Source: Chloroflexota bacterium (GTDB lineage Bacteria; Chloroflexota; Limnocylindria; Limnocylindrales; Limnocylindraceae). From it: 60,295 nucleotides of DNA. The notes under the pieces are model-generated. The model was not told the origin of the DNA. It ran no database searches and saw only the letters and a list, made by a program, of their open reading frames with translations. This document shows positions 1 to 60,295 of the stretch, piece after piece. Made by a program: the position numbers and the translations under genes. Every line of letters begins with the position of its first letter. The first letter of the stretch is position 1. The DNA lies in contig JAPLHR010000020.1 of NCBI GenBank assembly GCA_026389535.1, positions 1 through 60,295 on the forward strand, in the 5' to 3' direction.

Positions 1-49
1 GGCGCTCACCAAACGAGTGCGAGAGTCCCTCAACGTGAAGTATCGGCAT
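1..49 (-). CDS. 5' end of an ABC-transporter ATP-binding protein (partial, runs off the window)
   Basis: A reverse-strand ATG at 49 gives MPILHVEGLSHSFGER, the stereotyped N-terminus of ABC ATPases. Only 16 codons are visible. Confidence 0.3.
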   Translation of the reverse strand, partial: MPILHVEGLSHSFGER

Positions 50-60
50 CAGCACATCAT

Positions 61-81
61 CGCGCGCGAAGCCCGCGCGCG
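61..81 (-). terminator. GC-rich hairpin just downstream of the iron permease stop
   Basis: An 8-bp perfect stem (61-68 pairs with 74-81) with a 5-nt loop (aagcc). There is no U-tract, so it is at most an I-shaped terminator or attenuator. Confidence 0.3.
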
Positions 82-85
82 CCAG

Positions 86-943
86 TTAGGCGCTGGCGGC
101 GGTGCGGGCTGCAGCGGCTCGCCGCACCGGGCGCACATAGAGGAAGAGGCCAAAGATCAGGTAGGCACCCTGCGCCAGGAGCGTTGTCAGCTCCGGCGTT
201 GAGCTGTAGCCAACGATGGCGCGCAAGAACTGACCGATCCCCTCTTTGTGCGGCAAGACGGCGGAGATGTCGTAGATCGGCGTGACTAGGCCTGGCAGCA
301 AGCCAACCTCGATGAACTCATGGACTCCGTATGAGAGGAGGCCCGAGGCAATCACCACAAGGGCGGCGCCAGTGAGGTTGAAGAAGGAACTCAAGTTGAG
401 TCGCAACCCGGCACGGAAGATCAACACGCCGATGCCGGCGGCAATCAGTAGGCCGACCACGGCACCAAGGATGACGGGGAGTCCCTCCCCCGCCGCTGCA
501 GTCGTCTGGCCGAGCAGGAAGAGCGAAGTCTCAAACCCCTCGCGAATGACCGCGGTAAAGGCGAGGAGGCTGAGTCCCAACACCGATGTAGAGGCGACTG
601 CGCGATCAACGCCACTGCGAAGATCGGCGCCGAGGGTGACGGCCTGCTTGCGCATCCAGAAGAGCATGTAGGTGAGGATCACCACGGCAAGGAGCGAGGT
701 GGTGCCAGCGATGATCTGCTCGGCGGTCCCCTGCAGGCTCCCGAGGGCCACGAATGCAATACCGCCCACTGCGGCGGAGGCGAGGATGGCTGTGATGACG
801 CCAAACCAGAGGCTGCCGAGTCGATCGGCGCGGCCGATCTTTACGAGGTAGCTCGCAATGATGCCAACGATGAGTGCCGCTTCGACCCCTTCACGAAGTC
901 CGGTGAGTAGCCCTCCAAGGCCCCAGGCGAAGATGCTCTCCAT
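86..943 (-). CDS. efeU: FTR1/EfeU-family high-affinity iron permease
   Basis: It has two REGxE motifs (REGVEAALIV and REGFETSLFL) in a polytopic membrane protein. I chose the ATG at 943 (MESIFAWG) because GAGAGGGGGA lies just upstream; the track ORF extends to 973. Confidence 0.85.
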   Translation of the reverse strand: MESIFAWGLGGLLTGLREGVEAALIVGIIASYLVKIGRADRLGSLWFGVITAILASAAVGGIAFVALGSLQGTAEQIIAGTTSLLAVVILTYMLFWMRKQAVTLGADLRSGVDRAVASTSVLGLSLLAFTAVIREGFETSLFLLGQTTAAAGEGLPVILGAVVGLLIAAGIGVLIFRAGLRLNLSSFFNLTGAALVVIASGLLSYGVHEFIEVGLLPGLVTPIYDISAVLPHKEGIGQFLRAIVGYSSTPELTTLLAQGAYLIFGLFLYVRPVRRAAAARTAASA

Positions 944-1042
944 GCGAATCCCCCTCTCACAGCTGCTGCGCACTCTTGCTGCGCACGCTCAAGAAGATGA
1001 TGCCACCTAATATCGAAAAGGTCAACCGCACCTGTCTAATAC

Positions 1043-1058
1043 GACAAGTGACCTTGTC
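1043..1058 (-). terminator. Short perfect hairpin after the aceE stop
   Basis: GACAAG-tgac-CTTGTC forms a 6-bp stem with a 4-nt loop, 13 nt downstream of the aceE stop. It is weak and could be an operator for efeU instead. Confidence 0.2.
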
Positions 1059-1070
1059 CTGTATCGCTAC

Positions 1071-3809
1071 CTAGCGGTCGAGAACGAAGACCGGAAGGCG
1101 ATCGGGGTCGATGCCGAGCTCCTTGATCGCCGCGGCCGCCTCGGCCGGCGTGCGCTCGCCGCCACGCGCCAGGGCCACCATCGCGGCGGCGGTGATGTGC
1201 TTGGCGTCAACCGAGAAGAACTCACGGAGCGCCTCGCGGGTATCGCTCAGACCGAAGCCGTCGGTACCGAGCACCAGATACGGCACATCGATCCATGGGG
1301 CGAGAAGGTCAGGGAGTGCGGTCACGCAGTCGCTGGCGGCAACGACCGGCGCGCCGCTGCTGCCGAGCTGATCCTGCATCCACGAGGTTCGCGGCGCACT
1401 CTCAGGGTGGCGTCGGTTCCAGCGCTCAACAATGAGCGCTTCGCGGCGCAACTCTGAATACGAGGTGGCGGACCAGATCTCGGCACGCACGCCGAACCGT
1501 TCACGCAGCAGGTCGCGCGCGGCGAGCACCTCGCCCATGATCGCGCCCGAGCCGAAGAGGCGAACGATTGGTCCGCTCGCGCTGGCATCCGCCTCGGCGA
1601 AGCGACAGAGGCCGCGATGAATCCCCTCATCGACATGCGCGCCATCAGGGCGCGCCGGCTGCGCCTGGTTCTCGTTGTAGATCGTCAGGTAGTAGAGGAT
1701 GTCTTCGCGACCACCGTGCATGCGATCCATGCCGCGGCGAATCAGTGCCGCCATCTCATAGGCGAATGACGGGTCGTAGGCGGCGACATGCGGATGCAGA
1801 TGCGCGATCATCTGCGAGTGGCCATCGTCGTGCTGCAGCCCCTCGCCGGCGAGTGTCGTACGACCGGCCGTGGCACCAATCAAGAAGCCGCGGCCGCGTG
1901 CATCGCCCACCTGCCAGATCTGATCGCCCACGCGCTGGAAGCCGAACATGGAGTAGAAGACATAGAACGGGATCGTTGGCACGCCATGCGTGGCATACGC
2001 CGTCGCGGCCGCCTGGAATGAGGCCATGGAGCCAGCCTCGGTGATCCCCTCTTCGAGGAGTTGACCGCTCTGCGACTCGCGATAGCTCAACAGCAGCTCC
2101 GAGTCGACCGGCTCATAGCGCTGACCGAACGGCGCGTAGATGCCGCTCTGCTTGAAGAGTGGATCCATGCCGAAGGTGCGCGCCTCGTCTGGAACGATCG
2201 GCACGATCTGCTGGCCGATGTTCGGATCGCGCAAGAGGTTGCGCAGCAGCTTGGCGAACGCCATGGTGGTGCTGACCGGCACGGCGCTTCCGGCGGCAAA
2301 CTCGGCATCGGCCGCCGCCTCAGGCGCGCTCCAGTTCACCGGGTGCACGATGCGGGTTGGGAGCGGGCCGCCAAGCGCGGCGCGGCGCTCGTTGATGTAC
2401 TTGACCTCTGGGCTGTTTGGGCCAGGGTGGTAGTACGGGGCCTCGGGGATCTTCTCGTCAGGGATCGGCAGTCCGAGTCGATCGCGGAAGGCGAAGAGTT
2501 CCGCCTCGGAGAGCTTCTTCGCCTGGTGGGTGACATTCGTCGCCTCAACCGATGGCCCGAGTGAGTAGCCCTTCACCGTCTTCGCCAGGATCACCGTCGG
2601 TGCACCCTTATGTGCGACGGCTGAGGCGTAGGCGGCGTGGATCTTGCGGTAGTCGTGACCGCCGCGGCGGAGGCGCACCAGGTCGTCGTCAGAGAGGTGC
2701 TTCACCAGCGCGCCGAGCTCCGGCTCTGGGCCGAAGAAGTGTTCGCGGATGTAGGCGCCGCCGGCAACGATGTACTTCTGGAACTCGCCGTCAACGGTCG
2801 AATCCATCTTGCGTACCAGATGCCCGCCCGCATCGTTCGCTAAGAGTTCGTCCCACTCGCGACTCCAGATCACCTTGATCACGTTCCAGCCGGCGCCGCG
2901 GAAGAGGCCTTCGAGCTCCTGAATGATCTTGCCATTACCGCGCACTGGGCCGTCGAGTCGCTGCAGGTTGCAGTTCACCACCCAAGTCAGGTTGTCGAGC
3001 CCTTCACGCGCCGCAAGGGTCAGCGCGCCAGCGGACTCCGGCTCATCCATTTCACCGTCACCGAGGAAGGCCCAGACGCGGCTCCCCGACGTGTCGGTGA
3101 GGCTGCGGTTGTGGAGGTAGCGGTTGTAGCGCGCCTGATAGATCGAACCGATGCCGCCGAGGCCCATGGAGACGGTTGGGAACTCCCAGAAGTCCGGCAG
3201 GAGGCGCGCATGCGGGTACGAGGGAAGGCCGCCGTGTCCGGCCGTCTCTTGGCGGAAGCGGTCGAGCTGCGGCGCGCTGATGCGCCCCTCGAGATAGGCG
3301 CGCGAATAGATGCCAGGGGCGGCATGCCCCTGATAGAAGATCTGATCGCCCGCGCCGCCCTGCTTGCCGCGGAAGAAGTGGTTGTGCCCAACCTCGTAGA
3401 GGCTCGCCGCGCTGGCGTAGGTGGCGAGGTGTCCGCCGATGCCGGCGTGTGTCTTGTTTGCGCGTAGCACCATGGCGGCGGCGTTCCAGCGAATGATGTG
3501 GCGGATGCGCGTCTCCATCGCCTCGTCGCCAGGGAAGGCGGGCTCATCGCTCGTCTTGATGGTGTTGATGTACGGCGTGGTGACGAGGGTGGGGAGATCA
3601 ACGCCAAGGTCGCGCGCTCGCGCGAGGAGGCGCATCAGCAGGACCTTGGCGCGCTCGGGGCCGTGGGCCGCGATCGATCGCTCGATCTCGCCGATCAGGC
3701 GTGCCGTCTCCGTTGGGTCGGCGTCGGGGATCTGCTCAAGGAAGTCGAAGGTCTGCACGATTCCACAAGGGTAGCGCCCCGTGCGAGGATGCGGGTATGG
3801 CAAAACCAC
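1071..3809 (-). CDS. aceE: Pyruvate dehydrogenase E1 component, homodimeric AceE type
   Basis: The roughly 900-aa protein shows IPDADPTET, PYINTI, GGHLATYASAASLYEVGHNHFFRG and GDGEMDEPES (ThDP motif). The start is uncertain: GTG at 3809 would overlap divergent pncA, and GTG at 3758 is the alternative. Confidence 0.9.
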   Translation of the reverse strand: MVLPYPHPRTGRYPCGIVQTFDFLEQIPDADPTETARLIGEIERSIAAHGPERAKVLLMRLLARARDLGVDLPTLVTTPYINTIKTSDEPAFPGDEAMETRIRHIIRWNAAAMVLRANKTHAGIGGHLATYASAASLYEVGHNHFFRGKQGGAGDQIFYQGHAAPGIYSRAYLEGRISAPQLDRFRQETAGHGGLPSYPHARLLPDFWEFPTVSMGLGGIGSIYQARYNRYLHNRSLTDTSGSRVWAFLGDGEMDEPESAGALTLAAREGLDNLTWVVNCNLQRLDGPVRGNGKIIQELEGLFRGAGWNVIKVIWSREWDELLANDAGGHLVRKMDSTVDGEFQKYIVAGGAYIREHFFGPEPELGALVKHLSDDDLVRLRRGGHDYRKIHAAYASAVAHKGAPTVILAKTVKGYSLGPSVEATNVTHQAKKLSEAELFAFRDRLGLPIPDEKIPEAPYYHPGPNSPEVKYINERRAALGGPLPTRIVHPVNWSAPEAAADAEFAAGSAVPVSTTMAFAKLLRNLLRDPNIGQQIVPIVPDEARTFGMDPLFKQSGIYAPFGQRYEPVDSELLLSYRESQSGQLLEEGITEAGSMASFQAAATAYATHGVPTIPFYVFYSMFGFQRVGDQIWQVGDARGRGFLIGATAGRTTLAGEGLQHDDGHSQMIAHLHPHVAAYDPSFAYEMAALIRRGMDRMHGGREDILYYLTIYNENQAQPARPDGAHVDEGIHRGLCRFAEADASASGPIVRLFGSGAIMGEVLAARDLLRERFGVRAEIWSATSYSELRREALIVERWNRRHPESAPRTSWMQDQLGSSGAPVVAASDCVTALPDLLAPWIDVPYLVLGTDGFGLSDTREALREFFSVDAKHITAAAMVALARGGERTPAEAAAAIKELGIDPDRLPVFVLDR

Positions 3810-4387
3810 AACGCGCCCTTCTGATCGTCGACCTGCAGGTCGACTTCGGCGACCCCGCAGGGAGCCTCTTCGTTGCCGGTGCCCCCGCCGCCCTCCCCCA
3901 CGTGCTGCGCCTCGTTGAGCGCGCTCGCAGCCACGGCGAGCTCATCGTCTGGAGCCAGGATTGGCACCCCGAGAGCACCCCGCACTTCGCCCCGCAGGGC
4001 GGCACATGGCCAGTGCACTGCGTTGCGGGGAGTCCAGGGGCCGAACTCCTCCCCGAAGCGGTCTTGGCGCAGCGGCCCGGCGATGTGGTGATTCGCAAAG
4101 GGGTGGCGGGCGAGGATGGCTACAGCGCCTTCTCGCTGCGCAATCCGATCACCGGTGAGGTTCGCTCCACCGAACTTGCGGCGCTCCTCCACAGCTCTGG
4201 TGTGACGCTCGTGACGGTCTGTGGCCTTGCGACCGACTGGTGCGTCAAGGCGACCGCACTCGATGCGCTGACCGCGGGGTTCACCGTTGAAGTAGCCGTC
4301 GCCGCAACCGCCGGCGTCGAGCTGCGCGACGGCGACACCGCCGCAGCACTGCAGGAGATTGAGTCGGCGGGCGGAGTGCTCTGCTAA
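3797..4387 (+). CDS. pncA: Nicotinamidase/pyrazinamidase (isochorismatase family)
   Basis: MAKPQRALLIVDLQVDF, WPVHCV and VCGLATDWCVKATALDA (catalytic Cys) are present. GAGGA lies 7 nt upstream of the ATG at 3797. Confidence 0.8.
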   Translation: MAKPQRALLIVDLQVDFGDPAGSLFVAGAPAALPHVLRLVERARSHGELIVWSQDWHPESTPHFAPQGGTWPVHCVAGSPGAELLPEAVLAQRPGDVVIRKGVAGEDGYSAFSLRNPITGEVRSTELAALLHSSGVTLVTVCGLATDWCVKATALDALTAGFTVEVAVAATAGVELRDGDTAAALQEIESAGGVLC

Positions 4388-4926
4388 TGGCGCTGCTCCT
4401 GCTCGCCGCGTGCGGTCTGATCGGCGCAGTTCTCGTAGAGCTACTGCTCGGGCGACTGATCAACTCAGGTGCGATCCGACGCCCCGAGATCAACCTCACG
4501 ATTGAGATTGCAGCACCGCGCTCCGCCGTGTGGGCCTACGCCTCAGACATTGCGCGTCAGCCCGAATGGATGCACGAGATGAAGCGCGTTGAGATGCTCA
4601 CGCCACCACCGGTTCAGCCCGGGTCGCGCGGTCGCGCCACCGTACGCATCTTCGGCATCTCGACGACCGACGATGTAGTGGTCACCCAGTTCGACCCACC
4701 GAGCACCTTCGCGATTCGGCACGAGGGGAAGTTTGTTGGCGAGGGGCTACTGCGCTTCACAGAGATTGATGCAGGGCACACGCGCATCGATTGGATGGAG
4801 TACCTACGGCCGCCGCTCTTTGCAAACATCGGAGGATTCGTTCAGCGGCCAATCCTCGGTGCGATCTTTCGGTCGGATCTGCGCCATCTGAAGCGCATCC
4901 TTGAAGAGGGCCCGGCGGCGAACTAG
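4387..4926 (+). CDS. SRPBCC (polyketide cyclase/dehydrase-like) protein with an N-terminal membrane helix
   Basis: An N-terminal hydrophobic helix is followed by IEIAAPRSAVWAYASDIARQPEWMHEM, which is typical of the SRPBCC fold. It has a TAATG overlap with pncA. Confidence 0.55.
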   Translation: MALLLLAACGLIGAVLVELLLGRLINSGAIRRPEINLTIEIAAPRSAVWAYASDIARQPEWMHEMKRVEMLTPPPVQPGSRGRATVRIFGISTTDDVVVTQFDPPSTFAIRHEGKFVGEGLLRFTEIDAGHTRIDWMEYLRPPLFANIGGFVQRPILGAIFRSDLRHLKRILEEGPAAN

Positions 4927-5384
4927 TCCCCGCAGGAGATCTCGAGCGGGATGGGGTCGCTGCCGAAGCTCTTGAGCTGACGATCGAGGGTGGCCGTTGC
5001 CCCCGGCTCAATGCGCGGCGTGGAGATGATCTCGGAGAGACCGGCACTGCCGATCTCGCTCGTTGTGACCTGACAGGTGGCGGATCCTGCGGTAGCCCCC
5101 GTATTCGTGATGGTGATCGCCACGGCGAGTCCGCCCGGCACGGAGTCTGCGGCGCTCATCGCAACGGTGAATGGCCCGATCCCCCGTGACGCACTGCCTG
5201 CGAGGGAGGCCAGAAGGAGCACCGCAGCCCCGATGCCGAGAAAGACGGTGCCGTGCGCCTGGCTCGCTGCTGGCTGCGCGAGGCCGAGTGGGTTACAGCG
5301 CTCGCAGAGTGCCGTCTGCAACGAGACGGGCGCGCCGCAGCGAACACATGCCTGCATCTGGTTGCGCACCGGTGTTTCGTTCAT
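4923..5384 (-). CDS. Zinc-ribbon membrane protein, function unknown
   Basis: CVRCGAPV...CERCNP forms a CxxC-N12-CxxC ribbon. It is followed by one TM helix and a roughly 90-aa extracytoplasmic Gly/Thr/Ala-rich domain. Confidence 0.5.
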   Translation of the reverse strand: MNETPVRNQMQACVRCGAPVSLQTALCERCNPLGLAQPAASQAHGTVFLGIGAAVLLLASLAGSASRGIGPFTVAMSAADSVPGGLAVAITITNTGATAGSATCQVTTSEIGSAGLSEIISTPRIEPGATATLDRQLKSFGSDPIPLEISCGD

Positions 5385-5391
5385 GCGTACA

Positions 5392-6240
5392 TCATCGCAG
5401 TTTCGCTAGAAGCTGGAGCGCCTCTTCGACATCGCGTTCGGTGCGCACCGTGACGATTAGTCCATCGGCGCCGGCGGCGTAGGCCTCTCCCAGCACCCCC
5501 TCCGGGTCTCTGCCGAACGGCGAATCGATCAGCCTCTTGCTGGCACTCAGCTGGTGCAGCAGGTGCGTGCGCACCGGCGGTTCGGCGCGACCAGCGGCGC
5601 GTTCGCGCTCGCGCAGCTGCGCGAGCCCTGCAGTAAATGTTTCTGCTGGGGCCACCCACTCATCGGCAAAAGAGGCCGCAAGGCTAATCGAGCTCGGATG
5701 GTCGCCCGCGATCAGCAGGCGCAAACGGGCGCCTGGACGTGGGGCACTCGCCGCACCGTTCAGACTCCCAGGCGCGGTCAACGTGAGTTGCTCGACCGGA
5801 TCGCCGCCCAGCATTGCGCGCGCAACCGCAACCTGTTCGGTCAGCGCCGCGATGCGCTCCCCCACTTCGCCGTAGGGCATACCCAGCGCATCGTGCTCTG
5901 CAGCATCACCGCCAGCACCAATGCCGAGCGTGAATCGCCCCGGAGCGATCGCGTCGAGTGTCGCCGCAATCTTTGCGGTGAGCGCTGGATGCCGCTTCGT
6001 CACATCGAGCACCAGTGTGCCGACGCGCAGATTCGGATTCAGCGCGAGGGCTGCGGCGGCGAGGCTCGTTGCCTCAAGCACCGGGCGCTCCGGCGCGCCA
6101 CGCCCCATCAGGTGATCCCAGATCCAGATCCGATCAATCGGCGCTGTTGCAAGCCGCGCAGCGGCGCGCAACCACGCATCTCCTTCGAGGCCGATGGTGC
6201 CGAGGGCGACGCCGATTGGGAGCGGCGCAGTTTGCGTCAC
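5392..6240 (-). CDS. Luciferase-like (LLM class) flavin/F420-dependent oxidoreductase
   Basis: IWIWDHLMG, FTLGIGAGG and the overall 282-aa TIM-barrel LLM pattern are present. The cofactor assignment is an inference from the family and the F420 neighbourhood. Confidence 0.65.
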   Translation of the reverse strand: MTQTAPLPIGVALGTIGLEGDAWLRAAARLATAPIDRIWIWDHLMGRGAPERPVLEATSLAAAALALNPNLRVGTLVLDVTKRHPALTAKIAATLDAIAPGRFTLGIGAGGDAAEHDALGMPYGEVGERIAALTEQVAVARAMLGGDPVEQLTLTAPGSLNGAASAPRPGARLRLLIAGDHPSSISLAASFADEWVAPAETFTAGLAQLRERERAAGRAEPPVRTHLLHQLSASKRLIDSPFGRDPEGVLGEAYAAGADGLIVTVRTERDVEEALQLLAKLR

Positions 6241-6251
6241 GGGTGAGCGGG

Positions 6252-7031
6252 CTAGCGGGCGCCGAGCGTTGCGGCGGCCTTTAGTGCAGCGCCGATTGTT
6301 AGATCAATGCGCTTGATCAGCTCATCTTCCGGGAGTCGGTACCACGGCTCGCTGCCGCCCTTGCGTGCCTCGGCGACAACCTTCGCATCGCGGATCGTGT
6401 CAGACACGGTAAGAATCGTTCCGGCGCGAACTGGTCGACCCTTGGCGCGCTCGCGCATCGCTAGCAAGAACATTGCGGCCGACTCCATCTCGACGCCGAG
6501 ATAGCCACGGGCGCCCCATCGCGCGGTACCGAGCGGATTCGGATCGTAGAAGACGTCAGAGGTGACGATCGGACCTACATGAGTGGTCAACCCCTCGGCC
6601 TTTGCAGCTGCAACGAGAACGTTCGTCACATCAAAGTCGGCCGTTGGCGCCGTCGGCTCGTCGAATCCAAGAATTGGGCCGATGCCACTGCTGGCGACTG
6701 CCGCCGAGGCGACAATCACATCGCCCGTATCAAGATGCAGGAAGCCGCCACAGGTGCCGATGCGCACGAACGTCTCCACGCCGAGATTCAGTAGCTCTTC
6801 CATAACGATGCTGGTGGTTGGCGTCCCCATCCCCGTCGTCTGAACGCTCACCGGCACGCCGTTGATCGTTCCCGTGTAGCCGAGGAGGCCACGATGCTCG
6901 TTGACCAGCTTCGCCTTCTCGAGTCCGCCATCGAATCGCGCTGCGATCCGCTTGGAACGGTTCGGGTCTCCTGGCATGAGGACGATGGGGGCGTAGTCGC
7001 CGCTCTCGGCGTGTAGATGGATCTGGGCCAT
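6252..7031 (-). CDS. deoD: DeoD-type purine nucleoside phosphorylase (PNP/UDP family)
   Basis: MAQIHLHAESGDYAPIVLMPGDPNRSKRIA...GYTGT...VSVQTTGMGTPTTSI...VRIGTCGG aligns with the DeoD N-terminus. GGAGG lies upstream of the ATG at 7031. Confidence 0.8.
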   Translation of the reverse strand: MAQIHLHAESGDYAPIVLMPGDPNRSKRIAARFDGGLEKAKLVNEHRGLLGYTGTINGVPVSVQTTGMGTPTTSIVMEELLNLGVETFVRIGTCGGFLHLDTGDVIVASAAVASSGIGPILGFDEPTAPTADFDVTNVLVAAAKAEGLTTHVGPIVTSDVFYDPNPLGTARWGARGYLGVEMESAAMFLLAMRERAKGRPVRAGTILTVSDTIRDAKVVAEARKGGSEPWYRLPEDELIKRIDLTIGAALKAAATLGAR

Positions 7032-7086
7032 GGAGCACCTCCGCAACTTCTTGGCCCACCCTAAGGACGGCGGGCTCCGTTGCGTG

Positions 7087-7092
7087 TAGCGT
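7087..7092 (+). promoter_or_regulatory. Candidate -10 box (TAGCGT) for a leaderless PPOX-fgd-cofD-cofCE operon
   Basis: A TANNNT hexamer lies 7 nt upstream of the ATG at 7100, with no Shine-Dalgarno between them. Confidence 0.3.
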
Positions 7093-7099
7093 ACGCCTC

Positions 7100-7543
7100 A
7101 TGAGCCCAAGAGGAATCCAGGATCTCGCTATTCGGACCTTTCTCGACCGACCACGCTTCGGCACGCTCTCGACGATCGACGCCGACGGGGCCCCCTTCGC
7201 CGCGGTGGTCTGGTACGAGCTCGACGGCGACACGATCCTGGTCAATAGCGCCGAGGGGCGCCGCTGGCCGGCAAACCTCCGCCGCGACCCCCGCTGCTCC
7301 TTCATGGTCGAAGACGAGTACGACTATGTGCAGATCCTGGGGCGGGTTCGCCTCGACGACAGCCAGGAGCACGCCCAGGCGCAGATGGCGCGGTTAGCGG
7401 CACGCTATCTGTCTGATCCCGCTGCGCTCGCCAGGAACATCAAGGTCTTTCGCTCTCAGCAACGTATCCTTATTCAGATTCACGTAGAGAGCGTTTTCGC
7501 GAGCGGCACGCCTGCCGCCGATCAACCGAAGGAGGATGAGTGA
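7100..7543 (+). CDS. Pyridoxamine 5'-phosphate oxidase family (split beta-barrel) protein, probably an F420H2-dependent reductase
   Basis: FLDRPRFGTLSTIDADGAPFAAVVWYELDGDTILV...RDPRCSF shows the PPOX-fold signature. It is co-operonic with fgd and the cof genes. Confidence 0.65.
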   Translation: MSPRGIQDLAIRTFLDRPRFGTLSTIDADGAPFAAVVWYELDGDTILVNSAEGRRWPANLRRDPRCSFMVEDEYDYVQILGRVRLDDSQEHAQAQMARLAARYLSDPAALARNIKVFRSQQRILIQIHVESVFASGTPAADQPKEDE

Positions 7544-8541
7544 ATATGGGGACTGGCGCGTCAAAGATCGGCTATGCCGCAATGCTCGAGCAGTTCGGCC
7601 CAACCGAGGTGGTCGACTACTCCGTAGCCGCCGAGCAGGCAGGCTTCAGCGGCGTGATGGCCGCCGATCACTTCCAGCCATGGGTCCCCGAGCAGGGCTC
7701 CGCACCATTTGTGTGGAACGTGATGACACTGCTTGCTGAACGAACCAAGGGCGATGTTGGCCCCGGCGTCACCTGCCCAGGCTGGCGCATGCATCCGGCA
7801 ACGGTCGCGCAGGCTTCGGCAACACTCGAAGCGATGTATCCGGGTCGCCACTGGCTCGGCCTCGGCTCAGGCGAAGCGCTGAACGAGCATGTCGTTGGTG
7901 GCTACTGGCCAGAGGTGGGTGAGCGCATCGCTCGAATGTTTGAGGCGATCGAAATCATCCGCAAACTCTTCACCGGCAAAGAGGTGAAACACGCCGGTCG
8001 TTGGTATCAGCTCGAGAGCACACGGCTCTGGACGCTCCCCCCTACCCCACCACCAATCTACGTCGCGACAGCTGGCCCCATCACCGCCAAGAAGACGGGC
8101 GAACTCTGTGACGGCATCATCACCGTCGGCGCCGCCGACGAGAAGATCCAGACGGTTTTCGACAAGTTCGCCGAAGGGGCGCGCGCGGCGGGAAAGAACC
8201 CCGACACGATGCCGAAGATCCTGCAGCTCCACCTCTCATGGGCGCCGACCGATGAGGAGGCGCTCGCCAACGCGATGCGGGAGTGGCCGAACGGCGGCAT
8301 GAAGTTCCCGAAGCAGGATATTCGCAACCCTGCGGACTTCCAGCAGATGGCGAAGCTCGTGCGGCCAGAAGACTTCGCTGGGCGCATGGTGATCTCGAGC
8401 GACCTCGAGACGCACCGCAAGACGATTCAGCGCTACCTCGACATGGGATTCGACAAGATCTACCTGCATAACGTCGGTCGGAATCAGACCGAGTGGGCCG
8501 CCGCCTTCGGGCGCGAGGTGCTCCCCGCACTGAAGGCGTGA
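7540..8541 (+). CDS. fgd: F420-dependent glucose-6-phosphate dehydrogenase
   Basis: GYAAMLEQFGP...AADHFQPW...FVWNVM...GLGSGEALNEHV...YWP is the characteristic Fgd sequence. It has a 4-nt overlap with the upstream gene. Confidence 0.85.
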   Translation: MNMGTGASKIGYAAMLEQFGPTEVVDYSVAAEQAGFSGVMAADHFQPWVPEQGSAPFVWNVMTLLAERTKGDVGPGVTCPGWRMHPATVAQASATLEAMYPGRHWLGLGSGEALNEHVVGGYWPEVGERIARMFEAIEIIRKLFTGKEVKHAGRWYQLESTRLWTLPPTPPPIYVATAGPITAKKTGELCDGIITVGAADEKIQTVFDKFAEGARAAGKNPDTMPKILQLHLSWAPTDEEALANAMREWPNGGMKFPKQDIRNPADFQQMAKLVRPEDFAGRMVISSDLETHRKTIQRYLDMGFDKIYLHNVGRNQTEWAAAFGREVLPALKA

Positions 8542-9485
8542 GCCCGCGCGTCGCACTCCTCGCGGGCGGCGTCGGCGGTGCAAAGCTCGCCCACGGGTTG
8601 CGTGCCGCACTCCCGGCTGGCGACCTCTCGATCATCGCGAACCCGGGCGACGACTTTGAGTTGCATGGACTCACGATCTGCCCCGACCACGACACCCTGC
8701 TCTATACCCTCGCCGACCTTGGTGACCGCGAGCGCGGCTGGGGCCTCGCGGGAGAAACCTGGAACGCCCTTGAGCAGTTCGGCAAGATCGGCGCACCCGA
8801 CTGGTTCCGGCTTGGCGATCGCGACCTTGCACTGCACATTCATCGCACCGCACAGCTGCGCACTGGCGGACGACTCACCGAGGTGAACCGCGAGATTCAG
8901 CGTAGGCTCGGACTCAGTGAAGCGCCCATCCTGATGGCGACCGACGACCCACTCCGCACGCGACTGCGCACGGAGAGCGGCTGGATGGAGTTCCAGCCGT
9001 GGTTCGTTGGCGCACAGGCGAAACCTGAGGTACTTGAAGTTGCCTTCGACGGCGCCGACGCGGCGCGCCCAACTGCCGAGACGCTCGATGCCCTCGCCAC
9101 CGCAGAGCGCATCGTCATCGCGCCATCCAACCCGTTGATCTCGATTGGCCCGATTCTCGCTATCCCTGGCATTCGCGACGCAATCGCTGCGGCACGTGCC
9201 CGTGGCGCACTCGTCGTTGGTGTCTCGCCAATTGTTGGCGGGAAGGCGCTGAAGGGGCCGGCCGATCGCATGCTTGCCGCCGCAGGACTCGACGTCTCGC
9301 CGGCGGGTGTTGCCAAGCACCTGACGGGGCTGATGGATGCGTTCCTTGTTGAAACGTCGGACCTGACCCCTGCCCTTGCCGCCGCGCTCACACCACACGT
9401 TCGCAAGAGCGTGGCTGCGCCGATCGTTATGGGTGATGATGCTGCGCGCCTCGCCGTGGCGCGCGCCGTTCTCGCCGTCTCGTGA
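8538..9485 (+). CDS. cofD: 2-phospho-L-lactate (or EPPG) transferase CofD/FbiA
   Basis: VALLAGGVGGAKLAHGL...LTICPDHDTLLYTLA is present. The GTG at 8538 forms a GTGA overlap with the fgd stop; the track ORF starts at 8493 inside fgd. Confidence 0.85.
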   Translation: MSPRVALLAGGVGGAKLAHGLRAALPAGDLSIIANPGDDFELHGLTICPDHDTLLYTLADLGDRERGWGLAGETWNALEQFGKIGAPDWFRLGDRDLALHIHRTAQLRTGGRLTEVNREIQRRLGLSEAPILMATDDPLRTRLRTESGWMEFQPWFVGAQAKPEVLEVAFDGADAARPTAETLDALATAERIVIAPSNPLISIGPILAIPGIRDAIAAARARGALVVGVSPIVGGKALKGPADRMLAAAGLDVSPAGVAKHLTGLMDAFLVETSDLTPALAAALTPHVRKSVAAPIVMGDDAARLAVARAVLAVS

Positions 9486-10864
9486 CCGTCACCGCAATCC
9501 TCCCCTTCAGGTCAATCGACTCGGCGAAGTCGCGCATGGCGCCACTCCTCAGCGAAGGGGAGCGTCGAGAGTTCTCAGCACGTCTCCTTGAACGCACCCT
9601 CTTGGCGCTCGGTCGTGCCAACAGCGTCAGCAACGTAATCCTGGTCTCGCCAGATCCGCTCGGCCGCGCCCTCGCGCGCAGCGGCGGACATGAGGCGCTC
9701 GATGATGGTGGTGTTGACTTGAATGCGGCGATCGCGCTCGGCGTACGCCACGCCACGGCTGGTGGAGCATCTGCGGTGCTCGTTCTGCCCGTGGACCTTG
9801 CCGAAATCTCCGCAGCAAACATTGATGCGCTCCTAAGCGGTTGGTCGGGGTCGCAGCCGGGCCTCCTTGCATCGCCAGATGGCGGCACCTCGGCGCTCTT
9901 GGTGCCACTCCCACGCGACTTCACCCCGCAGTTCGGAGCGAATAGTGCAGCCGCGCATCGCAACGAGTTGAGTCGCAATGGTGCCCAGGTGGAGACGCTC
10001 AACTCACCGCTCGCCGCCGATCTAGACACACCAAGCGACCTGAAAGCGGCCATGGAGCGCGAGCGAGCAGCCACCACGCCAGCGCCAACAGCAGGCCTAC
10101 TCGCACTCCCAATTGATGGACTCGGTGAGATCGAACCGGGCGACGATCTACCCGCGATGATCGCCAGTTGCGTGGCGACGATCGCTGCCACGAGCGCGAT
10201 CGGCGGGCTACGCGAAGACGATGTGATCGCCGTGACGCAGAAGATCGTCTCAAAGGCGGAGGGGGCCATCGTTGAGCTCGGCAGCGTGACGCCGCGACCA
10301 GAGGCGGTGGAGTACGCGGCAACGTGGGGTCGTGACGCGCGCCAGGTTGAAGTGGTGCTGCAAGAGGCGGTACGTGTCGTACGTATGGATCGCGGCGTAA
10401 TCATCACCGAGACTGCACACGGATTTGTTCTCGCGAACTCTGGTGTTGACGCCAGTAATGTTGGCCCGCGGAGCGGAGAGGTGGTCACGCTCCTCCCGCG
10501 CGATCCCGATGGTTCGGCACGTGCGATTCGCGAGGCGATCCGCCTGCGGACTGGCATTGCACCTGGAGTGATCATCACCGACTCCTTCGGCCGCCCGTGG
10601 CGCCTCGGCATCACCGACGTGGCAATCGGCGTGGCTGGCATCGCCGCGCTGGAAGATCTGCGCGGCAAGCCCGACGCCGATGGCCGCACGATGGCGGCAA
10701 CGGTCCGCGCCGTCGCTGACCAGATCGCTGCTACCGCAGAGCTCGCCCTCGGCAAGACCGCCCGCCGACCGCTCGCGCTGATTCGCGGCGCACACCCGCA
10801 GGTTGCCGAGGATGGGAGTGCCCGATCGAGCCTGATGCCCCCCGATTGGGACCTCTTCCGCTAA
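9482..10864 (+). CDS. Fused CofC/FbiD guanylyltransferase (N-terminal) and CofE F420-0:gamma-glutamyl ligase (C-terminal)
   Basis: Residues 1 to about 195 are CofC-like (AILPFRSIDSAKSRM...VLVLPVDLAEI...DLDTPSDL). An Ala/Pro/Thr linker follows. Residues from about 205 to 460 are CofE-like (VIAVTQKIVSKAEG...ANSGVDASN...ITDSFGRPWRLG). No nitroreductase-like tail is present. Confidence 0.8.
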   Translation: MTVTAILPFRSIDSAKSRMAPLLSEGERREFSARLLERTLLALGRANSVSNVILVSPDPLGRALARSGGHEALDDGGVDLNAAIALGVRHATAGGASAVLVLPVDLAEISAANIDALLSGWSGSQPGLLASPDGGTSALLVPLPRDFTPQFGANSAAAHRNELSRNGAQVETLNSPLAADLDTPSDLKAAMERERAATTPAPTAGLLALPIDGLGEIEPGDDLPAMIASCVATIAATSAIGGLREDDVIAVTQKIVSKAEGAIVELGSVTPRPEAVEYAATWGRDARQVEVVLQEAVRVVRMDRGVIITETAHGFVLANSGVDASNVGPRSGEVVTLLPRDPDGSARAIREAIRLRTGIAPGVIITDSFGRPWRLGITDVAIGVAGIAALEDLRGKPDADGRTMAATVRAVADQIAATAELALGKTARRPLALIRGAHPQVAEDGSARSSLMPPDWDLFR

Positions 10865-10891
10865 GCGACCAGCCCTTATCTGCGGGGGGCG

Positions 10892-10897
10892 TAGAAT
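10892..10897 (+). promoter_or_regulatory. Candidate -10 box (TAGAAT) for leaderless trxB
   Basis: TAGAAT is followed by 6 nt and then the ATG at 10904. No SD is present. The 15-mer TAGAATCGCCCTATG differs by one base from the one at 14607. Confidence 0.4.
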
Positions 10898-10903
10898 CGC
10901 CCT

Positions 10904-11953
10904 ATGACCAATGCAGAGGCCCCCAAGGGATTTGGACTAGCGATCGACTTCGGGGCTGCCGCGCCAGCTGCCGATCCAGCAGTCGCCACGAAGGCGGCTC
11001 CCGCCGCTCCGACGGAGGCACGGTTGCTGATCCTCGGCTCTGGCCCAGCTGGACTCACCGCGGCAATTTATGCCGCACGTGCCGGTCTCGCCCCTGTTGT
11101 GATCGGTGGCTACGCCCCTGGCGGCCAGCTGATGCTCACCAGTGAAGTTGAAAACTTCCCCGGCTTTCCTGAAGGCATCGACGGCCCAGAGCTCATGGCC
11201 AATATGCGCAAGCAGGCAGAGCGCTTCGGCACGATCATGGTGGACCAGGATGTTGACCGCGTGGACCTCAGCGCCGAACCGCACCGCGTCTGGAGCGCAG
11301 GTCGTGAGTTCCACGCCGAAGCGATCATCGTCGCAACCGGTGCATCGGCACTCTGGCTTGGACTCGAGTCTGAGACCCGCCTCCGAGGCCGTGGCGTCAG
11401 CGCCTGTGCAACCTGCGATGGATTCTTCTTCAAGGGTCAAGAGGTCGTGGTTGTTGGCGGCGGAGATACCGCCCTCGAAGAGGCGCTCTTCCTGACGCGC
11501 TTTGCAACCAAGGTGCACCTAGTACATCGCCGCGACACCTTCCGCGCCAGCAAGATCATGATCTCCCGAGTTCAGGCGCATGCATCGATTCAGCTACATA
11601 TGAACCGAGAAGTGATTGAGGTGCTCGGCGAGAAGAGCACAGAGGCGGTCATGCTGCGTGACACCACCCCCGGTGCAACCAGCACCCCCGAGCGACTCGC
11701 TGCAGGAGGGCTGTTCGTTGCAATCGGCCATAAGCCGAACACAGCACTGCTCGGTGGTGCGCTCCCAGTTGATGCGGCGGGATACCTGCAGCTTGAGAGT
11801 GACACAACCGCCTCCCAGATCGATGGCGTCTTCATCGCCGGTGACGTGCATGACCACCGCTACCGTCAGGCGGTCACCGCCGCAGGCGATGGCTGTCGTG
11901 CCGCCCTTGACGCGGAGCGCTGGCTCGCGGAGCGCGACGCCTCGAAGTCGTAA
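10904..11953 (+). CDS. trxB: Thioredoxin-disulfide reductase with a roughly 40-aa Ala/Pro-rich N-terminal extension
   Basis: ILGSGPAGLTAAIYAARA, the redox-active CATCDG motif and VVGGGDTALEEALFLT...HRRD are present. Confidence 0.9.
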   Translation: MTNAEAPKGFGLAIDFGAAAPAADPAVATKAAPAAPTEARLLILGSGPAGLTAAIYAARAGLAPVVIGGYAPGGQLMLTSEVENFPGFPEGIDGPELMANMRKQAERFGTIMVDQDVDRVDLSAEPHRVWSAGREFHAEAIIVATGASALWLGLESETRLRGRGVSACATCDGFFFKGQEVVVVGGGDTALEEALFLTRFATKVHLVHRRDTFRASKIMISRVQAHASIQLHMNREVIEVLGEKSTEAVMLRDTTPGATSTPERLAAGGLFVAIGHKPNTALLGGALPVDAAGYLQLESDTTASQIDGVFIAGDVHDHRYRQAVTAAGDGCRAALDAERWLAERDASKS

Positions 11954-12694
11954 ATGCCGCACCGCGAGGATGAGATCGCGCTCATCGACACCGCACGTGC
12001 CGAACTCCTCTCGCTCGTCACCCACGAACTTCGCACACCACTCGCCGTACTGAGCGCCTACGTTGAACTGCTCTCAGATGCAGCATCTGGGGCCTCTCCT
12101 GCAAAGCCGGCTGACCTCGCCGCCTGGCGCGAAGCGGCCATGCAGCAGGTTGGTCGCCTCAACTTGCAGATTGATTCCATTCTCACCGCCGCCCGACCAG
12201 GCTCAAGCCTTCCGCTCGAGCGTGCGCCGATGAACCTCGGCGAGATCACCGGTGCGGTGATTCGGGAGATGGCGCCACTCTTGCGTAACCACTCCCTTCG
12301 CTGGGAGGAGCCGGAGCCCGAGATCGTGGTGCTCGCCGACGAGAGTCGCTTCCGACAGGTGCTCGGCCACCTCCTTGAGAACGAGGCGAAGTACGCGCCC
12401 GTCGGTGAACCGGTCTCGATTGGCTGCTGGGTTCGCGATGGCCGAGCCGAGCTCTATCTCACCGACGACGGGGTGGGGATTCCCCGCGAAGACTGGGAGG
12501 AGGTCTTTGAGGCCTTCGTTCGCCGAACGCAGCGCCCCTCGACGAGTGGCTCAGGGATCGGCCTCTACGCCGCGCGGCGTCTCATGGGGGCGATGGGTGG
12601 CGAGATCAAGATTGAACCGAATGGATTCGGTGGGAGCCGCTTCCTTCTAACGCTTCCACTCGCCTCCGCAGCCCACGGCATACTTGCCACATGA
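11954..12694 (+). CDS. Soluble histidine kinase lacking any input domain (HisKA plus HATPase_c only)
   Basis: The H-box LVTHELRTPLAV begins about 20 residues from the N-terminus. N/G boxes follow (ENEAKYAP, DDGVGIP, GSGIGL). There is no TM segment. The ATG directly follows the trxB TAA. Confidence 0.75.
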   Translation: MPHREDEIALIDTARAELLSLVTHELRTPLAVLSAYVELLSDAASGASPAKPADLAAWREAAMQQVGRLNLQIDSILTAARPGSSLPLERAPMNLGEITGAVIREMAPLLRNHSLRWEEPEPEIVVLADESRFRQVLGHLLENEAKYAPVGEPVSIGCWVRDGRAELYLTDDGVGIPREDWEEVFEAFVRRTQRPSTSGSGIGLYAARRLMGAMGGEIKIEPNGFGGSRFLLTLPLASAAHGILAT

Positions 12695-13401
12695 GCACTG
12701 CAGCGCCAGCCACGCCCCTTGCGATCCTGGTGGTCGATGACGACCCCGCGCTCGTTGGCGCAATCTCTGCACTGCTGACCGCTGCTGACTACACGGTTCA
12801 CGCCGCCTACAACGGCGTCGAGGCGGTTGATGTCTTTGACGCAAAAAGGCCAGCGCTGGTGCTTCTTGACCTAGCTATGCCTGGCCGTGATGGGCTCAAC
12901 GTGATCCACGAGATTCGAACTCGCAGCGCCACCCCAATCATCGTGCTGACCGGCGAGGCAGACGAGACTGCGAAGGTCGATGCCCTCGATGCTGGTGCCG
13001 ATGATTACGTCACCAAACCATTCGGCCGCCAAGAGCTTCTCGCTCGCGTCCGCGCAGCGTTGCGACGGGGCGGTGAACCCTCCGACGGCTCCGCGCGGGA
13101 TCGCACCATCGTTGGCGCTGCAGGTCTCCGCATCGACATCAGTCGGCATGAGGTTCATGTTGGGACACGCCTCCTCGCCCTGACCAAGACCGAGTTCAAC
13201 ATCCTGGAAGCCCTCGCCTCGGTGAAGGGTCGCGTAGTGACGCAGCAGCGACTTCTCGCCGCCGCCTGGCCGAACAAGGCCACCCCAGATCCGCTCCTCC
13301 TGAAGCCACACGTCGCGCGCCTGCGCAGCAAGCTAGAGGAGGCGGGTGGGCCACTCCCTGAGTCAGTGCGCGGGGTTGGTTACCGACTAGGGGCGAGCTA
13401 A
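12691..13401 (+). CDS. OmpR/KdpE-like winged-helix response regulator
   Basis: ILVVDDD...LLDLAMPGRDG...ALDAGADDYVTKPFGRQEL is followed by a trans_reg_C domain (GYRL). It has an ATGA overlap with the kinase. Confidence 0.85.
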   Translation: MSTAAPATPLAILVVDDDPALVGAISALLTAADYTVHAAYNGVEAVDVFDAKRPALVLLDLAMPGRDGLNVIHEIRTRSATPIIVLTGEADETAKVDALDAGADDYVTKPFGRQELLARVRAALRRGGEPSDGSARDRTIVGAAGLRIDISRHEVHVGTRLLALTKTEFNILEALASVKGRVVTQQRLLAAAWPNKATPDPLLLKPHVARLRSKLEEAGGPLPESVRGVGYRLGAS

Positions 13402-14547
13402 CTACTCCTCGCCCACACCAATCAGGAGTGCACTCGCGGTAGCGAGTGGCATTGCCAACAGCACACCGGCGGTGCCGGCCAGAGCACGAACCACTTCAAC
13501 CGCAACGGTCTCCGTGCTGAGGCGGCTCGCAATGCCACCGGGTGCGATCAGGGCAGCCACGACAAGTGGGAGTGATGCCGCGAAGTAGGCGAGTGGCAGA
13601 GTATTGATCACTGCACCAACATGCGAGCGCCCAATGGCCAGCGCTCGACTCCCCACATCTAGGGTGCCTGCGCGCACATCTGCTCGGCGAATCTGCTCAA
13701 CGGCCGCAACCTGCGTGGCGGCTACGTCATCAACGATGCCAAGAGTGCCGATCATTGCCGCGGCCAGACCAATGCCGCGAAGATCAACGTTGCCACCCAG
13801 GATCGGAATCAGATTGACGAGGTCAGGATCTCCTGCAAATGGCGTAAAGGCGAGGAGGCGATCGAGCAGGATCGAAATGAGCGCAACGGCGATGAGGCTC
13901 CCGCCGATTCCAAGAATGGTGGCGGTTGCGCGCCGATTAAGCCCTTCGGTAATCACCACAGAGGAGACGCCAACGACCAGGGCGATGAGCCCGGCAACGA
14001 CGAGTGGCGATGCCCCAGAGAGCAGGGCCGGGATACCGAAGCGAACGAGTACGACACCTGTGACGACAAGACCAAGGAGTGATCGCGCCCCGACTGCGCC
14101 TGCAATACCAACGACCGCAAGAGCAAAGATTGCAAGCGCGATGAGGAGTGCCCCGCCTCGGGATCGATCCGCAACGGCAAAGACCTCCCCCCCGCCCGCA
14201 TCAGTGAGCTGCGTGAGAAGCACCTCGTCGCCCTTGCTGTATGGGATTGAACCCGCAATGTCGCTCGCCTGATCAACGGAGGCGGTCAAACGCTCCCCAA
14301 GCCGTGGACCCTCAAGGAGTTCGACGGTCGCGGTACCAGAGGAGCCACCCTCGCCCGGGAGTGGCTGGGAGACGATCACGGCGCGAACAAGTTCGGGCGC
14401 ATTGGTGTCGGTTGGTAGCGTCCAGGGGCTTGGCGCCACCAGGAGCACGAGGAGGAACAGCGCCGCGCCACCAAGGCGGGCAACGCCGGCAAGCCACGCT
14501 CGGCTCGTGCGGGGCGCTCGTCGTGTGCTGGTACGCGTTTCTGGCAT
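13402..14547 (-). CDS. YibE/F-family integral membrane protein
   Basis: It has an N-terminal anchor, a roughly 100-aa external domain and then multiple TM helices, which is typical of YibE/F. I prefer the ATG at 14547 (MPETRT, with a GGGGG SD) over the GTG at 14559. Confidence 0.55.
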   Translation of the reverse strand: MPETRTSTRRAPRTSRAWLAGVARLGGAALFLLVLLVAPSPWTLPTDTNAPELVRAVIVSQPLPGEGGSSGTATVELLEGPRLGERLTASVDQASDIAGSIPYSKGDEVLLTQLTDAGGGEVFAVADRSRGGALLIALAIFALAVVGIAGAVGARSLLGLVVTGVVLVRFGIPALLSGASPLVVAGLIALVVGVSSVVITEGLNRRATATILGIGGSLIAVALISILLDRLLAFTPFAGDPDLVNLIPILGGNVDLRGIGLAAAMIGTLGIVDDVAATQVAAVEQIRRADVRAGTLDVGSRALAIGRSHVGAVINTLPLAYFAASLPLVVAALIAPGGIASRLSTETVAVEVVRALAGTAGVLLAMPLATASALLIGVGEE

Positions 14548-14606
14548 CAATACCCCCACTAATTTGCATCATCGTAGCCGCTCATCTGGCGTTTACCTGC
14601 GAACCC

Positions 14607-14612
14607 TAGAAT
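14607..14612 (+). promoter_or_regulatory. Candidate -10 box (TAGAAT) for the leaderless DUF971-ppk1 operon
   Basis: TAGAAT is followed by 6 nt and then the ATG at 14619, with no SD. Confidence 0.4.
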
Positions 14613-14618
14613 CTCCCT

Positions 14619-14960
14619 ATGCAGGAACCAGCACAGGGAGCACCCGTCGCGATTCGCATTCTCCGCGAGCAGCAACGCCTTGAACTGGATTGGCGCGATG
14701 GCCATCAAAGCGTCTATGAGGCGATTCCGCTCCGATGGCTCTGTCCCTGTGCGTACTGTCGTGGTGAGGCTGGCCTCCCCGGCTGGCTCGACGCCAACCC
14801 AACCCTCAGCCCAAGTCAAACGAAGCTTGAGGGGGGCGAAATGGTTGGTAGCTATGCGCTCTGTCTCTTCTGGGGCGACGGGCATCGCACCGGTTACTAC
14901 ACCTGGTCGCTGCTGCGGCAGCGCTGCTCGTGCACGAGTTGCATGAGTGCCCCGCGATGA
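14619..14960 (+). CDS. DUF971 (gamma-butyrobetaine hydroxylase N-terminal-like) zinc-binding small protein
   Basis: LELDWRDGHQSVY...LRWLCPCAYCRGE...LFWGDGHRTGYYTW matches the DUF971 pattern. It has an ATGA overlap with ppk1. Confidence 0.6.
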   Translation: MQEPAQGAPVAIRILREQQRLELDWRDGHQSVYEAIPLRWLCPCAYCRGEAGLPGWLDANPTLSPSQTKLEGGEMVGSYALCLFWGDGHRTGYYTWSLLRQRCSCTSCMSAPR

Positions 14961-16996
14961 CGCTTGGCGTCAGTCGCGAGCTCTCACTTCTCGCCTTCAA
15001 CGCTCGAGTCTTAAGCGAGGCCTCGAACAAGAAGAGACCGCTCCTCGATCGATTCCGATTCCTCGGAATCGTCGCATCAAACATTGATGAATTCTATGGC
15101 GTACGCGTTGCCGGTATCCAAGACCAGCAGGCTGCTGGCGTACGCACCCCTGGGCCTGACGGGCGCACCCCTGACGTGCAGCTCGCGCTGATTCGCGAAG
15201 CGACCAGTCTGCTGACCGAATCCGCACAGGGGAGTTGGGGTTCACTCATTGAAGAGCTGCACAGTGCAGGGTTACCACTCCGAACGTGGGGCGACCTCGA
15301 TGCCGCCGAGCAATCAATCCTTACAGAACGTTTTACGCGCGAGATCTTCCCCGTGCTCACCCCCCTTACTGTTGACGCTGGCCAACCGTTCCCGCTGATT
15401 AGCTCCCTCAGCCTCTCGATCGCCATACGGCTCCGAGCAGAAGGGGGCCAGGAGAACGAACTTGCGCGAGTCAAAGTGCCGACAATCCTCGGTCGCATCG
15501 TGCAATTCGGCAACGGTGACTGGATCCTACTTGAAGATCTCATCTTGGCCCACGTCGACCTCCTCTTCCCTGGGAGGGAGATCGTTGATGCGCATCTGTT
15601 CCGCGTTACGCGCGATGCCGATCTCGACACTGTCGAGGAGGAGGCGGACGACCTTTTGGAGGCGATCGAGGAGGGGCTCCGCCAGCGCCGGTTCGGTAGC
15701 GTTGTGCGCCTTGAGGCCCGCGCCGATATGCCGGACGATCTACTCAAGATGCTCATGATGGGGCTTGAGATCAGCCAGAGCGAGGTGCAGGTTGCTGAGG
15801 GGCTCCTTGATCTCACCGTGGCGCTGCAGGTGGCGAACCTTCCCCGCCCTGAGCTTCGGGCACCACGCTGGCAACCGGTCACGCCAGCGCGCATCGCGGC
15901 AAGCGCCTCGACCGATTCGTCCAGCGGCGACATGTTCACGGTGATCTCTGAGGGAGACCTTCTGGTGCACCACCCGTACGACAGCTTCGAGGCGAGTGTC
16001 GACCAGCTCTTCGCCCAAGCTGCTGATGACCCTGATGTTCTCTCCATTCGCTCCACCCTCTACCGCACGGGGGCCACCTCGAGCATCCCTGCACACCTGA
16101 TTCGTGCGGCCCATGCCGGCAAGGAGGTCGTTGTTCTTGTTGAGGTGAAGGCTCGCTTCGATGAGGCGGCCAACATCGAGTGGGCGCGACGACTGGAAGA
16201 GGCGGGGGCACACGTGGTCTACGGGGTGATGGGACTCAAGACGCACTGCAAGGCGACGCTGATCGCTCGGCGAGAGGGCTCCTCTGTCCGCCGCTATGTG
16301 CACCTCTCCACGGGGAACTACAACCCGAAGACGGCGCGCGGATATACCGATCTCGGCCTCTTCACTACGAACGAATTGATTGCGAACGATGTGGGGGTGC
16401 TCTTTAACTTCCTTACCGGGGGCACGCGCGCCTCGACGTACAGCCGAATCCTGGTCGCGCCCGACCATCTGCGCGGCGAGATCAAGGAGCGCATCGAGCG
16501 ACTCGCAGAGCAGGCACGAGTTGGCGCGGCAACCGCGATCACGATCAAGGTCAACGCCCTGATCGACCCTGAGATGATTCAGGTCCTCGACCGAGCCGCC
16601 GAGGCGGGGGTCTCCATCGATCTCATCGTTCGTGGCATGTGCGGTCTACTGCCGGACCCGGCGCGACATGCCACGCGCCTGCGAATCCGCTCAGTTATCG
16701 GCGACTACCTTGAGCACAGCCGCATCTATCGCTTTGCAGGACCCGAAGGGGTTGAGCTCTTCGCCGGTAGTGCGGATCTGATGGAGCGCAACCTTGACCG
16801 ACGCGTGGAGGTGCTCTTCCCCCTAGATGAGGGTGAGGTGCGTCGCAAGGTAGACGAGATCCTCGCCGCGCTGCTCGCCGACACCTCGAACGCCTGGGAG
16901 TTGCAGCCAGACGGGGCCTGGGAGCGTCTCGCAGACACGGGCATCTCGTCGTTTGAGACCTTGCGACAGGTGGCACTCGCCGCATCTCAGGCATAA
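14957..16996 (+). CDS. ppk: Polyphosphate kinase 1
   Basis: RELSLLAFNARVL...FLGIVASNIDEFYGVRV is present, with two PLD-like C-terminal domains (KTHCKATLI, YLEHSRIY). The start is at the ATG overlapping the DUF971 stop. Confidence 0.9.
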   Translation: MTLGVSRELSLLAFNARVLSEASNKKRPLLDRFRFLGIVASNIDEFYGVRVAGIQDQQAAGVRTPGPDGRTPDVQLALIREATSLLTESAQGSWGSLIEELHSAGLPLRTWGDLDAAEQSILTERFTREIFPVLTPLTVDAGQPFPLISSLSLSIAIRLRAEGGQENELARVKVPTILGRIVQFGNGDWILLEDLILAHVDLLFPGREIVDAHLFRVTRDADLDTVEEEADDLLEAIEEGLRQRRFGSVVRLEARADMPDDLLKMLMMGLEISQSEVQVAEGLLDLTVALQVANLPRPELRAPRWQPVTPARIAASASTDSSSGDMFTVISEGDLLVHHPYDSFEASVDQLFAQAADDPDVLSIRSTLYRTGATSSIPAHLIRAAHAGKEVVVLVEVKARFDEAANIEWARRLEEAGAHVVYGVMGLKTHCKATLIARREGSSVRRYVHLSTGNYNPKTARGYTDLGLFTTNELIANDVGVLFNFLTGGTRASTYSRILVAPDHLRGEIKERIERLAEQARVGAATAITIKVNALIDPEMIQVLDRAAEAGVSIDLIVRGMCGLLPDPARHATRLRIRSVIGDYLEHSRIYRFAGPEGVELFAGSADLMERNLDRRVEVLFPLDEGEVRRKVDEILAALLADTSNAWELQPDGAWERLADTGISSFETLRQVALAASQA

Positions 16997-16997
16997 T
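16992..16997 (+). promoter_or_regulatory. Candidate internal -10 box (CATAAT) for a leaderless CYTH gene
   Basis: CATAAT is followed by 6 nt and then the ATG at 17004. The 13-mer AATCTCGCCATGG is identical to the one in front of mmsA (29948-29960). Confidence 0.3.
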
Positions 16998-17003
16998 CTC
17001 GCC

Positions 17004-17633
17004 ATGGAGCGCGAGTTGAAATTTCTCCTCGAGCACGCACACGCTCCCGCGCTTCCTAGCGGCTACCACGTGGCAGAGCCTCAGCCTACGCTTCACCTTC
17101 TCGATGAGTACCTGGATTATCGCGGCCAAATCCTCGCCGCTGGCTGGCGACTACGTCGCCGCCGATCCGATGGTGAGGGGCTCCGGTACACGCTGAAGTC
17201 CGAGCAACGTGGCGACCCATCATCTCCGCTGCGTGAACGCATAGAGATTGAGCGCGCGCCAGAGCGTGATGAGCAGATCCCGTCAGAGATTGTGGCTGCA
17301 CTCTTGGCGGCCGGGGCTGACACGGTGCACGTGCTCGATCGCCTGCAGCCATACCTAACCCTGCGCCAGGAGCGTCACCCGGCAACGCTCTCAACAAGCG
17401 AAGGGGATATCGCACTAATGAGCGTCGACGAAGTGCGCGCGACGGGATCGACAGTCGAAGGGGAGCGCCGCTGGACGGAGCTTGAAATTGAGTTTTTCGC
17501 CACCGTTTCAGCCGAGGCTCGTGATCGCGCAGCCGTCGAGCTCTCCGCCTGGCTTGCAACGCAACCAGGGGTAACGCCTGGTGGTGAGTCAAAGGTCGCC
17601 CGAGCCGCGCGGCTCCTCTCGATCTCGATCTAG
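17004..17633 (+). CDS. CYTH (triphosphate tunnel metalloenzyme) domain protein
   Basis: The N-terminal MERELKFLL carries the ExExK signature of CYTH/TTM enzymes. I chose the ATG at 17004 rather than the track start at 16953, which lies inside ppk. Confidence 0.7.
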   Translation: MERELKFLLEHAHAPALPSGYHVAEPQPTLHLLDEYLDYRGQILAAGWRLRRRRSDGEGLRYTLKSEQRGDPSSPLRERIEIERAPERDEQIPSEIVAALLAAGADTVHVLDRLQPYLTLRQERHPATLSTSEGDIALMSVDEVRATGSTVEGERRWTELEIEFFATVSAEARDRAAVELSAWLATQPGVTPGGESKVARAARLLSISI

Positions 17634-18691
17634 CGCGAGGAGCTAGCCCGAGTCTCCATCACGAGGGTTGGGAGGGCCTCGCGCCACCCGTGACCCGCGC
17701 GAGCCACCGCAACGACCAGGCCCTCACGAATCCCACCGCGATCCACAGTGACCTGGCGCGCCGTCGTTCGCTGGAGCAGTGCCTCAACGATCGCAATGCC
17801 AGCAGGGAGTAGTCGCGCGCGGCGTTGCGAGATTGCAAAGCGCTCTGCCACCTCTTTTGCCGTGAGCGCAACGAGTCGCTCCCCCATCGCTGCAAGATCT
17901 TCGCGCTCAATCGTGCGACTGATGAGTGTCGCTGGAACGAGTTTGAGCAGTCGTGTCGCAGTCCCGCCCACCAGGATCAGCCGGTGCACATCAGCAACGG
18001 TAAGGTCGGCAAGTGCGATCTGGGCGTGTCGGCGCAGCTCCTGCCATTCACGCGGTCGTGGTGGGTCTTGATACGAGACACGCGCCAGAAGGCGCGCCGA
18101 TCCGATGGAGACGCCAATGGCACGCGGCATCTCGCCAGGGTGAAGTTCAACCGCTTCGGTTGACCCGCCGCCAATGTCCACGACAAGCTGCGGTACGGAA
18201 TGATCATGGCCATGGTGAAGACCGAGCACCGTCAGGAGGCCCTCCTCCTCATGGGTCAGGACGATCGGCGCATTTATTTTTGGCGTTCGCAAGGCGCGCA
18301 GCACACTCTCCTGATCGCGCGCTCGACGGAACGGTTCCGTAGCAACGACAAAGAGCTCATCAGCGCCCAAGACGCTGGCCCTCGTCCGGAAGGCGGCAAG
18401 CGCATCGCTGATTGCGGTCGTGGCCTTGCGCCCAATGGTGCGGTCCTGTTCAACCAACCGCCCAAGCTCGATGGGCATCGACTCATCCGCGATCACCTCT
18501 TGGCGCACCCCGTCGGAGACGGCCACATACAGGTGCGTTGAGTTGGAGCCGATATCGACCACGGCGCAGACCCGCGGGATGCCCGCCTGGGAGCTCCCCA
18601 CCCGGCTGCGGCGCGGCTTCGGGGTTGCGGGGGCGGTGGCGAGAGACGGTCTCGCCGCGTGAACACTGCGTAAACGCTTACCTGCCACCAT
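17630..18691 (-). CDS. ppx: Ppx/GppA-family exopolyphosphatase
   Basis: AVVDIGSNSTHLYV, VVDIGGGSTE and LILVGGTA show the ASKHA-fold phosphatase motifs. Confidence 0.8.
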   Translation of the reverse strand: MVAGKRLRSVHAARPSLATAPATPKPRRSRVGSSQAGIPRVCAVVDIGSNSTHLYVAVSDGVRQEVIADESMPIELGRLVEQDRTIGRKATTAISDALAAFRTRASVLGADELFVVATEPFRRARDQESVLRALRTPKINAPIVLTHEEEGLLTVLGLHHGHDHSVPQLVVDIGGGSTEAVELHPGEMPRAIGVSIGSARLLARVSYQDPPRPREWQELRRHAQIALADLTVADVHRLILVGGTATRLLKLVPATLISRTIEREDLAAMGERLVALTAKEVAERFAISQRRARLLPAGIAIVEALLQRTTARQVTVDRGGIREGLVVAVARAGHGWREALPTLVMETRASSSR

Positions 18692-18697
18692 CCGCGC

Positions 18698-18703
18698 ATC
18701 CTA
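18698..18703 (-). promoter_or_regulatory. Candidate -10 box (TAGGAT) for leaderless ppx
   Basis: On the reverse strand, TAGGAT is followed by 6 nt and then the ATG at 18691. Confidence 0.35.
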
Positions 18704-18748
18704 GCCGTGAACGGAGATTCCCTCTTGGCGGGGCTGGGGCGGTAGGAT

Positions 18749-19531
18749 GTGAGCAACGTACTTGAGCAGCGCGGAGGGACTATGCCAACAGGAGACGATC
18801 AGCGTCGAGTCGAGAGCGAGATTCAGGAGATCCTCGCGCGCACCGCAACTGATGGCGCCACGGCGGCCCCGCAGGGCGCCCGCGAGCCGCTCGACCGCGA
18901 GCTGCGCAACATCAAAGAGACGGTTATCCGCATGGGGAGCATGGCTGAGGCGGCGATCCGTGATGCCCTCGACGCCCTCGTAACGCACAACGCCGAAAAG
19001 GCCACCGCGGTGATCATCGGCGATCGCAAGATCAACGATATGCAGCATGAGGTCATCACCGCCATCACCACCACCATCGCCACCCAGAGCCCCGTGGCAC
19101 GCGACCTCCGCAACCTCTTGATGATGAACCACGTCGTCTATGAGCTTGAGCGCATCGGCGACCATGCCGCCTCTGTCGCCAAGATTGCTGTGCAGCTCGC
19201 CCCAGAGCCAGCGCTGCAGCGCTACCTCCACCTGCCCGAGATCGGTGAGCTCGCGGCGACGCAGCTGCACGGCATCTTGATGGCGCTCGTTGATGTTGAC
19301 CCGGCGCGCGCCCGGGAGGTCGCGGTGAGCGACGACCAGATCGACGCCCTCTATCGCCAGTCCTTTGATGAGTGTGTCCGCCTCATGGAGGCCGACAAGT
19401 CGAACGTTGCCCGCGGCACGCGACTCCTCTTTGCTGCTCACTACCTGGAGCGCATCGGCGATCGCACCACCAACATCGCCGAAGACATTGTCTACCTTGC
19501 CTCTGGAGAGGTCGAGGACCTCAATCCTTGA
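18749..19531 (+). CDS. phoU: Phosphate signalling regulator PhoU
   Basis: Two PhoU repeats are present (IRDALDAL...D..IN, ARDLRNLL...ELERIGDHA, YLERIGDRTTNIAEDI). The start is either the GTG at 18749 or the ATG at 18782, which has a GGAGG 4 nt upstream. Confidence 0.85.
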   Translation: MSNVLEQRGGTMPTGDDQRRVESEIQEILARTATDGATAAPQGAREPLDRELRNIKETVIRMGSMAEAAIRDALDALVTHNAEKATAVIIGDRKINDMQHEVITAITTTIATQSPVARDLRNLLMMNHVVYELERIGDHAASVAKIAVQLAPEPALQRYLHLPEIGELAATQLHGILMALVDVDPARAREVAVSDDQIDALYRQSFDECVRLMEADKSNVARGTRLLFAAHYLERIGDRTTNIAEDIVYLASGEVEDLNP

Positions 19532-20052
19532 GTTCGGACCGCACAGCTTCGGAGAAGGACCTGAAGCGCCTCTACATCGTTCGCCATGCAGACGCAGGTG
19601 ATCCCGCCGAATGGATCGGCCCGGATGCAGAGCGACCACTCAGCTCCAAGGGAGTTAAGCAGGCCGCCCGACTTGCCGCGGCGCTCGTTGCTGCAGGCAC
19701 GAACGTTGGATCACTCCGCACATCGCCCGCGCGCCGCTGCACCGAAACCTGCGCCGTTATCGCCGCAGCGCTAGAGACAACCGCCACCATCGACGAGCAC
19801 CTCGCCGACGGCCCAACTGCGGCGCATGTCGCCAAACTTCTTTCTCGGCGTGGCCACGACGCCCTACTCCTCGTCGGGCACCAGCCCCACCTTGGCAATC
19901 TGATCGCCGAGCTGACCGGCGTTACCTCAATCCCCGTTGAGAAGGGATCAATGATCCGCATCGACATCCCCGCCCCGTACACGCCAGGGAGCGGTCGCCT
20001 CGTTGCGCTCGTTCCGCCCGCGCACCTTCGCGCTCCGAAGAGCGAGCGTTAG
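19528..20052 (+). CDS. sixA: SixA-type phosphohistidine phosphatase (histidine phosphatase superfamily)
   Basis: LYIVRHADAG...RPLSSKG...LRTSPARRC...LLVGHQPHLG is present. There is no in-frame ATG or GTG, and the likely TTG at 19528 forms a TTGA overlap with the phoU stop. The start is uncertain. Confidence 0.65.
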   Translation: MSSDRTASEKDLKRLYIVRHADAGDPAEWIGPDAERPLSSKGVKQAARLAAALVAAGTNVGSLRTSPARRCTETCAVIAAALETTATIDEHLADGPTAAHVAKLLSRRGHDALLLVGHQPHLGNLIAELTGVTSIPVEKGSMIRIDIPAPYTPGSGRLVALVPPAHLRAPKSER

Positions 20053-20737
20053 CGCGTCGCCGCGCGAGCGGCAGTAGCCCCTTCACCCTCAACACAGAGG
20101 GCGGTGAAGCGCAGGTCGCTCGCCCATGCGGCACCCTCCACGCTCCGTAACGTCCAGCCCGCAATCTCGAGCCCCGCTTCGCGCCAGCGGCTGATGTTCG
20201 CGTCGTTCAGGAGTTCCATTGCGACAGATACCCCGACGCAGCCGAGTGCGGTCGCCTGCTCCGCCTCTGCCGCGGTTTCAGCGTTCAGCCAGCGCGACCA
20301 GTCAGGCGCGCGCTCTTCAAGCTGGAGAGCACAACCGCCTCAGCCTCAGGACCGCGAGCAGCAACAAGGGTGGCAAAGAGATCGTCGGTTGGCTGCTCCT
20401 TTAGTTCGAGGTCAATCAGCGTGGCGGCGGGCATGGCGGCAAGCGCCTCGGCGAGCGTTGGCACACCGAGGTCCGCTAGCTCCGTCGCCGAGAGCTCACG
20501 CACGCGCCGTGGTACCCCGAAGAGTCGATCAAGCGTCTCATCGTGCACGATCACCGCTTCCCCGTCGGCGCTAAAGCGCACATCAAACTCCACGCCATCG
20601 CACTGCGCCGCGCCCGCAACGAGCGCGGCGAGGCTGTTCTCACGGAGCGTTGCATCGTGGGCCCCGCGATGTGCGAGGAGGATCGGGCGCTGGAGTGACT
20701 CACGCGCGCGACCGATCGCGCTCAGACGAAGAGTCAG
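20049..20737 (-). pseudogene. Glycerophosphodiester phosphodiesterase (GDPD/UgpQ-like), frameshifted and without a canonical start
   Basis: Frame A reads ...PILLAHRGAHDATLRENSL...VEFDVRFSADGEAVIVHDETLDRL...AVVLSS and then stops at 20285. A frame shifted by one nt continues EERAPDWSRWL...REAGLEIAAGWTLRS...LRFTAALCVEG to the TAA at 20049. The only start-like codon ahead of the HRG motif is a CTG at 20737 that overlaps the kinase stop. Confidence 0.6.
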
Positions 20738-21948
20738 GAGGCGGCTCCGGCGGCTGGCAGCGTGATCGTGAAGGTCGTTCCAACGCCAGCGGTTGAGGTA
20801 ACGGTGATGTCGCCACCGTGACGAAGCACGGCGTGTCGGGCGATCGCGAGGCCGAGTCCGGTTCCGCCACCACCGACGGCCCCTGCGCCACCGTCAACCC
20901 GCTCCACCGTGAAGAAGCGCTCAAAGATGCGTGAGAGGTGGGCGCGGTCAATGCCAATGCCGTGATCAACCACCGCAATCTGTGTCCCGCCATCGCCGAG
21001 TCGGTCAATCTGTACCTCTACTCGCCCGCCCTCGCGGCTGTACTTCACGGCGTTATGGACGAGGTTCGCCACCGCCTGGCGGAGGCGATCGCGGTCACCA
21101 GTAATCAGGAGCGACCCCGTGCCGATCACATCAATGCCCCCACCGTGCTGCGCCGCGACCGGAGCAAACCGCTGCGCGACCTCCTCAGCCAAGGCGACGA
21201 GGTCAAACTCGGCCTTGCGGAGCGGGATCTCACCCGCCTCCAGCGTGGCGAGATCGAGCATCTCATCAGCCATCTGCACAAGGTGGAGCACCTCGACTTC
21301 AATTTTTGCGCTGCGACTCTCCACGCCAGAAACATCACCCTTCGCCGCGGCACCGCCAATCGTCTCGGCGAGGAGGCGGATCGTTGAGAGCGGCGTGCGC
21401 AGCTCGTGCGAGAGGTTGTCCACGAACTCGGTGCGGATCTGTCGCAGTCGACGCACCTCAGTAAGGTCGCGCAAGACGAGCCATGCGCCACCATCGCCAT
21501 CCGGCGCCGCCACCACAGAGACGTAGCGCGCCTCGTCGGAGTGCCCAAGTCGACCGTCACGAATATCAATCTCGCCACGATGGACCTCACCAGCGATTGC
21601 CTTGCGGGTGAGCTCCTCGAGCCGGAAGTCAACCGTCGCCTCGATCAGTGGCATCCCACGAAACTGCACGTCGCCACGTGCAAGGATCTCGCCGGTGACC
21701 GGACTCGCTGCACGAATCACGAGATCCGAGCCAATGCGGAGGATGGCGTCATCGGTTGCTTCAAGGAGGGCATTCAGGCGCTCAGATCGGCGATCGGCGC
21801 GGTCCCAGGCGACATCTGCTCGGCTGCTCTCGCGCGCAGCGCGATCGGCCTCGGTTGCAACATCTTGCGCTGTGAAGCGGCGAACGACCAGATAGGTGAT
21901 CCCTGCAGAGATGAGTACCGTTGCGAGACCGATGACGAAGTCTGGCAT
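20734..21948 (-). CDS. Membrane-anchored PAS histidine kinase, PhoR/SenX3-like
   Basis: It has an N-terminal TM helix, a PAS-like region, the H-box NLSHELRTPLSTI and an HATPase domain (HNAVKY, VVDHGIGI, GTGLGLAI). Its ATG shares one nt with the proS stop (TGATG). Confidence 0.8.
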   Translation of the reverse strand: MPDFVIGLATVLISAGITYLVVRRFTAQDVATEADRAARESSRADVAWDRADRRSERLNALLEATDDAILRIGSDLVIRAASPVTGEILARGDVQFRGMPLIEATVDFRLEELTRKAIAGEVHRGEIDIRDGRLGHSDEARYVSVVAAPDGDGGAWLVLRDLTEVRRLRQIRTEFVDNLSHELRTPLSTIRLLAETIGGAAAKGDVSGVESRSAKIEVEVLHLVQMADEMLDLATLEAGEIPLRKAEFDLVALAEEVAQRFAPVAAQHGGGIDVIGTGSLLITGDRDRLRQAVANLVHNAVKYSREGGRVEVQIDRLGDGGTQIAVVDHGIGIDRAHLSRIFERFFTVERVDGGAGAVGGGGTGLGLAIARHAVLRHGGDITVTSTAGVGTTFTITLPAAGAAS

Positions 21949-23732
21949 CAGGCGGCTGGGTGAGGATCGCGCGCTGAATGTCGAGGTGGGTACCCACGCG
22001 CGAGTAGCTCCGCCTCAACTGCGGCACGATCGCTGGCCTGTGCGGCACGAATGGCGTCGAGCACTGCCCCGATTGGGAGAACGCTGCGCTCGCCCGTTGA
22101 ACGCCGGGTGACCTCTGCGCCACCAGCCTCAAGTGAGCGAGGCGAGATGGTGATCATCCATGGGGCACCGATCAGTTCGGCGTCAGCGAACTTCACGCCA
22201 GGGGTCTCGGCGCGATCATCTACGAGCAGCTCGATGCCAGCAGCCTCCGCCGCCACCTCAAGGGCGAGTGCGATCTCGGTGACCTTCGGATCCTTGTTCG
22301 CGCCAACGATCGCAATCTGCGCGTCGAATGGGCTGATCGAGATCGGCCAGGAGAGGCCCTTCTCGTCGTGGTGCGCCTCGGCGATGCAGGCGACCGCGCG
22401 ACCAACGCCGATCCCGTACGAGCCCATCACGATCGGGTGCGAGACCCCCGCCTCGTCGGCGTATGTTGCGCCGAGTGCGCCGGTGTATCGCGTGCCGAGC
22501 TTGAAGATATTGCCAACCTCAATGCCGTTCTCGATGCGTAGCTGGCCGCCACAGGCGAGGCAGGCATCGCCCACCTTCGCTGAGGCGATGTCGGCGACAG
22601 CGGTCGGCGTGTAGTCTCGGCCGACATTCACACCAGTAAGGTGATAGCCCGCCTTGTTCGCCCCAGCGACCATGTTGGCGGTCGACGCGACAAGCTCATC
22701 CACGACCACGGTTGCACCCTTGATGCCAACAGGCGATGCGTACCCTGGCTCCATGCCGGCGGCGCGAATCTCCTCCTCGCGGGCGGGCCGCAGGTCTCGT
22801 GCGCCGATGGCGTTGGTGAGCTTTGTCTCCTCAACCTCATCATCGCCGCGCACAATGGCAACGATCAGCCGACCATCACGGTCGGCAAAGAAGACCGCCT
22901 TGGCACAGGTCGATGCAGGGACCTTGAGCTGTGCCGCGAGTTCATCGATGGTTGAGGCACCTGGCGTTGCGATCTCCTTGAGCGGCTCCTGTGGCGTACT
23001 CGCCCCGACTTCGCGCCGCACGGCGGCGACCTGACGGTTCGCCGCAGCGCCGCAGCCATCGCAGAGCACAAGGCTATCTTCGCCAAACGTGCTGAAGGCC
23101 ATGAACTCATGTGCGAGCGAGCCGCCCATCATGCCAACGTCGCTAGCCACGGCGATTGCCTCGAGTCCGAGGCGCGCGAAGATGCGCGTGTAGGCGTGGT
23201 AGTAGAGCTTGTAGGAGCGGTCGAGGCCCGCCTCATCACGGTCGGCGCTGTAGGCGTCCTTCATCGTGAACTCGCGCACGCGAATGAGTCCGCCGCGCGC
23301 CCGTGGCTCGTCGCGCCACTTGGTCTGGAAGTGGTACATCTGCTGCGGGAGTTGGCGCCACGAGTTGATCAGCTTGCGCAGCAGGTCGGTCACGACCTCC
23401 TCGTGCGTCATCGCCAGCACCATGTCGCGGCCACCGCGATCGTTGAAGCGGCCCATCTCTGGGCCGATCTGGTCGTAGCGCCCCGTCTCGCGCCAGAGGT
23501 CGGCGGGATGCACGACCGGCATCAACATCTCCTGGGCGCCGATCGCATTCATCTCTTCACGGATCACCTGGGTGACGCGCATGTTGACGCGCATGCCGAG
23601 TGGGAGGAGTGAGTAGATCCCGGCACCGAGCGGCCGAATATACCCAGCGCGCAGCAAGAGCCGATGCGAGGGCATCTCCGCGTCGGCGGGGTCCTCCCGG
23701 AGGGTCGTAAAGAAGAGTTCGCTCATGCGCAT
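21948..23732 (-). CDS. proS: Proline--tRNA ligase, bacterial type with INS editing domain
   Basis: PSHRLLLRAGYIRPLGAGIYSLLPLG, FRDEPRARGGLIRVREF, a central editing insert and a C-terminal anticodon-binding domain are present. Confidence 0.92.
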   Translation of the reverse strand: MRMSELFFTTLREDPADAEMPSHRLLLRAGYIRPLGAGIYSLLPLGMRVNMRVTQVIREEMNAIGAQEMLMPVVHPADLWRETGRYDQIGPEMGRFNDRGGRDMVLAMTHEEVVTDLLRKLINSWRQLPQQMYHFQTKWRDEPRARGGLIRVREFTMKDAYSADRDEAGLDRSYKLYYHAYTRIFARLGLEAIAVASDVGMMGGSLAHEFMAFSTFGEDSLVLCDGCGAAANRQVAAVRREVGASTPQEPLKEIATPGASTIDELAAQLKVPASTCAKAVFFADRDGRLIVAIVRGDDEVEETKLTNAIGARDLRPAREEEIRAAGMEPGYASPVGIKGATVVVDELVASTANMVAGANKAGYHLTGVNVGRDYTPTAVADIASAKVGDACLACGGQLRIENGIEVGNIFKLGTRYTGALGATYADEAGVSHPIVMGSYGIGVGRAVACIAEAHHDEKGLSWPISISPFDAQIAIVGANKDPKVTEIALALEVAAEAAGIELLVDDRAETPGVKFADAELIGAPWMITISPRSLEAGGAEVTRRSTGERSVLPIGAVLDAIRAAQASDRAAVEAELLARGYPPRHSARDPHPAA

Positions 23733-23783
23733 GTGGTCAATCCTACCCGCGAGCGGGGCTCTCGTTCAGGAGGGGTGTGTGGA

Positions 23784-24524
23784 TCAGGCTGGGCGGCGGA
23801 GAACGTAGCCGATCCCGCGAACCGTCTGGAGGGCCACCGGCTCGGCTGGGATCGCCTCCATGGCCTGGCGCAGGGCGTGCATGTGCACGTCGACCGTGCG
23901 TGTTTCGCCGGCATAGTCGTAGCCCCACACCTTGTCGAGGAGCTGCTCGCGGGTATACACACGACCCGTGTTCTCAATGAGGAAGGCCAGCAGCTGGAAG
24001 GCCTTCGGCTTGAGGTGCACCACGGTGCCGTCTCGCAGAACCCGCTGGCCCTCGAGGTCAACCTCCGCCTCGCCGACGCGAAGACGGCGGGCACCCTGGG
24101 CCGCGGGGCTCGGATCAGCCTCGGCGCGGCGAAGCACGGCGCGAATGCGCGCAATCAGCTCGCGCGACGAGAACGGCTTCGTCACATAGTCATCGGCGCC
24201 AAGGTCAAGGCCGCTGATGCGATCGCTCTCAGATGCCTTTGCGGTGACCATGATGATCGGCACGCGCGAGCTGCTGCGAATCGATCGGCAGACCTCAATG
24301 CCGCCCATCTCAGGGAGCATCAGGTCCAGCAGGATCAGGTCTGGTGGAGCGGCGCGAAAGGCGGCAAGCCCTGAAGCGCCGGACTCAGCCTGGGCGACAA
24401 CGAAGCCTTCGCTTGTCAGCGCATCAGCGAGCGCCTCACGGAGGGCTCGCTCATCTTCAACCAGCAGGATCTTGATTGGTCGTTCAGGCACCGCGTCACT
24501 CTGAGGGAGCGGTGTTATCGCCAT
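23784..24524 (-). CDS. OmpR/PhoB-family response regulator, PhoP/RegX3-like
   Basis: ILLVEDE...LLDLMLPEMGG...GLDLGADDYVTKPFSSREL is followed by a winged-helix domain (VWGYDY...RTVDVHMHALR...GIGYVL). Confidence 0.88.
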   Translation of the reverse strand: MAITPLPQSDAVPERPIKILLVEDERALREALADALTSEGFVVAQAESGASGLAAFRAAPPDLILLDLMLPEMGGIEVCRSIRSSSRVPIIMVTAKASESDRISGLDLGADDYVTKPFSSRELIARIRAVLRRAEADPSPAAQGARRLRVGEAEVDLEGQRVLRDGTVVHLKPKAFQLLAFLIENTGRVYTREQLLDKVWGYDYAGETRTVDVHMHALRQAMEAIPAEPVALQTVRGIGYVLRRPA

Positions 24525-24531
24525 GTAAACG

Positions 24532-26034
24532 CTAGCTGCCGCTCACCAGTGCTGCGGCGGCGTCGAGATGCGCCAGCACGCGAGTGCGACCGAGGAGGCG
24601 CATGCTGTCAAAGAGTGGTGGTGTTGCCGTTCGCCCCGTCACCGCGACACGGAGAGCCATGAAGAGATCGCCCGACTTCCAGCCCGACGACTCGGCGAGC
24701 GCCCGGAGCTGCACCTCGAGCGGATCTTCAGCATCAAGGAGTGGTTGTTCGCCCTCGCCAACCGCCTCAGCGATCAGCGGGCGAGCCGCCGCAAGCGCCT
24801 GCAGGGTGGTGGCAGCATCCCAACGCTTCGGTACCAGCGCGGCACGATCGTGCTCCAACGCCGTGGCGAAGAGGAAGTCGGTAAGCGTGACCGCCGATGA
24901 GAGGAGCGGAATACGATCGCGGATCAACGGGATCAGCGCAACGATCTCCGCGTCGGTGGCCGCTCGCTGCAACGTGCCGTCTGCTGCAGCGCTCTCGTAG
25001 AAGGGGCGTAGCCGCACGAGCAGCTCTTCGTTGTTCAACCGTCGAATCCATTGACCGTTGAGCCACTCCAGTCGGGTGCGATCGAATACCGCGCCGGCCT
25101 TCTGCACATGCTCAAGGTTGAATCGCTCCTGCAGCTCATCAATAGAGAGCACCTCATCTTCGCTCCCCGTTGACCAGCCGAGTAGTGCCAGGAAGTTGAC
25201 CAGCGCCTCAACCAGGAAGCCCTCAGCCCGATAGTCGACGAGGGCGGTCTGACTCTTGCGCTTGCTCATCTTCGTTCGGTCGGGATTCAAGATCAGCGGC
25301 AGGTGGGCAAATTTCGGCAGCGGCACACCGAGCGCCTCAAAGAGAAGGATGTGCTTCGGCGTGTTGGAGAGGTGGTCCTCGCCACGAATGACGTGGGTGA
25401 TCCCCATATCGGCATCGTCGACCACCACGGTGAAGTGATAGAGCGGTGTCCCATCGGCGCGTAAGATCACCAGATCACCACCCAGTGCGTCGCTGTCGAT
25501 CTCCACCCGCCCGCGGACAAGATCATCAATAACAACAACGCCAGGCTTAATGCGGAAGCGCAGGGCTGCCGACTCGCCAGCTGCGATGCGGGCGGCAGAG
25601 GCATCGGCAGAGATGGCGGCACAGCGGCCGGAGTAGCGCGGCGGGAGCTTTGCCGCTTCGCGAGCTTTGCGCTCTGCATCGAGATCGCCTGGCGTGCAGA
25701 AGCAGGGGTAGGTCAGCCCTTTGGCGCGGAGCTCATTCGCGACAGCGGTGTAACGCTCACTTCGTTCTGATTGACGGTATGGGCCGCGATCGCCGCGCTC
25801 CCCCTCTGCAACGACACCCTCATCGGCGCCAAGGCCGAGCCAGGCGAGCCCTGCAAGAATGTCGGCCTCAAACTCCTTGTTGGAGCGGGCCGTGTCGGTG
25901 TCTTCCACGCGCACGATGTAGGTGCCGCCATGGCGACGTGCGAAGAGCAGGTTGAAGAGTGCTGTGCGTGCCGTACCAATATGGAACGGCCCTGTTGGGC
26001 TCGGCGCAATGCGAACGCGCACGACGTCACTCAT
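24532..26034 (-). CDS. gltX: Glutamate--tRNA ligase
   Basis: VRIAPSPTGPFHIGTARTALFN (HIGH motif), VRVEDTD and KMSKRK (KMSKS motif) are present. Confidence 0.92.
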   Translation of the reverse strand: MSDVVRVRIAPSPTGPFHIGTARTALFNLLFARRHGGTYIVRVEDTDTARSNKEFEADILAGLAWLGLGADEGVVAEGERGDRGPYRQSERSERYTAVANELRAKGLTYPCFCTPGDLDAERKAREAAKLPPRYSGRCAAISADASAARIAAGESAALRFRIKPGVVVIDDLVRGRVEIDSDALGGDLVILRADGTPLYHFTVVVDDADMGITHVIRGEDHLSNTPKHILLFEALGVPLPKFAHLPLILNPDRTKMSKRKSQTALVDYRAEGFLVEALVNFLALLGWSTGSEDEVLSIDELQERFNLEHVQKAGAVFDRTRLEWLNGQWIRRLNNEELLVRLRPFYESAAADGTLQRAATDAEIVALIPLIRDRIPLLSSAVTLTDFLFATALEHDRAALVPKRWDAATTLQALAAARPLIAEAVGEGEQPLLDAEDPLEVQLRALAESSGWKSGDLFMALRVAVTGRTATPPLFDSMRLLGRTRVLAHLDAAAALVSGS

Positions 26035-26756
26035 GGTCGGACCGGAATCTGGTGGAAGAGCGCAGCATCAACGGCACCGCGTATGACGTGCACGAGCGCA
26101 GCGGGACGGAGGCCAAGTGAGGCTCGACCGATCGGTCCATCCAGCGTGAGTGAATCCAGCGATGCGCTCCGAGAGAGGACGGTGATCTTTGCGCCAGGGA
26201 CGAGCCCACGTGCCTCGAGGTAGCTGAGCAGTGCAGCGTCAGCCTCGGCCGCCTCGGTTACGCGATAGATCGTGGCCCCCTCGCCCGCCTCGAGCGCTGC
26301 GAGTGGCTCCCCCTTCGGCCGCCGCGCTTCGGTTGCCCGGTCGATCGGATTCCCGTGCGGACAGGTTTGCGGATGGCCAAGCATCTCCTCGAGGCGCGTC
26401 TCAAATTCGGGCGAGATCGACGAGTGCAGTCGTCGCGCCTCAACATCGGCCGCCGCCCACGGCATGCCGACGATCCCAGTTAGAAGCCACTCCAAAAGCG
26501 CGTGTCGGCGGAAGACGGCGTCGGCGGCGCTCTCGCCCGAGGCGGTGAGCTTCCAAAGCCGCGCATGCCCGCTGCACGGCGCGATCAGTCGATCATCGGC
26601 GAGTCGGCGGAACATCTCAGCGGCCGCCTGCTTGCTGACCTCGAGATCCTTCGCAACGAGTGACGGGGTGACCCCCTCATCGTCGCTGTGGCTGCGGAAG
26701 GCGAGCAGGTACTCCTGCGCCGCCGCCGTGATAGCTGCTCGACGTGTGGTTGCCAT
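26031..26756 (-). CDS. DtxR/IdeR/MntR-family metal-dependent regulator with a C-terminal FeoA/SH3-like domain
   Basis: AAQEYLLAF...LVAKDLEVSKQAAAEMFRRLADDRLI is the wHTH, followed by the metal-site region HPQTCPHGNPI and an SH3-like tail. It has an ATGA overlap with gltX. The start is the ATG at 26756 or the GTG at 26783. Confidence 0.75.
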   Translation of the reverse strand: MATTRRAAITAAAQEYLLAFRSHSDDEGVTPSLVAKDLEVSKQAAAEMFRRLADDRLIAPCSGHARLWKLTASGESAADAVFRRHALLEWLLTGIVGMPWAAADVEARRLHSSISPEFETRLEEMLGHPQTCPHGNPIDRATEARRPKGEPLAALEAGEGATIYRVTEAAEADAALLSYLEARGLVPGAKITVLSRSASLDSLTLDGPIGRASLGLRPAALVHVIRGAVDAALFHQIPVRP

Positions 26757-26766
26757 AGCCCTGATC

Positions 26767-27468
26767 CTACCTGCGACGCCCACTCAAGGTCGCAAACGCG
26801 AGGAGTGCAAAGAGGGCCGCAGCCGCGAGCAGGCGAAGTGAGCCGCTCACCAGCACCGCAATGAGAACGAGCGAGGCGGCGCCAACGGCGAGAGAGGTCG
26901 ATCGAGCCACGCCACGTGTCCCTGCTCTCTGAGGTCGCGCAACAGGTTGCGCTTGCGTGCGTTCGCGCGGCGTTCGCCGAACAGGTCGTTTTCCTCGGGC
27001 TCGATACTCGGGGCCATGCTTGCGGGGGTCGGCGTACTCGCGCGGATTCACCGTCCAGTACGTACCGGAGTCCGCACCAACCCAGGCGGCCCCATCCCAG
27101 ACCGGTTCCTCCTCCGTCGCTCCGTCATATGTCGTGGAGCCGGGACGTGCACTAGCTGTTGGTTGTGCACCAGACTTCGGCCGCGGCGGCTGCGCTGCAC
27201 GGCGAGTCGCCGGTGCTGGACGCGCTGGTGGCTGGCCTCGACCGGGTCCAACAAGTCGACCGGCTGCAATGGCGTCAGCGAGTGCAACGTCGTACGCCTC
27301 GGTGATCCGCGCAAACTGCAAAGTCGTCGCCTCACCACCCCCAATTGCATCAGGATGCGTTGACTTTGCTAATCGGCGGAAGGAAATCTTGACGGCGAGT
27401 GCAGAAGGCCGAGCAGGGAGACCAAGTACTCGCCACGCCTCTTCTACGCGCATTTTTGCTGCTGACAT
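26767..27468 (-). CDS. J-domain (DnaJ-like) protein with a Pro/Arg-rich linker and a C-terminal membrane anchor
   Basis: AWRVLGLPARPS...FRRLAKSTHPD carries the HPD motif. It is followed by a low-complexity region and then two hydrophobic helices at the C-terminus. Confidence 0.6.
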   Translation of the reverse strand: MSAAKMRVEEAWRVLGLPARPSALAVKISFRRLAKSTHPDAIGGGEATTLQFARITEAYDVALADAIAAGRLVGPGRGQPPARPAPATRRAAQPPRPKSGAQPTASARPGSTTYDGATEEEPVWDGAAWVGADSGTYWTVNPREYADPRKHGPEYRARGKRPVRRTPRERTQAQPVARPQRAGTRGVARSTSLAVGAASLVLIAVLVSGSLRLLAAAALFALLAFATLSGRRR

Positions 27469-27471
27469 GGC

Positions 27472-28494
27472 CTACGAAACCTTAAGCAGCGAAAGCGATG
27501 CTGCTGGAGATACCGTGGCGAGTGCTGCGCCGCCCCGCGGATCGGCAAGGTTCACGATGCGATGCGCCTCGAGCGATGAGGCTGCGGCGACGCTGGCACC
27601 GATCGCCGCAAGTACGGCAACCGTTGCGACGCGCCCGGAGCGCGCCGCGGCATCACCATCCTCGGTGCGCACCGCGATGCCGTAGCCCGGCAGGCCAACG
27701 AGGCAGAGCCCCTCAGCGCCTTGCTTCGCCACAACAACTCCGTCACCGCCACGAATGAGATCGGTATCAAGAGAGCCTGCCCCAGAGATGAGGCGCGGGT
27801 TCTTGACGGCGGCGGCGCGAACGCGCTCAAGCAGCGCGCGGTAGCGCTCTGGTACGAGTGGGTCGTGCGGGGTGGCCCAGCGCCGCGCCCCCTCAGCCGC
27901 CGCGCGAAGTGGAATCGCAGAGGTGGGGATAGCGCACCCATCCATCCCCCACGGAGCTGCGTGTAGGTCAACGCTGAGCAGCTCACCAACCACGGTGCGC
28001 AGCTCGCGCTGCACGGGGTGATCAAAGGCGTCGTACCCGATCGGATCGAATCCACGTGCCTTCGCCAGCAGCAGGAGTGAGAGGTGCTGCCCAGAGCACA
28101 TGTGCGCGAGCAGCTCACCGCTGCCACCACGCGAGCTCTGCGGACGGCCATGTACGAGGTGTGCTGGGTTCAAACCGAAGGCCTCGACCATGCGCTGCGC
28201 CACCGCCGTATGCTCGTCCGCTCCCGCATGGCTCGCCGAGGCGAGTGCGATCATCTCGTCGTCGAGCGTAAGGCCAGCCTCGTCGGCGGCAGCCAACACC
28301 GCCACTGCGGTGAAGGGTTTTACCGCGCTCCGCAACGAGATCAGTCGATCTGGCTCACCGACGCTTGCGGCCAGGCGGCCGCCATCGGCCAGCACCGCCA
28401 CGTCACCACGATGTGCCACCTCGGTGATCTGGCCACGCTGCACCACCGTAATCACCGGTGGTGCCATGCCCTCGCCGACGCGAGCATCGCTCAT
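27472..28494 (-). CDS. Asparaginase II-family (PF06089-like) protein
   Basis: VVQRGQITEVAHRGDVAVLADGG...GEPDRLISLRSAVKPFTA resembles the L-asparaginase II family N-terminus. This assignment is by eye only. Confidence 0.5.
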   Translation of the reverse strand: MSDARVGEGMAPPVITVVQRGQITEVAHRGDVAVLADGGRLAASVGEPDRLISLRSAVKPFTAVAVLAAADEAGLTLDDEMIALASASHAGADEHTAVAQRMVEAFGLNPAHLVHGRPQSSRGGSGELLAHMCSGQHLSLLLLAKARGFDPIGYDAFDHPVQRELRTVVGELLSVDLHAAPWGMDGCAIPTSAIPLRAAAEGARRWATPHDPLVPERYRALLERVRAAAVKNPRLISGAGSLDTDLIRGGDGVVVAKQGAEGLCLVGLPGYGIAVRTEDGDAAARSGRVATVAVLAAIGASVAAASSLEAHRIVNLADPRGGAALATVSPAASLSLLKVS

Positions 28495-29828
28495 GCCAGC
28501 CCGAGGGCCTTGTCAACCTCTGTCAGGCCGCGGTCGATCACATCAAACGCAAAGTCAAGCTCCTCGTTCGTGATGATGAGCGGTGGATTCGTGAAGAATC
28601 CATTCCATCGCACGATCGTATAGAGACCGTTCTTCCGGAAGAGCGCTCCGAGCGCCGCCATCTCTGGTGCGCTCGTATTGAACGCCGCGATCGGCTCTTG
28701 CGTCTTCGGATCGCGCACAAGTTCAATAATTCCGAACAAGCCAATATTGCGAATCGGTCCAACGCAGGGGTGCTTCGCCTTCATCCGCTCGTGATGCGCG
28801 CGGAGCGTCTTCCCCATCGTTGCGGCGCGGGTGATCAGGTCGTCCTCCTCGTAGACCTCAATGGTGGCGAGTGCGGTCGCGCAGGCGAGCGGATGGCTGT
28901 TGTAGGTCAGCCCACCACCGAACACCTTCTCGGCGAAGTGATCGGCGATCGGTCGTCGCATGCCAAGTGCACCGAGTGCCACATAGGCGCTGGTCAAACC
29001 CTTCGCCATGGTGATCATGTCGGGCACGACGCCTGAGTGGTCAATGGCGAACCACTTCCCCGTTCGGCCGAATCCGGCCATCACCTCGTCGGCAATCAGC
29101 AGAATGCCGTGGCGGTCACAGATGTCACGCAGGCCCTGCATATAGCCATCGGGCGGAATGAGGATGCCGTTGGTGCCCACAACCGGCTCGACAATAATCG
29201 CGGCGACGGTCTGTGGACCTTCGAAGCGAATGATCTTCTCGGTCTCCGCAAGTACATCAGCAGCGGGGCGTGGCTCTGCAGCGCCGAATTCGTGGAAGTC
29301 TGGGATGCGGAAGATGCCAGGCATGCCGGGCTCCGCGAACCATCGACGCGGGTCACCTGTTGCGCTGAGCGCTCCAGAGGTTCCGCCGTGATACGAGCGA
29401 TAGCGTGCGGCGATCTTGTGACGACCTGTGTAGAGGCGCGCGATGCGGAAGGCGTTCTCGACCGCTTCGGCGCCGCCGTTGGTGAAGAAGAAGGCGTCGA
29501 TATCGCCAGGGCAGATCTCGGCGAGCTTCGCGCCGAGTCGGGCGCGTGGCTCCGTTGCCATAAATGGGTTCGCGTAGGCCAGGGTGGCCGCCTGATCTGT
29601 GATGGCCTTCAGCACACGCTCATCACCGTGGCCGACGTTGGTGCACATCAACTGGCTGTTGAAGTCGAGGAACTTCTCCTCTTCGGGGGTCCAGAACCAG
29701 GAGCCCTTCGCGCGGGCAATTGGAATAGGGTTCGCTGCAGCCTGCGCAGACCATTCGGTCATGGTGTGGCGCTTCGAGAGGGCGACCATCTCTGGCCCGC
29801 TCATTGGGGTTCTCTTGGCTGCGCTCAT
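28491..29828 (-). CDS. Class-III (omega) aminotransferase, beta-alanine/taurine:pyruvate type
   Basis: NVGHGDERV, YHGGT, LLIADEVMAGFGRTGKWF and MAKGLTS (PLP lysine) are present. I chose the ATG at 29828 because of a strong GGGAGGGA SD; the track start is 29870. Confidence 0.8.
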   Translation of the reverse strand: MSAAKRTPMSGPEMVALSKRHTMTEWSAQAAANPIPIARAKGSWFWTPEEEKFLDFNSQLMCTNVGHGDERVLKAITDQAATLAYANPFMATEPRARLGAKLAEICPGDIDAFFFTNGGAEAVENAFRIARLYTGRHKIAARYRSYHGGTSGALSATGDPRRWFAEPGMPGIFRIPDFHEFGAAEPRPAADVLAETEKIIRFEGPQTVAAIIVEPVVGTNGILIPPDGYMQGLRDICDRHGILLIADEVMAGFGRTGKWFAIDHSGVVPDMITMAKGLTSAYVALGALGMRRPIADHFAEKVFGGGLTYNSHPLACATALATIEVYEEDDLITRAATMGKTLRAHHERMKAKHPCVGPIRNIGLFGIIELVRDPKTQEPIAAFNTSAPEMAALGALFRKNGLYTIVRWNGFFTNPPLIITNEELDFAFDVIDRGLTEVDKALGLA

Positions 29829-29945
29829 GGTCCCTCCCGCCGGTAAGGCGCAGGCGCGCCTTCGTGCCACTCAGGATACCCCCCTTCTGGAGATGCGTGG
29901 CGCGAGACAATCACGCCGTGGGCTGCGCTCGGGGCGCGGAACGGC

Positions 29946-29951
29946 GAGAAT
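29946..29951 (+). promoter_or_regulatory. Candidate -10-like box (GAGAAT) for leaderless mmsA
   Basis: GAGAAT is followed by 6 nt and then the ATG at 29958, with no SD. The first base is non-consensus. Confidence 0.3.
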
Positions 29952-29957
29952 CTCGCC

Positions 29958-33148
<3,191 letters not shown>

Positions 33149-34294
33149 TTAGATGTTGACCCCGATGAGCGATCCAACGGCGTAGGTGATGGCTGCCGCT
33201 GCGGCGCCGATGGCGAGCTGGCGTGACCCTGTATAGATTGCAGACTTGCCGGTCAACAGGCTCACCGCGGCGCCAACACCGAAGAGCGCGGCCGCTGTCA
33301 AGGCGATGCTGATCAAGAGTGCGGTGGACCCGTTCAGCAGGATGAACGGCAAGAGTGGCACGAATGCGCCAATCGCAAAGGCGACAAACGAGCCGATTGC
33401 GGCGCCCCATGGAGATCCGAGCTGCTCTGGGTCAAGGCCGAGCTCTTCGCGGACGAGCGTCTCAAGTGCAATCTTCGGATCGGCCATAAGTCGTTTGGCG
33501 ATTAACTTCGCCTCGTCATCGGGGAAGCCACGCGACTGATAGATCGCTGCGATCTCGGCCTCCTCCTCTTCGGGCATCGCCTCAAGCTCTGCGCGCTCCA
33601 GTTCGATCTGGCGCTCAAGGAGCTCAGTCTGACTGCGCATCGACACGTACTCGCCCGCCCCCATGCTGAACGCACCGGCAAGGAGGCCTGCGACACCAGC
33701 AAGCACCACGAAGCCACCCTGGCCACTGGCCGTGGTCGCTCCCGCAATACCCATCACCAAGGCGGCGTTAGAGACGAGGCCGTCGGAGACGCCGAAGATG
33801 GTTGCTCGCAGCGTGCCGCTGTTGCCGACGCGGTGCCACGTCTCGCGGGCCTTCGTCTCAGCGAGCCCAGCGCGATATGTACCCTCGCTCTTTCCAGCAT
33901 CAAGTTCACGCCAGATGTCGGCGTGCTTCGCCTCATCGGCGGCAATATCGGTGACCTCTGCAACGTCGCTGTGGGCGCCGTAGATCTCCTCTTCGTACCC
34001 TTCGAGCGCCTTGACCATCTCGCTCACGGCGGGGGTGCCGAAGAGGCGAGCGAGGAGCGTGATCTGGCGCACGCGCCAACTTGGGCGCTTGCTGGCAGGC
34101 ACCTGCTCGCCCAGGCTGAGGAGCTTCGCCTCCCAGATGGCGGCGTGGCGGCGCTCACTTGTGGCGATGCGCTCAAAGGCGCTGCGGCGTGCGGGGTTCT
34201 TCTCAATCTTGGCGAGGGCGTCGTACAAGAAGATTGCGTCGCGCTCTAAGGCGAGGCCAGCGATGCTTGCGGCGCGATCCTTGATCTCTTGCAT
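33149..34294 (-). CDS. Ferritin-like (rubrerythrin-type) domain fused to a VIT1/CCC1 iron/manganese transporter domain
   Basis: The N-terminal four-helix region shows E..H pairs (SERRHAAIWE, ADEAKHADIW). The C-terminal VIT1 block shows FGVSDGLVSN...GEYVSM plus 5 TM helices. I chose the ATG at 34294 because of an AAGAGGGGAG SD. Confidence 0.75.
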   Translation of the reverse strand: MQEIKDRAASIAGLALERDAIFLYDALAKIEKNPARRSAFERIATSERRHAAIWEAKLLSLGEQVPASKRPSWRVRQITLLARLFGTPAVSEMVKALEGYEEEIYGAHSDVAEVTDIAADEAKHADIWRELDAGKSEGTYRAGLAETKARETWHRVGNSGTLRATIFGVSDGLVSNAALVMGIAGATTASGQGGFVVLAGVAGLLAGAFSMGAGEYVSMRSQTELLERQIELERAELEAMPEEEEAEIAAIYQSRGFPDDEAKLIAKRLMADPKIALETLVREELGLDPEQLGSPWGAAIGSFVAFAIGAFVPLLPFILLNGSTALLISIALTAAALFGVGAAVSLLTGKSAIYTGSRQLAIGAAAAAITYAVGSLIGVNI

Positions 34295-34354
34295 TGGGGC
34301 TCCCCTCTTGCGCATTTGGTGCGCGTCGCCCCCATCGTAGCGCGCTGCGCAGGG

Positions 34355-34678
34355 CTAGGTCTGAAGCACCACCCACCCCTGATCGTCGACGCTCACCACG
34401 TGAACCCCGAGCGGAATCTCGGCCGGTGGATCGAGCGGCTCCCCGCTCTCTAGGTCAAATCGCGAGAGGTGCAGGGGGCAGGTCACGGTGGGTCGGTCAA
34501 CGGTGGCTGGCGAGAGAAAGCCGCGATCAAGCTCGCAATACTCGTGGGTGCAAACGCCGTCAACCGCTAGCAGCTTGCCGCCGCGATTCACCACTAGGAT
34601 AGCCGCGCCACCTGGCCACGCAAGGCGCATCGTGCCGTCAGGAAGTTCTACTGCGGGGAAGAGGCGCTCTGCTGGCAT
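34355..34678 (-). CDS. Rieske [2Fe-2S] ferredoxin-like protein
   Basis: CTHEYC...CPLHLSRF provides the CxH...CxxH Rieske ligands in a 107-aa protein directly after sufD. Confidence 0.75.
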   Translation of the reverse strand: MPAERLFPAVELPDGTMRLAWPGGAAILVVNRGGKLLAVDGVCTHEYCELDRGFLSPATVDRPTVTCPLHLSRFDLESGEPLDPPAEIPLGVHVVSVDDQGWVVLQT

Positions 34679-34687
34679 CTGCGCCAG

Positions 34688-35989
34688 TTAAGAGGCGAGC
34701 GCCGCGGGCTGCTTCGCCAGCGCGGCATCGAGCTTCGCAGCAAGCACCTCGCGCAGGCGCTCAGCGTCGGCATCGAGCGGGAGTGCAGCGACAACGGGCT
34801 CGAGGAATCCCATCACGATGATCCGGCGCGCTTCGGCATCGGTCAGCCCGCGCGAGCGGAGGTAGAAGATCTGGGCGGGATCGATTGGCCCAACGGAGCT
34901 CCCGTGCGCCGCGCGCTCGCAGTCCGGCTGGTCAATCCAGAGTGATGGGATCGCCACGCTGCGCGCCGTCTTCGAGAGGAGCATGCCGAACTCACCGAGG
35001 TACGAGTTGGTGCCACGTCCGCTGCGTGGAATCGTCGTGACCCCCTTGATGTAGCCGCGCGCGTTTCCAGCAAACACACCCTTCGCCAACAGATCGCCAA
35101 CCGTCTTCTGACCGGAGTGCAGGCTATAGGTGGTGAGGTCGTGAATCTGATCGCTGGCGCCGAAGACCACCTCGACCTGGCGAACGCCAGATCCATCGCC
35201 CGAAAGCAGGTGATCGATGCGCCCGCGCACCAGCCGTGCGCCGACCTGCGCAACGGTGAGCTGCAACTGCGCCTTCTCGCCAAAGGTATGGCGGCGGACC
35301 GTCACATAGGCGCGGTCTTCAGGGAGGTCTTGAATGGATGAGAGCGCCAACGATGCGCGCGCGCCGAGCGTGATCTCACTACTGATCGCCAAGAGCGAGG
35401 TGGCGGCGCCGGGCACGGCGGCACTGCCGCTGATCTCTTCCACGATCGATGCCTGTGCGCCGTCGCCAAGGTTCACGGCGATGCGGGCAAGGAGCGACGA
35501 GCCAGCCTCTGGAGCAACAACGCGGATCACGATCGGCGCGGCCAGTCGACCAGCGCCGAGGGTGATTGAGACGCCAGCGTTCCAGAGTGCGGCGACGAGC
35601 GCAGCGGTGCGATCCTCGGTTGCGCCACCCATCGGTGTGGATGGACTGAGCGGCGTGGCACTCAAGCCGGCGGCGATGGCCTCCGCACCAAGGTAGGCGC
35701 CGACACCTGCGCTCGAAATCTCAATCAGTGCAGCGGCGCCCTCTGGCAGCGCAGTGGCGGGAAGGGGGCGAATCTCTTGTGGGAGCGGGGCGGGCGCGGC
35801 GCGCTCTACCTCTGCCGCTCGCAGGTCGACGTATCCGGTGAAGAGCAGGTTTGACTCCGTTGGCAGGGCGTGAAACGCGGCGAGTGCCACCGTGCGCTCA
35901 GCTAAGCCGGCGCCCCCTGGGCTGAGCGTGGTGATCATGTCGGTTGTCGCCCACTCGAGGGGGAGATCAGCGAGAGCGCGACGGGTCAC
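34688..35989 (-). CDS. sufD: Fe-S cluster assembly protein SufD
   Basis: It has the C-terminal SufBD beta-helix signature (RSVAIPSLWIDQPDCERAAHGSSVGPIDPAQIFYLRSRGL). It has a 4-nt overlap with sufB. Confidence 0.85.
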   Translation of the reverse strand: MTRRALADLPLEWATTDMITTLSPGGAGLAERTVALAAFHALPTESNLLFTGYVDLRAAEVERAAPAPLPQEIRPLPATALPEGAAALIEISSAGVGAYLGAEAIAAGLSATPLSPSTPMGGATEDRTAALVAALWNAGVSITLGAGRLAAPIVIRVVAPEAGSSLLARIAVNLGDGAQASIVEEISGSAAVPGAATSLLAISSEITLGARASLALSSIQDLPEDRAYVTVRRHTFGEKAQLQLTVAQVGARLVRGRIDHLLSGDGSGVRQVEVVFGASDQIHDLTTYSLHSGQKTVGDLLAKGVFAGNARGYIKGVTTIPRSGRGTNSYLGEFGMLLSKTARSVAIPSLWIDQPDCERAAHGSSVGPIDPAQIFYLRSRGLTDAEARRIIVMGFLEPVVAALPLDADAERLREVLAAKLDAALAKQPAALAS

Positions 35990-37389
35990 CCGAGGGCCCC
36001 CTCCATCTCGAGTCGAATCAGGCGATTGAACTCAAGGGCGTACTCCATCGGCAACTCCTTGGTGAAGACCTCAAGGAAGCCCTGCACGATCAGATTCGTT
36101 GCCTCGTTCTCCGTCATCCCACGGCTCATCAGATAGAAGATCTGATCATCGGAGACGCGCCCGACCGTCGCCTCGTGGCTCATCGAGGTGTCGTCCTCTT
36201 GAATATCGATGTACGGATATGTTTCGGAGCGGCTCCCCTCATCGAGGATCAGCGCATCGCAACGCACGCTCGTGGTGACACCGGTTGCACCAGGCGCCAC
36301 GCGAACCGTGCCGCGGTAGGTTGCCACGCCGCCATCCTTGCAGACCGACTTGCCAACAATTCGACTCGTCGTATTGGCCGCAAGGTGTATCGCCTTTGCG
36401 CCGGTGTCTTGACGCTGACCCTTTGAGGCGACAGCGACAGAGACGATTTCGGCGTGCGCCTTCTCGCCAAGCAGGTAGATGCCTGGGTACTTCATGGTGA
36501 GCTGTGCGCCCGTGTTGGCGTCGATCCACTCAACGGTTGCACCAGCGTGCGCGTGCGCCCGCTTCGTCACCAGGTTGTAGACATCGTTCGACCAGTTCTG
36601 AATCGTGGTGTAGCGCACCTTGGCACCCGGAAGTGCAATCACCTCGACGACGGCGACATGCAGTGAGTCGGTTGCCCAGTTTGGCGCGGTGCAACCCTCG
36701 ATGTAGTGCAAGCTTGCGCCCTCATCTACAACGATTAGGGTGCGCTCGAACTGCCCGGTGTTCTGTCCGTTGATGCGGAAGTAGGCCTGCAGTGGGAGTG
36801 GCACCTCGACGCCCTTTGGCACATAGACGAACGAGCCCCCCGACCAGACAGCCGAATTGAGGGCGGCAAACTTGTTGTCCTCGGCTGGAATAACGGTGCC
36901 GAAGTACTTCTTGAAGATCTCTGGGTACTCCTTCATTCCCTGGTCGGTACCCATGAAGACGACGCCGAGCTTCTGCAGGTCTTCGCGCACGGAGTGGTAG
37001 ACGACTTCCGAGTCGTACTGCGCGCCAACGCCCGAGAGGAACTTGCGCTCCGCCTCTGGGATGCCGAGTCGCTCGAAGGTCTTCTTGATTTGGTCGGGAA
37101 CGTCGTCCCACGACTTCTCTTCGCGCTCGGATGGCTTGCGGTAGTAGACGATCTTCGAGAAGTCGAGCTTCGTGAGGTCGCCACCCCACATCGGCATCGC
37201 ACGGGCCTCAAAGTGCTTGTAGGCGCGGAGGCGATACTCCAGCATCCAGGCTGGCTCGTCCTTCGTCTCGGAGATCTCCCGAACCGTGGCCTCGGTCAGG
37301 CCGGCCTTCGTCTCGCGCAGGTAGGTGATGTCGTCGTGAAAGGCGTACTGCTCCCGTTCGTCGCGAACCGTCTCCTTAGCGACTGTCAT
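35986..37389 (-). CDS. sufB: Fe-S cluster assembly protein SufB
   Basis: The sequence is highly conserved (WMLEYRLRAYKHF, TIQNWSNDVYNLVTKRA, CDALILD, SHEATVGRVSDDQIFYLMSRG). GGAAGAGGAGG lies upstream. Confidence 0.93.
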   Translation of the reverse strand: MTVAKETVRDEREQYAFHDDITYLRETKAGLTEATVREISETKDEPAWMLEYRLRAYKHFEARAMPMWGGDLTKLDFSKIVYYRKPSEREEKSWDDVPDQIKKTFERLGIPEAERKFLSGVGAQYDSEVVYHSVREDLQKLGVVFMGTDQGMKEYPEIFKKYFGTVIPAEDNKFAALNSAVWSGGSFVYVPKGVEVPLPLQAYFRINGQNTGQFERTLIVVDEGASLHYIEGCTAPNWATDSLHVAVVEVIALPGAKVRYTTIQNWSNDVYNLVTKRAHAHAGATVEWIDANTGAQLTMKYPGIYLLGEKAHAEIVSVAVASKGQRQDTGAKAIHLAANTTSRIVGKSVCKDGGVATYRGTVRVAPGATGVTTSVRCDALILDEGSRSETYPYIDIQEDDTSMSHEATVGRVSDDQIFYLMSRGMTENEATNLIVQGFLEVFTKELPMEYALEFNRLIRLEMEGALG

Positions 37390-37423
37390 GGAGCCTCCTC
37401 TTCCCTGCTGGACTCTGCGGGGT

Positions 37424-37448
37424 AATCCCGACTGATTCTATCAGGATT
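37424..37448. promoter_or_regulatory. Composite palindrome in the sufB upstream region
   Basis: AATCC-cga-CTGAT-tct-ATCAG-GATT has a perfect 5-3-5 core at 37432-37444. It lies 35-59 nt upstream of the sufB ATG and just after the RND gene stop. It could be an operator or a terminator. Confidence 0.25.
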
Positions 37449-37464
37449 GGCTCGGGACCCCTAT

Positions 37465-40400
37465 TCAGGCGGCCTTCGCCCGCTCGCCGCGCGAGAGGCT
37501 CTCCTTGAGCCCGTCGATAAGGCTGTACACCACTGGCACCACGAGCAGGGTAAGGAGCGTCGATGAGAGGAGTCCGCCAATCACCACCGTGCCGAGCTCG
37601 GCGGCGATGATCGAGCCCTCGCTCGGCCCTGCTGCGAGTGGCAGGAGCGCCAAGATCGTGGCGACCGCCGTCATCAGGATCGGGCGCACACGCGTTGCCC
37701 CGGCGCGCAGAAGGGCATCCTTCGTTGGGACCCCCTCGTGGCGCAGCTGCTCAACGCGGTCGAGCAGCACGATGGCATTTGTCACCACGATGCCGATCAA
37801 CATCAGGAAGCCGATGAGTGCCGAGATGCCGATCGGACGATTCGTGATCAGCAGGGCCGGGAAGGCACCGATCACAGCGAGTGGCAGGCTGAACATGATC
37901 ACGAGCGGATCCACAAGCGAGTTGAAGACCAACACCATGGTCAGGTAGACGAGCAGGATTGCGACGGCCATCGCGGTGAAGAGGCCGCCGAACGAAGCGT
38001 TCTGCTGCTCTGTCACGCCGGCGAGGCGCACGCTGACCTTGCTCAACCTCCCTGCGCTCTGCAGGTCGGTAACCGCTGTCTTCACGGCGGTGTTCACGGC
38101 ACCGGTGTCGGCGACCGCGATCTCGCCGGTCACGTTTGCGGCGAGCGCCTGGTCGATGCGCGTAATGCTTGATGGAACGGAGAGCTCTTCGATCGTTGCG
38201 ATGCTGCTGAGCGGCACCTTCTTTGCGCCGCCAACCAGGTGCGCACCGAGCTGGGCAATGTCGCTGACGGCGCTGCTGTCGATCTTGATGGAGAGGTTCA
38301 CCTTTTCACCATCAATCGTGATCTGCCCGAGCTGCGAACCGACCAGGAGATTGCGTACCTCGCCAGCAACCTGCGCCGCTGAGAGGCCGGCAATCGCGGC
38401 CGCTGATGGGTTGACGGTGATCTCAATCTGGCGACCAGCCTTTACGAGATCACTCTTCACGTTTGCGAGGTCGCCATTCGCGGCGAGTGTTGTGACAAGA
38501 AGGTCTGATGCGGCCTCAACGTCAGCGGCACGCTCACCGGTGACGATCACTGAGATGGCGTTGGAGCCGGCGGCAAAGCCGACCTCCTCCACCGTAACCG
38601 TCCAGCCCTGGGTGCCAACGTCGGCGAGCTCATTCGCAAAGCGAGTCTTCGCCTCTGCAAGGCTTGAGTCGGCGGTAAGCCGCACCGTCATTCGTGCAGC
38701 ATTTGGTGCTCGCCCCGTCGTGGCAGCAACGAGCGTTTGCGTCCCTGTTGAATCCGCGCTCGGAATCGAGGTCGTTACCAACTCAACCGTTTGATCCTTT
38801 GCGAGGATCTCGTACGCAACGCGGCTGCGCGTAAGGACGCGATCTGTCGAAGTACCGAGCGGTGGGTTCACGGTAATCGTCAATACCTTATCGCTACCAC
38901 TATTCAAGAACTGCGTTGGAATCGCACTCACAAGCGAGGTGGACCCAAGGAAGAGGCTGAACGCGATGAGGAGAGTGAAGAGCTTTGTGGCACGGCGGCG
39001 CAGAGCCAAGCCAAGGATTGGCAGATAGATGCGACCCCAGATCGAGATCTCTTCGCGGTCAGTGTCGACCGCGTACGGAATCGTTGCCTTGGAGCCCTTC
39101 ACCTTCACCAGGAAGTAGGCGAGCACTGGGATCACTGTGAGCGCAACGATCAGCGATGCGAGAAGAGCATAGGTAACGGTGAGTGCGAATGGCAGGAAGA
39201 ACTGGCTGATCAGGCCGCCCACGACGCCGAGCGGCAAGAAGACCGCGATCGTCGTGATGGTCGAGCTGGTGATCGCCGAGGCAACCTCGCGCGTGCCGTT
39301 GAGCACCGCTTCGCCGATGGGCTCGCCTTGGCTGCGGTGCCGATAGATGTTCTCTAGGACCACGATCGAGTCGTCGACGACGCGACCGACCGCAACGGCG
39401 AGTCCGCCGAGGGTCATGATGTTGATGGTGATGCCGGTCGTTGACATGAGGATGATTGCCGACAAGACGCTCAGCGGAATGCTCACCGCGGCAACGATGG
39501 TTGAGCGGAGGTTCAGCAGGAAGACGAAGATGACGATGACGGCGAAGGCGGCACCGAGGCCACCCTCCTGCAAGAGCGAATTGACTGAATCGAGGATGAA
39601 GACCGATGCGTCAGTAACCACCGACTGCTTCACCTGGGCCGAGTGTGCCTCGGCAAACTTCTCAATGGCGGCAATCGATTCCTGGGCGGTGGTCACGGTA
39701 TTGGCATCGGCCGACTTGCTCACGCTGATGGTCAGGCCAGGGGTGCCGTTCGTCTCAGACCAGCCGGTGGTGTGCACCTCGGCGAGCGAGACCGTCGCGA
39801 CATCCTTCAAGAAGACGGGGTACGGCTGACCAGTTGGCGTCACTCCGCCGCCAACGATGAGGTTCTCAAGGTCGGCAACTGAGGTGAAGCGGCCAGTGGC
39901 CGACACGGGCACGAGGGTGCTGCCCACTGGGAGCTGGCCACCCGGATAAGTCAGGTTGTTCGCCTGAATCAGGCCTTGAACCTGCGACATGCTGACACCC
40001 GTAGCGGCGAGCTTTGCTGCGTCAAGTTGAATGTAGGCCTGGGTCTCACTGCCACCCGAGAGATCGGCGGCGGAGATGCCGCTGATGCCGCGGAGGCTCG
40101 GCATCAGCTCGCTCTGCGCAAGCGTTGCCAGCTCCGTCAACGTCGTATCGCCCTTTGGGGTCAGGGTGGCGATGACAACGGCAGCAGAGTTGATGTTGAA
40201 GTTGCGAACGACTGGCGTAACGCCAGCGGGGAGGCGCGAACCGTCGATCGCGGCCTCAATCTGGCGCACGATCTCCTTGACGTCACTCCCGTAGGCGAAT
40301 TGGGCGGAGACGAAGCCGAGCCCGGTCGTTGAGACGGAGCGGAGCGACTCGACGCCTGCAACTGAGGCCACAGCGGCCTCAATCGGCGCGGCCACCTGCT

Positions 40401-40584
40401 CGGCAACGTCGGCGGTGCCTGCCCCCGGGTATGGAGCGATCACGGTGATGATTGGGAAGTCGATGTTTGGAAGCAACTCCTGCTTCAGGCTCCCCCAACT
40501 CGCCACGCCCCCGCCGAAGACTGCGAGTGCGATCAAAATGGTCACGCTGCGTCGAGCGACCGCGAGCTTGGTCAGGAAAAACAT
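37465..40584 (-). CDS. RND-superfamily efflux permease (AcrB/HAE-like), with no adaptor gene adjacent
   Basis: The roughly 1040-aa protein has a 12-TM duplicated architecture with two large external loops (AVGRVVDDSIVVLENI, LIGIVVTNAIVLLD). I chose the ATG at 40584 because of an AGAGGGGGA SD. Confidence 0.85.
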   Translation of the reverse strand: MFFLTKLAVARRSVTILIALAVFGGGVASWGSLKQELLPNIDFPIITVIAPYPGAGTADVAEQVAAPIEAAVASVAGVESLRSVSTTGLGFVSAQFAYGSDVKEIVRQIEAAIDGSRLPAGVTPVVRNFNINSAAVVIATLTPKGDTTLTELATLAQSELMPSLRGISGISAADLSGGSETQAYIQLDAAKLAATGVSMSQVQGLIQANNLTYPGGQLPVGSTLVPVSATGRFTSVADLENLIVGGGVTPTGQPYPVFLKDVATVSLAEVHTTGWSETNGTPGLTISVSKSADANTVTTAQESIAAIEKFAEAHSAQVKQSVVTDASVFILDSVNSLLQEGGLGAAFAVIVIFVFLLNLRSTIVAAVSIPLSVLSAIILMSTTGITINIMTLGGLAVAVGRVVDDSIVVLENIYRHRSQGEPIGEAVLNGTREVASAITSSTITTIAVFLPLGVVGGLISQFFLPFALTVTYALLASLIVALTVIPVLAYFLVKVKGSKATIPYAVDTDREEISIWGRIYLPILGLALRRRATKLFTLLIAFSLFLGSTSLVSAIPTQFLNSGSDKVLTITVNPPLGTSTDRVLTRSRVAYEILAKDQTVELVTTSIPSADSTGTQTLVAATTGRAPNAARMTVRLTADSSLAEAKTRFANELADVGTQGWTVTVEEVGFAAGSNAISVIVTGERAADVEAASDLLVTTLAANGDLANVKSDLVKAGRQIEITVNPSAAAIAGLSAAQVAGEVRNLLVGSQLGQITIDGEKVNLSIKIDSSAVSDIAQLGAHLVGGAKKVPLSSIATIEELSVPSSITRIDQALAANVTGEIAVADTGAVNTAVKTAVTDLQSAGRLSKVSVRLAGVTEQQNASFGGLFTAMAVAILLVYLTMVLVFNSLVDPLVIMFSLPLAVIGAFPALLITNRPIGISALIGFLMLIGIVVTNAIVLLDRVEQLRHEGVPTKDALLRAGATRVRPILMTAVATILALLPLAAGPSEGSIIAAELGTVVIGGLLSSTLLTLLVVPVVYSLIDGLKESLSRGERAKAA

Positions 40585-40698
40585 GGAGTCCCCCTCTATT
40601 TCGCCGATTGGAGTGGGCAACAACGCCCAACAGGCGTAGTATCGCGGAATCCCGCCGATGATGCTGCGGGGCTAAAAACGCATTAAGGGGGGTTAATC

Positions 40699-41133
40699 AT
40701 GACCACGCGAACGGCGACCGCTACATGGAACGGCTCACTCCTTGAGGGCTCCGGGGCCATCACCTCGTTTGAGAGCGGAGCAATCGGTGCGCTGCCAGTA
40801 AGTTGGCCGCGACGCTCCGAGGCGCATGATGGATCAACCTCTCCAGAAGAGTTGCTCGCCGCAGCGCACGCATCCTGCTTCGCAATGGCGCTCTCGGGCG
40901 GCCTGGCGCGCAATAACACTCCGGCCAAGCAGCTCGACGTTTCGGCGACCGTGACCTTTGAGAAGGTCGAGGCGGGTTGGCGCGTAACGAGGTCGGCGCT
41001 CACCCTCAAGGGCGATGTTCCGGGTCTTGATGCTGCGAAGTTTGCGGAGCTTGCCGAAGGGGCGAAGGGCGGCTGCCCAATATCAGCAGCGCTCGCAGGG
41101 AACGTCGAGATCACCCTCTCGATTAACGCCTAA
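40699..41133 (+). CDS. osmC: OsmC-family peroxiredoxin
   Basis: TSPEELLAAAHASCFAMAL and the second catalytic Cys in GCPISAAL are present. An AAGGGGGG SD lies upstream. Confidence 0.85.
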   Translation: MTTRTATATWNGSLLEGSGAITSFESGAIGALPVSWPRRSEAHDGSTSPEELLAAAHASCFAMALSGGLARNNTPAKQLDVSATVTFEKVEAGWRVTRSALTLKGDVPGLDAAKFAELAEGAKGGCPISAALAGNVEITLSINA

Positions 41134-42464
41134 GCCTCGTCGCGTACCGCGCGGATCGCTGCGGCGGTCCCGCGCGCGATGCGCGCAATCTCCTCGTCAC
41201 CAATGACGAACGGTGGACCGATCACAATTTGGTCGCCGTCTACGCCGTTGGCCTGGCCCGTGGCGCTATAGAGCAGCAGGCCAACATCGGCCGCGTTCTT
41301 GGCGTGCGCCAACACGCGCTCGGTGACGCGCTTGGCACGCGCATGCGGCGCCTTGTTCGCGCGGTCGGCAACAAGTTCGATCCCGAGTAGGAGACCGCGG
41401 CCGCGAATCTCACCGACCCACGGATCGTTGACGAGCTCTGCTTCGAGTGCCGCGCGCAGCTCGGCGCCTCGGGTTGCTGAGGCCTCGATCAGGTTCTCGT
41501 CGCGCAGAATCTTCAGCACGGAGCGCGCAACGGCGGCGCCGGGAGCTGAGTGGCTGTAGGTGAAGCCGTGTACGAATCCACTCGCCAAGATCGGCTCGGC
41601 AACATGGGCGGCCGCAGCAACGAAACCGAACGGCCAGTAGCCGCTGGTCACGCCCTTCGCCGCGAGCAGCAGGTCTGGTTGTAGGTTCCAGTGGTTTGAG
41701 CCGAACCAGGTTCCCGTTCGACCGAATCCGGTCATCACCTCATCGGCAACGAGCAGCACCTTGTTGCGCGCGCACCAGGCGCTGACCGCTGGCCAGTAGT
41801 CGTCGGATGGCACGGCGGCGGCGAGCGTTGCACCAACGATCGGCTCGGCAACGAAGGCGGCGATGCGCCCTGGGCCAATGCGGCTCAGCAGCGCGTCAAG
41901 TTCGGCGACCGCTTCGGCGCCGCTGGCAATCGCGTTGGCGCCGTCGAGACCAGCACGATACGAATACGGGGCCGAGACATGCTCAAAGCGGCCGAGCCAC
42001 GGCTCGTATGGGCGTCGCAGCCCAGTGCGACCGGAGAGGTCGAGGGCACCGAGGGTGTTGCCGTGATAGCTCCCCCAGCGGCTCACCACCACGGTGCGAT
42101 CGGGCTCGCCCTGCGCCAGCCAGTAGGCGCGCACCATCTTGAGCGCCGTCTCCGCAGCCTCCGAACCGCCAGAGACCGGATAGAGCGACGGGTTCTTCAT
42201 TGGTAGAAGTGGACCAATCTCACTCGCCCAGGCGTCGAGCGCCTCGGCGGTGAAGGCGCTCCCATGGGCGTAGGCGATCTTTGCCATCTGCGCCGCGGCG
42301 GCATCGGCAACGGCGCGTCGGCCGTGACCAATCCCCACGACAATGGCGCCACCTGCGGCATCGAGGTAGCGCCGACCGCTCTTGTCAGTGATGTAGGCGC
42401 CGTCGCCAGATGCGGCGATGGGGAGCGCGGGACCGCCGCGGCTGAAGATCTTCCCGCTACTCAC
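41130..42464 (-). CDS. Class-III aminotransferase
   Basis: GGAIVVGIGHGR, YHGNT, LLVADEVMTGFGRTGTWF and AAKGVTSG are present. The GTG at 42464 forms a GTGA overlap with the upstream stop; the track start at 42569 lies inside the neighbouring gene. Confidence 0.8.
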   Translation of the reverse strand: MSSGKIFSRGGPALPIAASGDGAYITDKSGRRYLDAAGGAIVVGIGHGRRAVADAAAAQMAKIAYAHGSAFTAEALDAWASEIGPLLPMKNPSLYPVSGGSEAAETALKMVRAYWLAQGEPDRTVVVSRWGSYHGNTLGALDLSGRTGLRRPYEPWLGRFEHVSAPYSYRAGLDGANAIASGAEAVAELDALLSRIGPGRIAAFVAEPIVGATLAAAVPSDDYWPAVSAWCARNKVLLVADEVMTGFGRTGTWFGSNHWNLQPDLLLAAKGVTSGYWPFGFVAAAAHVAEPILASGFVHGFTYSHSAPGAAVARSVLKILRDENLIEASATRGAELRAALEAELVNDPWVGEIRGRGLLLGIELVADRANKAPHARAKRVTERVLAHAKNAADVGLLLYSATGQANGVDGDQIVIGPPFVIGDEEIARIARGTAAAIRAVRDEA

Positions 42465-43243
42465 GAGACGTATGCCCCGGTCGGGTCGAGCTCTTCGCGG
42501 ATCAGGCGCAGCTCCTCGTCGGTCGGCGTCGGCGTGGCGGGGAAGCTCTGCGGGATGCGGATCTCCCAACCGATCGATGCACGCACCTGATCAAGGGTTG
42601 CGCCCGGATGCAGGCTGCGCAGCGCCATCTCACCGTCGTCGTCGAATCCATACACGCCGAGATCGGTGATAACGCCCGATGGTCCACTGCCGCCCCAGCC
42701 CTGCGCCGCGCGCGTCTTCGCCGCCGCGACGGCGCCGCCAAGATTGCCAGGCGAGGTGCGGAAGTCGAGCTCCTTCACAAAGCTGCGCGTGCTCTGGCGC
42801 ATGATCACCAGAATCTCTTTGGCGTTGATCGCGATCTCGCATGCGCCACCCGACCCAGGGAGGCGCGTCTTCGGTGCCGCGTAGTCGCCGATCACCGTCG
42901 TGTTCAAGTTGCCGAATCGATCGATCTGCGCGCCGCCGAGGAAGCCCACATCGATGCGACCCCCCTGCAGGTAGAGGCCGAAGAGGTCGTGCATGGAGAC
43001 GGTGGCGGTGGAGCCGGTCACGATCGTTGGGTCACCAATCGAGAGTGGAAGTCGTGCGGGATTTGCGCCGAAGACGCCCGCCTCGTAGACCAGCTCCATC
43101 TCTGGTGCGACGGTGCGCTTGGCGAGGTTCACGGCGATGTTCGGGAGGCCCACCCCCACGAAGCAGACGCGCTTTCCGGTCAGGGCGTGCGCAGAGGCGA
43201 CGACCATCAACTCGCTCTTGCTCGCCGGACGCTGCGCGCTCAT
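42461..43243 (-). CDS. CoA-transferase subunit B (family I, 3-oxoacid/glutaconate type)
   Basis: VCFVGVGLPNIAVNLAKR...ELVYEAGVFG...LPGSGGACEIA carries the glutamate-containing active-site block. Confidence 0.72.
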   Translation of the reverse strand: MSAQRPASKSELMVVASAHALTGKRVCFVGVGLPNIAVNLAKRTVAPEMELVYEAGVFGANPARLPLSIGDPTIVTGSTATVSMHDLFGLYLQGGRIDVGFLGGAQIDRFGNLNTTVIGDYAAPKTRLPGSGGACEIAINAKEILVIMRQSTRSFVKELDFRTSPGNLGGAVAAAKTRAAQGWGGSGPSGVITDLGVYGFDDDGEMALRSLHPGATLDQVRASIGWEIRIPQSFPATPTPTDEELRLIREELDPTGAYVS

Positions 43244-44172
43244 CGGTAGTCTCCGTAGTCAACCGAACCGGATGGGGCACTCGTTGGGGTGAGCCCCTTG
43301 AAGTAGTCGCCACCGAACTTCGCCACGTAGGCGGCGCGATCCTTTACGCCGTAGACCCACTCCTGCAGCCACGCCTCGGTGGCGGCGGCATCGCGGCTGA
43401 TGGTGTCCCATTCGCGATAGAAGGCATTGTCGCGATCGTACGAACCTTGCACGTACGACGGGTGCGCACCGAACGGTTCGCACACTACGGCGCTCACGAT
43501 CAGCCCAGGAGCAATGGTGCGATTCGGATCGGCGCGGATCACACTGGTTGGCACGATCTCTTCGACCACGGCGATGACGTGCTTGGCGGCGAAGGCCGCC
43601 TCCTTCTGGCAGCCGAGTAGGCCCCACATCTGTACGTTCCCCTCAGCGTCGGCGCGCTGGGCATGGATGATCGTCACGTCGGGGTTGAGCGGCGGCACGG
43701 CGTAGACCTCTTCACCACCAAACGGGCTCTGTACGGTGCGAATCAGCGGATTCACCTTCGGCAGGTCGCTCTCGGAGTAGCTGCGCAGCGGGTAGAACGG
43801 GAGGCGGTGCGCGCCCGCCACATAGCGACCGACCATGCCGTGATGGCTGTACTCCTCGATCTCCAGGAGTGATTCGCCGGGGGCGAGCGCGGCTGGCTCC
43901 GTGCGTCGACGAATCGCATGCAGCGAACCGACGCCAGGATTGCCGAGCCAGCTAAAGATCAACTTCTTGGCGCAGCCTGCAGCAACCATCTGGTCGTACA
44001 CGAGATCGGGTGTCATTCGCGCCAGCGTCAGATTGCGTCGCCTCTGTCGAATGATCTCGTGCCCGGCCGCAAACGAGATGCAGTGCGTGAATCCTTCAAT
44101 GGCCACCGTATCGCCGTCGTGCACATGCGCGGCGATCGCCGTGCGCATATCGACGAGTTTCGAGGTGCTCAA
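43240..44172 (-). CDS. CoA-transferase subunit A
   Basis: VHDGDTVAIEGF... is the N-terminal block typical of subunit A. It starts at a TTG with an AGGAGAG SD and has a 4-nt overlap with subunit B. Confidence 0.72.
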   Translation of the reverse strand: MSTSKLVDMRTAIAAHVHDGDTVAIEGFTHCISFAAGHEIIRQRRRNLTLARMTPDLVYDQMVAAGCAKKLIFSWLGNPGVGSLHAIRRRTEPAALAPGESLLEIEEYSHHGMVGRYVAGAHRLPFYPLRSYSESDLPKVNPLIRTVQSPFGGEEVYAVPPLNPDVTIIHAQRADAEGNVQMWGLLGCQKEAAFAAKHVIAVVEEIVPTSVIRADPNRTIAPGLIVSAVVCEPFGAHPSYVQGSYDRDNAFYREWDTISRDAAATEAWLQEWVYGVKDRAAYVAKFGGDYFKGLTPTSAPSGSVDYGDYR

Positions 44173-44220
44173 TTGGTCTCTCCTGCGAAGGCTGTTAGAG
44201 GCCCGCGCATGGGCGCTCGC

Positions 44221-45519
44221 TCAGTGCCGAGCGGCGACTGCCGCTGCGGCCTCAGAGAAGATGCGGATCGCGGTATTCATTTCGGCTTCGTTCACGATGA
44301 GTGGGGGGCTCATGCGCACGCCGCGGTCGCCACATGTCAGCACGAGAAGGCCGCGCTCAAACGCCTCGACCTCAACCTCACCGGCAATGTCGCCATCGGT
44401 GAAGTCGACGCCGATCATCAGGCCGATGCCACGAATGTCGGTGACATGTTTGTTGCCTGCAAGACCTGCACGCAAACCCTTGACCGCCTGTGCGCCGCGA
44501 TCGATCGCGTTCTGCATCAGGTTCTCATCGCGAATCACTTCCAGTGTGGCGATGGCCGCAGCTGCAGCAACCGGATTGCCACCGAACGTTGAGCCGTGCG
44601 AGCCGGGCTTCCAGCGCATCCAGTGCTCTTTGGCGATGACTGCGCCGATCGGCATCCCTGAGCCGAGACCCTTCGCCGCGGCGACGATGTCGGGCTCAAT
44701 GCCGAAGTTTTCGATCGCCCACATCTTGCCGGTGCGACCGGCGCCGGACTGCACCTCGTCAACAACGATGGCGATGCAGTACTTGTCGGCGATCTGCTTC
44801 AGACGTGGGAAGAACTCCTTGTCGGGAACGATGTAGCCACCCTCGCCCTGCACCGGCTCAACAACGAACGCGGCGATCTCGTCGCCAGGGATGGTGCGCG
44901 CAATGATGCGCTCTTCGAGTTCGTCGAGGCCCTCGCTGCCGAATGGCACGTGCAAGAAGCCTGGCGCCAATGGGCCAAAGTGGGCGTGGTACTTCGCCTT
45001 GGAATTTGTCAACGTGAGTGCACCGAGGGTTCGTCCGTGGAAGCCGCCGACGAAACCAACGATCCACTGGCGACCGCTCATGTAGCGGGCCAACTTGATG
45101 GAGGCCTCAACCGCTTCGGTCCCTGAATTCTGCAAGAGGACCTTTGATGGCCCCTTCCATGGTGCCGATGCGGCGAGCGCCGATGCGAGCTCCTGGTAGC
45201 GCTGCTCGTAGAAGTCGGAGGCGCTGTAGTGCAAGAGGCGCTGCGCCTGCTGCACGATCGCGTCGACCACGCGCGGGTGGCAGTGGCCCGTGGAGTTCAC
45301 GGCGATGCCGGCGCAGAAGTCGAGGAAGACGTTCCCATCCTGATCCTCAACGCCCATGCCAAAGCCGCGTACGGGAGCAAACGGATAGGCGCGGGGCAGG
45401 CTTCCGGAGACGACGGCCTGGTCGGCGGCAACCTGGGCGAGGGCCCTTGGGCCGGGCACCTTGGTGACGAGGTGCGGCAGCGTGGCTGGCCAGGTTGCAG
45501 GCTTCTCGGCGATCGTCAT
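44221..45519 (-). CDS. 4-aminobutyrate-type class-III aminotransferase (GabT-like)
   Basis: It is collinear with E. coli GabT blocks (FLDFCAGIAVNSTGHCHP, EPVQGEGGY, VVDEVQSGAGRTGKMWA, GGNPVAAAAAIATLEVI). Confidence 0.8.
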   Translation of the reverse strand: MTIAEKPATWPATLPHLVTKVPGPRALAQVAADQAVVSGSLPRAYPFAPVRGFGMGVEDQDGNVFLDFCAGIAVNSTGHCHPRVVDAIVQQAQRLLHYSASDFYEQRYQELASALAASAPWKGPSKVLLQNSGTEAVEASIKLARYMSGRQWIVGFVGGFHGRTLGALTLTNSKAKYHAHFGPLAPGFLHVPFGSEGLDELEERIIARTIPGDEIAAFVVEPVQGEGGYIVPDKEFFPRLKQIADKYCIAIVVDEVQSGAGRTGKMWAIENFGIEPDIVAAAKGLGSGMPIGAVIAKEHWMRWKPGSHGSTFGGNPVAAAAAIATLEVIRDENLMQNAIDRGAQAVKGLRAGLAGNKHVTDIRGIGLMIGVDFTDGDIAGEVEVEAFERGLLVLTCGDRGVRMSPPLIVNEAEMNTAIRIFSEAAAAVAARH

Positions 45520-45574
45520 GGTGCCCCTCCTATGGATGCTTTATATGCGGAGTGTATACGAGGAGATCCCCCGT

Positions 45575-47140
45575 TTAGCGGACGATCGTCTGGCTCTGCT
45601 CGCGCAGGTATTGCGGCACGTAGTAGAGGCCACCGCCCGACTTCCCTGTCGTGCCCGACTTCTTCCAGCCGCCGAACGGCTGGACCATCGGCCATGCGCC
45701 GGTCGTGGATCCCACTCGGCGGTTTACGTAGATCACCCCGCCATCGATGGTGTCGAGGAAGGTCTTGATTTCGGCCTCATCCTCGGTATAGCAACCGGCG
45801 GTGAGGGCGTACTCGCTCTTATTGGCGAGGGTGATCCCCTCTTCGAACGAGGCAATCTTCGCCACCGCGACGAACGGCGTGAAGAGCTCGTCGGTGAAGA
45901 GGCGATGCGTTGCTGGGAGCCCCGTCACCACGGTCGGTGTGACGTAGAAGCCCTTGGCGAAATCGCCATCGGTCAGGCGGCCGCCGCCGATCTCGATCGT
46001 TCCATCACGCTTCGCCTCGTCGCAAGCCTGCATAAAGGTGTCGACGGAGCGCTGGTTGATGATTGGCCCAAGGAAGACGCCGCGCACCGTTGGGTCGCCG
46101 ACCTTCAGCGCCTTCGTCTTCTCTACGAGGTGCTTCACGAATTCGTCATGCACCGACGCTTCGATATAGACGCGGCTATTCGCCGAGCACTTCTGCCCAC
46201 CGAGACCGAACGCAGAGCGAAGGACCCCTTCGGCCGCCTTCTCAAGATCCGCATGCTTCGAGATGATCGTTGGGTTCTTTCCGCCCATCTCAACAATGAC
46301 AGGCTTCGGATAATTCTTGGCAAACGATCGGTAGACCTGCATGCCCACCTCGGCTGAGCCGGTGAAGGTGATGCCAGAGACATCATGGTTCTCCTGCAGC
46401 TCTGCGCCAACGCTTTCGCCTGGTCCCATCACCATGTTGAAGACACCAGCTGGAATTCCTGCATCGCTAATCGCTTGCGCGAGCAGCACCGCCGAGAGCG
46501 GCGCCTCTGACGAAGGCTTCAGCACGACCGAGTTGCCGGCAACGAGTGCGGCACCAACTGGACCGCCCATCAGGGCGAAGGGGAAGTTGAATGGGCTGAT
46601 AACCGCCCAGACGCCGTACGGCTTGAGGACGGTGGCCGTCTCAACCTTTGCGTCACCAAGGTTCCCCATGGTGTGGATGTAGCCCTTATTGCGCTCAACT
46701 TCGCCCGCATAGATGCGGAAGAAGTCGGCGGTCTCTTCGACGTCGCCGAGCGCCTCGAGGCGATTCTTGCCAACCTCAATAGAGAGGAGTGCGGAGTAGA
46801 GGAACTGTCGCTCGCTGATCAGTTCGGCCGCCGCGCGAATCAGCGCGACGCGCTCCTGCCATGGTCGCTTCGACCAGGCCGGGTACGCCGCCTTAGCTGC
46901 GGCGATTGCGGCTTTCGCCGTGGAGCGATCGCCCTTACTAAAGGTGCCGACAACGCTGCCATCGATTGGGGACTTCTTGACGAAGGTGTCGCCCGCGGTG
47001 GACCAGGTGCCATTGATGAAGTTTCCGTGTGCGCCGCCCATGAGTGCGCGAGCCTGCGCGAGGCCGGCCTCATACCCAATATGGATCTCCTCGTTGGAGT
47101 CATTCAGCGTGGCGTACGTGATCTTCAACTTCTCAGCCAT
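45575..47140 (-). CDS. Aldehyde dehydrogenase, 1-pyrroline-5-carboxylate dehydrogenase-like
   Basis: EVGKNRLEALGDVEETADFFRIYA, ISPFNFPFA, VEMGGKNP and GGQKCSANSR (catalytic Cys) are present. I chose the ATG at 47140 because of an AAGGATGGA SD. Confidence 0.8.
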   Translation of the reverse strand: MAEKLKITYATLNDSNEEIHIGYEAGLAQARALMGGAHGNFINGTWSTAGDTFVKKSPIDGSVVGTFSKGDRSTAKAAIAAAKAAYPAWSKRPWQERVALIRAAAELISERQFLYSALLSIEVGKNRLEALGDVEETADFFRIYAGEVERNKGYIHTMGNLGDAKVETATVLKPYGVWAVISPFNFPFALMGGPVGAALVAGNSVVLKPSSEAPLSAVLLAQAISDAGIPAGVFNMVMGPGESVGAELQENHDVSGITFTGSAEVGMQVYRSFAKNYPKPVIVEMGGKNPTIISKHADLEKAAEGVLRSAFGLGGQKCSANSRVYIEASVHDEFVKHLVEKTKALKVGDPTVRGVFLGPIINQRSVDTFMQACDEAKRDGTIEIGGGRLTDGDFAKGFYVTPTVVTGLPATHRLFTDELFTPFVAVAKIASFEEGITLANKSEYALTAGCYTEDEAEIKTFLDTIDGGVIYVNRRVGSTTGAWPMVQPFGGWKKSGTTGKSGGGLYYVPQYLREQSQTIVR

Positions 47141-47191
47141 GGGTCCATCCTTACTTGTGCGGCGCACATGCGGTGCGCCATCGCGCAGAGT

Positions 47192-47650
47192 CTACCGCGC
47201 GGCGGCGGCCCGGCACGAGGGGCAGCGCCCCTGGAGCGAGAGGTGGTCGAGGTCGGCGGCGTAGCCGGTGGCCCGCTCAATCGCAGCGAGGATCGGCTTC
47301 GCAGCTTCGGCATCAAGTTCCACCTCGGCGCCGCACCCCTGGCAGTGCACGTGCCCATGGGCGACCACCTCCTCTAAGTGATAGGTCTCGCGGCCATCGA
47401 CCCCGTGGTGGTGCGTTGCAAACCCCAGCTCTTCGAGCAGATCGAGGGTGCGGTAGACCGTCGACGGGGTTGCCGATGGGTCTGCGACCCGCACGCGCTC
47501 CACCAGTTCGGCCCCGGTCGCATGGCCGTCGGAGGCGGCGAGCACGTCGGCGATCAGCTGCCGCTGCTCGGTCCAGCGCTGACCACGCGCCTGCACCGCC
47601 GCCTGGAGGCGGGTGGCGAGCGTCCCTGTTGGTTCAGATGTAGAAGCCAT
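47192..47650 (-). CDS. Fur-family metalloregulator (Nur/Zur-like by context)
   Basis: RWTEQRQLIADVL...HATGAELV...STVYRTLDLLEELG is the wHTH. HHH...H.H.HC..CG and a C-terminal CPSC provide the metal sites. Confidence 0.8.
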   Translation of the reverse strand: MASTSEPTGTLATRLQAAVQARGQRWTEQRQLIADVLAASDGHATGAELVERVRVADPSATPSTVYRTLDLLEELGFATHHHGVDGRETYHLEEVVAHGHVHCQGCGAEVELDAEAAKPILAAIERATGYAADLDHLSLQGRCPSCRAAAAR

Positions 47651-47657
47651 CTCGGGC

Positions 47658-47663
47658 AGGATA
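47658..47663 (-). promoter_or_regulatory. Candidate -10 box (TATCCT) for the leaderless fur-family gene
   Basis: On the reverse strand, TATCCT is followed by 7 nt and then the ATG at 47650. Confidence 0.3.
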
Positions 47664-47674
47664 CGGGATGGCTT

Positions 47675-47692
47675 ATTGCAACGTGTTGCGAT
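47675..47692. promoter_or_regulatory. Candidate Fur/Nur-type operator
   Basis: ATTGCAAC-GT-GTTGCGAT is an 8-2-8 inverted repeat with one mismatch. It lies in the 92-nt divergent intergenic region and abuts a TAGACT -10-like hexamer (47692-47697) facing cbiM. Confidence 0.35.
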
Positions 47693-47742
47693 AGACTCTA
47701 CTCCTGGCTAAGCACCCTGAGGCTGGCCCAAAGGAGGTTCTG

Positions 47743-48696
47743 ATGTATCCGCAGCTCCACATCCCTGACGGGTTCCTCTCGCCGCAGATCTCCCTTCTGC
47801 TGTGGGTTGCCACTGCGGTCCTGATTGGGATTGCCGTGCGAAAGACGAGCCGCACCGATGTGCGACTGATTGCGTCGCAGCCAATTCTGATGGGGGTGCT
47901 CGGCGCCTTCATCTTCGCTGCCCAGATGTTCAACTTCCCTGTTGCGACGGGCACGAGCGGCCACCTGCTCGGCGGAGTGCTCGCCGGCTATCTGCTTGGC
48001 CCGTGGGCCGGCACGATTGTGATGGCGACGGTGATCGGTATTCAGGCACTTCTCTTCCAGGATGGCGGTCTCTTGGTACTTGGCGCCAACATCTTCAACA
48101 TGGGAATCATCGGCACACTCGGTGGCTCGTTTGTCGCTCGCGGAATCGGCACGGCGCTCGGCGGTAGCCGCAGCGCGACGATTCTCGGCGCGGGGGTTGC
48201 GGCTTGGCTTGCCGTCGTTGCTGCCGCGGGCTTCACCACGCTGCAACTTGGTCTCTCGGGCACGACGAACATTGCCGTGGGACTGCCCGCCATGCTCGGC
48301 GTGCATGCCCTCATCGGTATTGGCGAAGCGCTCATCACCGTTGCCGCGCTCACCTTTATTGCGCAAACAGCTCCAGACATTTTGGCAGGAGTGAGCGCAC
48401 CACGAAAAGCATCACCGGTGCGTCGCCTGGCAATTGGCGTGGTCATCGCTGGTGGAGTGGCAACGCTTGCGAGCTTTTTCGCATCCGCTGATCCCGATGG
48501 CCTAGAGGCCGTTGCAGAGGAGCTCGGTTTCCTGGATGCAGGTCTCTCAGCACCGTTTGAACTCTTCCCCGACTACACCATCCCAGGGCTTGATGGAACC
48601 GCATCGACGGTGGTTGCTGGCCTGCTCGGAATGATCGTGGTGATTGGCGTACTGCTGGCCCTCGGCCGTCTCGCGCGGAGCCGCACAAAATCGTAG
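47743..48696 (+). CDS. cbiM: ECF-transporter metal-capture subunit CbiM/NikM fused to a C-terminal PDGLE domain
   Basis: LHIPDGFLSP is followed by multiple TM helices. The C-terminus shows SADPDGLEAVAEELGF and a final TM helix. An AAGGAGG SD lies 5 nt upstream of the ATG. Confidence 0.8.
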   Translation: MYPQLHIPDGFLSPQISLLLWVATAVLIGIAVRKTSRTDVRLIASQPILMGVLGAFIFAAQMFNFPVATGTSGHLLGGVLAGYLLGPWAGTIVMATVIGIQALLFQDGGLLVLGANIFNMGIIGTLGGSFVARGIGTALGGSRSATILGAGVAAWLAVVAAAGFTTLQLGLSGTTNIAVGLPAMLGVHALIGIGEALITVAALTFIAQTAPDILAGVSAPRKASPVRRLAIGVVIAGGVATLASFFASADPDGLEAVAEELGFLDAGLSAPFELFPDYTIPGLDGTASTVVAGLLGMIVVIGVLLALGRLARSRTKS

Positions 48697-48698
48697 CC

Positions 48699-49478
48699 GT
48701 GGAGCCACGCGGCGTTGGGCGCGACGCCCGTGCTGCAGTGATCACCACGCTCGCCTTTGTCACGGCCGTTGCACTCCTGCCACCAGGATCGTATGTGGCT
48801 CTACTGCTCGCTTGGCTGTTGGTGACGTTTGCCGGAGCGCTGCTTGGAATAAGCCCAGGGCACCTCGCCCGGCGTGGACTCGTCGCCTTGCCGTTTGTCG
48901 TTGCCGCCGTGCCAATCGTCTTCCTTCGCAACGACGAGTTGCTCTGGGCTGGCAGTGTCGGTCCGCTCACCCTGCAGATCTCGGGTGCAGGACTGCGCAT
49001 CGCGCTGACCGCGCTGCTGAAGGCGTGGATCAGCGTTCAAGCCTCGGTTCTCCTCTTGGCGCTCGCGAGTCCCCCCTCAATTGTCACTGCCCTCCGCCGC
49101 ATGCGACTCCCCGACGTGATCGCCACAAGCGCCGGCTTAACGATTCGGTACCTCGAGCTCCTCCGTGATGAGGCTCGACGGATGCTCCGCGCGCGCACCG
49201 CACGCTCTGCCAGTCCAGTTGGCGTAGGTCGAGAGCGGATCGGCGGGACCATCGCATGGCGTGCACGCACAACGGGGAACCTGGTCGGCTCGCTCTTCTT
49301 GCGCGCCTACTCCCGAGCGCAGCGCATCGAAGAGGCTGCCGCCTCCCGCGGGGCGACGGGCTCCCTCTCGGTTGGCACGTTGCCTGTTGCCGACCCGCGC
49401 CTCACGATCAAGGTCGTTGGGGTTCTGGTCCTGGTGCTTGTCTTGACCCTCGCTGGCGTGCTGCTGCCGCGACTGTAG
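48699..49478 (+). CDS. cbiQ: ECF-transporter transmembrane (T) component CbiQ
   Basis: The polytopic 259-aa protein carries the conserved ARxxR-type coupling helix region (MLRARTARS). It sits between cbiM and cbiO. Confidence 0.7.
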   Translation: MEPRGVGRDARAAVITTLAFVTAVALLPPGSYVALLLAWLLVTFAGALLGISPGHLARRGLVALPFVVAAVPIVFLRNDELLWAGSVGPLTLQISGAGLRIALTALLKAWISVQASVLLLALASPPSIVTALRRMRLPDVIATSAGLTIRYLELLRDEARRMLRARTARSASPVGVGRERIGGTIAWRARTTGNLVGSLFLRAYSRAQRIEEAAASRGATGSLSVGTLPVADPRLTIKVVGVLVLVLVLTLAGVLLPRL

Positions 49479-49487
49479 GCTGAACGT

Positions 49488-50294
49488 ATGACTGATCGGC
49501 ACGAGCACCTCCATACACACCCAGGGGCGCCGCTGCCACACAGCCATGGGCACGATCATGCGCATGACGCGCCGCTCACGCCAACTGGCGACGGCACGAT
49601 TGCGATCTCTCACCTGCACTTCCGCTATCCAGATGGCACCGAGGCGCTGCGCGGCATGGATCTTGCGATCACCGGGGGTGAGAAGGTTGCACTACTCGGG
49701 CAGAACGGCGCGGGGAAGAGCACCCTGATGTTGCACCTCAATGGGATCCACCGCCCAACGCACGGCACCGTGCACGTGGCGGGGATGCAGGTGTCAAACG
49801 AGACGATTGGCCGGGTACGCGCCGAGGTGGGGCTCGTCTTTCAGGATCCTGATGACCAGCTCTTCAGCCCAACGGTGTGGGATGACGTGGCGTTCGGCCC
49901 CACCCATATGGGCCTCACCCCCGGCGCGATTCACGATCGCGTAGAAGTTGCCCTTGCCGCTGTTGGCGCACTTGATCTGGCGCAGCGTGCACCAATGCGC
50001 CTCTCTATTGGGCAGCGTAAGCGTGTCGCCCTTGCCACCGTCCTCGCCATGAATCCAAGCATCTTGGTGTTCGACGAACCATCGGCTGGACTTGACCCAC
50101 GTGGTCGACGCGAACTCATTGAGTTGTTGCAGTCACTCACGCAGACGCTCATCGTCAGCACGCATGACCTTGAGTTGGCACGCGCCGCATTCCCGCGCAG
50201 CATCGTGGTGGATCGCGGTGTGATTGTCGCCGACGGATCAACCAGTGAGATCCTCGGGAATCGCGAGTTGCTACTCGCACACGGACTCGCTTAA
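49488..50294 (+). CDS. cbiO: ECF-transporter ATPase CbiO with a His-rich N-terminal extension
   Basis: Walker A (GQNGAGKST), signature (LSIGQRKR) and Walker B (ILVFDEP) are present. Residues 5-26 contain 9 histidines. Confidence 0.85.
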   Translation: MTDRHEHLHTHPGAPLPHSHGHDHAHDAPLTPTGDGTIAISHLHFRYPDGTEALRGMDLAITGGEKVALLGQNGAGKSTLMLHLNGIHRPTHGTVHVAGMQVSNETIGRVRAEVGLVFQDPDDQLFSPTVWDDVAFGPTHMGLTPGAIHDRVEVALAAVGALDLAQRAPMRLSIGQRKRVALATVLAMNPSILVFDEPSAGLDPRGRRELIELLQSLTQTLIVSTHDLELARAAFPRSIVVDRGVIVADGSTSEILGNRELLLAHGLA

Positions 50295-51565
50295 GGCTTC
50301 GCGCCCTTGGCGCGCGCGGCGCGCAGCGCTGCGATGCGATCGCGCAACTCCGCCTCAGCCCCACTCCCCGAAGGTGCATAGAAGCGCTTCGTCGCAATCT
50401 CTTGCGGCAGGTACTCCTGTGCAACGTCGAACGGTTCACCAGCTGCGTGTGGCGACTGATAGGTCTTGGCCGCCGCGCGCAGATGACCAGGAACGGGAAG
50501 CTGACCGCCGGTCGCGATCTGCTCACGCGCTGCGGCAAGCGCCTCACCGGCACGTGGCGACTTCGGCGCAGACGCGAGATAGGTCACCGCTTGCGCGAGG
50601 GCCCAATCGCACTCCGGTGATCCGGCGAGTTCGACGACCTGCGCTGCAGCTGCGGCGAGTGGAAGCGCGGCAGGATCAGCATTCCCCACATCCTCTGATG
50701 CGGAGACGAGCAGTCGTCGGGCAATGACTCGTGGATCCTCGCCGCCCTCGAGTGCTGTCGCTAGCCACCAGATCGCCGCATCGGGATCGTTGCCACGGAT
50801 GCTCTTGATCAACGCGGAGGTAACGCCCGACTGGTCGTACGGCAGGCTGCGATCTTGCGCTGCAAGGAGAACCTCGCGCGGCGTGATCTCGGTACCGTCG
50901 GTCGTCATGAGCGCGGCCATCTCGAGGAGCGTGAGGAGTCGGCGTGCGTCGCCCGATGCGTAGCCAACCAACTGGCGACGTGCGTCTGCATCGACCCGCA
51001 CCGCTCCATTAAGACCGCGGGGGTCTGTGAGCGCGCGATCAAGCAGCGCCTCTAAGTCGTCGCTGCTTAGTGCGGCCAAACGGAAGGTGCGCATGCGCGA
51101 GAGAAGTGCCGGCGAGATTGCGCGTGGGGGCGGCTCTGTCGTCGCCCCAACCAGAATGATCGTCCCCGCCTCCACATGTGGCAGGAGGGCATCTTGCTGG
51201 GTGCGCGAGAAGCGGTGCAGCTCATCGATAAAGAGGAGCGTCTGCTCGCCGTGCTCGCGACGTTCAATTGCCGCAGCCACCGCCTTACGAACCTCGGCTA
51301 CCCCGTCACTCGTTGCAGAGAGGCTGGTTGGAACTGCCTTCAGCGATGTTGCGATGACGGCCGCGAGCGTCGACTTTCCACTCCCTGGTGGCCCCCAGAG
51401 CAAGAGTGACGGCGCCTCGCCGCGCTCGATAAGTCGGCGCAGTGGCCCACCTGGACCTACCAAGGCCACCTGCCCCACCACCTCATCAAGGGTCGATGGG
51501 CGCATCCGCGCGGCAAGGGGCTGCGCCGGTGCGAGGCCACCAAGGAGCGTTGCCTTCTCTTTCAT
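50291..51565 (-). CDS. rarA: Replication-associated recombination protein A (AAA+ ATPase)
   Basis: PLAARMRPSTLDEVVGQ, LWGPPGSGKSTLA, FIDELHRF, and MgsA C-terminal blocks (SALIKSIRGNDPDAAIWWL, YQSPH) are present. The start is the ATG at 51565 or 51613. Confidence 0.85.
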   Translation of the reverse strand: MKEKATLLGGLAPAQPLAARMRPSTLDEVVGQVALVGPGGPLRRLIERGEAPSLLLWGPPGSGKSTLAAVIATSLKAVPTSLSATSDGVAEVRKAVAAAIERREHGEQTLLFIDELHRFSRTQQDALLPHVEAGTIILVGATTEPPPRAISPALLSRMRTFRLAALSSDDLEALLDRALTDPRGLNGAVRVDADARRQLVGYASGDARRLLTLLEMAALMTTDGTEITPREVLLAAQDRSLPYDQSGVTSALIKSIRGNDPDAAIWWLATALEGGEDPRVIARRLLVSASEDVGNADPAALPLAAAAAQVVELAGSPECDWALAQAVTYLASAPKSPRAGEALAAAREQIATGGQLPVPGHLRAAAKTYQSPHAAGEPFDVAQEYLPQEIATKRFYAPSGSGAEAELRDRIAALRAARAKGAKP

Positions 51566-51616
51566 CCACTGATCATCGCACCCTTCACGCCGCTCTCGGG
51601 TACGCTTGCCCAACTG

Positions 51617-52831
51617 ATGCCCGATTTTTCTGAACTAGGACTTGCCCCCGAACTCCTACGAGCCGTCGCTGACGAGGGGTACACCGAACCGACCCCAATT
51701 CAAGCCCAGGCGATTCCGCACGTCCTTCAGGGCCGCGACCTTCTTGGCGCCGCCCAGACGGGAACGGGGAAGACTGCCGCATTTGTTCTGCCAATCTTGC
51801 AGCTGCTCAAGCCGATGTCCTCCACCTCGCCAAGCCCTGCTCGCCATCCGGTGCGAGCGCTCGTCCTCACGCCAACGCGCGAACTCGCCGTGCAGATCTC
51901 TGAGAGCGCCGCGACCTACGGTCGACACTTGCCACTGCGCAGCGGCGTCGTCTACGGCGGCGTCCCGATGCCACCACAGCAGAAGATGCTTCTTGCCGGA
52001 CTCGAGATCCTCATCGCAACGCCGGGGCGTCTCCTCGATCACGCCAACTCCAAGACGGTGAATCTCTCGCAGGTGTCGATCCTCGTCCTCGATGAGGCCG
52101 ACCGCATGCTCGACATGGGTTTCATGCCCGACCTCAAGCGCATCCTCGCCATGATTCCAAAGCAGCGACAGAGCCTGCTCTTCTCGGCAACCTTCTCTGA
52201 GCCGATCCGAGCGCTCGCGCAAGACTTCCTACGCGACCCAATCACCGTTGAGGTTGCGCGACGCAACCAGACGAACGAGAACGTCCGCCAGGTGATCATG
52301 GCGGTCGACGATCGACGCCGACGACAGCTGCTCAGCGACCTCCTCCGCACCAAGCCGTGGGAGCAGGCGCTCGTCTTCGTAAACCGCAAGGTTGAGGCGA
52401 ATCGCCTCGGCGACTTCTTGCATCGCGACGGACACACCGTGGTAGAGATTCACGGAGACAAGGATCAGAAGCAGCGCAACCGTGCCCTTGCCGCGTTCAA
52501 GGCCGGCGAGGCGCGCGTGATGGTCGCCACCGATGTTGCGGCACGCGGTCTCGACATCGAGGCACTCCCTGCAGTGATCAACTACGAGCTCCCCTTCGAC
52601 CCTGAGGATTACGTGCACCGCATTGGCCGCACCGGACGCGCGGGCGCACTCGGTGAGGCGGTCAGCTTCGTTGCCCCTGACGAGATGGATAAGTTGAGCC
52701 TGGTGCGCAAGCTGACGAAGGCCGGACTTCATATGGAGATTCCACTTGGCTACGAGCCGATCTTGTTGGACTTCCCGCGCGACTTGATCGCCAAGGCGCA
52801 GATGATTCGCTTGCAGCGAGGCCGCCGCTAG
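51617..52831 (+). CDS. DEAD-box ATP-dependent RNA helicase (RhlE-like)
   Basis: The Q motif (TEPTPIQ), AQTGTGKT, PTRELA, the DEAD box (VLDEADRM), SAT and HRIGRTGRAG are present. Confidence 0.88.
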   Translation: MPDFSELGLAPELLRAVADEGYTEPTPIQAQAIPHVLQGRDLLGAAQTGTGKTAAFVLPILQLLKPMSSTSPSPARHPVRALVLTPTRELAVQISESAATYGRHLPLRSGVVYGGVPMPPQQKMLLAGLEILIATPGRLLDHANSKTVNLSQVSILVLDEADRMLDMGFMPDLKRILAMIPKQRQSLLFSATFSEPIRALAQDFLRDPITVEVARRNQTNENVRQVIMAVDDRRRRQLLSDLLRTKPWEQALVFVNRKVEANRLGDFLHRDGHTVVEIHGDKDQKQRNRALAAFKAGEARVMVATDVAARGLDIEALPAVINYELPFDPEDYVHRIGRTGRAGALGEAVSFVAPDEMDKLSLVRKLTKAGLHMEIPLGYEPILLDFPRDLIAKAQMIRLQRGRR

Positions 52832-53262
52832 CTCGTCGCTCCCGTCCCAACCTGGCGGATGAACTCCATGATGCGAATCTCCAGATCGTCGCGCACCTCG
52901 CGATACGCCTCCAGCTGACGCTCCTCGCTCCCGCCGACCATCGATGGGTCTGGCAGCGACCAGTGCTCGCGCTGTCCGCCATTTGGAAAGATCGGGCAGG
53001 CATCGTTCGCCGCGTCACAGACGGTAATCACGTAGTCGAACGGCTCATCGAGGAACTGGTGGAGCGTCTTGCTGGTTTGAGCTGAAGCATCAATGCCGAT
53101 CTCGCTCAGCACCGTGAGGGCGTGGGGGCGAACCAGCGTCGCCTCGGTGCCGGCACTCTCCACCTCAAAGGCCCCTCGGCCACGTGAGCGCAGGAGCGCC
53201 TCAGCGATCTGGGAGCGCGCACTGTTGTGTGTGCAAAGAAAGAGAACGCGTGTGCTGCTCAT
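52828..53262 (-). CDS. arsC: Thioredoxin-coupled arsenate reductase (LMW-PTP fold)
   Basis: LCTHNSARSQIAE is the CX5R P-loop. VCDAANDACPIFP...EHWSLPDP provides the two downstream relay cysteines, as in the Staphylococcus-type ArsC. Confidence 0.75.
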   Translation of the reverse strand: MSSTRVLFLCTHNSARSQIAEALLRSRGRGAFEVESAGTEATLVRPHALTVLSEIGIDASAQTSKTLHQFLDEPFDYVITVCDAANDACPIFPNGGQREHWSLPDPSMVGGSEERQLEAYREVRDDLEIRIMEFIRQVGTGATS

Positions 53263-53268
53263 GGCGCC

Positions 53269-53274
53269 ATTCTA
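53269..53274 (-). promoter_or_regulatory. Candidate -10 box (TAGAAT) for leaderless arsC
   Basis: On the reverse strand, TAGAAT is followed by 6 nt and then the ATG at 53262. Confidence 0.4.
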
Positions 53275-53307
53275 GCGAAGTGGATTACCGCACGATTACC
53301 GGCGCGC

Positions 53308-53313
53308 TATCCT
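53308..53313 (+). promoter_or_regulatory. Candidate -10 box (TATCCT) for the leaderless hydrolase gene
   Basis: TATCCT is followed by 7 nt and then the ATG at 53321. Confidence 0.3.
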
Positions 53314-53320
53314 CAGCATC

Positions 53321-54316
53321 ATGAAGCGACTGCGCACGATCGGAATCGCACTCCTCGTTCTGCTGGCGGGCCTCACCACGCTCCCCTACCTGATTGATGT
53401 GCCGAAGGGTGCCGACGCCGATCCCGCGACGCTCCTGGCAACAGCCGCCGCGCCTGGCGCACGGCTCATCACCGCCGATGGCGTACAGAGCGTTGTCGCC
53501 GAGGCGGGTGATCCGCAAGATCCTGCCCTGCTGCTGATTCACGGTTTCGGCGGGAGCACATACGGCTACCGCGATCTGATGGCGCCACTCGCCGCGCGCG
53601 GATGGCATGTGATTGCCATCGACCTGCCGGGGTTCGGCCTCTCCGAGAAGTCGTGGGGGCGCGACTACAGCCATAAGGCACAAGCCACCTTCGCCCTTGC
53701 GGTCCTCGACCAGCTCAACATTGATCGCGCCGTGTTGCTCGGCCACAGCATGGGCGGCAACGTCATCAGTTGGATGCTCGCCCTCGCTCCAGAGCGTGTG
53801 GCCGGGCTTGCCTACATCGATGCCGCCGTGGTGCAGCCGAAGGGTGGTGTCAGTAGTTCGCCCTCCACTGCCGCTGCACTACTAGAAGTGCCACCCGTCC
53901 GGCGCATCGCCCGCATTGCCATCCGCAACGCATTCACCCCCGCAACGTTTGGTGAGCTGCTCTCTTCTGCCTTTGCCGTGAAGAGCGCCGTCACGCCAAC
54001 CTTGGTTGCCGGCTACGCCGCATCATCACAGTTGCGCGATTGGGACCTGGCGCTCCTCGGCATCGTTCGCGATGGCGCCAAGAACGCACTCCCTGAAACC
54101 ATTGCTACGCTCAGTGCGGCGGCAGGTACGCCGCCAACGCTGATCCTCTGGGGGAGAGACGACAGCTGGGTGCCACTAACAAGCGGAGAGGTGCTCCGTG
54201 CCGACTTGCCGAATGCGGCGTGGGTCGTGCTGCCAGGGATCGGCCATGTGCCGTTTGAAGAGGATGTGTCAGCGTTCATTGACGCGGTCGGCAGTTGGCT
54301 CGACACGCTGCGCTGA
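53321..54316 (+). CDS. Alpha/beta-fold hydrolase with an N-terminal signal/anchor
   Basis: LLIHGFGGS, the nucleophile elbow GHSMGG and the C-terminal GHVPFEE are present. Confidence 0.75.
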   Translation: MKRLRTIGIALLVLLAGLTTLPYLIDVPKGADADPATLLATAAAPGARLITADGVQSVVAEAGDPQDPALLLIHGFGGSTYGYRDLMAPLAARGWHVIAIDLPGFGLSEKSWGRDYSHKAQATFALAVLDQLNIDRAVLLGHSMGGNVISWMLALAPERVAGLAYIDAAVVQPKGGVSSSPSTAAALLEVPPVRRIARIAIRNAFTPATFGELLSSAFAVKSAVTPTLVAGYAASSQLRDWDLALLGIVRDGAKNALPETIATLSAAAGTPPTLILWGRDDSWVPLTSGEVLRADLPNAAWVVLPGIGHVPFEEDVSAFIDAVGSWLDTLR

Positions 54317-54339
54317 GCGCAGAACTGCACTGGAAGAGT

Positions 54340-54414
54340 TGGCTGGCGCGCTAGGATTCGAACCTAGGATCCCCTGCTCCAGAGGCAGGTGCCTTACCGC
54401 TTGGCCACGCGCCA
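54340..54414 (-). tRNA. tRNA-Gln (anticodon CUG), CCA encoded
   Basis: I folded the cloverleaf by hand. The acceptor is UGGCGCG/CGCGCCA, the anticodon stem is CCUGC/GCAGG with loop CUCUGGA, and the T arm is CUAGG-UUCGAAU-CCUAG. The discriminator is G followed by CCA. Total length is 75 nt. Confidence 0.85.
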
Positions 54415-54530
54415 ACGGTGCCGATCGTACCCCAGCGGCGCGCCACCGTCAGCCGACGCACGCATAAAGAGGCAACGTCGCCGGCGGTGGTGCCGCACGT
54501 GCCGCCGCTGCGGAGACGGCGATCGCCAAA

Positions 54531-56408
54531 GTGGTTGACCCCGCCCTCCACGGCCAGCTGCGGCTGGTTCTCAACCTTCTCGATACCCGTGTCGGCAGTC
54601 TGCTCATTGGCGGACGCCTCGCGCGATTCGGCACGCTGAAGGCGACGCAGCGCGACGAGTTCTTGCGCCGCTGGGTGCAACATCCCGTACCAATGCTCCG
54701 CAGCGGTGCCGCCGTCTTCCGCAAACTTCTCTCGTTCATCGCCTACTCGGATGCCGACGAGCCTGCCGATGCGCTGGTGCGGACACGCCTCAGCGGCATC
54801 GGCTACAACCCAACACCGAACGTAGCCACGGCCAACGTCACAAAGATCACCGCCTTCGACCCGGGCCCCGCAGAACGAATTGCCGTCGATGTTTTGGTGA
54901 TCGGCTCGGGCGCCGGCGGTGGGAGCATTGCGCGCGACCTCTCCGCCGCTGGTCGCGAGGTGCTCGTCATTGAGGCGGGTGGCCTCTACACCGAAGAGAC
55001 CTTCCCAACGAAGGAGCGCGACGCCTACGAGCGCCTCTATCTCGACTCGGGCTTCACCGCCACCGCCGATGCCCATATCGCAATCCTTGCCGGCGGCACC
55101 GTTGGTGGCGGCACCACCGTGAACTGGATGACTGCCATCCCAATCCCTGAGCCGGTGCGCGAGGAGTGGGAAGGGGAACACGGCGTTACCGGTGCCAGCG
55201 GGCGCGAGTTTGCAGGCGACCTGGACGCGGTGCTGAAAGAGATTGGTGCAAAGGACTCGCAGAATGTGCCGTTCAAAGATGAGGCGATCATTCGTGGCGC
55301 CGAGAAGCTCGGCTGGAGCAGCGAGCGCATCCAAATGAACCGCGCCGAGTGCAGCGACTGCGGAACCTGCCCGTTCGGCTGCAAGGTTGGATCGAAGCAA
55401 TCCTCTCTTCGACTGCATTTGGCACAGGCGGCCGCCAACGGCGCCCGTGTCTTGCCCGACTGCAAGGCAGAGCGATTGGTGTTCGAAAACGGCGCAGCGA
55501 CCGGTGCAATCACCACCCTCGGCACGCGCGCAGGGACACCTCGAACGCTAGAGATTGTCGCCAAGACAGTGGTGGTCTCCGGTGGCGCACTCCGCACGCC
55601 GGTTCTGCTGCAGCGCAGCGGCCTCACCCACCCTGCAATCGGCAAGAATCTTCGTCTCCATCCGGTCAGCCTTGTTGCTGGCGTGTTCGATGAGCCGGTC
55701 GAGATGTGGCGCGGCACGATGCAGGCGGCGAAGAGTTCCCGCTTTATTGACCCAGACGAAGAGCGCAATGGCTACATCATCGAGAGCGCTCCGGGTCACC
55801 CTGGCCTCCTCGCCCTCGGCATTCCGTGGACCGCTCGTGCAGAGCATGAGCGCCTCATGAAGTTAGGTCGCAACATTGCCCCCTTCTTGGCCATCGTGAA
55901 AGACGATGCTGGCGGCACCGTAACGGCAAGCCGTGCCGGCTTTGCCGAGATCAACTACCGCACCACCCCACGAGATGAGCGTGGTCTGCGCCACGCGCTT
56001 CGCTCCATGTCGCGCATCGCTGAAGCGGCTGGGGCGAGCGAGATCATCGCCGCCGGTTCACCGCCAATGAGCTGGCGCCGCAGTGAGGGGACCGAGGCGC
56101 TCGAGGTTTACCTGCGCCGACTGCACCGCTTCGACTTCGCCCCAAATCGCGGCACCGTCTTCTCTGCACACCAGATGGGCACGGCACGGATGGGCTCCGA
56201 CGCGCGAGATCACGTATGTGACCCGTGGGGTCGTGTGCGCTCGACCGCACGGCCACGCGCCGGTGACGCGAATGCCGGGCTGATCAAGAACCTCTACATC
56301 GCCGACGGGTCGCTCTTCCCTACCGCACTCGGCGTCAATCCAATGGTCACGATCCTTGCTGTTGCGAAGCGGGTCTCGCGCGCGATCATCGCCGACACGC
56401 GCGCATAA
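54531..56408 (+). CDS. GMC-family FAD-dependent oxidoreductase (long-chain alcohol oxidase-like)
   Basis: VLVIGSGAGGGSIARDLSAAGREVLVIEAGG is the FAD Rossmann motif. The C-terminal GMC block is HQMGTARMG...NLYIADGSLFPTALGVNP. The GTG start is uncertain. Confidence 0.8.
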   Translation: MVDPALHGQLRLVLNLLDTRVGSLLIGGRLARFGTLKATQRDEFLRRWVQHPVPMLRSGAAVFRKLLSFIAYSDADEPADALVRTRLSGIGYNPTPNVATANVTKITAFDPGPAERIAVDVLVIGSGAGGGSIARDLSAAGREVLVIEAGGLYTEETFPTKERDAYERLYLDSGFTATADAHIAILAGGTVGGGTTVNWMTAIPIPEPVREEWEGEHGVTGASGREFAGDLDAVLKEIGAKDSQNVPFKDEAIIRGAEKLGWSSERIQMNRAECSDCGTCPFGCKVGSKQSSLRLHLAQAAANGARVLPDCKAERLVFENGAATGAITTLGTRAGTPRTLEIVAKTVVVSGGALRTPVLLQRSGLTHPAIGKNLRLHPVSLVAGVFDEPVEMWRGTMQAAKSSRFIDPDEERNGYIIESAPGHPGLLALGIPWTARAEHERLMKLGRNIAPFLAIVKDDAGGTVTASRAGFAEINYRTTPRDERGLRHALRSMSRIAEAAGASEIIAAGSPPMSWRRSEGTEALEVYLRRLHRFDFAPNRGTVFSAHQMGTARMGSDARDHVCDPWGRVRSTARPRAGDANAGLIKNLYIADGSLFPTALGVNPMVTILAVAKRVSRAIIADTRA

Positions 56409-56444
56409 CTGCACACCGCGGAGGCTAGTAGCGGGGCTGCTCCC

Positions 56445-57956
56445 CTAGGGTACTTTCACCGTTGGCTTGCTAAACCAGAGCAGAGACGAGGTAGGGATTG
56501 CGGCCGTAACCCGTACCCGAAGATAGGAGCCTCGATCGGCTACCTTAAGTGTGTAGAGTGATTTCGTTGCCCCGGTGATGATCGTGCACCTTGCTGGGAT
56601 TGTCGTAGATGCACTCTGCGTTGCGGTGCTACATCGGAACCACTGATACGAATACTTTGGTGTTGGCCCGTATGACCATGCGCCACTCGTCGCGGAGAGC
56701 ACCTGTCCAACCGCTGTAGTTCCTGAAATCGTTGGAGCCGTCACCCGCGTTAGCTGCGTGAGCCAGAGATTCACCTTGCCGGGTCGCGCCAGAATGAAGT
56801 CGCTTGCCGCAACCTGCGCAGTCTTCGAAGCAGACGGGGAAGTTTCGTCTTTGGTATCACTCGCAATCTTGGGGGCGAGGGCGGTGTGAAGCGTAGCCGC
56901 CGTTGAGGCGAGGCCCAGTCTGCTCGCGCTATCTCGGACATCCCGAAGTGCCTGTACATATAGGGCTCGGCATGTACTTACTGCGAGGCACTGTGTGAAG
57001 AGCAGACCGCCGATCGGTTGTCCGAAACTGTAGGGTGGCCGCTTCTCCACGCCACCCCCAAAAATTTGATCGACCCCCCACGGCAATATCTGAAATCGTC
57101 CGTTGCTATCGCTGTGCAGGTAGTAGTTGCTGATTGACGCCCCTGTATAGCCATCCCAGTTGCCAATGTATCGATCGACTGCCCAATATCGTGTCATCTG
57201 CTGCAGATCCGCTACCGCGGTCACGCGCGCAAACCAGCTCGACACAGGCGCTTGTGATGCGGCGATCAACTCTTGAAGATCCGCACGATTGATGGCTGAG
57301 CCCACATCAACCTGGTAGTGCGCATCGTTCGCGTTCAACGGATTCCCCTCCGACCCAAGTCTCCCTTCGTAGAGGTGGGTTGTGCCGCCACCGCTGCTCC
57401 GCTTCTCTAGGGCAATCTTGTCGATCGACTCAACATTGAGATAGAGGCCATACGGCGCCCCGTTGATCCAGACCTCGGCATAGCCAGTTCGCGGCGCTGC
57501 GATGCCCATCTCTCGGAAAAGGGTGTATCCAATCGCCTCATTGACCTTTGAGGGATCCTGGATCATGTTATTGAGCGTCATTCGCTTGATCCCAAATGCC
57601 CGCTGCAGCTCGTTCGGAAACTCCAAGCGGAGTGCGGCCTTCTGGGGGAGCGATCTGTACGAGCCAACACCCTTCAGTCGCATTTTGACGTCCCACGCCC
57701 CGAACCCAGAGGTGCCGCCGTGCACCGTACTGCCCATCGTCAATTTGAACGTAGCGTCGACGTAGCCCTCAACGCCAATGGTGCTCAAGTCTGCGCCTGT
57801 ATTGAGATCGATCCGTACGATTCGCGAGGTTTGATACAGGGTCGCGGCGGGATCGCCCGTGGCTGGCGTAAGTGCCACCGCTGAGCCTGGGGCGAGCGAG
57901 CCGAGGAGCAGTGCGAGTAGGGCGAGTGTGCTGATGCGCCCGATGCAGTTCGTCAT
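56445..57956 (-). CDS. Secreted CotH-family kinase-fold protein with a C-terminal Ig-like repeat
   Basis: The signal peptide is MTNCIGRISTLALLALLLGSLAPGSAVA. CotH blocks are KRMTLNNMIQDPSKVNEAIGYTLFREMGIAAPRTGYAEVWINGAPYGLYLNVESID, RYIGNWDGY and ILPWGVDQIFGG. The C-terminal motif is YSYQWFRC...ITGATKSLYTLKVADRGSYLRVRVTA. Confidence 0.8.
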   Translation of the reverse strand: MTNCIGRISTLALLALLLGSLAPGSAVALTPATGDPAATLYQTSRIVRIDLNTGADLSTIGVEGYVDATFKLTMGSTVHGGTSGFGAWDVKMRLKGVGSYRSLPQKAALRLEFPNELQRAFGIKRMTLNNMIQDPSKVNEAIGYTLFREMGIAAPRTGYAEVWINGAPYGLYLNVESIDKIALEKRSSGGGTTHLYEGRLGSEGNPLNANDAHYQVDVGSAINRADLQELIAASQAPVSSWFARVTAVADLQQMTRYWAVDRYIGNWDGYTGASISNYYLHSDSNGRFQILPWGVDQIFGGGVEKRPPYSFGQPIGGLLFTQCLAVSTCRALYVQALRDVRDSASRLGLASTAATLHTALAPKIASDTKDETSPSASKTAQVAASDFILARPGKVNLWLTQLTRVTAPTISGTTAVGQVLSATSGAWSYGPTPKYSYQWFRCSTATQSASTTIPARCTIITGATKSLYTLKVADRGSYLRVRVTAAIPTSSLLWFSKPTVKVP

Positions 57957-58735
57957 GCTGAGGTTGCGGTTCGCGCGACGCGGTCAATCCAGGGTGATTT
58001 CAGCGCTCGAGTCCAGCGATTCGACGGTAGTGTTGGGTCGATAGCGGCGAGGCTTGTGCCGAATTTGGAGAGCTTGATTGGACGGAAGCCTATCCTCCAA
58101 AGTGCACGATCGGCCACGGTAGGTGCCAACCGAGACTTTGATTCGATAATGGCGAACTCATTCAGGCTGACCTGCTCCCCCGCCGGCGTGGTTGCTGAGA
58201 AGTCGGTATCGATCGTCAGCCGTGAGTCACCGGGCAGCAGCAGCGTGGAACGCTGGTAAATCGTCGTGAGTGTTGGCGCTAGAACTGATTCTCTCCCTGC
58301 CCCAAGGACCTCTGCGATGAACTCTAGGGCGGAGTCGTTGAGCTGACCACTCGAGTCTGCTGGATATTCCAATCGGCTCTTCGTCGTTCGGCCACGGGAA
58401 CCGCGCAGCTTCACCTCGAGCATGCAATCTCCAGAATTGACATACGTTCGCGTACGAACCTTGAACGCGTGACGACGTCGTCGCGCGGACGCTAGATAGG
58501 ATTGCCCAGTAGGCGTATCGAAATAGACTGATTCGTACCTGAATGAGCGCTCGCCGTTAATCTGGAGCGCACGTGCGTCACCAGAGATCGCCGCCACAAG
58601 CGACGCTGCAACGTTTAGGGGAACTATGTATTTGCGCTCCCGTCTTGAGAGAAGCGCCGCATCGCTCTGGAGCCGGCTGAGTTGAACGGAGGGGAGTGCT
58701 GCGATCGCCGCATCAACCGCGGCCTGCTCGGTCAA
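57953..58735 (-). CDS. VTC-domain (polyphosphate polymerase-like, CYTH-related tunnel fold) protein
   Basis: RRERKYIVP, FRYESVYFDT, FKVRTRTY, MLEVKLRG and FAIIESK are alternating basic/acidic beta-strand motifs typical of VTC/TTM tunnels. It has ATGA-type overlaps with both neighbours. Confidence 0.72.
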   Translation of the reverse strand: MTEQAAVDAAIAALPSVQLSRLQSDAALLSRRERKYIVPLNVAASLVAAISGDARALQINGERSFRYESVYFDTPTGQSYLASARRRRHAFKVRTRTYVNSGDCMLEVKLRGSRGRTTKSRLEYPADSSGQLNDSALEFIAEVLGAGRESVLAPTLTTIYQRSTLLLPGDSRLTIDTDFSATTPAGEQVSLNEFAIIESKSRLAPTVADRALWRIGFRPIKLSKFGTSLAAIDPTLPSNRWTRALKSPWIDRVARTATSA

Positions 58736-59250
58736 GCGCCGTGCTCCCGCCCCGTGCTGGATCGTTGTTCGTAGCGAACCTCCACCATCGTCGAATCCTC
58801 AATAAGGTCAGTGCGCCGTACGCGAATTTGATGCACGGTTGCTCCGAGTAGCTCCTCAAGGCGAGTTCGAAGCAACGGCTCACTGGTGATTGCCTCATCA
58901 AGCGTAATGATCTGCACGCGATATCGTCCAAACAAACGAGGGTGGTCCCCGATCGTCAGGGCGACCAGAACCAGCCCCATGAGCACGGCACTGATCCAGA
59001 TTGGGGTGATTGGAAGAGCTCCGATTAGGCCCAGCGTCATGGCAGCAAGGTAGTAGGCAATCTCTTGCTGATCGAGCTCGGCCGAGCGCAGTCGTAACAG
59101 CGAGAGGACAGCAAAGAGGCCAAAGCCAATGCTGATCGTCGTCTCCTCTGCGACAAGGGCACTCGTCACCGCGATGAGGCCCATGTTGATCATGAGGTAG
59201 GCGACAACAAGATCGCGGCGGCGATGGCGCGGGAAATACAAAACAAACAC
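58732..59250 (-). CDS. DUF4956-like four-helix membrane protein
   Basis: LYFPRHRRRDLVVAYLMIN, GFGLFAVLSLLRLRSAELDQQEIAYYL, two more TM helices and a soluble C-terminal tail are present. It starts at a GTG. The N-terminus may be short relative to the family. Confidence 0.6.
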   Translation of the reverse strand: MFVLYFPRHRRRDLVVAYLMINMGLIAVTSALVAEETTISIGFGLFAVLSLLRLRSAELDQQEIAYYLAAMTLGLIGALPITPIWISAVLMGLVLVALTIGDHPRLFGRYRVQIITLDEAITSEPLLRTRLEELLGATVHQIRVRRTDLIEDSTMVEVRYEQRSSTGREHGA

Positions 59251-59403
59251 AAGAATTGAGATGCGGTTAAAACATCAATTCGGGTAACGCTGATTTCTGC
59301 TGCAGTTGCATGCGCTCTGCTCTTTGGAGCACCCCCCGTTGCCGCATACACCCCCCCGTCAAACGATGATGCGGCTTGGCTCTACAAGCCATCAACAGTA
59401 GTC

Positions 59404-60295
59404 ATGGTCGACCTGCAGCTTCCCCAATCGTCCATTGATGCGCTCTGGGCAGATGCCCGAACCTATGTGCCTGGCACCTTCAGGCTCACGTCCGGAAGTA
59501 GGAGCTTCGGCCCATGGGCGGTTGAGGTGCGACTGAAGGGGCGCTGGGGATCTGGCTATGGCCTTGATGGCAAGGCAGCGTTCAAGATCAAATTTCCCAA
59601 CTCACGACAACGGGTCGGCGGAATGAAGAAGCTCACGCTCAACAACATGGTGCAAGACGGGTCATACATCACTGAGACAATCTCGTACGAACTCTTCCGG
59701 GGAATGGGCGTCCCTGCGCCGAGAACGGGGTATGCCGTTGTCACCCTGAATGGTCTGGACTACGGCTTGCACCTCAATGTTGAAACGCCAGACGACCGCA
59801 TGTTCAGCAGATGGTTCCCGAACGAAGAAACGAAACATCTCTACGAGGGTAGTTACGGCTGTTGCTACAACTGGCAAGATCCATACAGCGACGAGCACTT
59901 TGACGTTGACGAGGGCGACCGAGCAGATAGAAGTGATCTCGCTGCACTTCTCAACACGCTCAGTTTAGAAGGGCTCGCCTGGCGCCAAGCGGTGGAGAAG
60001 ATCGCAGACCTTCGCGCACTCACCGCGATGTGGGCTGTCGAGCTGTACGTTGGCCATTGGGATGGATATGCGTGGACGGTAAACAACTACTTCATTCACA
60101 ACACCAAACGCAATCGCATCACGATGCACCCATGGGGCTTAGACCAAACGCTAGGGGCGAGCGGGCCCCTCCCCTTTTCCGGGCCAGGCTGGGGGAATCT
60201 GCTTGACCGGTGCCTCACCGACGTGGTCTGCAGTGGCTACTTCTCAGAGGCCGTATTGGCGACGCGCGATAAAGCACGTGCGCTCGCCTTAGACG
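59404..60295 (+). CDS. Second CotH-family protein (partial, continues beyond the window)
   Basis: This gene is not in the supplied ORF track because there is no stop inside the window. My translation shows MKKLTLNNMVQDGSYITETISYELFRGMGVPAPRTGYAVVTLNGLDYGLHLNVETPDD, YVGHWDGYAW and MHPWGLDQTLG. The first in-frame ATG is at 59404. The frame is open from 59260 and encodes a signal-peptide-like segment upstream of that ATG. Confidence 0.75.
   Translation, partial: MVDLQLPQSSIDALWADARTYVPGTFRLTSGSRSFGPWAVEVRLKGRWGSGYGLDGKAAFKIKFPNSRQRVGGMKKLTLNNMVQDGSYITETISYELFRGMGVPAPRTGYAVVTLNGLDYGLHLNVETPDDRMFSRWFPNEETKHLYEGSYGCCYNWQDPYSDEHFDVDEGDRADRSDLAALLNTLSLEGLAWRQAVEKIADLRALTAMWAVELYVGHWDGYAWTVNNYFIHNTKRNRITMHPWGLDQTLGASGPLPFSGPGWGNLLDRCLTDVVCSGYFSEAVLATRDKARALALD

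Follow-up and report, generated by a model that had tools for sequence, protein, structure and literature searches.

The gene cluster at one end of the 60,295-nt stretch of DNA analysed here (the window) contains a copy, probably an impaired one, of a widespread and self-contained module in which, as we tentatively propose, a Vtc4-like polymerase is combined with DUF4956-mediated export and an exported partner protein (Table 1). The host genome is a Candidatus Aquidulcis-like Chloroflexota, where the trio of CotH, VTC, and DUF4956 genes stands alone.

Table 1 Features of the gene cluster, with positions in the window.
Feature	Position	Strand	Description
CotH1	56445-57956	-	503-aa ORF; secreted CotH-family kinase-like protein
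VTC-domain protein	57953-58735	-	260-aa ORF; soluble triphosphate-tunnel enzyme (predicted)
DUF4956 membrane protein, 5'-truncated copy	58732-59250	-	172-aa ORF
Deletion junction (82 bp, relative to orthologous loci)	59263-59264	.	DNA alignments to L001 and L002
CotH2, divergent paralogue	59263-60295	+	Frame translation and Pfam; 3' end beyond window

An earlier sequence-only reading of the window described this cluster, and its overall observation is partly confirmed. It had proposed three minus-strand genes chained by 4-nt start/stop overlaps, and both overlaps can be read directly, with ATGA at 57953-57956 joining the VTC stop to the CotH1 ATG and TTGA at 58732-58735 joining the TTG start of VTC to the DUF4956 stop. 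The TTG start is supported because VTC orthologues with 63-91% identity are 259-260 aa long and mostly align across the full query length. All four genes match their Pfam profiles above the gathering cut-offs, including the divergent second CotH gene that leaves the window (Pfam CotH, 6.2e-33), and canonical ppk1 (14930-16996) and ppx (17630-18691) genes are present in the same window as had been stated. Foreign origin had been suggested from low GC content. The three hand counts of 60-nt lines behind this suggestion were exact on recount, but the 78% GC line taken as typical of the core is an outlier, with the rest of the window at 64.1 +/- 1.0%. At 57.6% GC, the module shows a modest dip that is nonetheless under every same-size window elsewhere in the stretch (minimum 61.0%), and synonymous divergence between related genomes is lower for the module (0.10-0.58) than for the flanking gene (0.57-0.68). 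The distinct composition would fit some horizontal history.

DNA alignments to the orthologous loci L001 (Ca. Aquidulcis) and L002 revealed an 82-bp deletion in the window, with CGC microhomology at the junction. Lost with it are the ATG-AAA of CotH2 (its first two codons), the 40 bp between the divergent genes, and the first 12 codons of DUF4956. Therefore, CotH2 has no in-frame ATG, GTG, or TTG left ahead of its signal peptide; its full-length orthologue in L001 (7871-9397, minus strand) has 508 aa with CotH and fn3 domains. DUF4956 had been read as a 172-aa, four-helix protein, and although the family assignment stands (Pfam 1.2e-50), the length and helix count are those of a 5'-truncated copy of a protein with five predicted transmembrane (TM) helices. 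The profile match covers positions 10-169 only, compared with 1-169 for the full-length orthologue P0123 (188 aa), and close orthologues have 188-202 aa. The 172-aa ORF begins at an internal GTG that corresponds to Val17 of the 188-aa orthologues, so that most of TM1 is gone and four TM helices and the C-terminal domain are left. The deletion, the truncated 5' ends, and a Gly at a metal-binding position of CotH described below were overlooked in the sequence-only reading.

Given the deletion, the module copy in this genome has probably been silenced or impaired, and recently so. Its genes have dN/dS values of 0.04-0.22 relative to orthologues, as between intact copies, and thus were under purifying selection until recently. 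It is possible, though somewhat doubtful, that the cluster is a remnant that was inactivated recently and no longer has any function; this would concern the state of this copy and not the function of the intact module. The deletion, which is visible in comparison with both L001 and L002 and took away the promoter region and the two 5' ends, would favour a remnant, as would the missing CotH2 start, the loss of most of TM1, and the lack of any database protein identical to the VTC protein or CotH1 of the window. However, every other reading frame is intact and full length, the dN/dS values resemble those of intact copies, and a DUF4956 protein with four helices could still be translated from the internal GTG; a Streptococcus intermedius homologue is described with four TM segments (PMC12345266). 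Further, the apparent deletion could be an artefact of assembly or of strain variation, and promoters could sit within neighbouring coding regions, because no more than 40 bp separate the divergent genes in an intact locus.

The pairing of DUF4956 and VTC is conserved far beyond this genome. Of 80 related loci, 79 have a DUF4956 gene immediately preceding VTC in the same orientation, the 80th ending at a contig edge, and 4-nt overlaps are present here and in other phyla, making the two genes an essentially obligate, translationally coupled core pair. A third, exported partner is encoded within 3 kb in 63 of the 79 loci (CotH in 28 and Cthe_2159 in 36, with both in one), while the other 16 pairs lack both families within that distance. 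The gene order is CotH-VTC-DUF4956 on a Deinococcus megaplasmid and DUF4956-VTC-phytase-like esterase in Aminobacter, and the actinobacterial third partners carry lipoboxes. The Actinomycetota DUF4956-VTC-Cthe_2159 and Aminobacter operons share with the window the obligate core pair and its stop/start coupling to an exported protein, but in place of CotH they encode a beta-helix lipoprotein of carbohydrate-binding type and a phytase-like esterase, respectively. CotH is one of several alternative third partners and not a fixed one. CotH proteins of the same subfamily also occur with no DUF4956-VTC pair nearby.

The VTC-domain protein matches the Pfam VTC profile (7.1e-24), and its AlphaFold2 model (pLDDT 90.1) has a predicted triphosphate-tunnel fold nearest to that of yeast Vtc4, in agreement with the family and fold first assigned to it. 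The best Foldseek matches are Vtc4 structures (3g3r, 3g3q, and 8i6v; E 2e-12), and chains of Vtc4, Vtc3, and Vtc2 occupy ranks 1-13. The sequence similarity to Vtc4 is distant (E 1.7e-5 by hhalign; ~17% identity with Foldseek), but alignments show that all nine Vtc4 residues whose mutation lowers yeast polyphosphate are identical in the VTC protein: K35, R94, R96, K109, Y160, R162, E198, S223, and K224, corresponding to Vtc4 K200, R264, R266, K281, Y359, R361, E426, S457, and K458. The last of these is Ile or Leu in the inactive Vtc2 and Vtc3. Across 24 close and 143 distant homologues, the nine positions vary little or not at all, and they are essentially invariant in a set of 144 sequences. 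As in the eukaryotic VTC complex, the enzyme is coupled to a membrane protein, here genetically. In contrast to that complex, the 260-aa protein consists of nothing but the tunnel domain, with neither an SPX domain nor a C-terminal three-helix TM domain, and its membrane partner is DUF4956, which has no structural match to Vtc1. The literature searched contained no bacterial VTC-domain protein with demonstrated polyphosphate synthesis.

The ExExK motif is characteristic of hydrolytic tunnel enzymes. In the bacterial protein, the second residue before K35 is a conserved Asp or Glu (D/E33) where Vtc4 has Thr, an arrangement that resembles this motif. Instead of polymerising phosphate, the VTC protein could act in hydrolysis or signalling, for example as a tripolyphosphatase, polyphosphatase, NTPase, or cyclase, and DUF4956 could be an MgtC-like membrane regulator that binds a ligand through an ACT-type domain. 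Together they would sense or tune the status of phosphate or cations, and the exported proteins encoded nearby would simply be co-regulated. The bacterial tunnel enzymes that have been characterised are mostly hydrolases, other tunnel enzymes (ygiF and CYTH proteins) come directly behind the Vtc chains in the Foldseek search, and PPK1 and PPX already cover polyphosphate metabolism in this organism. The AlphaFold2 model of P0123, of only moderate confidence (pLDDT 72), predicts five TM helices and, at the C terminus, a small alpha/beta domain (beta-alpha-beta-beta) that is weakly ACT-like; the cytoplasmic loops are conserved and rich in Arg. The S. intermedius homologue is described as MgtC-like plus ACT (PMC12345266). 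Nevertheless, we consider this alternative unlikely: the top structural matches are to Vtc4 and then Vtc3 and Vtc2 rather than hydrolases, the K458 equivalent that separates active Vtc4 from its inactive paralogues is invariant, the membrane protein has no MgtC match in Pfam or NCBIfam, and simple co-regulation leaves unexplained why the third gene, which is stop/start-coupled to the pair in the loci examined, nearly always encodes an exported protein. The DUF4956 model does not sustain the earlier analogy with the VTC channel either, as a structure search of the PDB gave nothing significant and only a weak ACT-domain resemblance, and no likeness to the Vtc1 TM domain or any solved transporter was detected.

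CotH1 had been described as a 503-aa CotH protein with a signal peptide and an Ig-like tail. Its CotH core (residues 93-376; Pfam 4.8e-38) is clear, the signal peptide is N-terminal (MTNCIGRISTLALLALLLGSLAPGSAVA/LT, read by eye), and the L001 orthologue is also 503 aa long, but the Ig-like matches of the C terminus (~405-503) are sub-threshold (SCAB-Ig, 6.4e-5; AIR9 A9, 2e-3). CotH1 shares a kinase-like core with Bacillus cereus spore-coat CotH (5jd9; E 5.4e-12), and the characteristic motifs are NWDG...SNYY...PWGVDQ in CotH1 and HWDG...NNYF...PWGLDQ in CotH2. The equivalents of B. subtilis Asp228 (the catalytic Asp) and Asn233 are kept in CotH1, with a four-residue insertion between them where Bacillus has the Asn five residues on, but both copies have Gly at the position of the metal-binding Asp251, with the Asp253 equivalent retained. 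The same Gly, followed by Asp two residues later, occurs in 86 of ~90 subfamily members. Unlike Bacillus CotH, which is assembled in the spore coat, the window copies have a signal peptide for secretion and carry an extra Ig-like or fn3 domain.

The earlier view that this combination had no functional characterisation was too strong. A set of cotH, polyphosphate-polymerase (VTC), and DUF4956 genes has been described as accessory to Gram-positive pel operons; in streptococci, clostridia, and bifidobacteria, it directly adjoins pelDEADAFG (Whitfield et al. 2020, bioRxiv 10.1101/768473 = PMC7112168). In S. intermedius, where the trio is SIR_1592-1594 and the deletion strains included SIR_1593, deletion of the DUF4956 and CotH homologues is reported to lower Pel and Pel-dependent aggregation, so that both matter genetically for a surface phenotype, and the authors report that they did not find the trio outside the Pel locus (PMC12345266); here, it was found outside that locus in 28 of 79 loci and on the Deinococcus megaplasmid. 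The window shares with the pel-associated trio the three contiguous, co-oriented families and a secreted CotH with a C-terminal Ig/FN3-type domain.

The module could also be an envelope or exopolysaccharide modification and regulation unit matching the Gram-positive Pel loci, in which CotH would phosphorylate a secreted glycan or matrix protein, or regulate its synthase, with support from the DUF4956-VTC pair. This explanation overlaps with the module that we propose and differs mainly in the target. It also gains from the Clostridium perfringens NELoc-2 genes, which adjoin a chitin-synthase-like glycosyltransferase, from Actinomycetota pairs, which often adjoin GT2-GtrA glycosyltransferases and NAGPA phosphodiester glycosidases (15 loci each), and from the annotation of Cthe_2159 as a carbohydrate-binding beta-helix. 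However, no pel operon, DUF4832 hydrolase, or glycosyltransferase adjoins the module in the window or at its orthologous locus. The flanking genes encode a GMC oxidoreductase, M48 peptidase, LemA, saccharopine dehydrogenase, and glycogen phosphorylase, and the Deinococcus and Aminobacter loci likewise lack glycosyltransferase and pel genes. We regard this account as improbable.

In the module that we favour, the cytoplasmic tunnel enzyme would polymerise phosphate from a nucleoside triphosphate, like Vtc4, while docked on DUF4956, which would deliver the polyanion to the cytoplasmic membrane or move it to the other side. The co-encoded exported protein, here two secreted CotH kinase-like paralogues and elsewhere the Cthe_2159 beta-helix lipoprotein or phytase-like esterase, would then bind, use, or process the product at the cell surface; polyphosphate might conceivably even be the phosphodonor for CotH. 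Several observations weigh against this proposal: PPK1 and PPX in the same organism, the ExExK-like D/E33, the dissimilarity of DUF4956 to the VTC channel and solved transporters, the CotH subfamily members with no pair nearby, the 16 pairs lacking CotH and Cthe_2159, and the absent Asp251 equivalent in both CotH copies. In the window itself, the deletion may make the module non-functional. The module is already in the literature and is widespread, and the stand-alone copy described here, with two CotH paralogues of the 'PWGxDQ' subfamily in a Chloroflexota host, is a variant of it.

The three minus-strand genes of the module are contiguous and co-oriented, and their CotH, VTC and DUF4956 products all score well above the curated Pfam cut-offs, while the divergent gene that leaves the window encodes a second CotH, so that the family assignments of the sequence-only reading stand. 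The 4-nt start/stop overlaps that chain the three genes can be read directly from the sequence as GCA-TGA/ATG-ACG (ATGA) and GCT-TGA/TTG-ACC (TTGA). Homologues of the VTC protein at 63–91% identity are 259–260 aa long and most of them align over the whole query, in support of the TTG start of the VTC gene. The Ig-like tail proposed for CotH1 is less clear, with Ig-like matches to its C-terminal 100 residues that are all sub-threshold. An NCBIfam search of the module proteins gave no named family for any of them, and no database record matched the VTC or CotH1 sequence of the window exactly. PADLOC detected no defence system, Rfam nothing but one tRNA, and promoter and terminator scans gave results at chance level. 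The canonical ppk1 and ppx genes noted earlier encode PPK1 and a Ppx/GppA phosphatase and lie ~40 kb away; the organism therefore has a conventional polyphosphate (polyP) pathway as well.

Positions of the module genes, other features of the window and selected features of related loci (prefix L, loci with related VTC genes from the genome collection)
Feature	Position	Strand	Description
CotH1	56445-57956	-	503 aa; Pfam CotH PF08757, E 4.8e-38
VTC gene	57953-58735	-	260 aa; Pfam PF09359, E 7.1e-24, 85.1 bits (cut-off 23)
DUF4956 gene	58732-59250	-	172 aa; PF16316, E 1.2e-50, 172 bits (cut-off 30.6)
CotH2	frame leaving the window	+	Pfam CotH, E 6.2e-33
GMC oxidoreductase gene	54531-56408		flank of module
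PPK1	14930-16996	+	canonical, four PP_kinase domains
Ppx/GppA phosphatase	17630-18691	-	in window
tRNA-Gln (CTG)	54340-54414	-	Rfam; single RNA gene of the window
Alternative exported third genes	L084:5685-8816, L085:7381-10495, L086:5439-7751		Cthe_2159 (Actinomycetota); phytase-like esterase (Aminobacter)
Actinomycetota flank examples	L057:7909-9177, L015:7133-9310, L027:7279-8256, L030:1993-3765		
Apparent DUF4956-VTC fusion, rejected	L010:7110-10771		frameshifted assembly
Inverted repeat and TAGGAT boxes	L001:9406-9425		within 40-bp intergenic region

An AF2 model of the VTC protein (pLDDT 90.1, pTM 0.87) predicts an eight-stranded tunnel fold closest to that of Vtc4. In a Foldseek search with this model, the best PDB match was yeast Vtc4 (3g3r_B, E 2e-12, TM 0.61), with Vtc4, Vtc3 and Vtc2 chains occupying ranks 1–13; ygiF and further CYTH/TTM proteins came next. 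A PDB sequence search with the VTC profile gave weak Vtc2/Vtc3 matches only (E 0.15). The 260-aa protein has one Pfam domain (residues 31–231) and no transmembrane (TM) segment in the model, and differs from the eukaryotic VTC subunits in having neither an SPX regulatory domain nor a C-terminal membrane domain on the same chain. A cryo-EM preprint on yeast VTC reports that mutation of K200, R264, R266, K281, Y359, R361, E426, S457 or K458 lowers polyP, and that K458 is the single one of these nine residues that differs in the inactive Vtc2 and Vtc3. For residue mapping, the sequence of Vtc4 188–481, verified as 100% identical to 8i6v_E, was aligned to the bacterial family with hhalign (E 1.7e-5) and with hmmsearch, using a profile of 144 sequences sampled from clusters at 50% identity; the hhalign register was off by one at R94/R96 and was settled by the hmmsearch alignment. 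The tunnel Lys, Arg and Glu residues, whose presence the sequence-only reading had left to be checked, are kept: by alignment, the nine equivalents are, in order, K35, R94, R96, K109, Y160, R162, E198, S223 and K224. All are invariant in the 144 sequences except K35 (143/144) and Y160 (Y in 127, F in 16). The family is large, with 3566 cluster representatives at E ≤ 1e-10, and our literature searches turned up no biochemical work on any bacterial member with a VTC domain. Unlike Vtc4, the bacterial family has a conserved Asp/Glu two residues before K35, which is reminiscent of the ExExK motif in hydrolytic tunnel enzymes. That the enzyme acts in hydrolysis or signalling, as this residue might suggest, seems unlikely to us; the complete Vtc4 active site makes polyP synthesis the most economical guess.

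A genome scan found more than 584 related stretches, of which the best 80, mostly from Actinomycetota, were analysed with locally built profiles. The synteny extends beyond this genome, with the DUF4956 gene directly upstream of the VTC gene on the same strand in 79 of these 80 best loci, while the 80th begins inside the VTC gene. The third component varies. A CotH gene lies within 3 kb, either divergent upstream or directly downstream, in 28/79 loci; a Cthe_2159 β-helix protein occupies the third position in 36/79; and 16/79 have neither. The two loci of the genome collection nearest to the window, L001 and L002, share its exact four-gene layout. Among called genes, the orders Cthe_2159-DUF4956-VTC and DUF4956-VTC-Cthe_2159 both occur, again with 4-nt overlaps, and RefSeq annotation gives CotH-VTC-DUF4956 on a Deinococcus megaplasmid and DUF4956-VTC-'esterase-like activity of phytase' on Aminobacter megaplasmids. 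Conversely, two CotH genes of the same subfamily were found in loci with no VTC or DUF4956 gene within 8 kb. Because CotH is absent from many of the pairs and also occurs without them, the invariant unit is the DUF4956-VTC pair, with CotH as one of several interchangeable exported partners. Paper searches found no report of a DUF4956-VTC pair with alternative exported third genes. In the examples of such genes listed in the table, the DUF4956-VTC junction has a 4-nt overlap in L084 and L085, as does the VTC-Cthe_2159 junction in L085.

Apparent gene fusions were not accepted. A DUF4956-VTC fusion in L010 was rejected as the product of a frameshifted long-read MAG assembly; the DUF4956 and CotH genes of this locus are broken over several frames, probably by assembly frameshifts, which can mimic fusion. 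Two homologous proteins, VTC+CotH (P0411, 709 aa) and VTC+Cthe_2159 (P0451, 817 aa), were set aside because each contains an internal lipoprotein signal peptide (LVAGC, LGGC), and their single gene calls are probably read-through at overlapping stop and start codons. These signal peptides identify the actinobacterial partners as predicted lipoproteins. In loci with neither CotH nor Cthe_2159, the open reading frames beside the pair are mostly unannotatable or spurious calls in high-GC DNA. The flanks in Actinomycetota often include a HAMP-HisKA sensor kinase (26 loci), a GT2-GtrA glycosyltransferase (15 loci) or an NAGPA phosphodiester glycosidase (15 loci), neighbours suggestive of some connection with envelope glycopolymers that contain phosphodiesters.

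The statement in the sequence-only reading that no functional characterisation of the three-family module was known goes too far, as the set has been published, albeit as uncharacterised genes, and mutants of homologues have a phenotype. Genes for CotH, a 'poly-phosphate polymerase' and DUF4956, with or without DUF4832, adjoin the Pel exopolysaccharide operon pelDEADAFG as accessory genes in streptococci and clostridia, and bifidobacteria have a variant of this arrangement (PMC7112168). In Streptococcus intermedius, according to PMC12345266, deletion of SIR_1592, a four-TM membrane protein, or of SIR_1594 (CotH-FN3) lowers Pel and aggregation; SIR_1592 is taken here to be the DUF4956 homologue. 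The authors of that article state that they did not find the trio outside the Pel locus. The NELoc-2 locus of Clostridium perfringens contains VTC-domain genes, CotH and small membrane proteins annotated 'tubulin/FtsZ', which we suspect to be DUF4956 proteins. The window has the same three contiguous, co-oriented families as the pel-associated set, but with neither pelDEADAFG nor the DUF4832 hydrolase contiguous with the module in the ~8 kb examined on each side, where the orthologous locus L001 was used in place of a direct extension of the window. The flank within the window contains the GMC oxidoreductase and an α/β hydrolase, and the far flank in L001 contains an M48 peptidase, LemA, saccharopine dehydrogenase and glycogen phosphorylase. 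The Pel phenotype and the actinobacterial glycosyltransferase neighbours are what a role in envelope or exopolysaccharide modification would lead one to expect, but the pel-free surroundings here speak against it; we regard such a role as improbable.

The CotH copies retain part of the known catalytic apparatus. CotH1 matches the structure of B. cereus CotH (5jd9) with E 5.4e-12, and the catalytic Asp and the Asn that follows five residues later in Bacillus CotH are kept, with NWDG...SNYY in CotH1 and HWDG...NNYF in CotH2 aligning with NFDGFVHNY of 5jd9. In B. subtilis CotH, Asp228 presumably lies in NYDGF and Asp251/253 in PWDYD, positions that fit the published mutant numbers. The inactive mutants D228Q and D251A are cited in PMC7821199. 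The expectation that both copies would have the catalytic residues thus holds for the Asp228 equivalent and the Asn, but not for Asp251: PWGVDQ in CotH1 and PWGLDQ in CotH2 align with PWDYD, placing Gly at the Asp251 position and Asp at +2. This pattern recurs in 86 of ~90 homologues of the subfamily, so that it marks a 'PWGxDQ' subfamily and is no sign of decay. In contrast to the window copies, the CotH proteins linked to VTC in Actinomycetota keep Asp251 and have Asn at +2.

Alignment of the window DNA with L001, from a Candidatus Aquidulcis MAG (Chloroflexota, class Limnocylindria; VTC 88% identical), and L002, from a Chloroflexota MAG (VTC 86% identical), revealed an 82-bp gap in the window at ~59263/59264, with CGC microhomology at its ends. 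The gap takes out codons 1 and 2 of CotH2, codons 1–12 of DUF4956 and all 40 bp of the intergenic region between these divergent genes. Consequently, CotH2 has no canonical start, its frame having a stop directly upstream and no ATG, GTG or TTG ahead of the signal peptide, and the sole possible start of DUF4956 is an internal GTG equivalent to Val17. The protein is thus 172 aa long, compared with 188–202 aa in close orthologues, and lacks orthologue residues 1–16 and PF16316 profile positions 1–9. The sequence-only reading missed the deletion, the truncation and the lost start. An AlphaFold model of a full-length orthologue has five TM helices and a β-α-β-β C-terminal domain (pLDDT 72), an architecture that is incomplete in the window protein, where most of helix 1 is absent. 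A fold search with the DUF4956 model gave no significant match, and in a search for the MgtC-family relationship that has been suggested for the S. intermedius homologue, Pfam at E ≤ 0.01 returned DUF4956 alone and NCBIfam one sub-threshold MgtU match. The rest of the module is intact and has the same lengths as in L001, with pairwise dN/dS against L001 and L002 of 0.04–0.22 for all four genes. Given the otherwise intact frames and these ratios, the deletion either happened very recently or is an artefact of assembly or strain variation, and it may have silenced this copy of the module. Within the 40-bp intergenic region of L001 there is an inverted repeat, CCTAGC-N8-GCTAGG, with two TAGGAT boxes, a candidate operator carrying -10 elements for the two divergent genes; the window lacks precisely this segment.

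The proposal of foreign origin receives modest support, but not as a private acquisition of this genome, as L001 and L002 share the module. The three GC counts made by hand in the sequence-only reading prove accurate, whereas the 78% line taken as typical of the core is atypical: GC is 57.6% in the module and 64.1 ± 1.0% in the rest of the window, and no equal-size window elsewhere in the stretch is as low (minimum 61.0%). GC3 is 0.60–0.65 in the module genes compared with 0.72–0.74 in flanking genes. In L001 and L002 the module occupies the same place, adjoining the GMC oxidoreductase gene, with 58.2% GC against 63–65% in the flanks. Between genomes, dS is 0.10–0.58 for module genes and 0.57–0.68 for the flanking GMC gene, which fits a transfer of the module between related lineages at a later date than the divergence of its surroundings. 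Between the window and L001, dS is 0.10–0.41 across the module and 0.57 for the GMC gene; within the module it is ~0.10–0.12 for the CotH genes and ~0.40 for VTC and DUF4956, a difference that suggests mosaic recombination. The tRNA-Gln gene lies ~2 kb from the module but, with the core-like GMC gene in between, is no obvious integration site.

Overall, the original observation was essentially right and its interpretation a reasonable hypothesis. In the best-supported reading, DUF4956 and the Vtc4-like enzyme would form a membrane-associated complex whose product would be delivered to the cell surface, where the exported partner would act on or together with it. The only hints of export are that the partners are exported and that the cytoplasmic loops of DUF4956 are rich in Arg, and use of polyP by CotH is speculation. 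The complete scenario is a second, PPK-unrelated bacterial polyP pathway in which a DUF4956-docked Vtc4-like polymerase would make polyP and thread it to the outer membrane face, where CotH kinases, working in a compartment poor in ATP, would employ it as phosphodonor or scaffold, or where Cthe_2159 and phytase-like partners would bind or trim it; taken as a whole, we consider it very unlikely.

This window is the less valuable part of the finding, as the association was already published and the local copy is without its control region. What it adds is a Chloroflexota variant that stands alone, independent of pel, and has two CotH paralogues, the evidence for an obligate core pair with an interchangeable third partner, and the local control-region deletion. 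The obligate DUF4956-VTC pair, its interchangeable exported partner and the fully conserved Vtc4 catalytic residues offer a cleaner, pel-independent test system. If the core pair makes and exports polyP, it would constitute a new bacterial polyP route and the prokaryotic equivalent of the VTC machine of eukaryotes, and could explain both the working of secreted CotH kinases outside the cell and the influence of these genes on Pel-dependent aggregation in streptococci.
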